Virus record (IMG/VR): IMGVR_UViG_3300025108_000015
Span: 64,001-128,000 of that record
Strand: one strand, 5' to 3'
DNA from: a virus
Length of the DNA stretch: 64,000 nt
Part shown: positions 1 through 64,000 of the stretch, piece after piece
How positions within the stretch are numbered: the first letter of the stretch is position 1
Layout of the letters: every line of letters starts with the position of its first letter
Translations under genes and position numbers: made by a program
Notes under the pieces: generated by a model
The model's input: the letters and a program-made list of their open reading frames with translations, nothing else
Told to the model about the DNA's origin: nothing
Databases searched by the model: none

Positions 1-2
1 AG

Positions 3-680
3 TGGGCTGAGAAAAATAATGCTGAAGTTGTAATTTGGGATACTGCGTTATATACTTGGGAAGAGATGACTATCCCATGGCAACGATATCACTTATTTAA
101 AATACTTGACCATAACGAGATAGAATTTGACCAAGTTCTAATGGTTGATTCCGATACGATAGTACATCCAGATACACCTAATTTCTTTGAAATGAACGAA
201 CGTAAGTATACTGGTGTTCTTGATTTGGGGTGTTGGGAATGGACTGGTAGGTCACTAAGACATTACAAAGATATGTTCGATGGTTACAAGCTAGATAGAG
301 GTATGTACTTTAATGGTGGATTTCAAATTGTAAACGAATCCCATAGAGAATTCTTTGATTACGTATTAGACTTTTATTTTAAAAATCAAGATACTTTGGT
401 AGAAAAGCAAAAAGCAGGATTGGGTACTGACCAAACTGTTATAAACTATCTGATACAAACTCAAGGAATTGATTTGAAGATGTTACCTGCCACATTCAAT
501 CTACATCATATGTCGAGTAAGAACCTACTTAACTTTGGCCAATCGTGGTGGGGTGATAGTATGGATAATCTATACGAACAAGCGTGGGTATATCATTTTA
601 ATGCAATTCCTAAAAATGGATTGAATAGAAACTCATCATACTTTATAAAAAGAGCATACGAGGAATTATGGGGAGAATAG
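3..680 (+). CDS. Glycosyltransferase (GT-A fold, nucleotide-diphospho-sugar transferase), 5' truncated by window edge
   Basis: DxD motif (MVDSDT), FNGGFQIVN, DQTVINY, YHFNA. The frame is open from position 3, upstream of the track start at 66. Confidence 0.75.
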   Translation, partial: WAEKNNAEVVIWDTALYTWEEMTIPWQRYHLFKILDHNEIEFDQVLMVDSDTIVHPDTPNFFEMNERKYTGVLDLGCWEWTGRSLRHYKDMFDGYKLDRGMYFNGGFQIVNESHREFFDYVLDFYFKNQDTLVEKQKAGLGTDQTVINYLIQTQGIDLKMLPATFNLHHMSSKNLLNFGQSWWGDSMDNLYEQAWVYHFNAIPKNGLNRNSSYFIKRAYEELWGE

Positions 681-1615
681 CATTTATATCAGAGTTACCA
701 TTTAATGGTAAGGTGAATAGAAACCACCCACATATGAGAACTGAGTTTGCTCAATTTTGTGCTCTAAACGCAGACCATTATTGTTTCTATCAGATGGAAC
801 AATTACAATCTGAATACGACCATATCATTCTACTCATTAGTAAGACTGATAAACTCAGAGATTTTGTATACCAAAAAGAAAAGTTGGTATCAGACTTGAG
901 GAAGTTTGGTAAGAAGATTTGGTTTATGCAAGAGGCAACCGCACAAATATATCAAACAAAAGAACTTCATCATCAGATTTGGCATTATAATTTATTACAA
1001 GAAGTAGATGGTATCCTTACTGAAAATGTAACGGATTTTAACTACTTTAAAGGTATAACCTCTTCTGATAAAGAAATTCACACAATTCCCACTTTGATTA
1101 TTGAAGATAATTTTGTATATTTAAAAAATACTACAAAAGAAGAAAAGGTTATGATGGGTGGTAATTTCACTTCTTGGTATGGTGGGTTTGATTCTTACTT
1201 GGTATCGAGTGAGTTTAACAAACCAATATCAGTACCTAAAATGAGAACAGTTGCAAACGAAAGCCAATTGGTAGAGGTATTACCACACGTTACATTTTCA
1301 GAGTGGATGAAACTCCTATCAAGTTATAAGTACGCGGTACATCTAATGCCTAACACCACTGCAGGTACGTTTTCATTGAATTGTTCTTTTCTTGGTATAC
1401 CATGTATAGGTTATGTTGATGCTGATACACAACGATTATCTCAACCCATGCTATCGGTTGATAGATTTGATTTAGAAAGTGCACGAAGTTTAGCAAAACA
1501 ACTTAGAGATGATGAGGGCTTCTATAATGAATGTTCCAAATCGGCTCTAAATAATTACAACAAACACTTCCATGAGAATGTGTTTTTAACTAAAATGAAT
1601 AAAATATTATGTTAA
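668..1615 (+). CDS. Putative glycosyltransferase (GT-B-like)
   Basis: Lies between two GTs; C-terminal TFSLNCSFLGIPCIG resembles the GT-B donor-binding region. Confidence 0.5.
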   Translation: MGRIAFISELPFNGKVNRNHPHMRTEFAQFCALNADHYCFYQMEQLQSEYDHIILLISKTDKLRDFVYQKEKLVSDLRKFGKKIWFMQEATAQIYQTKELHHQIWHYNLLQEVDGILTENVTDFNYFKGITSSDKEIHTIPTLIIEDNFVYLKNTTKEEKVMMGGNFTSWYGGFDSYLVSSEFNKPISVPKMRTVANESQLVEVLPHVTFSEWMKLLSSYKYAVHLMPNTTAGTFSLNCSFLGIPCIGYVDADTQRLSQPMLSVDRFDLESARSLAKQLRDDEGFYNECSKSALNNYNKHFHENVFLTKMNKILC

Positions 1616-2814
1616 ATAAATCAGATATATCATTTATCCAACCATCTCGTGATAATTTAAAGTACCTAAAGTGGTCATACGATTCAATCAGAAAGAATGG
1701 TGGGCCAGAACCAACCATTTGTGTTGCAGATGACTTCAGTAACGATGGAACTTGGGAGTGGTGTCAAGAAATGATGACCACGGACCCAAACTTCAAGGCA
1801 ATACGAAACGAAGGACCAACACGATTGGGTCATACTATTCTATACGATAGATTAATCAACGAAGTAGCTACCACGCCAATTGTAGGTATATATCATGCTG
1901 ATATGTATTTATGTCCTGGCGCTCTTGAATCAGTATTAGAACACATTAAACCTCTAAGTGTGGTATCACTTACTCGTATCGAACCACCATTACATCCGGA
2001 TGGTCCTGAAAAGATTCTTTTGGACTTTGGTATTGAGCCGGAAGAGTTTGTTGATTTAGAAGATAAGCTATTAGAACAATTACCATCGTTAAAACAAGGT
2101 AAAACTACTGAGGGTATATTTGCCCCATGGTTCTTATTTAAAGAAGACTTTACTTCTATTGGTGGACACGACCCGTTATTTGCACCCCAATCAAAAGAAG
2201 ATACTGATATCTTTAATCGATTCCATCTGAATGGATATAAGTTTATTCAGACTTGGGATGGGTTTGTATATCATATGACTTGTAGAGGTAGTAGATTTGC
2301 AGATGGAGCGAAGCGTAATCCAAATGGAGAGGTCTTCATGAAGAATAGGGAGACTGATGAGTGGTTGATTCAGAATCAACGTTCAACTCGTAACTTCCTT
2401 AGAAAGTGGGGGCATTATTGTAAACATGATAAGTTAATGAAACCAGTCGTACCACATAAGTACGATATACAATTCAATATTGAAAATGGTACTTATGCAT
2501 TACTACATGCCTTAGAACCCTGGTGTAGTAGAATTGTAATAGATTTAGATAAAGATAAAATCAAAGAATATATTGAGTTAGAACAACCAAGCACTCAGTT
2601 CGATTTAAGTAAAAGAATCAATGTAGATGTAGATTCTGATATTGAAATTAGTTTTGATGGTAATAAATTTACACAAAATGCATTTAATTACATACAGCAA
2701 TTATCAGAAATATTAGATTTTAACGATTTTTCTAATGGTGAGTATGAATTAGACATATTTAATATAAAGGTGAATCGTGTAAAACACTACGATTCTGAGT
2801 TAATTAATCTATGA
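1609..2814 (+). CDS. Glycosyltransferase family 2 protein
   Basis: ICVADDFSNDGT, YHADMY and GGHDPLFAPQSKEDTD are GT2 motifs. Confidence 0.85.
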   Translation: MLNKSDISFIQPSRDNLKYLKWSYDSIRKNGGPEPTICVADDFSNDGTWEWCQEMMTTDPNFKAIRNEGPTRLGHTILYDRLINEVATTPIVGIYHADMYLCPGALESVLEHIKPLSVVSLTRIEPPLHPDGPEKILLDFGIEPEEFVDLEDKLLEQLPSLKQGKTTEGIFAPWFLFKEDFTSIGGHDPLFAPQSKEDTDIFNRFHLNGYKFIQTWDGFVYHMTCRGSRFADGAKRNPNGEVFMKNRETDEWLIQNQRSTRNFLRKWGHYCKHDKLMKPVVPHKYDIQFNIENGTYALLHALEPWCSRIVIDLDKDKIKEYIELEQPSTQFDLSKRINVDVDSDIEISFDGNKFTQNAFNYIQQLSEILDFNDFSNGEYELDIFNIKVNRVKHYDSELINL

Positions 2815-3056
2815 GATACTTTATATTACTACCAGGAGACACCGAAGAATCAGTTGATTTCTCAACTAATGTCTTAGGTGAAATTTCATTCAAAAACTTT
2901 TGGGCAGACCAAGGGTTTGAGATATTAGTAAGATTGGTAGAAAAGTATCCGGACACTTTATCTGAAGTGACAATCAAAGACGAACAATCTAAATCTTATT
3001 CCGTAGAAGAATTCTTGGACAAAATTAAAAAGTTAAAGGTAATCCAAAATGGGTAA
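2811..3056 (+). CDS. Hypothetical protein
   Basis: ORF coupled to neighbours by overlapping start/stop. Confidence 0.6.
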   Translation: MRYFILLPGDTEESVDFSTNVLGEISFKNFWADQGFEILVRLVEKYPDTLSEVTIKDEQSKSYSVEEFLDKIKKLKVIQNG

Positions 3057-3309
3057 AATAGACCTTAATAAATTAGAAGACTATGTAGATAGTCATGAGA
3101 GATATGAAAAATTTACAAAATCAAATAGGAAGAAAGCTAATAATGAAGAAAACTTTCTCCAATCACAAGGGAAGTCTGTTGGGGGGAGAACGACTGACAC
3201 TTATATCGGTCAACGAACAAAAGCAAGAACTTAGAGTATCAGACCCATTCGGAAGTGACTGGATAATTCCTTTGGAATTTGTAGATACTTATATATAAGG
3301 ATATGTAAT

Positions 3310-3465
3310 ATGAGTGGATTGAGTAGATATGAAGAAGCACTTGAACGTTTAATCAAATCGGTTGATGAGAAGTGGTCAGCTTCATATAAAAAATCCATAG
3401 ATTGTAATAACCCAAAAGGCTTTAGTCAAAAAGCACATTGTGCCGGCCGCAAAAAAGGAAAATAG
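3310..3465 (+). CDS. Small conserved phage protein (51 aa, EKWSASYKKSIDCNNPKGFSQKAHCAGRKK), not in ORF track
   Basis: Read by hand: ATG 3310 to TAG 3465; motif recognised from marine myovirus small proteins. Confidence 0.7.
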   Translation: MSGLSRYEEALERLIKSVDEKWSASYKKSIDCNNPKGFSQKAHCAGRKKGK

Positions 3466-3466
3466 T

Positions 3467-4348
3467 ATGTTACTAAAAGTAGGTTCAAAAGGAAACGAAG
3501 TTAAATTATTACAAGAGTTTTTAGAAATTGGCGCAGATGGTATATTCGGTAAAGGAACTGAGAAATCAGTTAAAGAATTCCAAAAAATCAATGGTTTGGT
3601 TGCTGATGGTATCGTTGGCGCTTCCACTTGGGATTGTATGGGTTTGGCTACTACTGATGACTCAGAAAAGACATTCGAAACGGAAAATTGTCTAATTGTT
3701 AATAGACATTACTTACCTAATGGTGAGTATAAATCAGGCCCAACTAATAAAGAGTATATATTCTTACATCATACTGCAGGGTGGCACAACCCATTCAATT
3801 GTATCGACCAATGGGGTAGAGATTCTCGTGGTGCAGTAGCAACTGAATTTGTATTAGGTGGTCCATCAGTAAAAGGTAACAATGAAGACTATGATGGTGT
3901 AATGGTACAAGCATTTCCTGAAGGTGGTTATGGGTGGCACTTAGGTAAGAATGGGTCACAGTATATGCACACACATTCAGTAGGAATTGAAGTGTGTAAC
4001 TTTGGCTGGATTAAAGATGGTAAAACATATGCCGGTACACGAGTTCATGAATCTCAGTTGGTTGAGTTAGACACCCCATTTAGAGGATTCAAAACTTGGC
4101 ACAAATATTCCGATGACCAAATCGAAGCACTTAGAAAGTGGATTCTATGGATTGGTGAGAGAGATAACATTGATGTAAGAAGCGGATTAGTAGAAGAAGT
4201 AAAGAAAAAAGGTGCAGGTGGATTTGAATTCAATGAAGATGCATACTATGGTAGAGTAAAGGGTATGTGGACTCATACTAATACACGTAAAGATAAGTTT
4301 GATATGTTCCCACAACAAGAACTATTAGATATGTTAATCTCTTTATAG
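3467..4348 (+). CDS. Endolysin: peptidoglycan-binding domain + N-acetylmuramoyl-L-alanine amidase (Amidase_2-like)
   Basis: N-terminal LKVGSKG...LQEFL...ADGIFGKGT...VKEFQ...ADGIVG (PG-binding). Zn-amidase motifs IFLHHTAG, SVGIEVCN, HTNTRKDKFD. True start likely ATG 3467. Confidence 0.85.
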   Translation: MLLKVGSKGNEVKLLQEFLEIGADGIFGKGTEKSVKEFQKINGLVADGIVGASTWDCMGLATTDDSEKTFETENCLIVNRHYLPNGEYKSGPTNKEYIFLHHTAGWHNPFNCIDQWGRDSRGAVATEFVLGGPSVKGNNEDYDGVMVQAFPEGGYGWHLGKNGSQYMHTHSVGIEVCNFGWIKDGKTYAGTRVHESQLVELDTPFRGFKTWHKYSDDQIEALRKWILWIGERDNIDVRSGLVEEVKKKGAGGFEFNEDAYYGRVKGMWTHTNTRKDKFDMFPQQELLDMLISL

Positions 4349-4397
4349 TAATATTACATAGTTATAACAGTAACGTAAATCATCCACGGAATTTATT

Positions 4398-7355
4398 ATG
4401 AAAAAGTATTTAATTAATTTATTACTATTGTTATTACCAACTGTAACATTAGCACAAGGTACAAGTTGGTTTGAGTTAAAAGTAGAATTTGGTAGATACA
4501 TATTCACCAGTGGAAATGTATATTCAAACGACCAGTCAATTTTAATAAAGCAAGGTAACGATACATTATACTACAAAGACTACGTTTCCTTAACTAATCC
4601 AAGTACTTACAACTACACTATTTTAAATTGTGATACTGGTGATGTTAAGATAATACTTAACTCTAATAGAACTAGATGGTGGGATAATCAAGGTGTACCT
4701 CCGGTTGTGTGGTTACGAAACGCAACTCAAGATACATTTGTAAACATAGCCCCAATGACATTAGGGTTATTTAGTGGTGCAAACTCAGTTTACTCATACG
4801 ATACAACTGTTAATCTCCTATCACAACCACCACCATACGCAGGTTGTATGGATACATTATCTTCAACTTACGACTCTAATGCTAATATTAATAATGGTCA
4901 ATGTAAATATCCTGTAACTTTTGCAGTAGATATGAACTCTTATAATGACACGTTCTCTCAAGTTTATGTAAGTGGGCAGTTTAATAGTTGGAGTGGTATT
5001 GCAGATTCTTTATCTGATTCAGATGGTGATGGTATTTGGACAGGTACTATTGATATACTAAACAATCCAGGTTGGTTATGGAAGTACTCAGTTGATAACT
5101 GGGTTGACCAAGAGTTACCACCAAATATGCAAAACAATCAAAACCCATACGCTACTTGTTTCTTATTAGATGCCGCAGGGTTTACAAATAGAAATCTTAT
5201 TGTAGATGGAACATCAGTAGTATTAGATACTAATTGTTGGGAAAAGTGTTTAGATTGTGCTGATATTATAGGATGTACTGATACCACTTCTGCCGAATAC
5301 AACCCATGGGCTACAATAAGTGATGGGAAGTGTATAGGGAATCCAGCAGATACACTTTCTTGTTCTTCAAGTGAAACTTACTTAGACGTACAATTCACTC
5401 CCGATAACTATGGTAGTGAATCAAGTTGGATTCTTTATGACAATAATGGAGCAGTATATACAGCATCTCAAGGGACCTATTCTGGCGCATCACCAGGTAT
5501 AGCTATATCACATTACATTTGTGTTGATACAAATGTATTAGTAGATATTGTAATTAACGATTCTTATGGTGATGGTTTAAATGGTACTTTATTTGGTGGT
5601 CAAGTAGATGGTGATTTAAAAGTATATGATTGTTCAGGTAATCTATTATGGTCGTTATCTGATACAATTCCAAATGGTAACTTTGGGTATCAATTCACAT
5701 CTCCACAATTTAATACTGGAGGGATATGTTCTTCAGGCGCGTCTGATGTTTATGGGTGTATGAATCCATTCTCAACCACATACAATCCAAGTGCTACAAT
5801 AGACACGGGTACGTGTGGGCCAGCCCGAATAGTAGGATGTACTGACACATCAGCATTCAACTATGTAGATACCGCTAACACCAGTGAGATAATGACTGGC
5901 GATTATACCTTAAAAATAAAAGATGGCGCCTCAAATGGTTGGGGTGGTACTTGGTTAGGTATCAAACAAGGTGATAACTTGTCTCCTCAATTTAAAATGG
6001 GACCAAATGATGGTTATGAATTAACGTTTGATGTACCTTTAAACATCTATGAACCAATTGATTTGTACCTATTTACAACGACTCAATCTCAAAACTCAAT
6101 CGCTCAGATAGCATATACGTTGTATGGTCCTGAAGGTGATACTATTGTAGATGTTCCGTTTTGGGGAGCAACTACATTACAATTCCCCATAATTCAAAGA
6201 GTTGATTCACAACCAACATTTGGTGATGTTTGTATCGAAAAAGTATTCGGATGTACCGATTCAACATCTATTAATTACGATTCATTAGCTAATACCGATG
6301 ATGGTGGGTGTATTCCTGTTATTTTAGGATGTATGAATCCATTGTCATTTAATTACAACCCTAATGCAAATACGCCTGATACTTGTATAGCTATTAAAGT
6401 AGGTTGTACGGATTCAACAATGTGGAATTACGACCCATTAGCAAATACGTCAGGTACTTGTATTCCTTATATCTATGGTTGTACAAACCCATCCTCATTT
6501 AATTATAATGCATTAGCTAACACGGATGATGGTTCATGTGTTCCTGTAATTTATGGGTGTACGGACCCAACATCTTATAATTACGATTCATTAGCTAACA
6601 CGGATGATGGGTCGTGTATCGCTAGAGTGTATGGTTGTACTGATTCAACTTCGTTTAACTTTGACCCATTAGCTAATACTGATAATGGAACTTGTGTTCC
6701 TTACATTTATGGGTGTATGGATGTTAACTCATTTAACTACAATCCTGATGCTAATACAAATCAAGTATCGGCTACTGATTTTTCAAACCCATGTATTCCA
6801 ATTATCTATGGTTGTACTGATTCAACGTCACTTAACTACAACCCATTAGCTAATACTGATAATGGTAGTTGTATTACCCCAATATATGGTTGTACTGACC
6901 CAAATGCTCATAATTATAACCCAAATGCTAATGTTTCTGACACTACGGCGTGTTTATATGATGCTGGGTGTATAGATGGGCCTGGTAACCCATATTGGTT
7001 AAATGACCCATGTTACGCTTGGGTAATTGATGTAGACGAGTATTGTTGTACTAATTCGTGGGACACTGATTGTCAATATCTGTATGATTATTGTGCTACT
7101 GTCAATGGTACTCTTAGTATTGATGATATTGACTTTAAAAATATTGTTGTGTATCCTAACCCAACAACAAATACATTAAATATCAGAACTACCTTGGATA
7201 TTACATATACTTTATACGACTTTATGGGTAAATTGATTGTTGAAAATTCTAAAGAACGAACAATTGATATGTCATCATTAGCAAATGGTGTTTATTTCCT
7301 ATCAATTGAACACCATGGTACACGATTTAATAAAAAAATTGTAAAGGAAGATTAA
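4398..7355 (+). CDS. Secreted Cys-repeat protein with CBM48-like domain and type IX secretion (T9SS type A) C-terminal sorting domain
   Basis: Signal peptide MKKYLINLLLLLLPTVTLAQ; VTFAVDMN..VYVSGQFNSW..SDSDGDGIWTGT; 13 GC(T/M)(D/N)..N(Y/F)..AN..G.C-type repeats; C-terminal VYPNPT..YTLYDFMGK..SLANGVYFL..KKIVKE. Confidence 0.85.
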   Translation: MKKYLINLLLLLLPTVTLAQGTSWFELKVEFGRYIFTSGNVYSNDQSILIKQGNDTLYYKDYVSLTNPSTYNYTILNCDTGDVKIILNSNRTRWWDNQGVPPVVWLRNATQDTFVNIAPMTLGLFSGANSVYSYDTTVNLLSQPPPYAGCMDTLSSTYDSNANINNGQCKYPVTFAVDMNSYNDTFSQVYVSGQFNSWSGIADSLSDSDGDGIWTGTIDILNNPGWLWKYSVDNWVDQELPPNMQNNQNPYATCFLLDAAGFTNRNLIVDGTSVVLDTNCWEKCLDCADIIGCTDTTSAEYNPWATISDGKCIGNPADTLSCSSSETYLDVQFTPDNYGSESSWILYDNNGAVYTASQGTYSGASPGIAISHYICVDTNVLVDIVINDSYGDGLNGTLFGGQVDGDLKVYDCSGNLLWSLSDTIPNGNFGYQFTSPQFNTGGICSSGASDVYGCMNPFSTTYNPSATIDTGTCGPARIVGCTDTSAFNYVDTANTSEIMTGDYTLKIKDGASNGWGGTWLGIKQGDNLSPQFKMGPNDGYELTFDVPLNIYEPIDLYLFTTTQSQNSIAQIAYTLYGPEGDTIVDVPFWGATTLQFPIIQRVDSQPTFGDVCIEKVFGCTDSTSINYDSLANTDDGGCIPVILGCMNPLSFNYNPNANTPDTCIAIKVGCTDSTMWNYDPLANTSGTCIPYIYGCTNPSSFNYNALANTDDGSCVPVIYGCTDPTSYNYDSLANTDDGSCIARVYGCTDSTSFNFDPLANTDNGTCVPYIYGCMDVNSFNYNPDANTNQVSATDFSNPCIPIIYGCTDSTSLNYNPLANTDNGSCITPIYGCTDPNAHNYNPNANVSDTTACLYDAGCIDGPGNPYWLNDPCYAWVIDVDEYCCTNSWDTDCQYLYDYCATVNGTLSIDDIDFKNIVVYPNPTTNTLNIRTTLDITYTLYDFMGKLIVENSKERTIDMSSLANGVYFLSIEHHGTRFNKKIVKED
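6249..6953 (+). repeat. Nine tandem ~25-aa coding repeats (GCTDxxxxNYxxxANTDDGSC type)
   Basis: Visible in translation and in DNA (ggttgtac..., gctaatac...). Confidence 0.9.
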
Positions 7356-7356
7356 T

Positions 7357-8436
7357 ATGAAAAAGTTATTGTTATTACTGATATTACCTCTTACAATGTC
7401 AGCACAAACTAAAGATGATAAATCAACACTTAGTGATTTCAAAAAGAATTTAAATAAAATTACTAAGTTTGCTACATTCTATGGTGCATATAATGGTAAT
7501 AATTCGATTTCGGATATTACCACATACTCAGTTACGGATGGGCTAAGTACGACAACAACTGTAACTCCTTACGATTACTCAGCAGTATTTGGATTGAGAA
7601 AGATTCAGAGATTTGGATATGAACCAAATATTCAGAATAGGTTTAAGAATGGTACTGAAAACTCATTCTCAGATGCAGCAACCATAGGAAGTAAATCACG
7701 TGGATTCGAGTATTTGTTCGAATTTGATTATAGAAGACAACAAGGTAAGCAGTTCTTAAATCAAGACCACTTTGTAAGATACATTGCAGACAACTATGTA
7801 TTTAAAGTAGAATACTTAGAGGATGGGTTTGCTGATATTGGTTATTTCGAGTCTTCAGAAAGACTTAGACATAAGTTCAATAGAAAGTTTTCAATTAATA
7901 TAGGTGCAATGCAACGTATCTCAGAACCATATGGATTCGACCCATTTGCCGATTGTATAAGACCTGATGGTAGTATCCCATGGATGAAAATAGCTACCGA
8001 TATGGGGTACAATTGGAATACATTGGGGTTGGGTGATGTTTATACAAATCCTAATGGTGAAATAGTAGCTAATAGTACCGCAGTATTCGAAGAAGTGGTT
8101 GTACCACAAATACTTTCAGAGTATGCTAATAACCAAAGAAATCAGTTACCTAACAAATGGGAACACTCATTGGTATTAGGATTTGATTATTACAAATACT
8201 CTAAAAACTTTTGGTTACACTCGTGGGCAAACTTGTTACCATATCACCTTGACTTAGACGATGATTATAGTTACCATAAATTTCACAATGGGCAATGGAT
8301 AGATTATTCAGGTGGACTAATTCTTGGATACCGATTCAATAAGTCATTGGGTATATTTACTGAAGGTAGATATCATCAATATTGGAATCGTAGTTGGTAT
8401 GAATTCTCAACTGGTATAAACTTTATTATATTATAA
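7357..8436 (+). CDS. Putative outer-membrane beta-barrel protein
   Basis: Signal peptide; aromatic-rich alternating beta strands; C-terminal EFSTGINFIIL. Confidence 0.6.
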   Translation: MKKLLLLLILPLTMSAQTKDDKSTLSDFKKNLNKITKFATFYGAYNGNNSISDITTYSVTDGLSTTTTVTPYDYSAVFGLRKIQRFGYEPNIQNRFKNGTENSFSDAATIGSKSRGFEYLFEFDYRRQQGKQFLNQDHFVRYIADNYVFKVEYLEDGFADIGYFESSERLRHKFNRKFSINIGAMQRISEPYGFDPFADCIRPDGSIPWMKIATDMGYNWNTLGLGDVYTNPNGEIVANSTAVFEEVVVPQILSEYANNQRNQLPNKWEHSLVLGFDYYKYSKNFWLHSWANLLPYHLDLDDDYSYHKFHNGQWIDYSGGLILGYRFNKSLGIFTEGRYHQYWNRSWYEFSTGINFIIL

Positions 8437-8440
8437 TATC

Positions 8441-8674
8441 ATGAAAAACTTTAAAAAAAATATTGGAACATTATTATTGACTATCATAGTAATACTCCAC
8501 ATAATATTCATACATTTAAAGATATCAAGCGTAGAATCTAAGATTCCAACTGACTATGTACCAAGAATGGAATATGAATTAAAAGACCAAATGATTAGAC
8601 AATCGATAAATAATATTTTTGGTGATATTAGAGAAATACAAAAAGAACTTGAAAAAATAGAAGAGGGGAAGTAA
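8441..8674 (+). CDS. Small membrane protein, paralog of 8678..8962
   Basis: N-terminal TM helix; shared motif V.RME(Y/F)(E/D).KDQMIR..I. Confidence 0.65.
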   Translation: MKNFKKNIGTLLLTIIVILHIIFIHLKISSVESKIPTDYVPRMEYELKDQMIRQSINNIFGDIREIQKELEKIEEGK

Positions 8675-8677
8675 GTT

Positions 8678-8962
8678 ATGGCTAAGAAGTTAGATGAGGG
8701 AACTCAAATTACTTTAGATTTAAAAACAATAGGAATCATCTTATTCTTTGTTGCCACTGTCGTAGGTATGTGGTTTACATTACAATCTGACATAGAAGAT
8801 GCAAAAGAATTACCAATACCACCCGATCCAGAAGTAACACGGATGGAGTTCGATATGAAAGACCAGATGATTCGTAATACTATTCTTAATACACAAGGTG
8901 ATGTTACTGAGATAAAAGAGGACATGAAGCGTATAGAAGAAAAAATAGATGAGTTGAGGTAA
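8678..8962 (+). CDS. Small membrane protein with coiled-coil tail
   Basis: One TM helix; paralog motif as above. Confidence 0.7.
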   Translation: MAKKLDEGTQITLDLKTIGIILFFVATVVGMWFTLQSDIEDAKELPIPPDPEVTRMEFDMKDQMIRNTILNTQGDVTEIKEDMKRIEEKIDELR

Positions 8963-8963
8963 C

Positions 8964-9293
8964 ATGAAAAAGATACTACTAATATTATCATTACTATTCA
9001 TTACAAATATATCAAAAGCTCAGATAGTTGTAATACACTTCAATGCTGCTTGGAACGAATCTAATTCAGTTAAGTGGGTAGATGGTTTAGAAGATTGTGA
9101 TATAGAACACGTTGATATCGCTAAAAAACCCAAACTACAAAAAGAATATCAAGTAGTAGTAGTACCTACTATTATAATACTTCAGTATGATGAAGTTAAA
9201 AAAAGATACCAAGCTGACTTGAGTTTTAAACTTAGTGCTACAAAAGAAGAAATACAAGATGCAATAGATGAACTTGTACTAAGTGGGTTTTAA
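8964..9293 (+). CDS. Exported thioredoxin-fold protein lacking CxxC
   Basis: Signal peptide; VIHFNAAWN in place of F.A.WC; VVVVPTII cis-Pro motif. Confidence 0.6.
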   Translation: MKKILLILSLLFITNISKAQIVVIHFNAAWNESNSVKWVDGLEDCDIEHVDIAKKPKLQKEYQVVVVPTIIILQYDEVKKRYQADLSFKLSATKEEIQDAIDELVLSGF

Positions 9294-9332
9294 CATCGTT
9301 ACATATTTATAATCAATAAGGAGTTACATTAC

Positions 9333-9578
9333 ATGAAAACAATTTGGAGAAAGATTATGGCTTTTAAAGACATTTTTAAAGATGACAACGATGTAAACGA
9401 GAAAAATGTAATAGGATTTCTATCATTTGCAGTAATGGTAATATTCGCAGCTGCCGATTTAATTACTGGTTACTTAGGTAAAGATTTGGTAGTTCAAGAA
9501 TTCATATACAACTCATTTGTGTTTATAACACTTGGTTGTTTTGGCATCGCAGGCTTAGAAAAGTTTGCTAAAAAATAG
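9333..9578 (+). CDS. Two-TM membrane protein (holin-like candidate)
   Basis: Two hydrophobic helices and a basic C-terminus. Confidence 0.45.
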   Translation: MKTIWRKIMAFKDIFKDDNDVNEKNVIGFLSFAVMVIFAAADLITGYLGKDLVVQEFIYNSFVFITLGCFGIAGLEKFAKK

Positions 9579-9584
9579 TAAAAA

Positions 9585-10229
9585 GTGAAACTTAGTGATA
9601 TAATAGAACTCAAGTCAATGGGGTACTCCGATGAGATTGACCCTAAACACTTGAAGGTGATGAAGGAAACTCCATCTATGTTGGCTGACTTTGAATGGAA
9701 GCAATTCGCAGGTCAACCACCACATGGTAATGATAATTCCAAAACGAAGATGGAACTCCACCAACTTGCTAAACTCCCTATGGATAACTCATTCGTAAAA
9801 GAAATGGATGATATATCTAAAGTATTCAAAGACTATTGTAATACAGTAGATATCGATTACCCAAAAGGATTAGTGGATATATTGATTGACGATTCTCGTA
9901 TTTTCATAACTAAACTTAAATACTTATATAATAGACCACGACCCAAACAATTGGCAAAACACCCAATGGTGAATGTCCCAATGAAGGATACTGAGTTGGA
10001 CTCTATGAATACTCCCTCATATCCAAGCGGACACTCAACTCAAGGTGTGTTAATTGGTTTGGTTTTGAGTGATATGTATCCGGACCATCAACACAATTTA
10101 ATGGACTTAGCAAAAGACATATCATACTCACGAAATGTGGGAAGAGCACACTACCCATCAGACTCAAAGTTTGGTGAAAAGCTTGGTAACGAAATGTTTA
10201 AGTATTTAAAAAAAGTGAAACTAATATAA
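9585..10229 (+). CDS. PAP2-superfamily phosphatase
   Basis: All three PAP2 motifs: KYLYNRPRP, PSYPSGH, SRNVGRAHYPSD. Confidence 0.85.
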   Translation: MKLSDIIELKSMGYSDEIDPKHLKVMKETPSMLADFEWKQFAGQPPHGNDNSKTKMELHQLAKLPMDNSFVKEMDDISKVFKDYCNTVDIDYPKGLVDILIDDSRIFITKLKYLYNRPRPKQLAKHPMVNVPMKDTELDSMNTPSYPSGHSTQGVLIGLVLSDMYPDHQHNLMDLAKDISYSRNVGRAHYPSDSKFGEKLGNEMFKYLKKVKLI

Positions 10230-11317
10230 TGTCACTATACAAACAACATATGGGTGTTCGAATTGCCGAAGGTATTGACCTTGATATGATGAAGCTCATC
10301 AACAAGGCTATGAAGCAAATGCCCGGCTCTCCAAAGCAAAAGAAGACTATTGCACAACTAAATAAGTTGAGAAAATCTGCCGGACTTGAACCACTCAAAG
10401 AAGATATCAAAATACCAATTAAAGTGGGTGATACTGTTTTAGGTGGTAAATTCAAGAACAAGAGAATTGTAGTAAAGTCAATCGGTAAGAATGAAAAAGG
10501 TGATATCACAATCAATGGTAGACCACTCCTAAAGTATCGTATTATAGATAAGGTAGAAGAATCCGTACTAGCTGATAAGATTGAGTGTGACAATTGTGGT
10601 TCGACTTGGATGAAGAAAGATGGTGGTGATGACTTATACATTTGTCATAAGTGTGGTCACGACAATCAGAAATACGACAAAGCAGATAAGAGTTATAAAC
10701 GACTCAATGTAGGTGAATCATCTATCAACGAGTTTGGTGGTACTTTGTTTCATTTAGTTGGATTTGATTCAAACAACAAACCAGTTCAAAAGATAATCAA
10801 AAGGGTATCCGACTCCTTTATGAAGGATGTTGCCAAGTATGGTTCTGAAAAACTATTCAAAAGTGGTAAGAATGTCGAGTATGTAAAGATATACTACGAC
10901 AAGAACCATTTGGTAACTGTAAAAGATGGTGGTAGAAAAATAGTCAAAGAAAAGAGTTGGGGTAAGTTACCAATCAACGAAATCCCAATGGGAGACCTTC
11001 AGAAGATTGACCAATTCGCAGATAAGAAACTCAATCCAGTAGATGTAGTTCTAACTGACAAACATTTCTTTGATAGATTGAACGACCCCCGTAATGGTAA
11101 AGAGATATCACAAGCAGAACTCATAGGGTTCTTTAAACGATTGAGTAAGAAGAAGAAAGAGTTTGTTGAGTTTTTAAATCAGTATAACTCATTGGTGGCT
11201 GTGGATGATAGAACAAATCTTAACATTCCATTTATGAAGCAGGCAAACAAGGCAATCGCAAAAACAGTGATGCGTAAAAAAGATTTCAAATCTTCCGACA
11301 AAAAGTTGGATATTTAA
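10229..11317 (+). CDS. Modular hypothetical protein (zinc ribbon among several small modules)
   Basis: CDNC...CHKC zinc ribbon; modules joined at ..E| linkers. Confidence 0.65.
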   Translation: MSLYKQHMGVRIAEGIDLDMMKLINKAMKQMPGSPKQKKTIAQLNKLRKSAGLEPLKEDIKIPIKVGDTVLGGKFKNKRIVVKSIGKNEKGDITINGRPLLKYRIIDKVEESVLADKIECDNCGSTWMKKDGGDDLYICHKCGHDNQKYDKADKSYKRLNVGESSINEFGGTLFHLVGFDSNNKPVQKIIKRVSDSFMKDVAKYGSEKLFKSGKNVEYVKIYYDKNHLVTVKDGGRKIVKEKSWGKLPINEIPMGDLQKIDQFADKKLNPVDVVLTDKHFFDRLNDPRNGKEISQAELIGFFKRLSKKKKEFVEFLNQYNSLVAVDDRTNLNIPFMKQANKAIAKTVMRKKDFKSSDKKLDI

Positions 11318-11338
11318 TAAATTATTCGTATATTAGTA

Positions 11339-12103
11339 ATGAAATTAAAACAACTCATATTAGAAGGAATGTACGATAAACTCACGGGTGAAATCAATAA
11401 AGACGTATTCAAAACTATCAAGAATGCTATTAAGGGTAGTGGTACTCAAGAGAAGCCAAAGAAGTTTAAAGGGTATGATGTTCGTAAAGACCCAATGCCA
11501 ATGGTAGGTACAATGCAAAACCTATTTCAAGGTGAAAATAGAACATTATATGTTGGTGACTACACTGATAAAGTTAGTGGTGTTAGTGTTGAGGTTGAAC
11601 TCAAGCTCGCAGTAACTGAGGATGGTGTAGAGCCAGGTAAGTTCTTTATAGATGGTTCAGCTGAAGCTGATGAGGATTTCCCATCGTTGGAAGTAAATAT
11701 TGGTATTCATTCCGATGATGTTAATGGTAGTGTATTTTCAAAGATACAGCCAGTACTCAGAGATTTAGTAAGACATGAGATAGAACACCTAACACATGGC
11801 AAGGGTTCCGGCGCAGAGAAGTCTGGTAAGAGGATGAGAGGTGATACTGCGATGAGACGAAAGATTCGGTCTAATCCTAAATTGTATTACAAATACTTCT
11901 TACTACCAAAAGAGGTAGATGCAAACATCCACGGATTGTACTCTAAAGCAAAGACAATGAAACAACCCTACCAAAAAGTGGTTGATGATTACTTAGACTC
12001 GTTGGTTGATGATGATGTAATCACAATTGAGAAGAGAAAAGAAATTTATAAGAAGTGGAAGAAACGAATCCCAAAGATTGGTGGACTCCCTAAATTGAAG
12101 TAA
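11339..12103 (+). CDS. HExxH zinc-metallopeptidase-like protein
   Basis: LVRHEIEHLTH plus downstream LPKEVDANIHG. Confidence 0.55.
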   Translation: MKLKQLILEGMYDKLTGEINKDVFKTIKNAIKGSGTQEKPKKFKGYDVRKDPMPMVGTMQNLFQGENRTLYVGDYTDKVSGVSVEVELKLAVTEDGVEPGKFFIDGSAEADEDFPSLEVNIGIHSDDVNGSVFSKIQPVLRDLVRHEIEHLTHGKGSGAEKSGKRMRGDTAMRRKIRSNPKLYYKYFLLPKEVDANIHGLYSKAKTMKQPYQKVVDDYLDSLVDDDVITIEKRKEIYKKWKKRIPKIGGLPKLK

Positions 12104-12104
12104 T

Positions 12105-12674
12105 ATGGCTAAAGTATTAAGAGTTTTTGACTTTGATGACACACTTGCAACAACAGTGTCGTACATCTATGTAAAACACAAAGATGGGACTAAGACCACA
12201 CTATCGCCAGAGGAATATGCAAAGTATACCGAAAAATCTGGTGACGAGTATGACTTTAGTGACTTCAATCGTATGTTGAACAAACCACAAGTTATTAAGA
12301 AGAACTTCAAACTACTCCAGCGTATGTTAAAGAACCCTTCTAAGAAGGTAACAATCTTAACTGCACGTAAGTTAGGTTTCCCTATACGAAAGTTCTTTAA
12401 AGACGAGTATGGGATGGATGTATATCCAGTAGCACTCGCATCTAACAATCCAAAGGACAAAGCAGATTGGATTGAAAAACATATCAAAAAAGGATATACT
12501 GACATCGCATTTATGGATGACTCCATTAAGAATGTAAGAGCAGTGGGTAATCTACAAAAGAAATATCCAAATGTCAGAGTTAAGTCAGTACTCGCAGTAG
12601 AACATCTCAGTTCTAATGAAAAGACTGAATTAATAGAAAATTACCTATCTAACACATTCTTAGATATCATATAG
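12105..12674 (+). CDS. HAD-superfamily phosphatase
   Basis: FDFDDTL (motif I), ILTAR (II), K (III), FMDDS (IV). Confidence 0.8.
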   Translation: MAKVLRVFDFDDTLATTVSYIYVKHKDGTKTTLSPEEYAKYTEKSGDEYDFSDFNRMLNKPQVIKKNFKLLQRMLKNPSKKVTILTARKLGFPIRKFFKDEYGMDVYPVALASNNPKDKADWIEKHIKKGYTDIAFMDDSIKNVRAVGNLQKKYPNVRVKSVLAVEHLSSNEKTELIENYLSNTFLDII

Positions 12675-12719
12675 ACTATTTATAACCATAAGTTACTTAA
12701 TTCAATTAGGACTACGTAA

Positions 12720-13097
12720 ATGGCTAATACGCAAAAAGATATACTTAAAGAAATTCTTGTAGAAATTGCTGAAATGAAGGGTAAGTTACCAAATGGTGAA
12801 CTTAAACGTATGGAAGTGAGTATTAACGAGATGAAAGAAGATTATTCAGACTTAAAGACTGATGTATCTGATATAAAATTTACACTCTTAAATCCTGAAG
12901 ATGGTGTAATAGTACGTGTCAATAAAAACACGGTATATAGATATGACCGCGAAGACAAACAAGAGTACTATGATGGCGTACTAACCGAATTTGAAAAAAT
13001 GAAAGATTGGAAGGATGGTGTTACCAAAGCTCTATGGATTTTATTTGGTTCAATGATAGGTGTACTCGGATACATTATAAAATCCAACTTTATGTGA
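12720..13097 (+). CDS. Coiled-coil protein with C-terminal TM helix
   Basis: ORF with C-terminal ALWILFGSMIGVLGYII. Confidence 0.6.
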   Translation: MANTQKDILKEILVEIAEMKGKLPNGELKRMEVSINEMKEDYSDLKTDVSDIKFTLLNPEDGVIVRVNKNTVYRYDREDKQEYYDGVLTEFEKMKDWKDGVTKALWILFGSMIGVLGYIIKSNFM

Positions 13098-13499
13098 TTT
13101 ACTAACTTTCTTAAAACTATTTATGATTATATGATTAACTACGAACAATCGGCAATAGACGAAGTATATGATATTATACTATACAATCCGGACGTTCATA
13201 GTGAAATGAAGTTAAACATAGTAGATAACCTACTTGAGTATTACACTAATATCGAAGAATATGAAAAGTGTAAAAACTTACAAGAGTTACGGTTAGTTAT
13301 GGAGAGAGAAAATGAATCTAATAATAAAAAGACTTAGTAGTGAAGTACAAAGTTTAGATGGCAATACATTGATGTATGTTCAGACTGAAGGTGGTACTAA
13401 CATAAGAGCCGAAGTTTGTACCGAACAAGAGGTTTCAAACTATATTTACATACTAAAATCAGACTACGATATAAAACAAGTTATATATTTTGACCTTTA

Positions 13500-13739
13500 A
13501 TGGATTCCCGACTATATTTATTAAATGATGATATCCACTCGTTTGAAGACGTAGTGTTTGTTTTAAAACGTTACTTAGGTTATTCAGACTTACATGGAGC
13601 ATCTATTGCTGAATTAGTACATAGAACTGGTAAGTGTGAAATAAAGATAGGTGAGTTCTCTACATTAGAACTTGTCAAAGAAGCTTTAGTAAAAGAAGGT
13701 TATAACGTAAGATTGGAAAATGATTATGAAGGATACTAA
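13500..13739 (+). CDS. clpS: ATP-dependent Clp protease adaptor ClpS
   Basis: LYLLNDDIHSFEDVVFVL and ELVHRTGKC match the ClpS N-degron pocket (NDD, H). Confidence 0.75.
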   Translation: MDSRLYLLNDDIHSFEDVVFVLKRYLGYSDLHGASIAELVHRTGKCEIKIGEFSTLELVKEALVKEGYNVRLENDYEGY

Positions 13740-13926
13740 ATCCCAAGGATTGGGTGATACAATTGCAAAAATAACATCTGCTACTAAATTAGACAAGTTA
13801 GCAGAATCAATTGCTGATGCAGTTGGTGTGGATGATTGTGGGTGTAAATCGAGACAATCCAAGCTAAATAGAATGTTTCCATACAAAACTGGTAGAGACC
13901 CTAAAAACTTTCCAACAAAGGACTAA
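13726..13926 (+). CDS. Small conserved phage protein (GLGDTIAK...DCGC..RQ.KLN..FPY)
   Basis: Motif recognised from marine phage hypotheticals. Confidence 0.65.
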   Translation: MKDTKSQGLGDTIAKITSATKLDKLAESIADAVGVDDCGCKSRQSKLNRMFPYKTGRDPKNFPTKD

Positions 13927-13927
13927 T

Positions 13928-14857
13928 ATGAATTTGATTAATAAGTTGATAAAGGAAGTAATCACCGAGGAACAACTCGATGAGAAACTCATTACATATA
14001 ACAATAGAAAACCATATGGTCAAGTAGTATTCTTGGCAGGTGGTGCTGGAAGTGGTAAGGGATTTGCCAGTTCCAACTTCTTAGACTCAGCTGGATTTAA
14101 AGTTCGTGATGTCGATGAAATGAAAAAACAACTCCAAGTCTTAAATAGAATGGGTAAACTCACAGTTTCAGATATCCTAAAAAAGTATGGTAAAAAGATA
14201 AAACCAAAGGATATGGAGATTGTTAACAAGGTATTTAACACCGAATTGCCAAGGGGTGGTAAACAAACTCTTCGTAATCTTAATCTAAAAGATCCAGACC
14301 ACGTGGCAACACTACATTATTTGGTAAAGGCCATGGGTATTAAAGATAAGTCTTTAGAGAATATGTTGGCTGCTACAAACAATCCAGAGACACTTCCTAA
14401 CATTATGTTTGATATCACGGCAAAAGATTTAAGTGATATTACTGATGTACTTCCTTTATTGAAAAAAGCAGGTTATGATTCTAAGAACATTCACTTGACT
14501 TGGGTTCTTACAAATTATGTAACAGCAATGGAAAACAATAAAAATAGAGAACGTATGGTACCTGAAGATATTCTTCTAAAAACACATGAAGGTGCTTCAA
14601 ATACAGTTTGGTCATTAGTTACACGAGCACTACCAAAAGGAATGAATGGTAGAGTTGACGTTATCCTAAACAACCCACAACATACTGTATTCTATACGGA
14701 TGGGGATGGTAAGACCATTAAAGGTGGTGTTAAGGGTTTCCTTTCACTTCCAGTCAAAAAAGCAGGTGGTTCAATCTTACCAGAAAAAGTTTGGAAAAGC
14801 AAACTATTTGATTGGATAAAAGATAACGCTCCTGAAGTCATTTCTAAAAATATGTAA
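13928..14857 (+). CDS. P-loop kinase, zeta-toxin-like
   Basis: VVFLAGGAGSGKG Walker A, VRDVDE, IMFDIT, lid ENNKNRER. Confidence 0.6.
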   Translation: MNLINKLIKEVITEEQLDEKLITYNNRKPYGQVVFLAGGAGSGKGFASSNFLDSAGFKVRDVDEMKKQLQVLNRMGKLTVSDILKKYGKKIKPKDMEIVNKVFNTELPRGGKQTLRNLNLKDPDHVATLHYLVKAMGIKDKSLENMLAATNNPETLPNIMFDITAKDLSDITDVLPLLKKAGYDSKNIHLTWVLTNYVTAMENNKNRERMVPEDILLKTHEGASNTVWSLVTRALPKGMNGRVDVILNNPQHTVFYTDGDGKTIKGGVKGFLSLPVKKAGGSILPEKVWKSKLFDWIKDNAPEVISKNM

Positions 14858-14875
14858 TAAAACTAAAAATAAGTT

Positions 14876-15460
14876 ATGAGAGTAAATTCATTAATCGTAG
14901 ATGATTTTTATACGAATGTAGATGATGTAAGAGCCTTTGCGTTATCTCAAGAATTTGGTATCACCGGTAATTATCCGGGCAACAGAACAAAGTCATTTGC
15001 TAACGATACTATCAAGGAATACATAAATTCACTAATACGACCCACGGCAGGTGAAATTACATATTGGGCAACCGATGAATATAATGGCGCGTATCAATAT
15101 ACCACTCAAAGAGACCGCTCTTGGGTTCATGCTGACCAAACAACAACGTGGGCTGCATTAGTATATCTTACACCAAATGCACCATTAAGTGGTGGAACTG
15201 GATTGTTTAGACACAAAGAGACTGGATTGGAAATGTCACCTAAGTTATCAGATGGTACAATTGACGATGAACTACTTAATGTAGTCTACAAGGATTCCCA
15301 AGATATGACAAAGTGGGAAATGACAGATAGAATTGCTAATAAATATAATAGATTAGTGTTATATAGAGGTGATTTGTTTCATATATCATTAGACTACTTT
15401 GGTACTAACAAAGAAGATGGTAGATTATTTCAGACATTCTTTTTCAATACTGAATATTAG
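14876..15460 (+). CDS. 2OG-Fe(II) oxygenase (DUF6445-like)
   Basis: IVDDFY, WVHAD (HxD), VYLTP..P..GGT.LF, NRLVLY.G..FH.S, R..QTFF. Confidence 0.75.
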   Translation: MRVNSLIVDDFYTNVDDVRAFALSQEFGITGNYPGNRTKSFANDTIKEYINSLIRPTAGEITYWATDEYNGAYQYTTQRDRSWVHADQTTTWAALVYLTPNAPLSGGTGLFRHKETGLEMSPKLSDGTIDDELLNVVYKDSQDMTKWEMTDRIANKYNRLVLYRGDLFHISLDYFGTNKEDGRLFQTFFFNTEY

Positions 15461-16107
15461 TGAACTACTCACATAAACATAAGTTTGTATGGGTTGCGCC
15501 ATTTAAGGTAGCAAGTAGGGCAACTGCAGATTTCTTTAGAGAACACTCAGACCTAAATCCTCACCTACCAAATAAAGATAATCCTGGTATGATATTCACC
15601 CATACTCAAGGATGGCCTGAAGAATGTCCGAGTGATTACTCATACATTGTGAATGTCAGACATCCATATTATAGGTGGATTTCGTATTGGAAGCATGACC
15701 TAAACGACACTACCGAATTAAAACCCAATACACCAGACCCATTAACAGCACTCAAGAGTGTTACTGATGAGAGGTGTATGGCTTGGTCCGAGTGGAGAAT
15801 TATATCAGATTACCCAATTGACTATATCCTTCACGCGGAATCAGTAGAAGACGACCTTCGTAAACTTCCATTCGTGGATGATGATATGGAGATTAAGTTC
15901 ACTCGTAGTAATCGAAGACCCACACAAATACCATTGGGTACAACTTGGGATGAGGAAGAACTCAGAGAGTTGGTATATGATAGATTCAGGCAAGACTATG
16001 ATAATTTAGGATATGGTAAGTGGGATAACTACGACCACATTTGGGATTGTAGTCCAAAGACTGGCGCAAACATCAGGTCAGTCAAAACTTTCCCAACAAA
16101 AATTTAA
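15460..16107 (+). CDS. Sulfotransferase-like protein (Sulfotransfer_2)
   Basis: 5'-PSB-like FVWVAPFKVASRA; 3'-PB-like VRHPYYRWISYW; RQDYDNLGY. Confidence 0.6.
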   Translation: MNYSHKHKFVWVAPFKVASRATADFFREHSDLNPHLPNKDNPGMIFTHTQGWPEECPSDYSYIVNVRHPYYRWISYWKHDLNDTTELKPNTPDPLTALKSVTDERCMAWSEWRIISDYPIDYILHAESVEDDLRKLPFVDDDMEIKFTRSNRRPTQIPLGTTWDEEELRELVYDRFRQDYDNLGYGKWDNYDHIWDCSPKTGANIRSVKTFPTKI

Positions 16108-16159
16108 CAATTTCTTAACATTAAAAGCTTGTGTAACTACTACTTTTTCACTATATTTA
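16104..16159 (+). promoter_or_regulatory. Direct-repeat promoter TTAACA-N5-TTAACA-N8-TTG-N20-TATATTTA
   Basis: TTAACA 16104 and 16115, TTG 16129, -7 box 16152. Confidence 0.8.
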
Positions 16160-16187
16160 CTATGTAATAATGAGAGAGATAAAGCTT

Positions 16188-16418
16188 ATGACAATTAAAG
16201 AATTTTACTTAGACAACTACCCAAGTGATGAGTTGGGTAATGAGATTAACGAGAACTCAACCTTCGTTGGGTTACTTTGGATGTTACAAACCAAACGTTC
16301 TGTCTACGACTTTCTTGGAATCTCCGATACTATTGTCAGAGAACGAGTGTTTCAAGAGTTGGCAAAACAGCTTCGATTAAGTTACACCACCATCTACGAG
16401 ATGTGGTTGAAAGCTTAA
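16188..16418 (+). CDS. Hypothetical early protein
   Basis: Follows the promoter; likely ATG 16188. Confidence 0.6.
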   Translation: MTIKEFYLDNYPSDELGNEINENSTFVGLLWMLQTKRSVYDFLGISDTIVRERVFQELAKQLRLSYTTIYEMWLKA

Positions 16419-16470
16419 CAATTTCTTAACATTAAACATTTGGTGATATCAAAAATTATCACTATATTAG
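16415..16470 (+). promoter_or_regulatory. Direct-repeat promoter (same geometry)
   Basis: TTAACA 16415 and 16426, TTG 16440, TATATTAG 16463. Confidence 0.8.
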
Positions 16471-16498
16471 TACTGTAATAATAAGAGATATAAAAGTT

Positions 16499-17044
16499 AT
16501 GAAGAAAGAAAATCCAAACATCCAAGTTGACTTCCAAGGAGTCCGTTACAACGTTCGTAAGACTGCTCTAAGAACTTACACCTATGGTGAGAACGAAGGT
16601 AGTAGGTATTTGAATATTGGGCCAACTGAGGGTGGTCAGATGACTAAACAATACGTTAAGACCATCAACAAGAACTACCTTTGTAAGGTCAAAGCAGAAC
16701 ACTTTAGTATGGGTAACTCACTAAATGTTTATGTGACTATGAAAGATGGGTCACCAATTCCACAAGAAGACTTTAATAAAATCAAAGACTTTGTTGAGAT
16801 GTTCAAGTATGGTAGTTTCAATGGTATGATTGATATGTACGAAACTCGAAACGCAAGTTACGAAACCGACAACGGAAACCACATTGAGGGTGGATGTAAA
16901 TACACCCACGTTAGTAACACACCACGATTCGGAACAGTTGAGTGGATTGTCAATGAGGTAACGAATCTTGGTAGAACTCTTGAGGATACTACACAATACG
17001 TTTCTAACAAAAAGATTGTTGAAAGAGCAGTGGCTCAACTTTAA
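16499..17044 (+). CDS. Hypothetical early protein
   Basis: 181-aa ORF between two promoter cassettes. Confidence 0.7.
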   Translation: MKKENPNIQVDFQGVRYNVRKTALRTYTYGENEGSRYLNIGPTEGGQMTKQYVKTINKNYLCKVKAEHFSMGNSLNVYVTMKDGSPIPQEDFNKIKDFVEMFKYGSFNGMIDMYETRNASYETDNGNHIEGGCKYTHVSNTPRFGTVEWIVNEVTNLGRTLEDTTQYVSNKKIVERAVAQL

Positions 17045-17096
17045 CAATTTCTTAACATTAAAAGTTTGGTGGTTGACTAAATAATCACTATATTAG
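17041..17096 (+). promoter_or_regulatory. Direct-repeat promoter (same geometry)
   Basis: TTAACA 17041 and 17052, TTG 17066, TATATTAG 17089. Confidence 0.8.
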
Positions 17097-17301
17097 TACT
17101 GTAATAATGAGAGATATGATAAATAAAATTGATTTTAAGTTTTTAGTTGCTTCTTTAATGTTTTTAAGTTTGGGTGTATTAACACTTAATGGTAACATTC
17201 AAAACTACGTTCACTTCCAAGACCCCTTAAACGAAATGGGATTTGCATTCTTAGGGTTTTTCGGTGGTGTTTTATTCGCATTAGGTATTAAAAAATAAAA
17301 T

Positions 17302-17610
17302 ATGGATTGTAAAATAATAATTGGTTGTCAGTATTACGAAAACTATAACGTAGGTCCGGAAGGATTCGGTGAAGTTCCACATTGGAAACCCAAAGGTGGG
17401 CATGATTTCCAAATCAAAGTGGATTCAGATTTGTTGTTGTATTCTAATAAGTTAGAACAACATTTAACAAAGTTGGTTGAGGCTCAATCAACTATTGCTG
17501 AAAAGTTTGAGTATCGTGAACACAAACTTGAATGGAGTGAACCATCGGTTTTGAGTACGGAATCTTTGTATGAACTAATTCGAACAGAAGATGAAGAAGT
17601 GGCAGTATAG
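17302..17610 (+). CDS. Hypothetical protein
   Basis: ORF in co-oriented array. Confidence 0.6.
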   Translation: MDCKIIIGCQYYENYNVGPEGFGEVPHWKPKGGHDFQIKVDSDLLLYSNKLEQHLTKLVEAQSTIAEKFEYREHKLEWSEPSVLSTESLYELIRTEDEEVAV

Positions 17611-17782
17611 AGAAATGGGGTCTCGCGATAAGAAGACCAAGAAGCTAAAATACTACAATGTATCAGTTGAGAACTGGAAGATTGTAGATTGTGAGTGTCC
17701 GGCACGTGAGTTCCGTAGATACACCCCTTGTAAACATATGAAACGACTATCAGAAAAGATGTCAAACTTAACAATAAATTAA
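17591..17782 (+). CDS. SWIM zinc-finger small protein
   Basis: CECP...PCKH (CxC-xn-CxH). Confidence 0.65.
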   Translation: MKKWQYREMGSRDKKTKKLKYYNVSVENWKIVDCECPAREFRRYTPCKHMKRLSEKMSNLTIN

Positions 17783-17822
17783 CATAAAAACTTGTGTATG
17801 TCGAATATATTTCGTATATTAC
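17768..17822 (+). promoter_or_regulatory. Direct-repeat promoter (N7 variant)
   Basis: TTAACA 17768 and 17779, TTG 17792, TATATTAC 17815. Confidence 0.75.
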
Positions 17823-17853
17823 ACCTGTAATAAGAGAGAGAGAGATAATAAAC

Positions 17854-18207
17854 ATGAAACAAAAAACTATTTTCAGCGATATTGATGGGACTTTAGTTCA
17901 CCAAGTACAATTCGAAAATATTGACCCGTTCACTTCCAAAGCACTACCTGGCGCTGTTGAGATTCTAACTAAGATGTTCAAAGAAGGTCACCACATTGTG
18001 TTGACTACTGCACGTCCAGAAGAACTAAGAGACACTACCATCCAAGAGATGGACTTGTTAGGAATTCCATTTCACCAATTGGTAATGGGTATTGGTCGTA
18101 GTGAACGTATTTTAATCAACAATACAAGTACTAAGAACCCCAACGAGAAACGTGCTACGGCTATCGAGGTTCAGAAAAACAATGGTATTGAAGGTTACGG
18201 ACTATAA
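17854..18207 (+). CDS. Small HAD-family phosphatase
   Basis: IFSDIDGTL, VLTTARP, FHQLVMG; start ATG 17854. Confidence 0.7.
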   Translation: MKQKTIFSDIDGTLVHQVQFENIDPFTSKALPGAVEILTKMFKEGHHIVLTTARPEELRDTTIQEMDLLGIPFHQLVMGIGRSERILINNTSTKNPNEKRATAIEVQKNNGIEGYGL

Positions 18208-18228
18208 AACTTAAAAACAAATAAATAT

Positions 18229-18405
18229 ATGAAAAAGTTAGCCAAATGGGCACCAGCCCTAATCGCATTAATCGCATTACTCTATTCAGTAGCGTTAGGT
18301 TCGATGGGTCGTACTGAAGAAGCACAATACTCTTCACATTGGCCAAGTACCTTAATCCTATTCTATCTACTAATAGACAAAATTAAGAACACGGAAATAC
18401 AATAG
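18229..18405 (+). CDS. Small membrane protein (58 aa, not in track)
   Basis: MKKLAKWAPALIALIAF...; read by hand. Confidence 0.55.
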   Translation: MKKLAKWAPALIALIALLYSVALGSMGRTEEAQYSSHWPSTLILFYLLIDKIKNTEIQ

Positions 18406-19262
18406 TTATGAGCTTTTCAATGTATTTTGTAGGTTTTGTAATTTTTGTATTGTATATGTACTTTACTATTTGGAACATTAATAATGGTTCTAAAAAGCAA
18501 GAAGAAGATTACTACCAAAGACATAATCAACCTAACCCATCTGATTATGATGGCATGGGCAATTATAGTAGGTTCCCTAAAGATGAAATGGACTAAACTA
18601 TGGATTGGTTATTACTATTACTTATCGGAATACTTGGTGGTTCTACTACTTATGGTATGATACGTGTATTATCGTATCTTCACGATAAGGAGAATGGATG
18701 ACTAAAGAAGATTTAATAGAGCTTGGATTTGATAGATTTGATGAGTATGATTCGGATGTTGGGGACTGGTATTACTATGAATCAACATGGAATGGTATTG
18801 AATTAATTACAAATCCATCAGATGAGTGGAATTCTAAAGGAATGTATGTCGAGATAATTGATACAGATGTAAGATTCCGGTCACTAAACGATTTATGGGC
18901 ACTAAAGGAGATACTTAGTAATAATATGAAGTAATGAGAGATAACTTAAAAACAATAGTTGTACATATACCAAAGCGGTGTAGAAAGCCAAAAATGGATA
19001 TATTCGATGACCACATTGATAAAGTTAACAATGCACGTTCAACTAAATACTTACCAGATGATACCAATATTATTGCAATGGGTATGGGTGGTCAAGGTTT
19101 AATTGATATGTATAATGAGAAACACTTTGGTATTAAACGTAAGGTAGTATCTAAAAAGGTGGTGAGTTTAAAGAATAAAAATACCACTAAGAAAAAAGTT
19201 AATAAATCTGAATTGAAGAAAGCTATATCTAACCAAAAGTCATTTGTTAATGGTGAAAAGTT

Positions 19263-19293
19263 TTGGTAATCTCAGATTTATTTTGTATATTAG
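19263..19293 (+). promoter_or_regulatory. Bacteroidota-type promoter upstream of groES
   Basis: TTG 19263, N20, TATATTAG 19286. Confidence 0.65.
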
Positions 19294-19316
19294 TAAATAA
19301 TAAAGGAAAACAAGTT

Positions 19317-19601
19317 ATGAAGTATCAACCTTTGAATGACTATGTGTTAGTCAAAACTATCAAAGAAGAAGAGAAAACTAAAGGTGGACTCTACAAACCA
19401 TCAGACTCTAAAGAGCAAATGCATGGTGAAGTAATATCAGTTGGAAATGGTATCTACACATCCAATGGTACATTGATACCTATGGTTTTAAATGTAGGTG
19501 ATAGAGTAATTGTACCAAATACTGGTATCCAAATGAAGTTGGATGGTGAGAAGTACAATATGTATCGTGAACAAGAAATTCTAATGGTAATCAATGAGTA
19601 A
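19317..19601 (+). CDS. groES: Co-chaperonin GroES
   Basis: YQPLNDYVLVK, KTKGGLY, GEVISVGNG, LNVGDRV, REQEIL. Confidence 0.9.
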   Translation: MKYQPLNDYVLVKTIKEEEKTKGGLYKPSDSKEQMHGEVISVGNGIYTSNGTLIPMVLNVGDRVIVPNTGIQMKLDGEKYNMYREQEILMVINE

Positions 19602-19769
19602 GATTAAACGTTGGATTGATGACGAAATGTCAAAGGGTATTGACCTATTACATCCAGACAATCAAGGATTTGATGATGATTATCAAGAAGAAGGTTTTGG
19701 GGAATGGTGTCACTACTCAGGAATGCCATCACCAAACGCATACGATAATACTGAAGGTTTAGATGAGGG

Positions 19770-20114
19770 ATGAGAAATCTATTAATAGGAACACTTCTAT
19801 TTATAATAGGACAATCGTTAATATGGTTTCAAACCAACGGACAATTCGTATGGCCGTGGTTTAAAAAAAACCCACTGATAGTGTCCATCGTGGCTGGTAC
19901 GGGTATAAGTTACATATTTATTATGGCTACTCGTATGATAGCTGAGTATTATGATGGTACATTGTGGCCTGGTAGGTTTATTGCTTTTGGTAGTGGTATA
20001 TTTGGATTCACATTTCTAACTTGGTATTTTATGAATGAGGGTATTACTCTAAAAACACTTATATCATTAATTCTGGCAATTACAATAGTATCAATACAAA
20101 TCTTATGGAAATAG
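19770..20114 (+). CDS. Four-TM membrane protein
   Basis: Four hydrophobic helices. Confidence 0.6.
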   Translation: MRNLLIGTLLFIIGQSLIWFQTNGQFVWPWFKKNPLIVSIVAGTGISYIFIMATRMIAEYYDGTLWPGRFIAFGSGIFGFTFLTWYFMNEGITLKTLISLILAITIVSIQILWK

Positions 20115-20346
20115 TAAAAAGTGAACTCGCTAGACACACGCTGATTCTAAATGAAGTTACTGAAATCGTATACTCAAATCCAATTCATATAAAAGGTATA
20201 ACTGCCTATAACGAGAAACGTAAGTTACTAACTCTTACAGATAGAGTTCAACAAAATCGCCAATTACTAAGAAGAAGAGACCTTCAATTTTTACAAAGGT
20301 TGATTAATAAGTATTCTCAATGATACTTATATAAAAATGGAAACAA

Positions 20347-20955
20347 ATGAGTAGTTACAAAAAAGGAACAAAACTTCCAAATGGTTATGTTTTAGGTAAA
20401 GGAAGAACTCCACTTAACCTTACTGAAGCTCAAATCCGTTATGCGATGAAGAACTCCAAATCTAACTCATCTGCTGCAAGATTCCTTAATGTATCATTTA
20501 CTACTTATCAGAAATATTCCAAATTATACAAAGACGATGATACTGGTAAAACTTTATATGAACTACATAAGAACCAAAAAGGTGAAGGTGTAAAGAAACC
20601 ATATAATGTTTCAAAAGGTAGATATGCGCTTCAAGACATTTTGGATGGTAAATATCCTGATTATGGTGTACATTTCTTAAAGAAGAGATTAATCAATAAC
20701 GCAGATAATATGCCAGAGTTCCCACATGAATGTCATAATTGTGGGTATAGTGAAAGTAGAATTACGGATGGAAACGTTCCATTAGTATTAGACCACATGG
20801 ATGATGATTGGACAAATCATAAACTTGAAAATATAAGATTTTTATGTTACAATTGTTATCACAACCTCCGAGGTAATATCAGAGGCAGACAGCCTGAGTG
20901 GAGAGCTGAACAAATTAGAAAAGCAAGAAAAAAACAAAAAAAGAAGGACAAATAA
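20347..20955 (+). CDS. HNH endonuclease (homing-type) with N-terminal HTH-like region
   Basis: CHNC...LVLDHMDDDWTNHKLENIRFLCYNCYH. Confidence 0.75.
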   Translation: MSSYKKGTKLPNGYVLGKGRTPLNLTEAQIRYAMKNSKSNSSAARFLNVSFTTYQKYSKLYKDDDTGKTLYELHKNQKGEGVKKPYNVSKGRYALQDILDGKYPDYGVHFLKKRLINNADNMPEFPHECHNCGYSESRITDGNVPLVLDHMDDDWTNHKLENIRFLCYNCYHNLRGNIRGRQPEWRAEQIRKARKKQKKKDK

Positions 20956-20958
20956 GTT

Positions 20959-22542
20959 ATGGGTAAAGAAGTATTTTACGGAAAGACATCGAGAGAGAAA
21001 CTCTTAGAAGGTGTAGATGCATTAGCAGATGCAGTTGTAGTTACATTAGGACCACGTGGTCGTAACGTGATTATTGAAACTGATACAACACCACATATTA
21101 CAAAGGATGGGGTTACAGTAGCTAAGTCTATTGAATTTACAGACCCAACCAAAAACTTGGGTGCTAAGGTAATCAAAGAAGCATCTCAACAAACTGCTGA
21201 CAACGCAGGTGATGGGACAACTACCTCAACTGTACTTGCACGTGATATCTTTAAAAAAGGTATGGATGCAATTGAAAAGGGAGCTAACCCAATTGAATTG
21301 AAACGTGGGATGGATACTGCAGTAAAAGGTATTGTTAATAATCTTGTTGAAACCATTTCAACTAAAGTAGAAACTAACGACCAAATCAAACAGGTAGCAA
21401 CAATCTCAGCAAATGGTGATTCGGTGATTGGTTCTATGATTGCTGATGCAATGGACCAAGTTGGTCGTGATGGGGTAATTACTGTTGAAGAGGGTAATTC
21501 AAGTGATGATGAACTGACTATTGTAGAGGGGTTGGAATTCGAACAAGGATACCTATCACATTATTTCATTAACAATCAGACCAAATTGACTTCTGAATTA
21601 GAAGACCCTATGATTCTTATGTATGATGGTCGTATTTCAGAAATGGATGACATCGTTGGTATCCTTGAGGGTGTATCAAGTAAGAATCAGGCAATTGTAG
21701 TAATTGCTCAAGAAGTAGATGGGCAAGCGCTAGCTACAATGGTAGTTAATTCGGCACGTCAAACCTTAAAATGTGTTGCTATCAAAGCACCTGGCTTCGG
21801 TAACGAACGTAGTGAGATGTTGAGAGATATGTCTGCTCTAACCGGCGCTACTTTGTTTGGTGGTGTTGGTAAAGAGTTGGAAGATATCACAATGGATGAC
21901 TTAGGGTCAGCTGACAAAGTAGTGGTTAGTAAATCTAAATCAGTAATCATTGGTGGTGCTGGTGAATCGGATGATATCAAACTCCGTATTGACCAAATCA
22001 AGAATGAAATCGAAGAATCGAGTTCAGACTATGAGAAAGAAAAACTACACAAACGATTATCTAAGTTAAGTGGTGGTGTTGCAGTTCTCAGAGTAGGTGC
22101 TGAATCTGAAATCGAGATGAAGGAAAAGAAAGATAGAATTGATGATGCTCTACTTGCTACAAAAGCTGCAGTCGAGGAAGGTATTGTGCCAGGTGGTGGT
22201 TCTGCTCTAATCCACGCAAGTGATAGAATACATATGGGTGTTGATAGATTATCAGCTGACCAAGAAACCGGATTCAATATTGTATGTTCTGCCTGTTACT
22301 CACCTTTTAATTCTATTTTAGAAAATGCAGGTTTAACTTATACACCAGAAGGTGAAACTCAAACTACTTATGGTTATAATGTAGTGACTGAACAATGGTG
22401 TGATATGTTAGAAGTGGGTGTAATTGACCCAACCAAAGTAACACGAACGGCACTTGAAAAAGCTGTCTCAGTTGCATCTACATTACTAACCACGGAATGT
22501 ATGATTGTCAATGAGGTAGAGGATAGTGAATCGGAAGCTTAA
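20959..22542 (+). CDS. groEL: Chaperonin GroEL
   Basis: TLGPRGRNV, ITKDGVTVAK, AGDGTTT, KAPGFG, LSGGVAVLRVG, EEGIVPGGG, GVIDPTKV; lacks the GGM tail. Confidence 0.97.
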   Translation: MGKEVFYGKTSREKLLEGVDALADAVVVTLGPRGRNVIIETDTTPHITKDGVTVAKSIEFTDPTKNLGAKVIKEASQQTADNAGDGTTTSTVLARDIFKKGMDAIEKGANPIELKRGMDTAVKGIVNNLVETISTKVETNDQIKQVATISANGDSVIGSMIADAMDQVGRDGVITVEEGNSSDDELTIVEGLEFEQGYLSHYFINNQTKLTSELEDPMILMYDGRISEMDDIVGILEGVSSKNQAIVVIAQEVDGQALATMVVNSARQTLKCVAIKAPGFGNERSEMLRDMSALTGATLFGGVGKELEDITMDDLGSADKVVVSKSKSVIIGGAGESDDIKLRIDQIKNEIEESSSDYEKEKLHKRLSKLSGGVAVLRVGAESEIEMKEKKDRIDDALLATKAAVEEGIVPGGGSALIHASDRIHMGVDRLSADQETGFNIVCSACYSPFNSILENAGLTYTPEGETQTTYGYNVVTEQWCDMLEVGVIDPTKVTRTALEKAVSVASTLLTTECMIVNEVEDSESEA

Positions 22543-23242
22543 AAAATATAACTTAAAGTATGAGTATTTAAAACTTGAAGAAGAGGATACCATTGAGTCT
22601 TTCGATGAGTATGTATCAGATTTTGAATTTTATTTCGAAAAATACTACAAAAAACCTAAAAAAGGTACACCTACTGCTAAAGAACGACATATTTGGGTAA
22701 ATGAAGAAACTGGAGAGGTTCGACACGAAGCCCCAAGTATGTCGTTCGAAGATATGGCAGAGGATAATAAACGAGTAGAACGAGAGAAATCTGAAAAAAA
22801 GAAGAAACGACTCGCTGAGATTAAAAATAGACCTGATAGGATTAAGAAGTTATATAAAAAAGTAGCAATAGCTACACATCCTGATAAGGGTGGTACTGAA
22901 TCCGAGTTTCAAAGAGTGTCCAACGCATTTAATGAGTTAGATTTAGCTACTTTACTTAATTTTGCTGGTAAATATGATGTAGAATATGATTTTGATGATG
23001 ATGACGAAGATATTCTTTTGAAGAATCTAAAAAAGCTAGAAGAAAGTATATCACATAAAAAATCAACATTAGCATGGTATTGGGGTACGGGCACACGTGA
23101 TGATAGGTTGGACGTATTACGTACCATAAAAAAGCAAACTGGTTGGGATGTTGAAGAATCGGATTTACCACCAGACCTTAAACCAAAAAAAGATGAACAA
23201 ATCTTATTAGAAGATAAGAAAAGTTTGGATAATAAAAAATAA
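22526..23242 (+). CDS. J-domain (DnaJ-like) protein
   Basis: LYKKVAIATHPDKGG...FQRV.NAF with HPD motif. Confidence 0.75.
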   Translation: MNRKLKKYNLKYEYLKLEEEDTIESFDEYVSDFEFYFEKYYKKPKKGTPTAKERHIWVNEETGEVRHEAPSMSFEDMAEDNKRVEREKSEKKKKRLAEIKNRPDRIKKLYKKVAIATHPDKGGTESEFQRVSNAFNELDLATLLNFAGKYDVEYDFDDDDEDILLKNLKKLEESISHKKSTLAWYWGTGTRDDRLDVLRTIKKQTGWDVEESDLPPDLKPKKDEQILLEDKKSLDNKK

Positions 23243-23538
23243 TGTTGTATATTAGACTATGAATACCAATCAAATATTCCTCTATTGGGATGAAGACATC
23301 ACAACGGAGCAAACAAGTTCAACTAAAAACGAAGAATAAATGGCAAAATTAAGAAAATTGGTCACCTATACTGATTATAGATGGGAAGAGACTGAGGAAT
23401 TAACTCCTGAACAAGTAGAAAAATGGAAGTCAGAAGACGAAGACCTACAAGATGAAGTTCTTGATGAGGTAGAGTTTGAATTATCTCATGACAAGGCCTT
23501 GGAAGATTCAGAATGGCCTGAACTAATAGAAGACTAAG

Positions 23539-24102
23539 ATGGCAAATCACGTTCAAACTTGGATTCAAGTTCATAAAGGAAATGACCAAGTATTTAAAAA
23601 ACTCAAAGAAATGTTCACTCTACCAGAAGGTAAGTGGAATTATAGTGAAGAGATAAACTTTCACGACTTACTATGGCCTGGCCATGAGGATGAAGATTAC
23701 GATAGGGGTATATTCACCGAAAGAATGGGTGCTAAATGGTGTTACATTGAAGATGTGAGTTGTTTAGAAGATGACGAGTTTGAAATGTCTACAACTTCAG
23801 CTTGGAATTGGTCATCAGGAGCATTTGAACGTTTATTTGATATTCTTAAAGAAATTGATGAAGACGTTGTACTTACTGCTACCTATGAAGACGAAGGATA
23901 TAACTTTGTTGGTGGTGCTGCAATATCTAAATTAGAAGGTCTATACGATTACCAAGACACTACACTTGAATATCCCGAAACCGATGAGGATGATGAACTT
24001 GATAAGTTTTACGACCAAGTGTCGGAGGCAATGGTATCATGTCGTGACGAAGCACTTGCAGATGCAACTTACATATATACTGAAGAAAACGAAGATGAAT
24101 AA
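23539..24102 (+). CDS. Acidic hypothetical protein (YubB/ferredoxin-like fold candidate)
   Basis: GAKW...STTSAW...TYEDEG pattern. Confidence 0.5.
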   Translation: MANHVQTWIQVHKGNDQVFKKLKEMFTLPEGKWNYSEEINFHDLLWPGHEDEDYDRGIFTERMGAKWCYIEDVSCLEDDEFEMSTTSAWNWSSGAFERLFDILKEIDEDVVLTATYEDEGYNFVGGAAISKLEGLYDYQDTTLEYPETDEDDELDKFYDQVSEAMVSCRDEALADATYIYTEENEDE

Positions 24103-24709
24103 AAAATGGAATCCTATGAAAACATCATTGACACGATTATCGTTACTATTATTACTATTGCTTGGTTCGGTTACCTCACATGGGCAGACTGGAAAAACAA
24201 TAAAAAGTGACATATATACAGTAGTATATTCTGAAGATTATCAACAACCACTTAAATTGACGTATGTAGTACAATGTCCATCAGGTGGTGTTAGTAGAGG
24301 TGGGTTAGATTTCTATACCAACGATTCGGTAAATACTTCAGATGCCGATGACTATCGTAATAATGAGTGGGATAGAGGTCATTTAGCACCCGCAGCCGCA
24401 TTCAATTGTGATAGAGAAACATTAAAGAAAACATTCTCATATCTAAATTGTGCATTACAACATGAAGGACTCAATCGTGGTCCATGGAAAGAGTTGGAAC
24501 GTTTCGAACGTAACCTTGCTAAATTCTTTGAAGTAATGGTTAGTATTGAGGTAGACTTTGGAGAGACTCCATATAGAGTACCAGCCGGCGCTGCTATACC
24601 TATTGGGTTTACAAAAACCATATCATTTGATAACAAAATATATCAATTTTACTTTCCTAATACGGATGTAGCAGGGCAGGATTGGTTTAATTTTATTGTG
24701 GCGAAATGA
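24095..24709 (+). CDS. Exported DNA/RNA non-specific endonuclease
   Basis: DRGHLAPAA, TFSYLN...QH..LNRGPWKELE; hydrophobic N-terminus. Confidence 0.9.
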   Translation: MNKKWNPMKTSLTRLSLLLLLLLGSVTSHGQTGKTIKSDIYTVVYSEDYQQPLKLTYVVQCPSGGVSRGGLDFYTNDSVNTSDADDYRNNEWDRGHLAPAAAFNCDRETLKKTFSYLNCALQHEGLNRGPWKELERFERNLAKFFEVMVSIEVDFGETPYRVPAGAAIPIGFTKTISFDNKIYQFYFPNTDVAGQDWFNFIVAK

Positions 24710-25459
24710 GAATAATAACTTTGGGATATAAATTATAGAGATGGGTAGTTTAAAATCAAAATACAAACGAGATAAGTCGGAGCTAATAGAAACGTTATTA
24801 GATAATGGGCGAACTACTGCTGTATTGGAGATAAATGTTCTTACGACATCTAAAATCAAAGAACATTTAATCTACGAATGTATTTACTTACATAATAGTA
24901 AATTAAAGACTACTCAGATTATTGCTAAGGATATTACCGATGCAATGAGTAGATTAGACCCTTTTATAAAATCAGGCGCATCGAGCTCAGTAATTAATTA
25001 TGTTTTGAATAACGAGAACATAATATGAAAGATAAGATAGTATTTCTTTTATCAGTAGGTGTAATCCTTTTACTTGGAATGTTAATAATAGGGGATTTTA
25101 TTATCTCTCTAAAAGAAAACAGGCCAGTAGATGAATCAATTATACATTTGATACAAGTATCAATCACAGGTGTAATAGGAATATTAGGAACTTACTTTGG
25201 AATGAAAAACAAATAAATTATGGCAAATCCAATAGGTTGTATTGAAGCAATTAATAATGTAAGAACATCTGTTCAAGGGAATGACCCAAGGGGATGGATG
25301 AAAGCATGTGCAATAGAAACTTTACTAAAAGGTAAAAGTGGTAAACATTTTAAAAATTGTTTGATTCATAAAATGGAATCTACTGCTCAGCACATCGAAG
25401 ACCCCGTGGGGTATGCAGACGAGTTATATAATGAAATTAAGGGTAAGTGTAGTTAAAAC

Positions 25460-26032
25460 ATGAAAAACTTAATAGTAATAGCACATCCTGATAAGAAATC
25501 ATTTTGTTATAATGGTATCTACAAAACTATTTTACAAACATTGGATGTAGATGGTGAAGAAATTAGAGTAGCAGATTTATACGCTGATAACTTCGAGAGA
25601 CCACGAACTGATATAATTAATCGTTATAAAGAAGATGTTACGTGGTCTGATAGAATCTATTTTGTATCGCCAGTATGGTGGTTTAGATTGACTCCGAGGT
25701 TGGAAGTATTCTTTGATGAAGTATTTTCTCCAGGATTCGCATACAAGTTTGTACCTATCATTGGTAAGTACGCATACCCTAAACCATTCTTAAAAGATAA
25801 GATAGTTAGAACTTACATCACCCACGGAGCACCAGCACTTCCAGTACTTACACTTTACTTGAACTCAGTTAAACTTCGGTTAGTTATGGGTGTATACACA
25901 TTTGTATTTGGATGGTCACCATCAAGGTGGTTAAAAACAAAACAATTTTGGTCAGTACCATTCGTTTCAGATAAAAAACGTAAGTCCTACTTACAACGTG
26001 TTATTAAAGATATTCGGAAGGATTTAAAATAA
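25460..26032 (+). CDS. NAD(P)H-dependent flavodoxin-fold oxidoreductase (Flavodoxin_2/MdaB-like)
   Basis: IAHPDKKSF, ADLY, PVWWF..TP.L..FFDEVF.PGFAY. Confidence 0.85.
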   Translation: MKNLIVIAHPDKKSFCYNGIYKTILQTLDVDGEEIRVADLYADNFERPRTDIINRYKEDVTWSDRIYFVSPVWWFRLTPRLEVFFDEVFSPGFAYKFVPIIGKYAYPKPFLKDKIVRTYITHGAPALPVLTLYLNSVKLRLVMGVYTFVFGWSPSRWLKTKQFWSVPFVSDKKRKSYLQRVIKDIRKDLK

Positions 26033-26266
26033 TTGGAATCAGAAGATATTGATAGAATAATTGAAATGGCTTGGGAAGATAGAACTCCCTTTGAAGCCAT
26101 AGAATTTCAGTTTGGTATCAAAGAGAATGAGGTTCGTAAGATAATGAGAACTCATATGAAAGAGTCATCATTTAAGATGTGGAGAAAGAGGGTCAAAGGT
26201 CGTAAAACCAAACACGAGAAGACCACAACATCAATTAGATTTAAAAGCAGTAACCAAAAGTTATGA
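26033..26266 (+). CDS. TIGR03643/DUF2805-family protein
   Basis: RIIEMAWEDRTPFEAI..QFG..E.EV..IMR...K.SSF..WRKRV.GR.TKH. Confidence 0.8.
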   Translation: MESEDIDRIIEMAWEDRTPFEAIEFQFGIKENEVRKIMRTHMKESSFKMWRKRVKGRKTKHEKTTTSIRFKSSNQKL

Positions 26267-27177
26267 AAAACATAATAGTTTTAATTACATTAGTAGTAAG
26301 TATAAATGCTAACGCATCTCACTTTATGGGGGGTATCATCCAAGTTGCTCAAAAGAGTCAAGACTCCGTTTCCATTGGGATGTATATTGTAGGTGACCAA
26401 TTCCCAATACTTCCACAATATGTAACTTTAGAAATATGGGAGATGGATTCCCAAGGGTCGTATGACTTGGGTGGGTATATTACACTTACTAAATTCAACA
26501 ATGGTACACATCAAGGATTTAACACCGCAAACTACGGAAGTGATTATATTAATTTAGATTCGAACAAATATAGATTTATATATACCAATTGCTGTTGGTC
26601 AGTCTTAAATAACTCAACTAACTCTACTAATTCAGAGTTTGTCATATCAACGGACTATTGGCACGTTCCAAACAATACCACACCATATATGGAAAATCCA
26701 ATGTGGATTAATGTTCAGAGTAATAGTGTGAATGTTATGAAGCCGGTGTGGGGAATCTTTAATTGTTATTTTGGACATGATGACAATGATTCAGTCAACT
26801 TATATATGACCGAACTCTATTCATCCTATTCAAATGGAGTATTCGTACCTCAAACACAGACATCAACTAATATATCAGCTAATAATGATTCAATTACATT
26901 TGTAGGTACAACTTTAGGAAGAGTGGGTTATGGATTTCAGATTGATAAATATCGTAGTGGATACCTACTCACCAGCCAACGAATTCAATGGACATTTGTA
27001 GTGACACAAACCACACTTGATATTGAAGAAAATATCGGATATCGAGATATGGAATATAAAGTCTACGATTGGAGTGGTCGCTATATGGGAAGTGATATAA
27101 AAACACTAAATGGTGGATTATACGTAGTTAGATATAGTAATGGTAAAATGGAGAAGATAAATGTATTACTTCGATAG
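26263..27177 (+). CDS. Secreted protein with T9SS-CTD-like tail
   Basis: Signal peptide then ASHFMGG; C-terminal YKVYDWSGRY..LNGGLYVVRYSNGKMEKI. Confidence 0.6.
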   Translation: MKNIIVLITLVVSINANASHFMGGIIQVAQKSQDSVSIGMYIVGDQFPILPQYVTLEIWEMDSQGSYDLGGYITLTKFNNGTHQGFNTANYGSDYINLDSNKYRFIYTNCCWSVLNNSTNSTNSEFVISTDYWHVPNNTTPYMENPMWINVQSNSVNVMKPVWGIFNCYFGHDDNDSVNLYMTELYSSYSNGVFVPQTQTSTNISANNDSITFVGTTLGRVGYGFQIDKYRSGYLLTSQRIQWTFVVTQTTLDIEENIGYRDMEYKVYDWSGRYMGSDIKTLNGGLYVVRYSNGKMEKINVLLR

Positions 27178-27336
27178 TGAACAAACAAATGCCCGTTCTA
27201 TGATGGGAAAGTATTTTATGGCATCTCTATTATGGAATACCGAGCCAGAGAAAATGATGTCTATATTAAAAGTAATGGGTAGTACATATACCGAATATGG
27301 ATTACCAATTGACTACGATTCATTGGGGATAGAGAG

Positions 27337-27738
27337 ATGTTAAAAGTAGTAGCTGGATTTTTATTTGATTATGATACATTCCTTATAGGACAACGTAAGT
27401 CAGATAACAACTCATATCCAGACTATTGGGAATTGCCAGGTGGGAAGGTTGATGATTCTGATTTAAATACGGACGAGTCAATCAAACGAGAGTGGAGAGA
27501 AGAATTAGATATAGAGGTCTTTATATGGCACGAACTACCTACTCAGATAATCAACGATATAGAGGTTATTCCTTATATGTTGAAGTATGAAAGTGGGAAG
27601 CCAACACTAAATGAACACAAATCAGTAAAATTCGTGAAATTTAATGAAATAAAACACTATAAATTGACTCCAATAAGTAAAGAAATACTACATATAATAA
27701 AGAGGTCATACAACATATTTTTAAAACCACAGGAGTAA
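27337..27738 (+). CDS. NUDIX hydrolase (MutT-like)
   Basis: WELPGGKVD...KREWREELDI Nudix box. Confidence 0.85.
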   Translation: MLKVVAGFLFDYDTFLIGQRKSDNNSYPDYWELPGGKVDDSDLNTDESIKREWREELDIEVFIWHELPTQIINDIEVIPYMLKYESGKPTLNEHKSVKFVKFNEIKHYKLTPISKEILHIIKRSYNIFLKPQE

Positions 27739-28686
27739 CACCATTATGAAACCCATCTACGAACTTATCTCTCAGTTCACAAAGAAGACATTCGGTAACA
27801 AGAACAACACCCCAATCAATCACATCGCAGAATTCCAAGAAGATATACCAACGGTTTGGTCACGTCAATTAGAGTATTCGGAGAAGCCACATATATCATT
27901 CGATATTACACAAGAAGATATATATAACGACATCCAAAGTAACCAATGAAAAGCCAGACCGACCCACATCGAGATGGACACGAACGATTTCGTGTGACTA
28001 AGAAAAATTTGGAAGATAAACTTCCAAATCCCTCTATATTAAATGAATTACAGGACTTCAACACAACCCTTGGCGATGGGTTAGATGACTTGGACGAATG
28101 GTATCCAGATAACGTATTATAATAAGGTAAATTATGTTTGCGATAATAGTATTAGGTTTGTTGATAATATACACATATAAAATAACACATGATAATGAAT
28201 GATGAGTAAAGAAATGCCAAGAGAAAGAACAAAGGTATGGGTAAACGTCATACACACGAATAAGACAATCCAATTCTTTTTGAATAATAGTCCTCTACGT
28301 GGGGATGGTTCGTTTATGTCATTGGAGTATTTTAGCGTATATAAGGAATTGCAAGATTTGAGTGGATATAGATACTTAAATTCAAAGTATGACCTTCTTG
28401 ACAAGATTCCCCCATCTCCAAGTTTTGATGACTTACCATCAAGTCCAACGGAAGAGTATCATGATGATGACTTCGAGTATTAAAAAAAGTGATATAAAAC
28501 TAAATCAGCTAAATCTTATGGATATACAAATAGATGAACGTAATAATAGAATCAGAGTTATTAAAGATAACCATGTATATAGTATAGACAAAGAACATCC
28601 TCATTATGATGTTATAGTAGATAACCTTTTAAATATAGGGAACTCTATAACCACATATAAGGATAAGGTTAAAAGATTCTCTCCAC

Positions 28687-28911
28687 ATGGTTAACAAGAA
28701 GAATATAATAGACTTACATGGAGTAAGGCATGGAGACGTAGAAGAAGTCTTAGAGAATAACCTATTAGGGTATCATGATACGGAAGGCTGGGAGATAATA
28801 ACAGGCAATTCAACCTATATGATAGAGATAGTAGAGGAGTTTCTAAGGTTAAACCTATTTAAGTTCTATCGAACCTCTGATAACTATGGTAGAATTATAT
28901 TAGCTCACTAA
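28687..28911 (+). CDS. Stand-alone Smr-domain protein
   Basis: IDLHG and IITGN motifs. Confidence 0.6.
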   Translation: MVNKKNIIDLHGVRHGDVEEVLENNLLGYHDTEGWEIITGNSTYMIEIVEEFLRLNLFKFYRTSDNYGRIILAH

Positions 28912-28992
28912 GCTAATCGTAGGGTTATCGTACCCTATCAGAGGACATCAGAGCTGGGAAGTGCTAGTGTAATTTCCACCAAATATTCAGAG

Positions 28993-29013
28993 ACCCCTTT
29001 ATAGGGGTTTTTT
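28993..29013 (+). terminator. Intrinsic terminator
   Basis: ACCCC-TTTATA-GGGGT followed by a T tract. Confidence 0.7.
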
Positions 29014-29323
29014 ATGCCTATAAGGGTAATGATTACTCTTGTGGTCCGTACAAGGGTAAAATAACTACACATTTACCCCCACTTTCCCCCACTTTACCAC
29101 ATTTTCTATCAGTCACTTAACAAAATGTGTAGTTTTTAAACAATGTGTTAGATTTATAACAAAATGTAAGGATAGTAACACATACCCCTCTCAGCCCTCA
29201 ATCATTCATTTTTACCACAATTAACACAAACACACTTTCAGAAAAGGATACTATTACTTAACTACCACAAATTAGACTGGTATTATGTGTCTTTCGCGCG
29301 AGCAAGCAAAATTTCTGACAGGA

Positions 29324-29513
29324 AAGTTATTAACAGCCCTTTGTGGATAACTTTTTAGGGGTAAAATGTGGGTAGTCCGAGCCACCAAGCCTGAATATTG
29401 ACCATATATTAACATTTGTTAATAGACTTACAATGGTTAGCCGCGACTTACAAATGAAACAAAGTGTTACAATTGTAACTATTAAAGTTATTAACAATGG
29501 GATGTGGATAACT
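29324..29513. promoter_or_regulatory. Two copies of AAGTTATTAACA-N6-TGTGGATAACTT (paired DnaA-box-like sites)
   Basis: Perfect TGTGGATAA (reverse of TTATCCACA) at 29342 and 29503; TTATTAACA at 29327 and 29488. Confidence 0.7.
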
Positions 29514-29896
29514 TAATGGCTAAATATTTGGCAATGTGGGTTATTTTTCGTATCTTAGTGGGGGGGTATATATAAAAAAAATAGTTAACAAATGTTAATT
29601 CCTCTCAACCCTAGTGTTTACAGGGGTTAACGAATGATTTAGAATCGTTCTATATAAGGTGAATGGCTTGGATATTAAAGAATATTGTTGTATCTTAGTA
29701 GTATGTTAAAAGATATAAAGGTTAAATACAATTCAAGATTAAAGAGTGTTTCATTTACTAAGGAGTCATCTATCACTGATGAGGAGTTAGAGACGTGTAT
29801 GGGGTATCTTTATTGGAGGTTTCGTAAAGAAGCTAATGATAGTGAGTTCTCTGATGATGGTAAAAAGCTAATATTAAAGATGTAATTGTTAATAAC

Positions 29897-29952
29897 TTAA
29901 CGATTTCTTAACATATACAATTTGGCAATCCCAAACTTTATCACTATATTAG
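29897..29952 (+). promoter_or_regulatory. Direct-repeat promoter
   Basis: TTAACG 29897, TTAACA 29908, TTG 29922, TATATTAG 29945. Confidence 0.75.
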
Positions 29953-30290
29953 TAGTGTAAGAGTGAGAGAGTTAAAAGATATAAGATGATATTACGAGGA
30001 TTAATGATGTGTCAGATAGTTGATGGGAGTGGAATCCCAGTTAATAATGTAATCTATGAGGATTACGAAAAGGCTAAAGAGCATTGTAATAACTTGATGG
30101 AGAACTACACCGAGTACTACGGAGTAAGAATACTAACCATTAAGTAAGGTATATGGATGTACAAGAGCAAGTTTATTGGTGTGACCTATGTGAGTGTTAC
30201 TCAACCATATCAGAAGATAACCCGTGGGGTACTTGTTTGTGTTCGTGAAATAAAAGTGAAGTAAAATAATAATAGCTAAATATATAGTAT

Positions 30291-30494
30291 ATGAGAAGAG
30301 AGTATAGTAATGGGTATATACCCAAGATAGAGTATTGGAATGGTAAACTACAATATGCCATTAGTCAAAACAATTGGGTAGAGGTAGAGTATTGTATGAA
30401 GAAGATGAACCACTTCGTTTCTCGTCAGTATGTAATAGAGAACCAACAACCCTTCACCCCAGGCGTGAATGGCGCTCCCACCTTTCAGTTATAA
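30291..30494 (+). CDS. Hypothetical protein, paralog of 31361..31528
   Basis: GYIPKIEYW...KMNHF. Confidence 0.6.
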   Translation: MRREYSNGYIPKIEYWNGKLQYAISQNNWVEVEYCMKKMNHFVSRQYVIENQQPFTPGVNGAPTFQL

Positions 30495-30521
30495 AGAGAA
30501 GAGACCTCTAATTAAGTTAAT

Positions 30522-30559
30522 CTAAGCCGTTCCACCCCCGTAAACCATTATAGGTGATG
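30522..30559 (+). repeat. 38-bp perfect direct repeat, copy 1
   Basis: CTAAGCCGTTCCACCCCCGTAAACCATTATAGGTGATG. Confidence 0.9.
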
Positions 30560-30822
30560 TATGGAGATGTACCAAGTAAGGTGGACTGGTTAAAACAAAT
30601 ACACGAGAGAAAGCTATGAACAAGATGAATCAATTCCTACGCATTGCAAATGCGAGACTCAAAAAGACATACCCTAACAAGATGCAGAGAAAGTCTTGGG
30701 CTGCTAATATGTATGCGAGATGGATAGAGCGCAAAACCTTTAATGATACAAGTAAGGGTATAAACTGACCTTTAATGATACATTGTAAGGCTATAGCTTG
30801 ACACTTTTAAAACAAACGAGAA

Positions 30823-31092
30823 ATGAAAACACCAATGCAAAAACTAATTGAAGTGCTGAAAGTCCATAGAGATACGGCATTTGAAAAGGAGAAACAATAC
30901 GAAGACCTTGTATTGACTGAATACTATGAAGGCAGAGCAAAGGCATTTGAAGATGCTATAAGTTTTGCGGAACTACACCTTGAGAAAGAGAAAGATGTGA
31001 TGTGCGACTTTGCAGATGACTATCAAAGGAACTGCTTCCAAAAATCAGCAGATGACTACTTTGAGGAAACCTTTAAAAAAAAAGAGAAATGA
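30823..31092 (+). CDS. Hypothetical protein (MKTPMQ.LIE family), copy 1
   Basis: Paralog of the next ORF. Confidence 0.7.
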   Translation: MKTPMQKLIEVLKVHRDTAFEKEKQYEDLVLTEYYEGRAKAFEDAISFAELHLEKEKDVMCDFADDYQRNCFQKSADDYFEETFKKKEK

Positions 31093-31334
31093 AAACACCA
31101 ATGCAAGAGTTGATTGAGCAACTTGAAAAAGAACACAAGAGATTTTTAGAGGAAGATGATGTGCCTAATTGGTTCTACAAAAACGGAATAAAACAAGCAA
31201 TCAAATACGCTGAATCAATGCTTGATAAAGAGAAAGAGGTGATGGAGTCTGCTTGGCAAGATGGTATGTATGAATGTGACGGAGACGGAACATTTGAAGA
31301 TTTCTACAAAACCTTTAACACCAAAGAGAAATAA
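31089..31334 (+). CDS. Hypothetical protein (MKTPMQ.LIE family), copy 2
   Basis: Shares N-terminus, KEK.VM and ETF/KTF..KEK end. Confidence 0.7.
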   Translation: MKTPMQELIEQLEKEHKRFLEEDDVPNWFYKNGIKQAIKYAESMLDKEKEVMESAWQDGMYECDGDGTFEDFYKTFNTKEK

Positions 31335-31360
31335 AATAATAATTGCTAAATAAGTAGTAT

Positions 31361-31528
31361 ATGAAGTATACACAAGGGTATATCCCAAAAATTAAGTACT
31401 GGTACGGAGTACTAAAGACAGCCGAAGGAGCAACGGCTATGAATCATGCTCTGAGTAAGATGAACTACTTCCAAAATAGACACTATGAAGTGTATGGGGA
31501 GTGGATATCAGTAGATGACCTTATCTAA
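31361..31528 (+). CDS. Hypothetical protein (55 aa, not in track), paralog of 30291..30494
   Basis: MKYTQGYIPKIKYW...SKMNYF; read by hand. Confidence 0.65.
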   Translation: MKYTQGYIPKIKYWYGVLKTAEGATAMNHALSKMNYFQNRHYEVYGEWISVDDLI

Positions 31529-31532
31529 GGAA

Positions 31533-31570
31533 CTAAGCCGTTCCACCCCCGTAAACCATTATAGGTGATG
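31533..31570 (+). repeat. 38-bp perfect direct repeat, copy 2
   Basis: Identical to 30522..30559. Confidence 0.9.
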
Positions 31571-33509
31571 AAAGAGACTCGTGTGGGGGGTGGGGGCATT
31601 TTAACGTAACCCTCTAGCAATCAAGCTGTTAGAAGGGGCTGGGGTCGGTTTTCCTATCGAGCCTGGTTTTTTTGGATGGAAAAGAAGTCCCCTCCACGCT
31701 TGGATACACCAAAGTGAGATGATATTAAAATACCTAATGTTAATATATGGGTAATACTTGTTAATAACCTGTCAATACTTTCAGAGATATTGTTTGGTTA
31801 TACAAGTATATTGTTGTATATTAGTAGAGTAATAAGAGATAAGAGTTATGACGTATTTAATTGACCCACAAGATTTAGTCCTTAGAGCATGGACACGTAT
31901 TAAAGGTTTCAATGACATGGTTATTGGTAACGACATTGAATCACACACACTATTAGAACTAGCAACTGAGGTTTCTGAAGAGTGGACTAACGATTGGGAT
32001 GAAGACCAAGGGTTTGGTTCTTCTGATGGGACGTATATGTTAAAGGAGTTTATTGATTCCGTGATAGGGCTGGTTCATTGGAAGAATCATAAGAAAGAGT
32101 ATTCTACTAAGTTCAACCCGATGTTAGAGGTTGTTAAATAATTTTGGATTATGAAGTATTGGAAGTATTATAAGGTGCCTGTGTTTTTTTCGTGGTTGTT
32201 CAGAGTTAGAATGGAACGATTGGGTTGGAAGGTTACCAAGGTCTCAGGCGTTATACTATTAACCTATCGTGTGTCTACATATGATAGAGAGTTATATATG
32301 GGGTTATGATAAGAAATAACGATAATCTTTACATAGTAAAGGAGATGTGATAAGAAAATGGAAAGTTTATGACTGATAAACAATGGTCAGCTTTAATAAG
32401 GATGACAAGGGGTGGGATACATTCAGTAGAAGCTTCCCTTGGAAAGATAACCTTGATTAAAAAGGATGATGGGTTTGACTTAGAGTATCCTTCCCATAGT
32501 GTATCTTTGTATAGGGATGTTGATATACCTTCTACTGATGGTTATTATCTTCATTATATGTATAATGATTTATTTAATAAAGTATTTGACCACTCTTGTA
32601 TATAGTAGTATTTAGCTGATTTAATTTTATATCACTTTATTTAACACCAAAGACAGATGAAAGAGTTAATAATAATTACTTTGATTGTAAGTATGATGTT
32701 TATGTACCTCACTAATAAAGAAAAGAAATGACCTCACAAGAATGGAGTGCGTTAATTAGGATGGCAACATCCACATCCACAAATAGTTATAGTGGCCATT
32801 ACAAGGGGATTCCTATTGAGGTAACGGCCAACACTATGTTGACACGAGTACGGCTAAATACTAACCACGACAATATTGTCCAACCTATGAGCTTTACGAA
32901 AGATGGACCATTATTACCTTTGTATAGAAAGGTGTTTAAGGAATTGTATAGAGTATGGTATGATGTTAAGGTAGATAATTTACCATTTTAAAGTTATGAA
33001 AAGAATTAAAAAGTTATTAGTTGAGTATTGGAACCTATTGTTAGATGGGTATAGAGCAAATAAGCGATAGGGCAATAAATGAAAATTTATTTTAAACACA
33101 CGTTGTTATGATTTTTAGGAGTGGGAAATACCAAGGTTACTCGGTAGACGAAGTTAGACGAATTGCCCCATGGTATATAAGGTGGGTTCAAGAGAATCGT
33201 CCTGAGATGTTACGTGAACGGACTCCTCGTAAAAAGACTACCACCAAAGTTATTGAAGACGAACACCACGACCATCCCGGCCGAGTTATCCAACCACTAA
33301 TACCGGCATCGTGGGACGAGGCATTCTAATATACGTTATGGATAACATCCTTCGTGGGTTAACTATAATAATGGAACTTACGTTATTTGGTTATAGTAGT
33401 ATTCATCTAATATCCAATCTGAGAAAGTATATAAAACGTAAACGAAATAACTGAACAAAGTTTTGGTTAGAAACTGAGGGTATCTTTAAATCACATTATA
33501 TTTATATAT

Positions 33510-34037
33510 GTGAAACGATTACTATACATAACTCTACTTGTGTTGTGTATTCCCTTCTCTATGAAATCTCAAAGTTATGTCAATCCAATCAAATCAATCG
33601 AACACGGGGTTTACACCGACCATAACTTCACATACCCATACACACAAGTGGGTATGGCACTACGTAGTGGGTTATACTTTGAGTTAGGTATGTTAGACCT
33701 ACCTACTGAAATTGATATTGGTTTTAATCAAACTATCCAACAACGAGCTGGTAGACTGGCTTGGATGATAAACAATATGGAAGAGCCAGTTGGATATAAA
33801 GGAAAACCTCGATATAAAGAATTTTACTATTCAGTTGGGTACGTTGGTCAATTCAAACGTTATAGAGGTGTTATACAATATGGATATTCAAACGAAGACT
33901 CTATGATTAAGATGTCAAATTATTATAGAGCAATAGATTCATCTCCTGGCCATCTCGATATTGGAGTACACTTACAATATGGAATGAGACGTAGGTTTTT
34001 ATTTATTGGGTACTCTTGGGGAATTCACCTCAACTAA
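33510..34037 (+). CDS. Putative exported protein
   Basis: Signal-peptide-like N-terminus; beta-rich. Confidence 0.5.
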   Translation: MKRLLYITLLVLCIPFSMKSQSYVNPIKSIEHGVYTDHNFTYPYTQVGMALRSGLYFELGMLDLPTEIDIGFNQTIQQRAGRLAWMINNMEEPVGYKGKPRYKEFYYSVGYVGQFKRYRGVIQYGYSNEDSMIKMSNYYRAIDSSPGHLDIGVHLQYGMRRRFLFIGYSWGIHLN

Positions 34038-34041
34038 ACAT

Positions 34042-34097
34042 TTAACAATTTCTTAACATACATCGTTTGGTAAATCCGACATTTATCCTTATATTTA
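34042..34097 (+). promoter_or_regulatory. Direct-repeat promoter
   Basis: TTAACA 34042 and 34053, TTG 34067, TATATTTA 34090. Confidence 0.8.
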
Positions 34098-34416
34098 CTA
34101 TGTAATAATGAGAGAGATGATGAAAGATAGTTTTAAGTCAGTTACCGAAATGGCAAAGAGTGACATTTCAAAATATATAGGTGAGTTGAAGAAAGATGAA
34201 TCTACTGAGTTTAAGAACAACAAACATCTTCATAGGATTGGTCGTAAGTTTTCAAGTGGGAAATACAACTCACCACAATACGGACCAAACGATTGTTTTT
34301 TAGTTGGCGATACAATTTATCACGAGTCATATATCTACTCGACTGAAATGTTGTTCTCAAAAGAAACAAAGTGGTTAAACAAACAATTAGGAATTCACTC
34401 GGTAAATAAATAAGTT

Positions 34417-34761
34417 ATGTCAGTATTTAAAAACACCAAACCAGTAAACTCGATTGAAGAGTTTGAGAATCAGTTAGTTAATCAATTGACTGCCCATTAT
34501 AAGGGTTGGTTTAAAAGTTATAATCCCACTTCGACTCCCGAAGTCAAAATCAACAAGGGGTCTAAGTTCTACAAGATTATCGTAGGAACTTCGGTATGGG
34601 GGTTCATCGCAAGAATCCCATTCGTTCACAAGGGTATCCAACTGAAGAAGGGTGACTTGATGAAACCTGCCGGTTGGTCGGCTGCTGCTAAACATTCTCG
34701 TGGTAATGTAATTGAAGGAACTGCAATGTACGGACCATATGGACCTATGTACCTAAAATAA
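34417..34761 (+). CDS. Conserved phage hypothetical protein
   Basis: KFYKII...VWGFI...KKGDLMKPAGW.A.AKH.RGN motif recognised from T4-like marine phages. Confidence 0.65.
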   Translation: MSVFKNTKPVNSIEEFENQLVNQLTAHYKGWFKSYNPTSTPEVKINKGSKFYKIIVGTSVWGFIARIPFVHKGIQLKKGDLMKPAGWSAAAKHSRGNVIEGTAMYGPYGPMYLK

Positions 34762-34991
34762 AAAGTTATGAACAAATTAAAAAAGAAATTGTTAACAAAG
34801 TGGTTTATGGAATGGGTAAAGACTGAGACTGATGTCGAGACTCTACAAGCTACTACTATGTTTATTAGAAATCGTAAAGTAGAATTGGTAGGTGAGGAGA
34901 AACCACCGATTGGATTCCGTAGAAATAATTTGGAAATGTCAAAATAATTTTGTATATTGTAACAAGCTTTAACACTAAATACAATAACTAA

Positions 34992-35873
34992 ATGAGTATA
35001 GACACTACTTATAAAAACCTTTTGGTTGATATCATGTATGATGGTATCGAACGTGATGATAGAACTGGTACTGGTACTATATCTATATTTGGTGAACAAA
35101 TTAGATATTGTATGTGTAATGGATTTCCATTACTTACCACAAAGAAGATGGCTATCAAAACTATGATGACCGAATTGAAGTGGTTCTTAAAAGGAGATAC
35201 CAACATCAAGTACCTTGTTGACAACGGATGTAACATTTGGAATGGTGATGCTTATAAGAATTATAGAAATAAGTTTGAACCAACCCCATATCAATTTACT
35301 CCAGATACAATGGAAGAATTCATCAACAAAATCAAAACTGATGCTGAATTTGCAAATGAGAATGGTGAGTTAGGTCCTATCTATGGAAAGCAATGGAGAG
35401 ATTGGAATGGTAAAGACCAAATCCAAAATCTAATCAACGACCTTAAAACAAATCCTAATAGCAGACGACTAATGGTATCTGCTTGGAACGTAGGTGAGTT
35501 GGATGATGTGGTTCTACCACCTTGTCATTATGGATTCCAATGTTATGTATCAGAAGGTAAACTATCACTAATGTGGAATCAGAGAAGTGTGGATACATTC
35601 CTTGGTCTACCATTCAACATTGCATCATATGGTACATTACTCCTACTACTATGTGAGGAGACTGGATACAAGCCAGGTGATTTGATTGGTAATCTTGGGG
35701 ATGTACATTTATATAAAAATCATATAGATGCCGCTAAGACTTTAATTCAAAGAGATGATATGAGTATACCAAAGTTAAAGTTGAGTAATGTAGATATTCT
35801 AAATGGTGAGTTCGATTATGAAGTTATCGGATATGAATCACATCCACCTATTAAAGCTCCATTAAGTAATTAA
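34992..35873 (+). CDS. thyA: Thymidylate synthase
   Basis: DRTGTGT, FPLLTTKK, LGPIYGKQWR, NSRR, LPPCH, QRSVD..LGLPFN, GDVHLYKNH. Confidence 0.97.
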   Translation: MSIDTTYKNLLVDIMYDGIERDDRTGTGTISIFGEQIRYCMCNGFPLLTTKKMAIKTMMTELKWFLKGDTNIKYLVDNGCNIWNGDAYKNYRNKFEPTPYQFTPDTMEEFINKIKTDAEFANENGELGPIYGKQWRDWNGKDQIQNLINDLKTNPNSRRLMVSAWNVGELDDVVLPPCHYGFQCYVSEGKLSLMWNQRSVDTFLGLPFNIASYGTLLLLLCEETGYKPGDLIGNLGDVHLYKNHIDAAKTLIQRDDMSIPKLKLSNVDILNGEFDYEVIGYESHPPIKAPLSN

Positions 35874-36849
35874 GTAAAATAGATATGACACACGAACAAG
35901 AAATTGAAGAAATCTTAATCGAGGCCCACGCTCATGGTATGAGGGATGAGGTAATGGAATGGGCTAAAAAGGAAATGGAAGCGAATCATAAATTAAGTAG
36001 AGTTGATGCATACCATCAAGGATACTTAGAATTTTGTAAATAAGATGTTAGAATACGCAATATTTATCCCGATGATTACAATTGGTTTGATAGGAGGATA
36101 TCAAATGTATTTAGATTATAAAGATAGTTGTAATAACTAAAGAAACGCAAATGGAAGAATTTGGTTATAGAAAGTCTCTATTGGATAGAGATAACATTGA
36201 CTTGTTTATAGTAGATGATGAAAATCAAGAAATTATAGCCGAAGTGTTGTTGGAAGAAAACGGATGGGTTGATACACCAACGAACTCAGCTGAATTACCT
36301 AAACTACAACCTTGGCAAGAAGAGATACTGAATAAAGAAATAACTCATGACTAGCGAAAAGAAATACTATGCTGTTGTTAAAGTTCGTAAAGCTGAACTT
36401 ATAAGACCAACCGAGTCACAACTTATGTCGTATTATATGGACTATGGATATAATAATGTAGATGAGGTAGTAGATGATTATGGTAGTCTTGAGGAAGTGT
36501 TACGTGAATGGTACAATAATACGAATTACTTAAATGAGTTCACTGAACACCAACAACAATCTAACATATTTGGAATTGATTGGGATTCCGAATGGGAGCA
36601 GGTTGATATAATTGAAAAAGAGAATTGGGAGTCTATATACAATAGTACATATGTTTCTTAGTTTATTAAAATGGTATGTCATAGTTGGTGTTATCAATTT
36701 AGCTATAATTGATTTCTTTACCAACAAAGTATCTGAGATACGAGGTACGGCTGGTTTGAGCAATCTTGAACGAGTGGTTATACTTTGTGGTTGGCCGGTT
36801 TTCTCTACCATATTCTGGTATAATTTTATAAAATCATTTACGAAAAAAG

Positions 36850-37389
36850 ATGACTAAGACTTTTTTAGAAATAGGTTCATGTGATTTTGATACACTATCA
36901 TATATGTCGTTCCATGGTTGGCATGGTGTGGTCATGGAACCTATACCAAAATACTTTAACAATATAAAGTTCGAAGAAAACATACACTATGTAAATGCAG
37001 CAATATACCCAACTGATGGGTTGGCTACTATGTATATGGCTAGCGATGAGGTTATAGAAAAAGATTCAGACTTCAAAGGTATGAGTACCTTACTCGAAAA
37101 CTCTAATGTAAATCTTACTATACCGATTGAGGTTAGAACCATGTGCTTTGATACGTTGTTTAAATTAACCAATATTGATGAAATTGATTATCTAAAAATA
37201 GATACTGAGGGTTATGATGGTGAAGTACTACGTATGTTCCCATGGCACCGATGTAAACCTAAATACATAAAGTTTGAATCCGAACATCTTGTTTTAAATG
37301 GATGGGAAGCTGATATAATGGAGTTATTAAAAGTCAATGGGTATCACGTGGAGATTGATGAACGTAATTGGTACGCTATAAAACTTTAA
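36850..37389 (+). CDS. FkbM-family methyltransferase
   Basis: FLEIGS, MEPIP, IDYLKIDTEGYD. Confidence 0.85.
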   Translation: MTKTFLEIGSCDFDTLSYMSFHGWHGVVMEPIPKYFNNIKFEENIHYVNAAIYPTDGLATMYMASDEVIEKDSDFKGMSTLLENSNVNLTIPIEVRTMCFDTLFKLTNIDEIDYLKIDTEGYDGEVLRMFPWHRCKPKYIKFESEHLVLNGWEADIMELLKVNGYHVEIDERNWYAIKL

Positions 37390-37440
37390 CAATTTAGTAA
37401 CAATCTAATTTTGCAGTTTAAAATATTATTCGTATATTGG
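37386..37440 (+). promoter_or_regulatory. Direct-repeat promoter (degenerate)
   Basis: TTAACA 37386, GTAACA 37397, TTG 37411, N19, TATATTGG 37433. Confidence 0.65.
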
Positions 37441-37956
37441 TAGAGATAAACATTGAAGAAATATGAAATATAATAAAATCACAAATGAAAAATCAGCACT
37501 TGAATTAGTTGGTAACACTTCTCTAAAGGACCGATTGATTGGTTGGAACTACAAACAACTCGTTGCCACCTTTGGTGACCCAACATTCTCAAACGAAAGT
37601 GGTGATGGTAAGATTCAAAAAGAATGGGTATTCCAACGTACCTCAGATGGTGAAATATTTACTATCTACGATTGGAAGACGTATGATACCGAATACACTA
37701 CTACTATGAACTCTGATTGGAACGTTGGTGGTAAAACATATGCTGGTGATTTTGTCATTGATTTAATAACTGAACTTAAAAAGAAAAACTAATATGAGTA
37801 AGTATTCATTTTATTCAATTGACGATTCGACTAAAGAATCGATTTATACGTGTGACGCATCCTCATTAGAAGAAGCACGAAGTGTATTTGCCAAAGGTAA
37901 GTTATTAGAATTAGAGGTTTTTGATAAATTGTACTCAGTTAAAAAGTGTGGATAGT

Positions 37957-38712
37957 ATGACGATAGATAAAGTCTATATAATTACAATTGACCAATCCGC
38001 TGATAATTATAATAGTATCTTAAAAAGATTGAACGCGTTATCCTTACCTAATCACACAACGTACCATATAATTGATGGTGTAAATGGTCGTGAAGAATTA
38101 TCTACCGATGAACTTAGAGATAGTCATGGTGTGAGTTTCTATAAAGATTGGGTTGCCAATTCCGAATCAAATGGTAATTCATTTTACAATAGAAATGTTA
38201 CTGTTGGTGAGGCTGGTGGTATGTGTTCTCATATAAGAGTATGGGAAGATGCATATAAGAACGGACATGAAACTATACTGATATTAGAAGATGACTTCGA
38301 GCCCATTACGGAGTTTCCATGGGAATCATTTGATGAACTCCAAGACTATGATTGGGATTTAGCTTTCTTATCAAGAACGTTAGTACCTAATATGGATGGG
38401 GTTAGTGATAGTAATGTGGGGTTGGCTAATTGGGTAAGTCCTGGTTATTCATATAACACACATTCATATGTAATTACACGTGAAGGACTACGTAAGATTA
38501 TAGAATATAATTTAGATACATTAAAAAATAATATAATAGTATCAGATGAATTCTTACCATCTACATACACCTATCACCCAAGACAAGATATGCGTACTAT
38601 GTTTAAACGTAATATGAACGCTATCGCACACAAGGTGAGTTTAGTTGGTCAAACTCGATTTGAATCAGCCGGCAACTCATTAACCGAACCAATTGAAGGT
38701 ATAGATTATTAA
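37957..38712 (+). CDS. Glycosyltransferase family 25
   Basis: VYIIT, DGVNG, GEAGGMCSH..VW, ILILEDD, THSYVIT. Confidence 0.85.
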   Translation: MTIDKVYIITIDQSADNYNSILKRLNALSLPNHTTYHIIDGVNGREELSTDELRDSHGVSFYKDWVANSESNGNSFYNRNVTVGEAGGMCSHIRVWEDAYKNGHETILILEDDFEPITEFPWESFDELQDYDWDLAFLSRTLVPNMDGVSDSNVGLANWVSPGYSYNTHSYVITREGLRKIIEYNLDTLKNNIIVSDEFLPSTYTYHPRQDMRTMFKRNMNAIAHKVSLVGQTRFESAGNSLTEPIEGIDY

Positions 38713-39419
38713 ATTATGAATGAACAAGAACTACACAAACTATTAGAGATTCAATACCTAAAAGGTCGTATTGATGAACTACATAAAGCAATACCAACTG
38801 TAACTGATTTGAGTCGTAGTCGTAAGTTAGACCAACGATTGGATAAGTACTACAACAAGTTAAAGTCAATTGATGAGATGGCATATCACTTGTATCAAGT
38901 AGAGCATACTAATCAACAAATTTCAAAAAAGAAATCTAAAGATTTTATGAAAGAACTTTTGGAAAAAGTGATACCACATATTAGTAATAGTGGGTTGGTG
39001 CATGAAATAGAAAATCAAATATCTAAATATTAAGTTATGTCTGAAAAGATTTATGTCCGTAAAGTAGAGACTTGGACAATCTCATCGGCAAGTGAACCTA
39101 TTGAGGTTAACGTAGAAGCGCTTCGTAAATGTGAACCCCCATACGAAGGAGACTCTGACCAAGAGTTAGTTAACTATCTTCAAAACAACGTATTCATGGA
39201 GTATGAGTTCTACGAAAACGAAACCAACATCGAGGCGTATGGTGAAGATGCTGTTTTTGACTTGGTTATGGAAGAGGCATATGTAGACAATGAGTTCTTT
39301 GATTCACGTAATAAGGGTGAAGAGTCGAGTCTTCAGATAGGTATTCCCGATGAGGAGTGGTCAAAGTATGGTGGTTTCCAACCATTAGCAAACGGAGAAT
39401 ACGAATATTAAATAGGGTA

Positions 39420-39493
39420 GGACTCGTAGCTCAGCTGGATAGAGCATCTGCCTTCTAAGCAGACGGTCATAGGTTCGAATCCTATCGGGTTCA
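39420..39493 (+). tRNA. tRNA-Arg(TCT)
   Basis: Canonical cloverleaf: TCTGC-CTTCTAA-GCAGA, GGTTCGAATCC. Confidence 0.95.
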
Positions 39494-39585
39494 CATAGAG
39501 TGGGTAAAAAGTTTAGTACACCTCTGCAGGGGTAAATGTAAGTTACTATTAATAGGACTACGTATCCTAACGACTACTCTTATTT

Positions 39586-39657
39586 GCTCGGTTCGTCTAT
39601 CGGTTAGGACCTATGGTTTTCATCCATAAAAGAGGGGTTCGATTCCCCTACCGAGTA
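39586..39657 (+). tRNA. tRNA-Glu(TTC)
   Basis: TATGG-TTTTCAT-CCATA, GGTTCGATTCC. Confidence 0.93.
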
Positions 39658-39661
39658 CAAT

Positions 39662-39732
39662 TGTCCGATGGTGTAATGGCAACACTTCTGTTTTTGGTAC
39701 AGACATTCAAGGTTCGAGTCCTTGTCGGATAA
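39662..39732 (+). tRNA. tRNA-Gln(TTG)
   Basis: TCTGT-TTTTGGT-ACAGA, GGTTCGAGTCC. Confidence 0.93.
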
Positions 39733-40052
39733 CTAAGTTTACTAAAGTTGAGTAGACTATTTATTTAAAATTAAATTACAAAGTCATGAGTAAAATTTCA
39801 AGAAGATTATTCCAAGCATTGGAATCAAAATATACGGCAGAGATTATGGATGCAAGAGCACGTATCTCTATCTACTTTGAAAATCCGGTAGCTATCGGAG
39901 AACACCCACAACATACTGAAGAGATTGATTTGTTAGTATCACAGTTGACTGATGCTACTGATAAACTATCTACACTACGTGATAACTTTGGCCAAGAGTA
40001 TGGTGAGTTTGATGATAACGACAAACAAGTATTAAAGGGATAATATCCGCTA

Positions 40053-40137
40053 GGAAGATTGGCAGAGTGGTCGATTGCACTGGTCTTGAAAACCAGCGTA
40101 CAGCAATGTACCATAGGTTCGAATCCTATATCTTCCG
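40053..40137 (+). tRNA. tRNA-Ser(TGA)
   Basis: CTGGT-CTTGAAA-ACCAG, long variable arm, G73. Confidence 0.95.
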
Positions 40138-40210
40138 CAATTCGCAGTCAAGTATTTTATATTTTATTTGTTTTATTCAAAAAATTGTTGTATATTGTAT
40201 AAACAATAAC

Positions 40211-40282
40211 GCGGGAGAAGACTTAAAAGAAAGTCGTCTATCATCCAGATAGAAGGTGTTGGGGCAGTACCAACCTCCCGCT
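40211..40282 (+). tRNA. Non-canonical tRNA-Gly(TCC)-like RNA, copy 1
   Basis: Perfect stems GCGGGAG/CTCCCGC, GACT/AGTC, TCTAT/ATAGA, GTTGG/CCAAC; loops CATCCAG and GGCAGTA; U73. Confidence 0.8.
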
Positions 40283-40350
40283 CAAAGAGAATGGTTAAAG
40301 ATTGGGATAAGGCCGCTCAATTTAAGCTACCGGTTATCATTCTCTATAAT

Positions 40351-40422
40351 GCGGAAGAGGAGTTAAGAGAAACTCGTTGAACATCCAGTTCAAAGATGGT
40401 GGGGCGGAGCCACCCTTCCGCT
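40351..40422 (+). tRNA. Non-canonical tRNA-Gly(TCC)-like RNA, copy 2
   Basis: Perfect stems GCGGAAG/CTTCCGC, GAGT/ACTC, TTGAA/TTCAA, GGTGG/CCACC; loops CATCCAG and GGCGGAG; U73. Confidence 0.8.
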
Positions 40423-40428
40423 CAATAA

Positions 40429-40501
40429 GCGAAAGTAGCTCAGCTGGTAGAGCATCACCTTGCCAAGGTGGGGGTCGCGAGTTCGAATCTCGTCTTTCGC
40501 T
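40429..40501 (+). tRNA. tRNA-Gly(GCC), canonical
   Basis: TCACC-TTGCCAA-GGTGG, GAGTTCGAATCTC, U73. Confidence 0.95.
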
Positions 40502-40805
40502 CTAAGATTCTTAATGAACAAGAAAGAACACATATCTAAACTTTGGAATAAGAAAGACGTATCTGATATAATTCTGATGATGTATACTCTTATAGAAAAT
40601 ACTGATTGGGATGTAACTGAGAAGAAGAAGTCATACGCTGTATTGAAGGGTATAATTGCATACACTGATAGGGGTGATGACTTGTTATCACATCATAGAG
40701 ATTACTTACACAAAGAATGGAGTGATGCTTGGGAAGACCAAATAGATAACTCAGCAAGAGAAGAAATAAAAGAGTGGTTATTAGGACCAGCACTTTAATA
40801 AGAAT

Positions 40806-41240
40806 ATGATACATTGGTTTTATGGACAGCCAGGAAGTGGTAAGACCACACTGGCTAAAGCTATGATAAGTAACTCACCTCAATTGGAGTTTAAGAAACA
40901 CATACATATTGATGGTGATGAAATGAGAACTATCTTTAATAATAAAGATTACTCAAAAGAAGGTAGGTTGAATAACTTACGTAATGTTAATAATATAGCA
41001 AGATTCTTAGAATACAAAGGGTACGATGTATTCGTATCAGTTGTTGCTCCTTACAATGATATACGTGATGAGCTAAGGGATTTAGATATTAATTACTATT
41101 ACGTACATACAACTGAAACGAGGGGTCGTGAAGATTACTTTGCGTCTGATTTTGAATTCAACGACTCTGATATTAAAATTAACACAACAAACAAATCAGT
41201 TACTGAATCATTAAATGAAGTATTCACTATTCATAGGTAG
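40806..41240 (+). CDS. cysC: Adenylyl-sulfate (APS) kinase-like
   Basis: WFYGQPGSGKTT, IDGDEMR, DYSKEGR..N, VSVVAPY...R, YVHT. Confidence 0.75.
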   Translation: MIHWFYGQPGSGKTTLAKAMISNSPQLEFKKHIHIDGDEMRTIFNNKDYSKEGRLNNLRNVNNIARFLEYKGYDVFVSVVAPYNDIRDELRDLDINYYYVHTTETRGREDYFASDFEFNDSDIKINTTNKSVTESLNEVFTIHR

Positions 41241-41565
41241 GTGGCAACCATGGCACGAAGGTCATCAATGGTTAATTGACCAAGAGTTAAATAAAGGTAA
41301 TAACGTTTGTCTTGCTATACGAGATGTGGAGGTTGATGAGAATAACCCATGGACCGCTAAACGTATACAAATGAGATTGGGTCACATTCACTACGACTTG
41401 ATAACTCAAGGTAGAATTAAAACTGTTATTATTCCTGACATACAATCGGTTAACTATGGTAGAGGTGTGGGTTATGACATAAATGAACACGTGCCACCAC
41501 AAGAGGTATCCGACATATCAGCTACTAAGATTCGAGAACAAATGAAAAAAGATGGTAAGTTATAA
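41215..41565 (+). CDS. Small HxGH-class nucleotidyltransferase
   Basis: FIGRWQPWHEGH and ISATKIRE. Confidence 0.8.
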   Translation: MKYSLFIGRWQPWHEGHQWLIDQELNKGNNVCLAIRDVEVDENNPWTAKRIQMRLGHIHYDLITQGRIKTVIIPDIQSVNYGRGVGYDINEHVPPQEVSDISATKIREQMKKDGKL

Positions 41566-41951
41566 TGGAATTAATATCAACACATCCAGTTAAGAAATCT
41601 GATTTAGGATTTCATGCTAATCTATTTGGTGGTAAGTTACTTGCTTGGTTAGATGCAGCTGGGGCTGCGTTTGCATCTCAAGTATGTGACACTCCACGAG
41701 TCGTTACTATTAAGATAGACGAGTGTTTATTTAAACGACCAGCACGTGAGGGTCAGTTAATTAAGATATATGGTAGTGTTGCTGAGATAGGGACCACTTC
41801 GGTTACATTGTATATGGAAGCAAGAGCACATAACGTATACTCAGGTAATCAATCAGTTATACTATCTACAAACATAAAATTCGTAAGGGTAGATGAAAAT
41901 GGTGATTCAATACCTATATCGGATAGAGTTCGTGATAAATTTAAAAAATAG
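41565..41951 (+). CDS. Acyl-CoA thioesterase (HotDog fold)
   Basis: HANLFGGKLLAWLD, VVT, F..P...G, IGTTS. Confidence 0.85.
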   Translation: MELISTHPVKKSDLGFHANLFGGKLLAWLDAAGAAFASQVCDTPRVVTIKIDECLFKRPAREGQLIKIYGSVAEIGTTSVTLYMEARAHNVYSGNQSVILSTNIKFVRVDENGDSIPISDRVRDKFKK

Positions 41952-41987
41952 ATGTTGATAACTTTGTGGATAACTTAGTATTTATAC

Positions 41988-42122
41988 ATGATGAAAAAAA
42001 CAAAAGACACATTACAAAAAAAAGAGTTTACCATTCAAGAGATATGGCAGGCTATGCGTGGTAATGTACATAAAAGTAAAAAACAATATACGCGTAAGGC
42101 TAAACATAAGAAAAACTTATAG
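41988..42122 (+). CDS. Small basic protein (44 aa, not in track), ArfA-like tail
   Basis: ...AMRGNVHKSKKQYTRKAKHKKNL; read by hand. Confidence 0.5.
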   Translation: MMKKTKDTLQKKEFTIQEIWQAMRGNVHKSKKQYTRKAKHKKNL

Positions 42123-42475
42123 TTTGCGTTACATCGTTAGTGATTTCTAAGTCACTAACTTTCTTATTTAGATTCGTTCTAAATTTAAGATTAATTCAAA
42201 TACTTCTTGGCATTTCGGATTTTTATTCGTATCTTTACATAGTAAAGAGAGATAATTAATAAAGAATAAAAAATGAAAAAATCAATCAACGTAAGTCAAG
42301 AGAATTCAAAAATGTTAGGTGGTAAGTTATATATCACCGGTTTGAAAATGTCAAGATTGGGAGCCAAACTCTCAGAGTCTATCGTCAAGGGTAATACAAT
42401 CAATCACCCTACAATGGGTCTAATGTATGAATACAATGGTCCTTACTCTCGCAAGTAAAATAGTTTCAGAAAACT

Positions 42476-42531
42476 TTAACAATTTCTTAACATTAGGAAC
42501 TTGTTTATATCGAATATATTCACTACTTTAG
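42476..42531 (+). promoter_or_regulatory. Direct-repeat promoter
   Basis: TTAACA 42476 and 42487, TTG 42501, TACTTTAG 42524. Confidence 0.8.
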
Positions 42532-42545
42532 TATAGTAATAAGAA

Positions 42546-44660
42546 ATGAGAAGTATGTCAAAAAATAATCTATCCTATTCATCGTTCTGGCTTGATGAGT
42601 CAATCTTCGATGATACTGAGATTTCTTCAGTAGAAAAGAAGTCAAATGACTTAATGAAGTTAATGTCTTACAAACGTAGTATCGCTAACTTCGTTTCCAT
42701 CGTAACTGGCAAGTCAATTCCTGTGACCTTTGATGGTCGTGGAGACCAATCCTATACTGATGGTACTGAGGTTGTTATATCGGCTAAGTTAGATGATAAA
42801 GAGTTCGACCCTGTTGTTGGTCTGGCTCTCCACGAGGGTTCTCACATCGCACTGACTGACTTTACAACACTTACGGAAATGAATCGTGGTTACCTACCTA
42901 CTACTATTGATAAAGAGTGGATGGCTAATCGTTACCAATGTGAGACTGATGAACTTAGTCACATAGTTAGTAACAATCTAAAATCACTTCTTAACTACGT
43001 TGAAGATAGACGTATTGATAATCACGTTTACACTACGGCGCCTGGCTATCGTGGTTACTACGAGTCTATGTACGATAAGTACTTTCACTCTAAGGTAATT
43101 GACAAAGGTCTTGAGTCTTCTGAGTATCGTACTGAGGATTGGGATTCTTATATGTTCCGTATCATCAACTTGACTAACGAGAATCGTGACCTCGATGCTC
43201 TTAAAGGTCTTCGTGAGATTTGGAATGTACTTAATCTACGTAACATATCACGACTAAAATCATCGTGGGAAGCTATGGATGTGGCTGGTGAGATTCTTAT
43301 GATTGTTGAAAAACAACTTGAGGTTGCCGGTAGTGATACTGGCTCATCGTCTAATGGTGATGGTGAACCACAAGGTGGTGATAGTGAAAATGGTGAGTCA
43401 CCTATGAGTGGTGACACTGAGAATAACCCCACTTCTGATGATGGTATGAGTTCTAATGGAAATGGTGAAACATCACCAAGTGACTCCGATGATGGTTCAG
43501 ATTCAGATGATGAGTCTACACAAGGTGGGTCTCCAAGTGGTGAAGGTAATCCTAATGGGGCTGGTGGTCAATATGAACCACTCTCAGACCGCCAAAAGAA
43601 AATGTTGGATAACGCTATTGAAAAACAAAAAGAGTTTCAAGAAGGTGATGTTAAGAAGAAGAAGATTTCCAAGTCTGACAAGAATAAGATTGACCAATTA
43701 GATAAGGCTGATATCAAGTCTGAGGTTACTGGTAAGGGATTCGCCAAAAGTAATTGGTCGGTTGGTTCCAATGGAGTTCAAACCTACATTATTAACAATT
43801 TAACCCGTGGGTTAATTGATTCGGATATGGTGGGTATGTTGACTAATTCGGAATACAGAACCAGTGGTAGTGATAAGTATATCAAGAAGGGTATTCAGTT
43901 GGGTACTATTCTTGGTAAGAAACTCAAGACTCGTAATGAGGAACGTGTCCTCACTACCCCACGAATGAAGAGTGGTAAGTTGAGTAGTCGTATGATTCAT
44001 GAGATTGGGTTTGGTAACTTCGATATCTTTGAACAAACTTTAATAAGTAACGCTACACCGATTGTATTACATATTTCAATTGACGCGAGTTCATCAATGA
44101 ATGGGTCAAAATGGAATAGTACACAAACCGCTGCTGTGGCTATTGCTAAGGCGGCTTCGATGACTGACAACATTGATGTTGTTATTTCGTACCGAGGTAT
44201 CTACTACTCACCAGGCAATTGGAGTAAGTGTCAACCACTAATGTTGATTGCATATGATAGTCGTAAAGATAAGTTCTCAAAGATTCAACAATTATTTAAA
44301 CACATTCAATCCGATGGTACTACTCCTGAGGGATTGTGTTATGAGGCTGTGATGAATGAGATTACTAAAACCAAATCAGGTGTGGACACATACCTAATAA
44401 ACTTCTCAGATGGTTTTCCTGGTTTTGATAACCAAGAGATTTCTTATGGGGGTCAAGCCGCCAGAAAACATACGGCAGAGCAAGTGTCTAAAATGAGAAA
44501 GGCTGGAGTTAAGGTGTTGTCATATTTCATATCCGAATGGGAGGGGCATGGTACTGATGGGTTTAAACAAATGTATGGAAACGATGCTGAATTTATTGAC
44601 ACCAATAATATGACCCAACTGGCTAAGACCTTAAATAAGAAGTTTGAAGTTGTTATTTAA
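42546..44660 (+). CDS. Metallopeptidase-like + vWA (MIDAS) domain protein (CobT-like)
   Basis: LALHEGSH, NYVEDRRID, acidic Gly/Ser linker, ISIDASSSM (DxSxS), GTTPEG, FSDG. Confidence 0.8.
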   Translation: MRSMSKNNLSYSSFWLDESIFDDTEISSVEKKSNDLMKLMSYKRSIANFVSIVTGKSIPVTFDGRGDQSYTDGTEVVISAKLDDKEFDPVVGLALHEGSHIALTDFTTLTEMNRGYLPTTIDKEWMANRYQCETDELSHIVSNNLKSLLNYVEDRRIDNHVYTTAPGYRGYYESMYDKYFHSKVIDKGLESSEYRTEDWDSYMFRIINLTNENRDLDALKGLREIWNVLNLRNISRLKSSWEAMDVAGEILMIVEKQLEVAGSDTGSSSNGDGEPQGGDSENGESPMSGDTENNPTSDDGMSSNGNGETSPSDSDDGSDSDDESTQGGSPSGEGNPNGAGGQYEPLSDRQKKMLDNAIEKQKEFQEGDVKKKKISKSDKNKIDQLDKADIKSEVTGKGFAKSNWSVGSNGVQTYIINNLTRGLIDSDMVGMLTNSEYRTSGSDKYIKKGIQLGTILGKKLKTRNEERVLTTPRMKSGKLSSRMIHEIGFGNFDIFEQTLISNATPIVLHISIDASSSMNGSKWNSTQTAAVAIAKAASMTDNIDVVISYRGIYYSPGNWSKCQPLMLIAYDSRKDKFSKIQQLFKHIQSDGTTPEGLCYEAVMNEITKTKSGVDTYLINFSDGFPGFDNQEISYGGQAARKHTAEQVSKMRKAGVKVLSYFISEWEGHGTDGFKQMYGNDAEFIDTNNMTQLAKTLNKKFEVVI

Positions 44661-44671
44661 TGTTGATAACT

Positions 44672-44727
44672 TTAACATAAACTTAACATTAAAAGTTTGG
44701 ATTTATAAAATAAATGTCGTACTTTAG
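44672..44727 (+). promoter_or_regulatory. Direct-repeat promoter
   Basis: TTAACA 44672 and 44683, TTG 44697, TACTTTAG 44720. Confidence 0.8.
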
Positions 44728-44961
44728 TACTGTAAGATTGAGAGATATGAGAAAGACAATTGAAGTAAAAAAAGTTTTAGATTACGTTAACAACCAACTC
44801 CAACGTACTGATGAGTATTGCGATGATAAGTTCAAAGCAGGTATGTGTACAATGATTGAACGAATGTTGTATGATACCAATCAGTATAATGGGTACACCC
44901 CATTGAATGATGTTAATGTAGGTGAGGTTGGTTATTACAATCGGTTTTATCATATGAAAAG

Positions 44962-45017
44962 TTAACATAAACTTAACATTAAAAGTTTGGAGTTGTGAAC
45001 CTAAATCACTATATTTA
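44962..45017 (+). promoter_or_regulatory. Direct-repeat promoter
   Basis: TTAACA 44962 and 44973, TTG 44987, TATATTTA 45010. Confidence 0.8.
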
Positions 45018-45045
45018 CAGAGTAATAATTGAGAAATATAAAAAT

Positions 45046-46311
45046 ATGAAGTCACAAAAATCAGTTTTCGGTAAGATTGTAGAAGTAGACAATCAACTAA
45101 TGTTTCAAGACTCCAATGGAGTTAACTTCCTTATTGAGGAATTAAACGAGAAGGGTTCTTCTCTTTACAAACGTGCCAGAGCGGCCGCCAACAATCCTGC
45201 TAAGTGGGGATGGAAGGTTCGTGTCGTTGGTCGATTGTCCGATGGTGAGTTAGGACACACACGTGTTCCATCATCAAAGGTTGAAGATAACCTTGAGCCT
45301 GTTGGTAACTTCAACAATCCAAATGGTGGGTTGTTATCATTGGAGTATAAACCAAAATCACAATCAACACCAATTTCAGTTGAGATGTCAGATGATGTCC
45401 TCAAGTTTATTCACGAGGAGTCTGAAGGTCTTAAACCTCAGATGTTGTTTATGAATCCTTTGAAGTGGAAACTTCTTATTCGTAACATTATCCGTGGTAA
45501 GAATATTATGATGACTGGTCCAGCCGGTTGTGGTAAGACTATGGCTGCTAAGGCTGCTGCCAATTCAATTGAAGGTTACAACACCTTTGTAATTAACTTG
45601 GGAGCTACCCAAGACCCACGAACCACATTGATTGGGAACACTCAGTTTGAAACCAAGAAAGGTACGGTGTTTAACCCATCACCATTTGTCAAGGCGATAT
45701 CCACTCCAAATACCGTGGTTGTTCTTGATGAGTTGACTCGGGCCCATCCTGAGGCTCACAACATTCTAATGACCGTACTTGACCAAGGTCAACGTTACTT
45801 ACGTCTCGATGAGGCTGCTGACGCTCCTGTTGTTAAGGTCGCCGATGGTGTTTCGTTCATCGCCTCTGCTAACATTGGTAATGAGTACACCGCTACACGT
45901 TCTCTTGACCGGGCAATTCTTGACCGATTCATTCCAATTGAAATGGATACTTTGACTCGTGATGAGGAAACTCAACTACTTCAAATGATGTACCCATCGG
46001 TTGATATTGAGATTCTAAATAATGTTGCTGAGGTGACTTCCATGACTCGTAACGAGTTGATGTCTGAGTCTCCAAAGTTATCTAACGCACTATCTACACG
46101 GACCGCAGTTGAGATTGGGTCTCTACTCTACGATGGGTTCTCACTAAGTGAGGCTGCAGAGTTGGCTGTTTATCCAATGTTCGACCAAAGTGGTGGGGCT
46201 GAATCTGAAAGAGTTTATATGAAACAATATGTTCAGAAGTTCTTAGGTGAGATTCCTCAAGATGATAACTTGTTCAATGTTGAAACCGAAGATATTTCTA
46301 ATCCGTTTTAA
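45046..46311 (+). CDS. MoxR-family AAA+ ATPase (CobS/NirQ-like)
   Basis: MTGPAGCGKT, VVLDELTR, FIASAN, LDRAILDRF, STR; start likely 45046. Confidence 0.85.
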   Translation: MKSQKSVFGKIVEVDNQLMFQDSNGVNFLIEELNEKGSSLYKRARAAANNPAKWGWKVRVVGRLSDGELGHTRVPSSKVEDNLEPVGNFNNPNGGLLSLEYKPKSQSTPISVEMSDDVLKFIHEESEGLKPQMLFMNPLKWKLLIRNIIRGKNIMMTGPAGCGKTMAAKAAANSIEGYNTFVINLGATQDPRTTLIGNTQFETKKGTVFNPSPFVKAISTPNTVVVLDELTRAHPEAHNILMTVLDQGQRYLRLDEAADAPVVKVADGVSFIASANIGNEYTATRSLDRAILDRFIPIEMDTLTRDEETQLLQMMYPSVDIEILNNVAEVTSMTRNELMSESPKLSNALSTRTAVEIGSLLYDGFSLSEAAELAVYPMFDQSGGAESERVYMKQYVQKFLGEIPQDDNLFNVETEDISNPF

Positions 46312-47879
46312 TCATGGGATATAATCCGTTCAGATGGTATACTAAAGGAAAGAAAAAGCGTTTACCCATTAACGCTCACTTGTTTGACAAGATTAAGAAT
46401 GGGGACTTCAATTATTCTCACTATTACACGGAAGCGGAGAGTGCTCGTAAAGAGTACTCTTCCATCTTCCAAAAGACAATGGATGAGACCGGCGACTACG
46501 CTATGGCTAGAACGGCTGCTAAGATGAAAAACGTAAAGGCCTTGAAACTTGACGAAGAAGCGTTTAAGGATGAACAAAAGTTATTACGTGATTTGAAGAT
46601 TGAATTAAGAGAGAAGTTTGGATTTTGTTTGTGGGATGAGATGATGAGTAAAAAAGCAATGGACCTTGAGGAGTTGTATAATTACTATTGTCACGAACAA
46701 ATGAGACGAAATGGTTTGGATGTTTAATATTTTTTTTGTATATTTGTATATATGATTTACGACCCTAATAATGAATTAACCGAAGAAGAGATAACTCAAT
46801 TGAGTGAAGATGCATTCTTCGAGTATTTAGATACCAAAGCAGAGTATCTTAAAACAAAGACACGACCATTGGGTCAGTATCATACTAAGATGTATGCAGC
46901 ATTAAGTAAAGGTGATAAGTTGACAACTAAGGAGTTGAAGAGAGCAAAAGAAATTGGTCAGTTAGGTGACAATGAAGTTAACGAAAAGATTGCTGAGGCC
47001 GCTTCTAAATTGGGTGGCGACCCTAAGTATAACAACGTTGATAACGTAAAGACTAATAGGTCAGAGTGGTTTGATTAGTATGGGATTTAATAAAAAAACA
47101 TTACCAAGTAAGGAAAAACTTCAGAGTATGGTTTATGACTATGGAACTGAAGAGGTTGTACTTAGATATAAAAACGCAGATATGTTAATGGGTAATTCCG
47201 ATGCTATGGCGTATTTACAAACTATAATAAGAGAGTATGAATTGGGAAGATAAAGACGAGTTCGAAGATATGTTTTCCGAAGTTAGAAAGCAACTATATA
47301 AAGATGATTTTTTTCATTTAATGAATATTGAACACATTGAGAAGTTCCTTGAGTATTTAAGAGATGACTTGTCCAATTCCAATGACGATGACTTATTGTC
47401 CGATGTTCTTATGAAAACTTTTAGGACATATGAAATGTGGGAGACTGATAACGCATTATCTGAATTATCAGACAAGGGGTTGGTACGGATGGTATTACGT
47501 GCGGATGGTAAGTTGGCTTACGAAGCAACTGACGATGGTGTAGAACTCAATGACTATATTCAATCTATGGCAAGTCATATGGATTATAGAGAAGATAATC
47601 AAACAGACTATATTATGGATTTAAAATATTCACCTGAAATATTTAGAGTAACTGGTGCTGATGATGCATTAAAATTTGTTGACCATGGAGATAACTTTGA
47701 GTTCATTGTTATCCCCGCTGGAAGACAACACGATGGTGAAGAGTTCGTTGAATTCTATCATACAATTTTCACTCATTATAATGATCCTGGCCCTAATGGT
47801 CAGTATGAGTTAGTAGACGAGGTTCAGCTCTACGATATGTTAAACAATAATTATAATCAATATTAAATAAAAGTAAATT

Positions 47880-48080
47880 ATGAGTTATTACATTGCAAAA
47901 GTAAAGGTTCATCATGAAGATGACAAAGGAAGAGTTAAAAAAGTAACTGAACAATATTTAGTTCAAGCCATATCTGTAACGGATGCTGAAACTAAGGTTG
48001 TTGCTGAATTCGAAGGAAGTAATTTAGAGTTCGAGGTAACTGCTGTCGTTGACACTAAAATTATCAGTGTTATACAATGA
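47880..48080 (+). CDS. DUF4494-like protein
   Basis: KVKV...GRVKKVTEQYLVQA.S.T.AE.KV..E..G..EFEV. Confidence 0.7.
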   Translation: MSYYIAKVKVHHEDDKGRVKKVTEQYLVQAISVTDAETKVVAEFEGSNLEFEVTAVVDTKIISVIQ

Positions 48081-49776
48081 TATACTCAGTAGGTGATAAT
48101 GTAGTAGTAAACGTGAACGGCACTAACCGAGTTGGTGCCGTCACGATTGCTAAAAAGCTTAAAAAGGGGTGGGTCTATTCAGTACATTTGGAAAATGGAA
48201 AGACGCTTGAATCATGTTCGGTTAACAAAGAGTTGACAACGTATCACATAAGTCGTACACTTACAAAGATATTTAATAATGGTAATTGATGTTAAGAAAT
48301 TTAAATCTTTAAAACGTAAGGTCTTAAAGAAGTACCCATCCGCTAAAACTGAAATGACCACTGATGGTCGTTTTACAATATCAAATGGAAATGGTGGTTC
48401 TATTGGTTTAGAGTTTATGATACCACCACAAGACAGTGTTAGTATGGCGTGGTTTTGGGCAGCAGAGTGTGTTAGGTATAAGCAAAATATTAATAGAACA
48501 CACCCCATACGAAGTGCTATGAGTTTTAACGAGAAAAAGTTTAATAGAGTTTCTCGTAGAAATCGCAGAAAGTGATTTTATTAAAGTTGTGAAAACTATT
48601 TATAGTAAATAAACAATTTCTATATAATGAAAAAGCACAACAATAAACAACGTGGGTTTGTAAACCAATCTTATGGAGTTACAGAAAGTGAGGTCGTTCG
48701 ACAGGCCAAAGCTTATGGTAAAAATTATAGTTCAATAGACTTCGCTTTTAATCCTGATTTAACAAAGGAAGATTTTCCTATAAAAAATCGTATGGAGCTT
48801 GGGTCGTTAATAGTGGGTAACCATGAAATTGAATTAACAAAGTCGGAAGCAACGAAGATTATTCAAACATTGGAAACTGCTATATCTTCGACTCAACAAC
48901 GATATCGGTTAGGTATTTTAAACTAAAATTTAAAAGTGGGTGATGATGTAATTTCAAGGATACTAACTTCAACGTTGGATACCACTGACCATGGAGATGT
49001 TTCTGAATTAGCATTATTTTTAGATGATGGGGTCTCTACAATCTTAACGGAACGTAAAGACCCTTACTTCACCATAGCTAAGCAAAAGATAAAACAACTC
49101 ATTACCTTTGCGGACGAATCCCCCTCAGTAGATTACACTAACAAAATGATTAAGAGTCTACTTAGATTGGAGTCTTACATAGCGGACCAAACAATGGATT
49201 TGGTATTTGTTGAAATTTGTTTAGAGTGTGCTAGGGATAAAAATATAATAACACGAGAGGCTTTAATTTTATTAAATGAGATACATAACTCAATTAATAG
49301 ATAGTTATAGTAAACGGAAGGGATATTGGTGTTATTATGGAAAATTATTTTGGAGAATGGCATTGGGATGAATCTGAATATAACTTCTTTATGTCACTTG
49401 GGGTTGTAGCCAAATTAGAATACGTATACGATTACTTTAATATATCGGATGACGTTCTTTTTGAGTTTGAGGTTGACGATGAATTTGACATTGACGATGA
49501 ACATACATCAGCTACGTCTATTGATGTAGTTATTACTGATACACATTTTCTTTTAACGTGTAATGACTATGATATAGCTATGAAAACAATAAGCACGTTT
49601 CAAATGGATGGTTATATATTGACGTTTGATAAGAAAAAAGGTGACACTTATTTCTATAAATGTATAGGAATGTCACAACCACTATCGGTAAACTGACATC
49701 GTGTCATGAAATAATCAATTGGTCTACATATTGTTCTATTGTTAATGTATTAATAAATTAATAAAAGGAATATAAT

Positions 49777-50121
49777 ATGACGTTTAATAGACTAAACACA
49801 ATGGTCTCCGACTTTATGTTGGGGGAGTGGGGGAATGAAGCAGGCCTTAATTCAAATACTGCTTTTTTAAAAGATGATGTACTAACTATGGAATTCGCAG
49901 TGCCTGGATTGTCCAATGAAGACATCGATGTTATTGTTGCTGACCGAATGATTGAAATCAAAGCTGAAAAGGAACATCGTAAATTGGAAAAGAGATACAA
50001 GATACATGATGCGTTTGATATAAATAAAACATCTGCTGTTGCTAAGGATGGGTTACTTATTGTATCAATACCTAAGTATGAGGACCGTAAGGCTAAATCG
50101 ATAAAAGTAAAAGTTAAATAG
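49777..50121 (+). CDS. Small heat-shock protein (Hsp20)
   Basis: FAVPG...EDIDV, IEIKA, A...DGLLIVSIPK. Confidence 0.85.
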   Translation: MTFNRLNTMVSDFMLGEWGNEAGLNSNTAFLKDDVLTMEFAVPGLSNEDIDVIVADRMIEIKAEKEHRKLEKRYKIHDAFDINKTSAVAKDGLLIVSIPKYEDRKAKSIKVKVK

Positions 50122-50309
50122 TGTATAGATTCTTCAGGTCGCAAAAAGTTACGTTTAATGATAAGTTGTTCATCGTGGTTAAAAAAATTAAAATTGACCG
50201 AAATCCGATAATTGATGTATGGAAGGAACACCTTAACGCTGATACTGTTTTAAAAAGAGATGGATACTATTGGTTTTGTGAGGAAATTCCTTCAATTGAC
50301 TTTGAAGAA

Positions 50310-50365
50310 TTAACATAAATTTAACATAGGGGGCTTGTATAGTCCCCTTTTTTTTTGTACATTTA
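50310..50365 (+). promoter_or_regulatory. Direct-repeat promoter overlapping a terminator
   Basis: TTAACA 50310 and 50321, TTG 50335, TACATTTA 50358. Confidence 0.75.
50328..50356 (+). terminator. Intrinsic terminator
   Basis: AGGGGGCT-TGTAT-AGTCCCCT followed by T8. Confidence 0.75.
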
Positions 50366-50384
50366 CATAGTAAATAAGAAACAT

Positions 50385-51314
50385 ATGACAAACCTCGGAT
50401 ATTGCTGTATCAACATGACCCTTCGTAAGGACAAGATTACTACCAATCGTAGTATGATTAAAAAAACATTCCTTAAAGAAGGTATCAGTAGGTCATCAGA
50501 CCTTGCATTACAAAATGCTAAAGACCTTGTAGAGATTATCAAATGGAACGAACGTAATGGTTTCAAACTATTCCGTATGTCGTCTGACTTAGTTCCATGG
50601 GCTAGTGAGTTCAAGTTATCAGATATGCCAGACTATACTAAGTTTAGTAATGTACTCAAGGGTGCAGGTACTTTAGCTAAGTCGTATGGTCAACGTATCA
50701 CTTCACATCCTGGCCCATTCAATGTATTGGTGTCACCTAATGATAGAGTTGTAGATAACACGATTAGAGACCTTTCAATACACGGAGAACACTTTGACCT
50801 TATGGGGTTAGAGAGAAGTCATCAGAACCCTATTAACATCCATTGTAATGGTGTCTATGGTGATAAGATGTCTGCTATGAATCGTTTCATCACAAACTTC
50901 AAGAGATTGCCTGAGTCAGTCCAATCACGATTGGTTGTTGAGAACGATGACAAAGCAAGTATGTACTCAGTCAAAGACCTTATGTACCTACACGAACATA
51001 TTGGTATTCCGATTACGTTTGACTATCACCACCACAAATTCAATACCGGTGGGTTGTCTGAACAAGAAGCACTTGAGTTGGCTATGTCAACGTGGGGTGA
51101 CTACAAACCCTTAGTCCATTACTCTGAATCACGTCTATTGGAACAAGAAGGTGTAAAAGCACAAGCACATTCTGATTTTATCTATTCTGAAATCAATACA
51201 TATGGTCATTCTTTAGACATTGAGGTCGAGGCTAAGATGAAGGAGTTGACTGTGTTAGATTATCTTTCCAATTTTGGTACACATCCAAAAGGGCATAGTA
51301 TGGGGAAAGCTTGA
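50385..51314 (+). CDS. uvsE: UV-damage endonuclease
   Basis: LGYCCIN, LFRMSS, RITSHPGPF, NIHC, LVVENDDK, FDYHHH, VHYSE, HSD, EVEAK.KE. Confidence 0.92.
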   Translation: MTNLGYCCINMTLRKDKITTNRSMIKKTFLKEGISRSSDLALQNAKDLVEIIKWNERNGFKLFRMSSDLVPWASEFKLSDMPDYTKFSNVLKGAGTLAKSYGQRITSHPGPFNVLVSPNDRVVDNTIRDLSIHGEHFDLMGLERSHQNPINIHCNGVYGDKMSAMNRFITNFKRLPESVQSRLVVENDDKASMYSVKDLMYLHEHIGIPITFDYHHHKFNTGGLSEQEALELAMSTWGDYKPLVHYSESRLLEQEGVKAQAHSDFIYSEINTYGHSLDIEVEAKMKELTVLDYLSNFGTHPKGHSMGKA

Positions 51315-51451
51315 TTTAATTAATTTATTAATTATTTTCCTGATATTTATACCTATCAGGTGGTTAACTTGGCTTGAGCTGCTTAGCGAAAACGTAGTTT
51401 AATAATAAGTACAACTCCTGAAGTTAGTAAAACCAATTTGTGGAAAAATAA

Positions 51452-52483
51452 ATGAAAAAACTTTTTAATAGGAAGAATATGTTCATACTTCTAATGACTA
51501 TCAGTACATTAGGGTTAGCTATTTCAGCTGCATATTATTCAGTATTTGGATTGAGTTCACTGTTTGCTGGTGCTAGAACTGAGGTAATAATAATGGCGGG
51601 TTCATTAGAGTTTTCTAAACTTATAATAGCATCATACTTACATAACAATTGGAAGACTGCTGGTTGGATGAAGTGGTATCTTACCTTAGCAGTTGGTGTA
51701 TTAATGGTAATCACCTCAGCAGGTATCTATGGATTCTTAACATCAGCATATCAAAAGACTGCTGACCAATTAGGTGTATTGGATAAGCAAGTTCAAGTAA
51801 TTGATTTAAAGAAGGGAAGATTCCAAGAACAATTGGATTACTTTAATATAGAAAAGAATCAGTTATCGGAATCAATTACGGAACTACGTAATGGGCTATC
51901 TAATAATGTAGTACAATATCGTGATAAAGAAACTGGTCAGATTATAACAACAACGTCATCATCTCAACGTAGAGCTTTGGAACGTCAATTAGCATCAGCA
52001 GTTGAATCACGTGATGGTATATCTATAAAAATTGAGGTATTGACCGATTCAATTACATCACTTGATTTAAAAGTATTGGATTTGGAATCTAATAATGAAG
52101 TAGCTGCCGAAGTCGGACCATTGAGATATATGTCCGCAATAACCGGCCGACCTATGAATGTGATTGTGAATTGGTTTACATTACTTATAGTATTTGTATT
52201 TGACCCACTTGCTATTTCAATGGTAATAGCATTAAACAAGTTAACATCTAAACCTACTGATGTAAAACTACCAATCTCTGAAGAGGAAGAGTCAGACGAA
52301 GTTATCGATGATGTTATTGTGCCAGAACTTACCAAAGTACCAGTTGTACCAAAGACTGAACCAATTGAAAAGGAAGATGTAACATTTATCCCAACGGATG
52401 ATGATGCTAGAAAATTATATGGTGAGAATCGTAAATCCAATTCAAAGACTAAACATATATACAAAAACGCATCTACTAAATAA
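51452..52483 (+). CDS. Multi-TM membrane protein with coiled coil
   Basis: Three N-terminal TM helices, coiled coil, EVGPLRY, VFDPLA. Confidence 0.65.
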   Translation: MKKLFNRKNMFILLMTISTLGLAISAAYYSVFGLSSLFAGARTEVIIMAGSLEFSKLIIASYLHNNWKTAGWMKWYLTLAVGVLMVITSAGIYGFLTSAYQKTADQLGVLDKQVQVIDLKKGRFQEQLDYFNIEKNQLSESITELRNGLSNNVVQYRDKETGQIITTTSSSQRRALERQLASAVESRDGISIKIEVLTDSITSLDLKVLDLESNNEVAAEVGPLRYMSAITGRPMNVIVNWFTLLIVFVFDPLAISMVIALNKLTSKPTDVKLPISEEEESDEVIDDVIVPELTKVPVVPKTEPIEKEDVTFIPTDDDARKLYGENRKSNSKTKHIYKNASTK

Positions 52484-52541
52484 ATTTGTGTATGTCAATA
52501 TTTTTTTGTATATTGTATATAAATAAACAAGTTATAAACTA

Positions 52542-53171
52542 ATGGATGAACTATACAACACAACACCAACCTCTGCTGGAGTTAATTTAAGTTATCATGA
52601 TACGGATAACTCTAAAGATGGCCATAAAAGTTTTTATCGTGAATTCGATTATGGTATAGACACCACGGACAATGTTATCTTAATACAAGATGAAATATCA
52701 AGTGGGTTAACATTTGACATTGTATCTAAGGTCAGATTACTTCTGAAGATAAATGGTGATATCAATACTATTAATATATTACTCAACTCTCCTGGTGGGG
52801 ATGTAATCGAAACTTTAGCTTTGATAGATTACATGAAGTCTCAAGAAGCTCAAGGTATTAAGTTTAATATCATCGTAAGAGGGTCAGCTATGTCAGCAGC
52901 AGCACTTCTACTTACTTGTGGTACTGGTCTACGGGCTGCATCTAAACACTCTAAGATTATGGTACATCAATTATCAACAGTCGCAGTAGGTAAGTTGAGT
53001 GATGTTAAATCAAACGCACGATTCTCTGAAGAGTTAGAGAATGATTGTAATCAACTTATGGCTGAAAATTCTAAAATGGACAAAGAGTATTGGGAAGGTA
53101 TATCTTCTTCAGACTACTTTATGTCAGCAGAAAAAGCACTTGAGTGTGGTATCATCGATAAAATAATTTAA
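52542..53171 (+). CDS. clpP: ClpP-family protease
   Basis: LNSPGGDV, AMSAAALL (Ser), IMVHQ (His), DYFMSAEKAL.CGIID (Asp). Confidence 0.9.
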   Translation: MDELYNTTPTSAGVNLSYHDTDNSKDGHKSFYREFDYGIDTTDNVILIQDEISSGLTFDIVSKVRLLLKINGDINTINILLNSPGGDVIETLALIDYMKSQEAQGIKFNIIVRGSAMSAAALLLTCGTGLRAASKHSKIMVHQLSTVAVGKLSDVKSNARFSEELENDCNQLMAENSKMDKEYWEGISSSDYFMSAEKALECGIIDKII

Positions 53172-53177
53172 AATAAT

Positions 53178-53957
53178 ATGTTAGACTTTTTCACAGCAGA
53201 AGAACTCGTAGAGAACTACGAGAAGTTCCGTAAACTAATTAACAAAACATTTGAAGGTGACCGATTAGAGGCACTTAATAAAATGTACGACCACTTCGAA
53301 GAACGTATGATTTATACACCAGCATCTTCGGTAGAACATTACCACAATGCATTTCCAGGTGGATACATCGACCACGTTCTTAGGGTAACACGTAATGCTT
53401 TAAAAGTATACGACCTTTATTCTGAGTTAGGTGGTGTTGGTGATTATAGTAGAGAAAGTCTAATATTCACAGCACTACACCACGACCTTGGTAAGTTGGG
53501 TACGCCTGAGTTGGATTACTATGTTAAGAATGATTCCGAATGGCACATAAAGAATCAAGGTAAGATTTACAAAACAAATTCAGACATCCATTGGATGAAT
53601 CTAAACGATAGAACATTCTATCTACTAAACTACTTTGGTATTCAATGTACCCAAGAAGAATGGATTGGTATTAAACTTACTGATGGGTTGTATGACGAGA
53701 ATAACAAAGAGTATTTTATCAAGTACAATAAAGATGACGCATTAAAAACATCGATGCCATACGTAATGCATACCGCTGACTTATTCGCTGCAAGATACGA
53801 GAATGAGAGATGGATGAAAGAAATGAATCCAATAAAGTCTACACGGAAGTCAACTATTGGTAGACCTAAGAAGGGGAATTTAGGTGACGCTTTTACTAAT
53901 AGTAATACTGATACTAAAAGTGTATTCGACGCGTTTAAAGGAATTATAGAGGAGTAA
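53178..53957 (+). CDS. HD-domain protein
   Basis: HNAFPGGYIDHVL, ALHHDLGK, HTAD. Confidence 0.8.
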   Translation: MLDFFTAEELVENYEKFRKLINKTFEGDRLEALNKMYDHFEERMIYTPASSVEHYHNAFPGGYIDHVLRVTRNALKVYDLYSELGGVGDYSRESLIFTALHHDLGKLGTPELDYYVKNDSEWHIKNQGKIYKTNSDIHWMNLNDRTFYLLNYFGIQCTQEEWIGIKLTDGLYDENNKEYFIKYNKDDALKTSMPYVMHTADLFAARYENERWMKEMNPIKSTRKSTIGRPKKGNLGDAFTNSNTDTKSVFDAFKGIIEE

Positions 53958-54217
53958 TATGATTATAACAATTATTATATTATCAATAACAACAATCGTA
54001 TTTTTATTTAGTACGATAAACCTTCTTCGTAAGAACGAAGCATACGAAGATGTTGTGGAAGAGCAGGAGATAGTAATATCAGACACCGCAAATAGAATTG
54101 ATGATTCTATGGCTAAGATGAAAGAGATTGATAAGTTAGGTTCTTTTGAAGCAGATGATGAGACTGGATTTATCTTTAAGAATTTGTATGAAGTAATTGA
54201 GCAATTAGAAAAGTACT

Positions 54218-54934
54218 ATGGGTCGAAAGAGGAAGAATAAAAGATATTTTAATAAAATAAATGAGATTGCAATCAACGCATATAACAATTGTGATGACCA
54301 GCGACTAAAGAATAAAATATACAATCGGTTTATTCATTACCCATTTGATAAACTTGCAGAGAATGTAATACATACTTACAAGACTTATTATTTTGAAGTT
54401 CCATACGAAGATGTTAAAGCAAATGTAGTAGCATTCTTAAATGAGAAGATTCATAAGTTCAATGGAGACAATGGTAGAGCGTTCTCATACTTTACTGTAA
54501 TAGCACGTAACTATTTGTTCAATGAAAACAATGCTAATTATGCTCGTATGAAAATGAGAGATGGTGTTGAAGTCATAGACTCGTCACGTGATATTGTAAA
54601 TGAGGTATTCGATAAACGACAAATGGAAGCTCTAAAAGATTTCATGGATTACTATGTAATGTACATGGATAGTAATATTCTTACAATATTCAATAAAGAA
54701 CGGGACCAAAAGATAGCAGATTCGCTTACTGAATTATTTAGAACACGTGATAACCTATATTCTTACAATAAAAAGGCTCTCTATATACTTATTAGGGAGA
54801 GAACTGGAGTTCAGACTCAATACATCACACGTGTGGTAGGTAAGATGAAGGTTATATACAAAGAACTATATATCGATTTTATGAAAGGTGATATATTACC
54901 AGTAACACATCGAGTGGAGGAATTTAATGGATAA
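54218..54934 (+). CDS. Phage sigma-factor-like protein (probable late sigma)
   Basis: Region-2-like KF...NGRAFSYFTVIARNY; lies just upstream of structural genes. Confidence 0.6.
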   Translation: MGRKRKNKRYFNKINEIAINAYNNCDDQRLKNKIYNRFIHYPFDKLAENVIHTYKTYYFEVPYEDVKANVVAFLNEKIHKFNGDNGRAFSYFTVIARNYLFNENNANYARMKMRDGVEVIDSSRDIVNEVFDKRQMEALKDFMDYYVMYMDSNILTIFNKERDQKIADSLTELFRTRDNLYSYNKKALYILIRERTGVQTQYITRVVGKMKVIYKELYIDFMKGDILPVTHRVEEFNG

Positions 54935-55285
54935 GGATACTGAATTATTTAAAGGTAAGTCTTTCTCGGATATTATGTCAGACATATATTCCAATCAAAA
55001 AAAGAAAGACCGCCAAATCAAACTACTGATTGCTCAACTCGAACCAATGGTTAAGAGTTTGGGTGATGCATCAGTAGTTGTACCTTTGATAAAAGAATAC
55101 TTAGATATATCAGTTCGTAATGACGATGCTTTAATTAAATTAGCAGCAATCGTCCAACGTATGATGAAGGACAACAATTCGGGCTCAGATGGTGGTATGT
55201 TATTATCACCAGAGGAGAAGAGACAATTGATGGATGCTATTGATGAGGTTGAGAAAGACCTACCTAAAGACGATGGGGGTGATGA

Positions 55286-56284
55286 ATGAAATATGCACAA
55301 GTATTAGAAGTATATTTAGATGATGATAACCCCAACGGACCCTACTCAATACAAGCTTCTCTAAAAGAATCAAATACAAGTAAACGTATTTTAGCTAAGC
55401 CATTAAGTATACTTAGTAAAACTATTCCTGTTGTTGGTGAGTATGTATGTATACAAAAAGCACCTTCTGATTTCATATCTGCTACGGGTGGTGGTGCTAC
55501 TGTATTTTATTACTCACATCCGGTTTCATTACAAGGTAATGTAAATAATAATATATTAGAAAACGCAACCAGACTTGAAGGAAGTACGATTGGTGGTGAT
55601 TATAATATTACCTCAGCCGGAGTTCCGAACACATCAGGCCCTTCTAAATCCGACCCTAAGAATAAAGAGTTCAAAATAGTATCAAACCTATCACAATTAC
55701 AACCATACTCAGGTGATATTATACATGAGGGTAGGTTTGGCCAATCAATTCGATTTGGGTATACTCCACAAAATTCAGATTCTAAGATTAAACCATCTTG
55801 GACCTCAACTACACCCGAATCACCAATCACTATTATTCGTAATGGCGCTGGTAACTCAAATGGGTATAATAAATTTGTTATAGAAGATATCAATGATGAC
55901 GACTCATCTATATACTTAGCTTCTAAACAAAAGGTTGGAATTAAGTCGTCAAATAACTTTACGTTAGGAGTTACACCCACATCTCTATATACTAAACCAC
56001 AAATAGTATTAAACTCGGACCGACTCGTTCTAAATTCAAAAAAAGACTCAGTTCTAATCAGTGGTGCTAAATCGGTAAATGTATCAACGTCCAATTGGAA
56101 AGCTGATATGGATGTCATATTCAGTCAGTTGGAATCAATCACCGATGCACTATTACAGTTAGCACCCCAACTAACTGCGGCTGCCAATACTGGTGGGCCA
56201 GTCCCATCACTAACGGCCGGTGGTCCTCAATTGTTATCTACGATTACTCAAGTAAAAACTCAGTTAACATTAATGAAACAATAA
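55286..56284 (+). CDS. Baseplate hub/spike-like structural protein
   Basis: PVVGEYV OB-fold-like start, GDIIHEGRFGQSIRFG, QIVLNSDRLVLNSK; adjacent to gp25. Confidence 0.55.
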   Translation: MKYAQVLEVYLDDDNPNGPYSIQASLKESNTSKRILAKPLSILSKTIPVVGEYVCIQKAPSDFISATGGGATVFYYSHPVSLQGNVNNNILENATRLEGSTIGGDYNITSAGVPNTSGPSKSDPKNKEFKIVSNLSQLQPYSGDIIHEGRFGQSIRFGYTPQNSDSKIKPSWTSTTPESPITIIRNGAGNSNGYNKFVIEDINDDDSSIYLASKQKVGIKSSNNFTLGVTPTSLYTKPQIVLNSDRLVLNSKKDSVLISGAKSVNVSTSNWKADMDVIFSQLESITDALLQLAPQLTAAANTGGPVPSLTAGGPQLLSTITQVKTQLTLMKQ

Positions 56285-56790
56285 TTATATATAAACATAT
56301 TTATTATCATGGATACAAAGAAACTAATTAAGGCAATTCAACTCATCATTAAAGAAGAGGTAAAGAAGGAAGTCTCTAAACGTGAGAAGTCTTTACGAGC
56401 TTCTATTATAAAAGAGATAAAGCAATCACAACCAAACGTTGTTGATAAAGACCCGCTTGATGTAGACCACGTATTTGAATCTAATACTAAAATAAATAAA
56501 TCATTTACCGGCAACGCAACGTTAAATGATATGTTAAACGAAACCGCTGATAGTGGTGAGTGGAGAAGTATTAATTCAAATGGAGTTGGTGGTGGTATGT
56601 TTGATGCATCACAAGCACAGGCGTTCGCTGGTGGTATGGGTCAACAACCACAAGTGTTACAAAACGCAGATGGTAGAACAATACCAACTAATCAGCTACA
56701 ACAAACTGACGCAGGTAAAGCGGTAGTTGACGCACTAACACGTGACTACTCAGGTTTAATGAAACATATAAATAATAAGAAGGGTAGCTA

Positions 56791-57225
56791 ATGGCATCCC
56801 GTAATGAATTTAGTATCAATCCTTTAGACTTAAAAAGGAATAAGGCAGTTGGAGTTTTGTTACCATTGGGTGGTAGTCCATTATTTAAACTATCATATAC
56901 AACTGAAGAGCAGGCTATATCTAATCTTAAAAACTTGATTTTAACAAGAAAGGGTGAACGTCATCTTCAACCAACATTTGGTTCCGATGTATACTCATTG
57001 TTATTTGAACAAATGACAGAAGACTTAGCAGATGATTTGGAAAGTTCACTACGAGATGATATTAAATTCTGGCTTCCATATATTATTATAGATAGTATAC
57101 GAGTAATTACCAACGAAGATAATAATAGAGTAAACATAAATTTAGTAGTTAAGGTAACTGACCGTGGGGCAAACACAAAAATAACAATTCTTGTTTCAGA
57201 GCAAGGTAATATATCTATTGTTTAA
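56791..57225 (+). CDS. Baseplate wedge subunit, T4 gp25-like
   Basis: NLKNLILTRKGER..QPTFG...LLFE....I..WLPYI. Confidence 0.9.
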   Translation: MASRNEFSINPLDLKRNKAVGVLLPLGGSPLFKLSYTTEEQAISNLKNLILTRKGERHLQPTFGSDVYSLLFEQMTEDLADDLESSLRDDIKFWLPYIIIDSIRVITNEDNNRVNINLVVKVTDRGANTKITILVSEQGNISIV

Positions 57226-57234
57226 GGATAAGAC

Positions 57235-59145
57235 ATGGCTGATAAAATAAAAAAAGATGTAAATTTAATAGGTAGAGACTTCGGTGATATCCGTAAGAAT
57301 CTAATTGACTTTACTAAAACATATTTCCCAAATACCTATAATGATTTTAATGAATCATCTCCTGGTATGATGTTTATGGAAATGGCGGCATATGTGGGTG
57401 ATGTACTTTCATATTATACCGATGTTCAATTAAGAGAATCTGTTTTAGAAGAAGCTCAAGAAAAGTCTAATGTATTTACAATAGCACAATCATTTGGGTA
57501 TAAGCCAAAGTTAAATGTACCAGCAACAACCGATATGACTGTGTATCAGATATTACCTGCGATGGGTAGTGGTGATAATGTTAAGCCAAACTTTGACTAC
57601 GCATTAACCTTAAAAGAAGGTATGGTCATTGGTTCAACTGAAAGTCCCAACGTTGAATTTACTACTATAAATAAAGTAAGATTTGCACAATCATCTTCAT
57701 TCGACCCCACTGACGTTTCGGTTTATCAAATTGACGAAACAACAAACGAACCTATCTATTATTTATTAAAAAAATATGTTAAAGCAGTTAGTGGTAAAAG
57801 TGAAACATCTACATTTAACTTTGGTTCTCCAAAACCTTACGATAAAATAAAAATAGAAGCGGATGGTTTGATTGATGTAATAAGCATCATGGATGATGAT
57901 GGTGATGAGTGGACTAAGGTTGAGTATCTAGCACAAGACACTGTGTTTGAAGAATTACCAAACACTACCGATTACTCATTAGCCATGGCTGCTTACGCAA
58001 ATGAGACACCATCATTACTTAAACTAAAAAGAGTACCCAAACGTTACATTACACGTATAACTGACGATGGTACACTCGACATTCAATTTGGAGCAGGGGT
58101 ATCATCAAATTCAGACGAAGAGATACTTCCAAATCCGGATAACGTTGGCTCCGCACTATATCCCGCAAGTGGTGACCTTGACCAAGGGGTTGACCCATCA
58201 AACTTTATGTACGCTAAAACATATGGTGTAGCTCCAGCTAATACCGAATTAACTGTTACATACCGAATAGGTAATGGTGTTTCTGATAACGTTCCATCTT
58301 CTGATTTAACAACGATTGTAGAACGTGTAATTGAAACTGATGGTAGTAGGTTGGTTGGTGATGTTTTTAATGTAGTTAAAAACTCAATAGCAGTAACGAA
58401 CGAAGTAGCAGCAACTGGCGCCCAATTTGAAGAAGAGATTGAGCAGGTACGTAACAACGCTCTTGCATATTTTAGAGCACAAAATAGAGCCGTAACCAGA
58501 GAAGACTACTTACTTAGAGCGTACGCATTACCACCACAATTTGGTTCGGTAGCAAAAGCATATGCTGCACCTGACTTCCAAATCAATACTTTATTGGATG
58601 ATGGTCCGGACCCAATTCCAAATCCATTAGCAATTAACTTCTATACATTAGGATATGATTCTAAGAAAAAGCTTACTCAGTTAAACAATGCTACAAAGCA
58701 AAACTTACAAAACTATTTGTCTTACTATCGTATATTAACTGATGCTGTAAATATTAAAAATGCATACATCGTAAATATTGGTATCAACTTCGAAATAATA
58801 GTATTACCAAATTACAATTCAAATGAGGTTCTCTTAAAATGTATCAACACATTAAAAGAATTATTCAAAATCGAACGTATGGCTATTAACAAACCGATAA
58901 ATCTAACTGACTTATATGTTAGCTTGGATGGAGTTGATGGTGTTCAATCGGTAGTCAGACCTAATAAAGAAGATGAGGGTGGGTTACAAATTATAAATAA
59001 ATTTGGCGGAACTTATTCTGATAATAAATATAGTACAAAAGAAGCTACCAGAAATGGTATAGTGTATCCACCAAAAGACCCAACTTGTTTTGAAATAAAA
59101 TATCCTGACGTAGACATCGTAGGTAAAGTTGTATCATTATTTTAA
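57235..59145 (+). CDS. Baseplate wedge subunit, T4 gp6/baseplate-J-like
   Basis: RDF..IR..L...PNTYNDFNESSPG...AYVGDVLSYY; QNRAVTREDY. Confidence 0.88.
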   Translation: MADKIKKDVNLIGRDFGDIRKNLIDFTKTYFPNTYNDFNESSPGMMFMEMAAYVGDVLSYYTDVQLRESVLEEAQEKSNVFTIAQSFGYKPKLNVPATTDMTVYQILPAMGSGDNVKPNFDYALTLKEGMVIGSTESPNVEFTTINKVRFAQSSSFDPTDVSVYQIDETTNEPIYYLLKKYVKAVSGKSETSTFNFGSPKPYDKIKIEADGLIDVISIMDDDGDEWTKVEYLAQDTVFEELPNTTDYSLAMAAYANETPSLLKLKRVPKRYITRITDDGTLDIQFGAGVSSNSDEEILPNPDNVGSALYPASGDLDQGVDPSNFMYAKTYGVAPANTELTVTYRIGNGVSDNVPSSDLTTIVERVIETDGSRLVGDVFNVVKNSIAVTNEVAATGAQFEEEIEQVRNNALAYFRAQNRAVTREDYLLRAYALPPQFGSVAKAYAAPDFQINTLLDDGPDPIPNPLAINFYTLGYDSKKKLTQLNNATKQNLQNYLSYYRILTDAVNIKNAYIVNIGINFEIIVLPNYNSNEVLLKCINTLKELFKIERMAINKPINLTDLYVSLDGVDGVQSVVRPNKEDEGGLQIINKFGGTYSDNKYSTKEATRNGIVYPPKDPTCFEIKYPDVDIVGKVVSLF

Positions 59146-59155
59146 AAGGTAGAAG

Positions 59156-61246
59156 ATGATTTATAGAATATATCCAAAAAAAGACGCAACCATATACGAA
59201 GACTCCGCTCGTAAAAATCAAAACACGGGTAAGGATGAGATTCTTGAAATCGGTAAGTTTTACGATACTGATAACACCTCTTTATTGGGTAATAGTAGAG
59301 CACTCATTGAATTTGATTTAAAAGAAATATCATCTTCAATAGCCAATGGGGACATCACATCACCACAATATAGATTGAGAGTTGAGAATATTGAAAGTCG
59401 TGAAATTCAATCTGAATACGACTTATTTGTATATCCGTTATATGAGGGGTTTACCGAAGGACTTGGTTCTCAAGATGACAAACCACACAATGAATCAGAT
59501 GTTAGTTGGGTAACACGAAGTTTATCAGAAGGGTGGGATATATTGAATTCCACAGTTGGTAAGCCAGTTGACCCATCATTAATTCCAGCACTTGAAACTT
59601 ACTACAACTTTAATTCAAATGCAGGTAACTTTGAGTTAGTTGAACCAATACTTGGTACTGATGGTAGTTCACCATCATTACAAGCAATCGATGGGGCATT
59701 GGTGTTATCGGCATCCAACTATGGTGGTGGAACTGCCGCTCTATCCTCATCATTGGATGAAGGTAAAGTCTACACAATATCATTTGACGCAAAGCAATTG
59801 TCGTTATCTGGAATTGATTTTAGAGTATATAAGCCAGATGGTTCATATTATGATGATAGTGAAGTTAGTGGTTATTTTGATTCATTATTGGGTAGTAAAT
59901 CATATGAGATGTCATTCACAGGCTCGGCTGCTGTAAATGGTAATAAGATACATAAAGTCTTATTTACATTCTTTGATGATAATGGTAGTAACGGGTCGGA
60001 TGGTCAGCTTGATAACTTCTTCGTATACAGTAATGTAGAGAATGATGTAATATTTCTTGACCAATTCAATATAGATGGTGACCTACCATCTACGTATGTT
60101 GTAAATGACATTATTTTAAGTGAACACCAATCTAAACAAATCACCACTATTAAAGATGGTGTACTGATAATGTCAGCGTCAAATTTCGGTGGTGCTACAT
60201 TAAATCGTAAAGCAACATTACAAGACACACTAATATACACAGCAAGTTTTAGTATAGATCCAGGAACAATACATACAAGTTCAGCTGATGGGTCTCCATC
60301 CGGTATTGTATTTAGTATTCAAGAACCTGATGGTAGGCTTTTAGACTCGTCTGAATATTTACAAAACTCATATGTATCAAACTTAACATCGTCAAACGAT
60401 GTCACGGTATTTTTTAAAGCACAACAGGATGGGAATCACAACTTTAGATTTACATTCTTTGGTAGTGGTAGTGGTGATTTTAGTGGGTCTTTAGATAATT
60501 TCTCACTCAAAACCCCAAATGTATTAACGTCTTCATATTATACTGATTTTAAATACGATGCGCACTGGATTTCTAATCAAGGTGGTGGTACATGGTTTAC
60601 TTCATCATTCAACACAGGTAAACATTACTACCAATCTTTTGATAAGTACACGTCTAATTTGGATGTCGAAGTAACTGATTATGTAAATGATTGGTTGGAT
60701 GGTACACGAACCAATAATGGTTTCATTGTTAAAAAATCTAAAACGGATGAACAATCAACAACTAAGTTTGGTTCAATCAAATTCTTCTCGTCAGATACCA
60801 ACACAATCTATCCACCGGTATTAGAAGTAAGATGGGATGGTGATTCATTCGATACGGGTGCACTATCCGCGCTGAGTGGTGATGATATCATACTATATGT
60901 TAAGAATTTGTCAACTGAGTATAAAGAAAGTTCCAAAGCCAAGATTAGAGTCTATGGTAGAGAACGTTTTCCGGCACGTACATTTTCATCAACATCAAAT
61001 TACAAATTGGTTAAATACCTACCAGCTACCTCATACTACTCGGTAGTTGATGCTGAAACAGAACAGGTAATTATTCCGTTCGACACTACTTATACTAAGG
61101 TGGGTTGTGACTCCGAAGGTAACTATTTTAACTTTTGGTTTAATGGACTTCAACCGGAACGATTCTATAAGTTTATATTTAGGGTAGACCAGAATAGTAC
61201 AACAAAATATTATGATGATAACTTCTATTTTAAGGTGGTTAGATAA
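59156..61246 (+). CDS. Structural (baseplate/tail) protein with duplicated internal beta domain
   Basis: Operon position; N-terminal KDATIYE..NTGKDEILEI; C-terminal FFSSDT.TIYPP.LEV.W. Confidence 0.6.
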   Translation: MIYRIYPKKDATIYEDSARKNQNTGKDEILEIGKFYDTDNTSLLGNSRALIEFDLKEISSSIANGDITSPQYRLRVENIESREIQSEYDLFVYPLYEGFTEGLGSQDDKPHNESDVSWVTRSLSEGWDILNSTVGKPVDPSLIPALETYYNFNSNAGNFELVEPILGTDGSSPSLQAIDGALVLSASNYGGGTAALSSSLDEGKVYTISFDAKQLSLSGIDFRVYKPDGSYYDDSEVSGYFDSLLGSKSYEMSFTGSAAVNGNKIHKVLFTFFDDNGSNGSDGQLDNFFVYSNVENDVIFLDQFNIDGDLPSTYVVNDIILSEHQSKQITTIKDGVLIMSASNFGGATLNRKATLQDTLIYTASFSIDPGTIHTSSADGSPSGIVFSIQEPDGRLLDSSEYLQNSYVSNLTSSNDVTVFFKAQQDGNHNFRFTFFGSGSGDFSGSLDNFSLKTPNVLTSSYYTDFKYDAHWISNQGGGTWFTSSFNTGKHYYQSFDKYTSNLDVEVTDYVNDWLDGTRTNNGFIVKKSKTDEQSTTKFGSIKFFSSDTNTIYPPVLEVRWDGDSFDTGALSALSGDDIILYVKNLSTEYKESSKAKIRVYGRERFPARTFSSTSNYKLVKYLPATSYYSVVDAETEQVIIPFDTTYTKVGCDSEGNYFNFWFNGLQPERFYKFIFRVDQNSTTKYYDDNFYFKVVR

Positions 61247-61752
61247 TGAATAAACGTGGCGTAAGACGTAATGGTAGAGGTCAGATAATCTCATACGAGA
61301 TTGATGGCGCATCCGATTCTAATGTAGATTCACAAATATATGGTGATGTTACACTTACATCGGATGATAATAATTATAGTAGTACTATAAAGCATGACTT
61401 GATACAAAGGTCAAGTCGGCCATTTTTTAATTCAGACCAGCAGCCAATATCTGTTTCGTATGAAACGTATACTGATGTTGAATTTTCTGATGAGTTTATA
61501 AATGAAGTAGATATTAAGGAACCACGTGATGTGTTTGCTGTATTTACGTTCCAATCTTTAGTAAGAAATATAAATGAAGGTGTGGTAGGCCCAACGGCAG
61601 GTCCAACCGGCCCACAAGGTACGACAGGTCCAACAACAGGTTTTGGTTCAACAACTCCAACGACAGGTTTTGGCTCAACCGGTCCAGGCCGACCATCCCC
61701 AACACCGTCACCAAGCGGACCTTCGGGTGGTGGATTTAAAGGCGGACTATAA
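61246..61752 (+). CDS. Hypothetical structural protein with Gly/Pro/Thr-rich tail
   Basis: GPTAGPTGPQGTTGPTTGFGSTTPTTGFGST... Confidence 0.55.
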   Translation: MNKRGVRRNGRGQIISYEIDGASDSNVDSQIYGDVTLTSDDNNYSSTIKHDLIQRSSRPFFNSDQQPISVSYETYTDVEFSDEFINEVDIKEPRDVFAVFTFQSLVRNINEGVVGPTAGPTGPQGTTGPTTGFGSTTPTTGFGSTGPGRPSPTPSPSGPSGGGFKGGL

Positions 61753-61755
61753 TAT

Positions 61756-64000
61756 ATGTCATTGGATAGATTTAAAAATAAAGAAGAAGTTGTTGGGTTC
61801 GTTCCAACCTATGGAAACACATTTAACGATGGTGTCGATGGTACTCTTAGACCATTAACTGTAAATGATGTTGATGGTACACTTGCGCCCGGAGTTTTAT
61901 CAAAACTCAGACCCAACATGGAACGTCATGTATATTCTGGTGAAAACTTATTAAAGTCAACATACAAACTACCAATACCATATTCTGAAAATGGTAACAC
62001 GTATCCACTAATAACATTACAGCCTGAGAAAGATATCCGTGATGATGGATACTTACAAGGAGTTTATAGTATAGTTTACAACTTCATGCATAAATTAAAT
62101 GATGGTGTAAAAGTTAAAGCTATTGGTGGTGATAGGACTGAAGTATTACTTACTGTAAAAGACCCATACCAAATTTCGGAAGCGTCTATCATTAATGGGA
62201 ACGTGGGTTCAAGTATTAACAAGCCAGTTATCACTTCTAATGGAAATCCGGTGGTTGCCAATGCATTGTCAGCGAAATCACTCATGACCGCGTTTCAGTT
62301 ACCATCCGGACCTATTAATATCAACCCCAATCCACTTCCTCGTGATTTTGAAACACTAAAAGACTTATACTTCCAGCGAGCAAACACTGATTCTACCTTT
62401 ACACAAAATAGACCTGACTTTGTATTGAACTTAGGTGATAACAATATAATTGATATTGCAAGTGTGTATTTTGACCAAACACGTGTAGGGTTAGAGTTGA
62501 CTGAGAAATCATATCCAAATCGTGGTGGTAGATATAACCACGATGGTGGTGGTTTGATTTCAACCACGTATGTACCATTCGATAGACTATCAGAAAAGTT
62601 AGGTGTATTTACTGAATTTTTAGAAATATACACACCAGCTATCGGTGAACCAACCAAGGTGACTGATGAAAACGGAAATACATTCAATGCTGCTGGGCGC
62701 ATGACAGGTCGATGGAGAAGATTTTCACTATACTATGATGACAATAACCAACTTCAATGGAATGGGGCTAGAACATTTGACATCAATCAAGGTGACTCTA
62801 ATTTACCAGCAGTAACCCAAGCCCGAAGTGTAAGGGTTATTGAAACTGGCAAAAAAACTAATACTGATTTAAGTAAACTATACTTAACATACAAAAAATA
62901 TAATACTGATTTTGCATTTGATGTGAAGGATATTGTTGTTAAGTTAGCATCACCATTACCCGATAATATAGTTGTTAATAATTTAGTAGAATTAGATGCA
63001 CGTATTAAAGAAAGTTGGGTAGAGAAGTTAGTTATATTTCCAAGTATAGCTAATGTAAGTAGACCTAACTTTTCACAACCCAACTTTGAGTTAGATATGT
63101 CTGATGTTAAAAGTGCGGGTGGTACAGAATGGCAGAATTGGAACTCGTTGTTAGACGTAAACGCAACAACGTCACAACAATTAATAAATAAATATTTTAG
63201 TGGGTCGTTGGGTTCTATTGACTTAAACATAGACTATTCTGATTTTAAAAATTATGTACATTTTTCATCCGCAACTGAACGTGTAGATAATTTCTTATAC
63301 AAATTACAGCAAATCGAAGCTTACGATTCACGAATAAACACATTACTTAACGTTAGTGGTTCTGAAGCTATAACCAATATATCTCAATCAATGGTCCGAA
63401 GAGATACGTTGATTGGTGGTTTCGATGGATTTGAAAACCACTTGTATTATTCTGAACAACAAAGTAACTATACCCACTGGTCGTCATCAATATATACTAT
63501 TAAACCATACCCTAAACAATCAACATTTCCTCATGTGTTAAAACCAACTACATCTGTTGAAGGTACAACTTGGTATCAAAACACATACGCTAGCGCATCG
63601 TTGTTTGATGAATTTAATGATGCTTCTCTTAGAAATTCGATACCAATTTACCTAAAAGCAGACCCTCGTAATACAGAGTATATCACATTCGTAGATATGA
63701 TTGGCCAACACTTTGATATTCAGTGGACATATATCAACGCATTAACGAGTATAAATGAACGAGAAGAACACTTCAATGATGGTATGCCTGATGAGGTACT
63801 AAAGTCGGTAGCAGACTCTCTTGGGTGGAAATTGTCAACAGGATATTCAGACGTATCTCTTTGGAAATATGCATTGGGTGTTAATGCGGATGGAACTAAA
63901 TCACAAACCGGTACGTTGGAATCTAAGCCACGTGAGCAAATAACACATGAGATTTGGAGACGTATTGTAAATACAATTCCCATGTTGTACAAGACGAAGG
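61756..64000 (+). CDS. Large baseplate wedge protein (gp7-like), 3' truncated; absent from ORF track because no stop lies in the window
   Basis: Open frame MSLDRFKNK...DYSDFKNYVHFSSA.ER..NF.YK...FVDMIGQHFD...EIWRRIVNTIPMLYKTK. Confidence 0.7.
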   Translation, partial: MSLDRFKNKEEVVGFVPTYGNTFNDGVDGTLRPLTVNDVDGTLAPGVLSKLRPNMERHVYSGENLLKSTYKLPIPYSENGNTYPLITLQPEKDIRDDGYLQGVYSIVYNFMHKLNDGVKVKAIGGDRTEVLLTVKDPYQISEASIINGNVGSSINKPVITSNGNPVVANALSAKSLMTAFQLPSGPININPNPLPRDFETLKDLYFQRANTDSTFTQNRPDFVLNLGDNNIIDIASVYFDQTRVGLELTEKSYPNRGGRYNHDGGGLISTTYVPFDRLSEKLGVFTEFLEIYTPAIGEPTKVTDENGNTFNAAGRMTGRWRRFSLYYDDNNQLQWNGARTFDINQGDSNLPAVTQARSVRVIETGKKTNTDLSKLYLTYKKYNTDFAFDVKDIVVKLASPLPDNIVVNNLVELDARIKESWVEKLVIFPSIANVSRPNFSQPNFELDMSDVKSAGGTEWQNWNSLLDVNATTSQQLINKYFSGSLGSIDLNIDYSDFKNYVHFSSATERVDNFLYKLQQIEAYDSRINTLLNVSGSEAITNISQSMVRRDTLIGGFDGFENHLYYSEQQSNYTHWSSSIYTIKPYPKQSTFPHVLKPTTSVEGTTWYQNTYASASLFDEFNDASLRNSIPIYLKADPRNTEYITFVDMIGQHFDIQWTYINALTSINEREEHFNDGMPDEVLKSVADSLGWKLSTGYSDVSLWKYALGVNADGTKSQTGTLESKPREQITHEIWRRIVNTIPMLYKTK

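Follow-up and report, generated by a model that had tools for sequence, protein, structure and literature searches.

Two tRNA-Gly-like RNAs in a phage tRNA array

We analyzed a 64,000-nucleotide stretch from the genome of a large uncultured phage (the window; positions 64,001 to 128,000 of IMG/VR record IMGVR_UViG_3300025108_000015) and found two tRNA-like RNAs lying between a tRNA array and a canonical tRNA-Gly gene. The features of this locus are:

39420..40138, plus strand, upstream tRNA array Arg(UCU), Glu(UUC), Gln(UUG), Ser(UGA) (ARAGORN, Rfam)
40168..40198, plus strand, promoter-like site TTG-N20-TATATTGT, read from the sequence, about 12 nt upstream of copy A
40211..40282, plus strand, tRNA-Gly-like RNA copy A, 72 nt from G1 to U73, with a C next at 40283
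40284..40350, plus strand, structured spacer, from its fold; 10-bp closing stem (40286-40295 with 40336-40345) enclosing an inner hairpin
40351..40422, plus strand, tRNA-Gly-like RNA copy B, 72 nt, with a C next at 40423
40429..40502, plus strand, canonical tRNA-Gly(GCC) (ARAGORN; Rfam tRNA, 68.3 bits), 5 nt downstream of copy B

The presence of two non-canonical tRNA-Gly-like cloverleaves, proposed in an earlier sequence-only reading of this DNA, was confirmed, as was the canonical tRNA-Gly(GCC) that it had placed next to them. Both copies have stems of 7/4/5/5 bp, Watson-Crick throughout. They differ at 18 positions, 12 of which form six compensatory pairs distributed over all four stems (acceptor 1, D stem 1, anticodon stem 3, T stem 1). 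The minimum free energy structure of each is the cloverleaf (-29.2 kcal/mol and z -4.2 for copy A; -28.3 kcal/mol and z -3.0 for copy B), and they score 102 and 101 bits, respectively, against covariance model R1. At the 3' end of both copies C74 is encoded and CCA is not.

The two RNAs share the 7/4/5/5 cloverleaf with canonical elongator tRNAs, but depart from them in the core invariants, in U33, in the requirement for a non-Watson-Crick 32-38 combination, and in finder score. Both carry A8/U14 in place of U8/A14 and the anticodon loop CAUCCAG, which has A33. The T-loops (GGCAGUA in copy A, GGCGGAG in copy B) lack T54-Psi55 and A58, and both copies have a U51:A63 pair, all as first described. 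The description of the D-loops (UAAAAGAA in copy A, UAAGAGAA in copy B) as free of G18G19 needs one amendment: the GG is lost, but one G is kept at the place of G19. Since this G and C56 are both retained, the G19:C56 elbow pair may survive.

The expectation that standard finders would miss these RNAs was borne out. Default ARAGORN called neither copy, and Rfam RF00005 (tRNA) matched neither, even at E<=10; relaxed ARAGORN called copy B alone, as tRNA-Gly(tcc). YrlA and RAGATH-25 were rejected as identities for the region, their Rfam matches at E<=10 being only chance-level, and the manA two-junction motif, also considered, had no Rfam match in the region at E<=10.

The promoter that had been placed upstream of copy A was partly upheld. 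The site resembles the Bacteroidota -33/-7 promoter type in its sequence, and a motif TTTG-N19-TATATTTG or TATATTGT recurs with the same spacing before the first copy in 20 of the distinct upstream contexts compared, including the distant L050/L054/L055 lineage; however, a sigma-70 scan found nothing at 40168-40198. The spacer between the copies has conserved junction motifs (UURAAG and YACCGGNYAU), and its closing stem shows compensatory changes in 7 of 10 pairs among 12 homologues. Rfam had no match for it. The tRNA-Gly(GCC) is probably on the same transcript as copy B, and in relatives the look-alikes lie 3-9 nt from canonical tRNAs within such arrays.

A conserved viral family

The family to which the two RNAs belong numbers 87 copies, of which 54 are distinct, from about 50 IMG/VR contigs. 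A search with the family pattern matched 51 virus contigs and had no match among 185,579 prokaryote genomes. One of 34 matches to the first pattern (L008) was discarded as a chance match, having no match to the model. When the region and the pair of a relative were compared by blastn with 50,697 phage records, only canonical tRNA-Gly or nothing was returned, and we know of no carrier among the cultured phages in that set. With looser variants counted in, the number of viral contigs that carry the family rises to well over a hundred, and the family grades into phage tRNA-Gly genes.

The claim that the fold is under selection is well supported by the 54 distinct homologues. In these, pairing holds for 99.9% of stem cells, and both partners change in 13 pairs. 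The covariation score is 0.517 compared to 0.189 in shuffles (0/500 reach the observed value), and falls to 0.06-0.13 when partners are slid. G1:C72, C2:G71, G3:C70, U73, C35, C36 and A37 are invariant. All of these except A37 form the established bacterial glycine identity set, which the earlier reading had recognized in both copies. Thus, the GlyRS identity set is fully kept, whereas the codon-reading marks are not.

A8/U14, the GGCRG T-loop and U51:A63 are also listed as family-invariant; by count, A8 and U14 are found in 54/54, A18 in 53/54 and G19 in 54/54, and the T-loop has G54 (52/54), G55 (53/54), C56 (54/54), R57 and G58 (52/54). Canonical tRNAs on the same contigs have U8 in 121/122 and the D-loop GG in 120/122. 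A33, which had been read as a shared break from the tRNA consensus, holds for both window copies but varies across the family: of the 54 distinct homologues, 33 have A at this position, 19 have U, and one each has C and G, compared to U in all 122 co-resident canonical tRNAs. Position 34 is also variable. C32 and G38, which can pair, are present in both window copies and in none of the 122 canonical tRNAs, and one U:A covariant was seen among the homologues. Many relatives have a second copy with a fully canonical CUUCCAG loop, and other Mom-bearing phages carry related RNAs with G33 (CGUCCAG) or an 8-nt loop (CAUUCCAG). Most carriers have no canonical UCC tRNA-Gly gene, but in two contigs (L054 and L055) a canonical tRNA-Gly(UCC) occurs alongside a family member.

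Co-occurrence with Mom genes

The sequence-only reading had suggested a check for Fem/GNAT-type aminoacyl transferases. This revealed two GNAT genes of the Mom type and no Fem-type enzyme in the genome that contains the window:

G000:C1:33024-33785 and 33769-34563 (span 33024-34563), two tandem Mom genes, PF25680 148 and 166 bits (cut-off 27.1)

FemAB (PF02388) and Acetyltransf_6 (PF13480) had no match in this genome at E<=1, and a GNAT-phage-like profile had none. Among the families searched for, Mom is the sole aminoacyl-tRNA-dependent enzyme family found there. The catalytic residues R111 and S124 are conserved in the alignment of both proteins with Mu Mom. The Mu enzyme is a GNAT that acts on dsDNA and places glycine on N6 of adenine; the glycine comes from its co-substrate, Gly-tRNAGly, and Gly-tRNAAla is rejected (PMC13219725). 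It is active with all three ordinary E. coli tRNA-Gly isoacceptors, and the Mom paper makes no mention of a phage-encoded or dedicated carrier (PMC13219725).

We found that the RNAs and Mom occur together across phages. All eight family-bearing records of at least 90% completeness have Mom, with 2-3 genes each. Conversely, each of seven further large genomes selected for Mom contains odd tRNA-Gly genes as well as two Moms. When three more complete genomes were selected by the odd tRNA alone, two of them proved to have two Moms. The odd tRNA-Gly is absent from the three Mom-less relatives with complete genomes, and 18 large phages with canonical tRNA-Gly(UCC), used as controls, have neither Mom nor the odd RNAs. 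One exception is G077, a 94%-complete Mom-less provirus with an odd A33 tRNA-Gly. Such RNAs are missing from small Mom phages such as Mu and Polaribacter phage P12002L, and in phage LR756508 (484 kb) the tRNA-Gly genes are ordinary and the matches to Mom-like domains no more than marginal.

The weight of this association is bounded by descent and by completeness. Mapped on a baseplate tree, the joint trait requires a minimum of two changes, and only about two phylogenetically independent contrasts back the association. Marker-protein searches for complete relatives returned mostly short fragments. Five Mom-bearing fragments (28-66% complete) are without the RNA, but this absence is uninformative because some 70 kb separate Mom from the RNAs in the genome of the window; G052, a Mom-bearing fragment of 51% completeness, is ambiguous for co-occurrence. 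We also considered collagen repeats (PF01391), found in 8 of 10 near-complete carriers tested. Collagen demand is a weaker candidate for the driver, since PF01391 is a poorer predictor of the RNA than Mom is: G009 has the RNA without collagen genes, and Mel-JY01 has collagen genes without such an RNA.

EF-Tu binding and decoding

EF-Tu affinity was estimated by the additive T-stem model of Table 2 in PMC3239215, which uses pairs 49-65, 50-64 and 51-63. In 50 of 52 family members G49:C65, U/G50:A/C64 and U51:A63 give a predicted -9.5 kcal/mol, which equals the value for the staphylococcal non-proteogenic tRNA-Gly. The modelled bacterial Gly(UCC) mean is -10.8 kcal/mol and the neighbouring tRNA-Gly(GCC) is placed at -11.2 kcal/mol, but canonical phage tRNA-Gly(UCC) genes score just -9.8 to -10.0. 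The model thus provides a modest argument for weak EF-Tu binding.

Glycine codon usage gives no reason for two UCC tRNAs. The genome uses GGT at 66%, GGA at 18%, GGG at 11% and GGC at 5%, and Mom-less relatives with matching G+C content lack tRNA-Gly genes.

The rewired elbow, taken at first as diagnostic, did not hold up as such. A complete 452-kb Mom-less jumbo phage combines a GGCRG T-loop and an A-rich D-loop with normal U33 anticodon loops in genes that resemble tRNA-Ala(UGC) and tRNA-Phe(GAA). Moreover, tRNA-Pyl and mitochondrial tRNAs are decoders although they have no canonical elbow. Therefore, the elbow alone is no proof of decoding loss or of a non-ribosomal role.

A proposed role as glycine carriers for Mom

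Taken together, we suggest that the RNAs are glycylated, poorly decoding phage-made tRNA-Gly(UCC) paralogues that donate glycine to Mom, a reading to which we assign a probability of about 0.5. It builds on the selected fold, the division into invariant and free positions, the Mom genes with their catalytic residues, and the co-occurrence. From these we infer a course of transcription, processing, charging, avoidance of EF-Tu and the ribosome, use by Mom, and DNA modification. A Bacteroidota-type promoter would yield a transcript of both RNAs, the spacer RNA and tRNA-Gly(GCC). RNase P and a 3' nuclease would trim it, and a host enzyme would add CCA. Loading with glycine by host GlyRS is proposed because the whole bacterial glycine identity set is kept; no phage GlyRS-type or class II aaRS core was found in the genome. 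The charged RNAs would then bind EF-Tu weakly and fit the A site poorly, owing to A33 (or any base there), C32:G38, the rewired elbow and U51:A63, which would leave a free Gly-RNA pool for the two tandem Mom GNAT enzymes. Finally, the Moms would put glycine on N6 of phage-DNA adenine, and its rearrangement there would give N6-carbamoylmethyl-adenine and block restriction.

The sequence-only interpretation is thus partly supported. Its glycyl-carrier reading gained comparative support from the identity set, the free position 33, the weak T-stem in the model and the co-occurrence with Mom, and its biochemistry would follow the steps above. Its decoy or sponge reading gained nothing. No paper was found that describes such RNAs as Mom glycine carriers. 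A special carrier is not required for the reaction, given that Mu Mom uses ordinary isoacceptors. A broader view, which we offer only tentatively, is that the phages run an insulated DNA-modification pathway with orthogonal carriers hidden from EF-Tu and the ribosome, and that the alternative elbow marks a wider class of Gly-, Ala- and Phe-like 'private' phage tRNAs that escape standard finders.

Alternative explanations

The carrier proposal has to be weighed against the RNAs being working decoders of GGA/GGG, or of all GGN codons through C32 with an unmodified U34 or A34, which we consider rather unlikely. The elbow and loop would then serve escape from nucleases or tRNA-targeting factors, or the RNAs would supply glycine for the collagen-like fibre proteins that most tested carriers encode; the link to Mom would be indirect, with extra Gly-tRNA offsetting Mom's drain, or would reflect shared descent. 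Such arrays serve every four-codon box by a U34 tRNA, so that a UCC slot is expected, and it is mostly not filled by a canonical UCC gene. The canonical CUUCCAG loop of many second copies, and the conservation of C32, A37 and G38 beyond the needs of GlyRS, also fit decoding, as do the tRNAs noted above that have the same elbow with normal loops or decode without a canonical one. However, all four bases occur at a position that is U in every co-resident tRNA, and sister variants have 8-nt loops or G33. Two UCC-type genes stand beside one GCC gene, although GGA and GGG together account for only 29% of glycine codons. Two contigs hold a canonical tRNA-Gly(UCC) beside the family member, Mom-less relatives of equal G+C content manage without any tRNA-Gly, and Mom tracks the RNA better than collagen does.

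Alternatively, the glycine might go not to Mom but to a different transferase, for example another GNAT-fold enzyme or one linked to an amidoligase, whose target would be protein, lipid or nucleic acid. The arguments from the identity set and the anticodon loop apply equally here, and in G077 the odd A33 tRNA-Gly lies directly upstream of an HNH gene, a GNAT acetyltransferase gene and a gene for a protein that combines Amidoligase_2 with GNAT-phage-like. Against this, the genome of the window has no match to the FemAB, Acetyltransf_6 or GNAT-phage-like profiles, and Mom is present in every near-complete carrier of the core family, which makes this explanation improbable. We attach still less probability to decoys or sponges for a host defence factor (Gly-tRNA-acetylating GNAT toxins or tRNA nucleases) or to titration of GlyRS. 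Phage tRNAs do counter tRNA-targeting defences, and a conserved acceptor stem and C35/C36 with relaxed decoding features would suit such a role, but it leaves the tight match with Mom unexplained; an anticodon-nuclease decoy is expected to keep the recognized loop, whereas positions 33 and 34 vary here, and we know of no tRNA-Gly-specific defence target in the presumed hosts. Very improbable indeed are uncharged tRNA-shaped processing signals, either RNase P/Z punctuation or stabilizers of the transcript of tRNA-Gly(GCC) and spacer. The short distance to other tRNAs and the conserved structured spacer flanked by both RNAs agree with this role, but it has no need for an invariant C35, C36, U73 and first three acceptor pairs while the stems covary across the 54 distinct homologues.

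Comparison with known systems

The closest parallel to the proposed carriers is in Staphylococcus, where tRNA-Gly(UCC) NP1-NP3 are glycine donors for FmhB/FemA/FemB (PMC7826273; PMC3239215). Like these, the phage RNAs are extra tRNA-Gly(UCC) paralogues that keep GlyRS identity and have lost the D-loop GG and T-Psi; they have the same weak T-stem for EF-Tu in the model (-9.5 kcal/mol in both), and by analogy would supply a GNAT-fold aminoacyl transferase rather than the ribosome. Unlike these, the phage family is viral only, unrelated by descent, and grades into phage tRNA-Gly. There is no Fem enzyme, and the likely acceptor is DNA instead of peptidoglycan. The rewiring is also its own, consisting of the A8/U14 swap, G54 G55 C56 R57 G58, a free position 33 and C32:G38.

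As in Mu, Mom with R111 and S124 is encoded by the genome of the window and by every near-complete carrier, and the tRNA-Gly/glycine co-substrate class fits. Mu, however, relies on host tRNAs and has no tRNA gene of its own, whereas the carriers, with genomes of 167-253 kb, have two or three Mom paralogues and one to three of the RNAs. T5-type and mycobacteriophage tRNAs with altered anticodon loops escape tRNA-targeting host defences. They resemble the present RNAs in lying in phage tRNA arrays and in departing systematically from the host consensus, but they keep U33, a canonical elbow and decoding, while the family has a free position 33 and a rebuilt elbow and tracks Mom, not a known defence. 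The tRNA-Pyl and metazoan mitochondrial tRNAs likewise lack G18G19 and T54-Psi55, and they fold and are charged; unlike the look-alikes, they keep U33 in a normal 7-nt anticodon loop and are known decoders.

Significance

The locus represents a conserved family that standard tRNA finders miss. Natural scaffolds of the proposed kind, charged by GlyRS and shy of the ribosome, could serve orthogonal-translation work. If the proposed role is true, the staphylococcal cell-wall solution, a tRNA-Gly kept from EF-Tu, arose again in phages, and it would explain how phages of 170-250 kb may glycylate very many adenines without starving translation. They would then also be the first case of a virus encoding a tRNA solely for a function outside the ribosome, and the first dedicated carrier for DNA hypermodification.

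Two tRNA-Gly-like RNAs and their locus

The two RNAs and the promoter-like motif upstream of them lie at the following positions in the window:

40168-40198, + strand: promoter-like motif TTG-N20-TATATTGT, upstream of copy A
40211-40282, + strand: copy A, tRNA-Gly-like; minimum free energy (MFE) cloverleaf with 7/4/5/5-bp stems, -29.2 kcal/mol, z -4.2 against shuffles
40351-40422, + strand: copy B, tRNA-Gly-like; MFE cloverleaf with 7/4/5/5-bp stems, -28.3 kcal/mol, z -3.0 against shuffles

Copies A and B differ at 18 positions; 12 of these combine into six compensatory pairs, with all four stems represented and pairing kept throughout. The paired-stem cloverleaves with compensatory changes described in the sequence-only reading were thus recovered. 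That reading had also expected standard tRNA finders to miss both copies. Default ARAGORN and the Rfam tRNA model, even at E<=10, made no call on either, but a relaxed ARAGORN run called copy B and not copy A. ARAGORN and the Rfam model did call the five ordinary array tRNAs (Arg UCU, Glu UUC, Gln UUG, Ser UGA and Gly GCC). The promoter proposed directly upstream of copy A agrees with the motif at that site. Many relatives have a version of this motif, TTTG-N19-TATATTTG, ahead of their first copy, and we take it to fit the Bacteroidota -33/-7 promoter type. The window corresponds to bases 64095-128094 of the 172,976-bp IMG/VR record (about 35% G+C, estimated 90% complete), and a covariance-model search of this record found only copies A and B.

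The spacer between the copies (40284-40350) is itself a conserved structured RNA, and its place is always directly before the second copy. Besides an inner hairpin it has a 10-bp closing stem in which 7/10 pairs show compensatory changes (12 homologues); it keeps the junctions UURAAG and YACCGGNYAU, and has no Rfam match. Further downstream, overlapping ORFs at 40806-41240 (also an APS_kinase match) and 41215-41565 match the N-terminal (profile 7-87) and C-terminal (134-229) parts of the kinase phrog_10255; a split gene, a frameshift and an assembly error are all possible explanations.

A virus-only RNA family

A pattern derived from the loops gave 34 viral contigs. A second pattern, which allowed any base at positions 33 and 34, gave 51 and had no match in 185,579 prokaryote species, searched with one genome each. 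The covariance model that had been suggested as a check, built from the two window copies, recovered 87 viral copies (54 distinct). Standard pairs fill 99.9% of their stem cells, with both sides changed in 13 pairs. Covariation scored 0.517, compared with 0.189 for shuffles (0/500 reached the observed value) and 0.06-0.13 with partners slid. This confirms that the family is real, virus-only and, as the sequence-only reading had held for the fold, under selection.

Among the 54 distinct sequences, the invariant or nearly invariant positions are G1:C72, C2:G71, G3:C70, U73, C74, A8 and U14; the D-loop U-A-A-R-A-G-A-A; C32, C35, C36, A37 and G38; and the T-loop G-G-C-R-G with U51:A63. At position 34, 44 sequences have U and 10 have A. 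Of the non-canonical marks thought to define the RNAs, A8/U14, the GGCRG T-loop and U51:A63 are kept across the family, but A33 is not fixed (A in 33, U in 19, C in 1, G in 1). As an internal control, 122 distinct canonical tRNAs from the same contigs had U33 in 122/122, U8 in 121/122, D-loop GG in 120/122 and the C32/G38 combination in 0/122.

Family members lie in phage tRNA arrays, in many cases with a canonical tRNA 3-9 nt away. As a rule they are paired, the first copy with the loop CAUCCAG and the second with CUUCCAG, CAACCAG, CUACCAG, CGUCCAG or UUACCAA. A third copy at L049:5445-5517, on another virus contig, combines A8/U14 with a canonical UUCAAAU T-loop, D-loop GG and the 8-nt loop CAUUCCAG; this copy and another third copy, at L039:4963-5035, are intermediates tying the family to phage tRNA-Gly(UCC). 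The same 8-nt loop occurs in tRNA-Gly-like genes of further phages bearing Mom genes (contigs L368, L371, L372 and L374). A 452,799-bp complete IMG/VR phage without Mom carries a tRNA-Ala(UGC)-like gene (L633:1501-1574, - strand; G3:U70, A73) and a tRNA-Phe(GAA)-like gene (L633:275-348, - strand). Both have the GGCAG/GGCGG T-loop and A-rich D-loop of the glycine family with normal U33 anticodon loops, and ARAGORN called neither. The alternative elbow, shared by Gly-, Ala- and Phe-like genes, is thus a wider phage tRNA module.

The carrier phage and its Mom genes

PHROG and Pfam annotation of neighbour and marker genes (GroEL, CobT-like, MoxR-like AAA protein, GT25 glycosyltransferase, baseplate wedge protein) identifies the carrier as a large tailed phage. 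Judged by the baseplate protein, the cultured phages closest to it are Microcystis phage Mel-JY01, at 48% identity, and Flavobacterium phage immuto, at 40%. Its glycine codons are GGT 66%, GGA 18%, GGG 11% and GGC 5%, a usage diverging sharply from that of immuto and Mel-JY01 at equal G+C (~34.5%); in immuto GGA makes up 61%, and no tRNA-Gly was found there.

Mom of phage Mu, a GNAT-fold enzyme, takes glycine from Gly-tRNAGly and attaches it to adenine N6 in dsDNA; it accepts all three E. coli isoacceptors, rejects Gly-tRNAAla and requires R111 and S124 (PMC13219725, 2026). That paper does not mention phage-encoded tRNA, and we found no other linking it with Mom. The sequence-only reading had pointed to Fem/GNAT-type transferases. 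A domain search of the carrier genome found no FemAB, Acetyltransf_6, GNAT-phage-like domain or class II aaRS core, but two tandem Mom genes were present (G000:C1:33024-33785 and 33769-34563), outside the window and ~70 kb from the RNAs. They match PF25680 with 148 and 166 bits (cut-off 27.1), and when aligned with Mu Mom both keep R111 and S124. The pair closes a series of same-strand ORFs that overlap or abut (L057:36-3031, equal to G000:C1:31568-34563, outside the window), in the order thioredoxin, 2OG-Fe(II) oxygenase, MazG-like PRA-PH pyrophosphohydrolase, 77-aa ORF, Mom, Mom; the series is probably one operon.

Co-occurrence of Mom and odd tRNA-Gly

When contigs were picked by the RNA pattern only, 8/8 records at least 90% complete held 2-3 Mom genes, as did records 87% and 70% complete. 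They represent about seven distinct lineages, with baseplate identities to the carrier of 41-76%. Neither Mel-JY01 nor immuto, both complete relatives that lack Mom, carries the RNA or any tRNA-Gly at all; a third such relative (G051, complete with terminal repeats) has a canonical tRNA-Gly(UCC) in its place. Conversely, large contigs picked by Mom only (7/7) had two tandem Moms and family-model matches of 40-62 bits. This range lies above window-type tRNA-Gly(GCC) (30-37) and overlaps some canonical tRNA-Gly(UCC) (45-56), so the odd-tRNA call in these genomes rests on reading the sequences: G33 (CGUCCAG) or the 8-nt loop, mostly A8, and in many a normal T-loop. Canonical tRNA-Gly(UCC) was also matched in two or three of the seven, and three lack a detectable baseplate homologue and are thus more distant phages.

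A variant-tRNA pattern added two new complete genomes with two Moms each, and a 58-kb provirus (G077, 94% complete) without Mom even at E<=10. In this provirus (L446, 57,922 bp), the odd tRNA-Gly at 7580-7653 (A8, loop CAUCCAG, normal T-loop) is directly followed, at 7609-11449, by an HNH endonuclease gene, a GNAT acetyltransferase, an ORF and a 682-aa Amidoligase_2 + GNAT-phage-like protein. Among 18 large control contigs picked for canonical tRNA-Gly(UCC), Mom was found in 0/18 (0/9 at least 90% complete) and odd tRNA-Gly in 0/18. A 484-kb uncultured phage (LR756508.1) with only ordinary tRNA-Gly genes has four marginal Mom-domain matches at 159-218 kb (23-32 bits, in 510-797-aa open frames), which may be Mom-like domains that are fused or highly divergent.

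In the baseplate tree, Mel-JY01 groups with the carrier's clade (support 95/95), apart from the G009/G043 clade, and the joint Mom/RNA trait needs at least two changes. This gives only about two independent contrasts. The association of Mom with the RNAs is specific and holds consistently, yet so far it is not statistically secure once shared descent is taken into account.

Possible roles as glycine carriers or decoders

An unusual yet working glycine decoder, linked only indirectly with Mom, is the main rival, to which we give roughly one chance in four. It would explain why the family fills the UCC slot in arrays otherwise of U34 tRNAs, why many second copies have the canonical CUUCCAG loop, and why C32, A37 and G38 are kept beyond GlyRS needs. 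Against it, position 33 is free, G33 or an 8-nt loop occurs in sister variants, a C32-G38 pair can form, and the elbow is rebuilt; the same elbow with U33 loops in the Mom-less 452-kb phage means that the elbow alone is no evidence of a non-ribosomal role. In the additive model of Schrader and Uhlenbeck, the predicted EF-Tu affinity is -9.5 kcal/mol in 50/52 members, equal to that of the staphylococcal non-proteogenic tRNA; bacterial Gly(UCC) averages -10.8 and the neighbouring tRNA-Gly(GCC) gives -11.2, although canonical phage tRNA-Gly(UCC) genes reach only -9.8 to -10.0. Collagen repeats in most carriers would suit a decoder, but in G009 the RNA is present and collagen genes are absent, and in Mel-JY01 it is the reverse. 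The GGA and GGG shares do not call for two UCC-type genes, and contigs L054 and L055 hold a canonical tRNA-Gly(UCC) beside the family member.

Glycine donation to a transferase other than Mom is unlikely, a role as decoy considerably more so, and processing punctuation the least probable. Taken together, the comparisons best support copies A and B as glycylated, poorly decoding carriers that would supply the phage's Mom enzymes (probability about 0.5). In that role they would parallel, in a virus, the non-proteogenic tRNA-Gly of staphylococci, the acceptor here being DNA.
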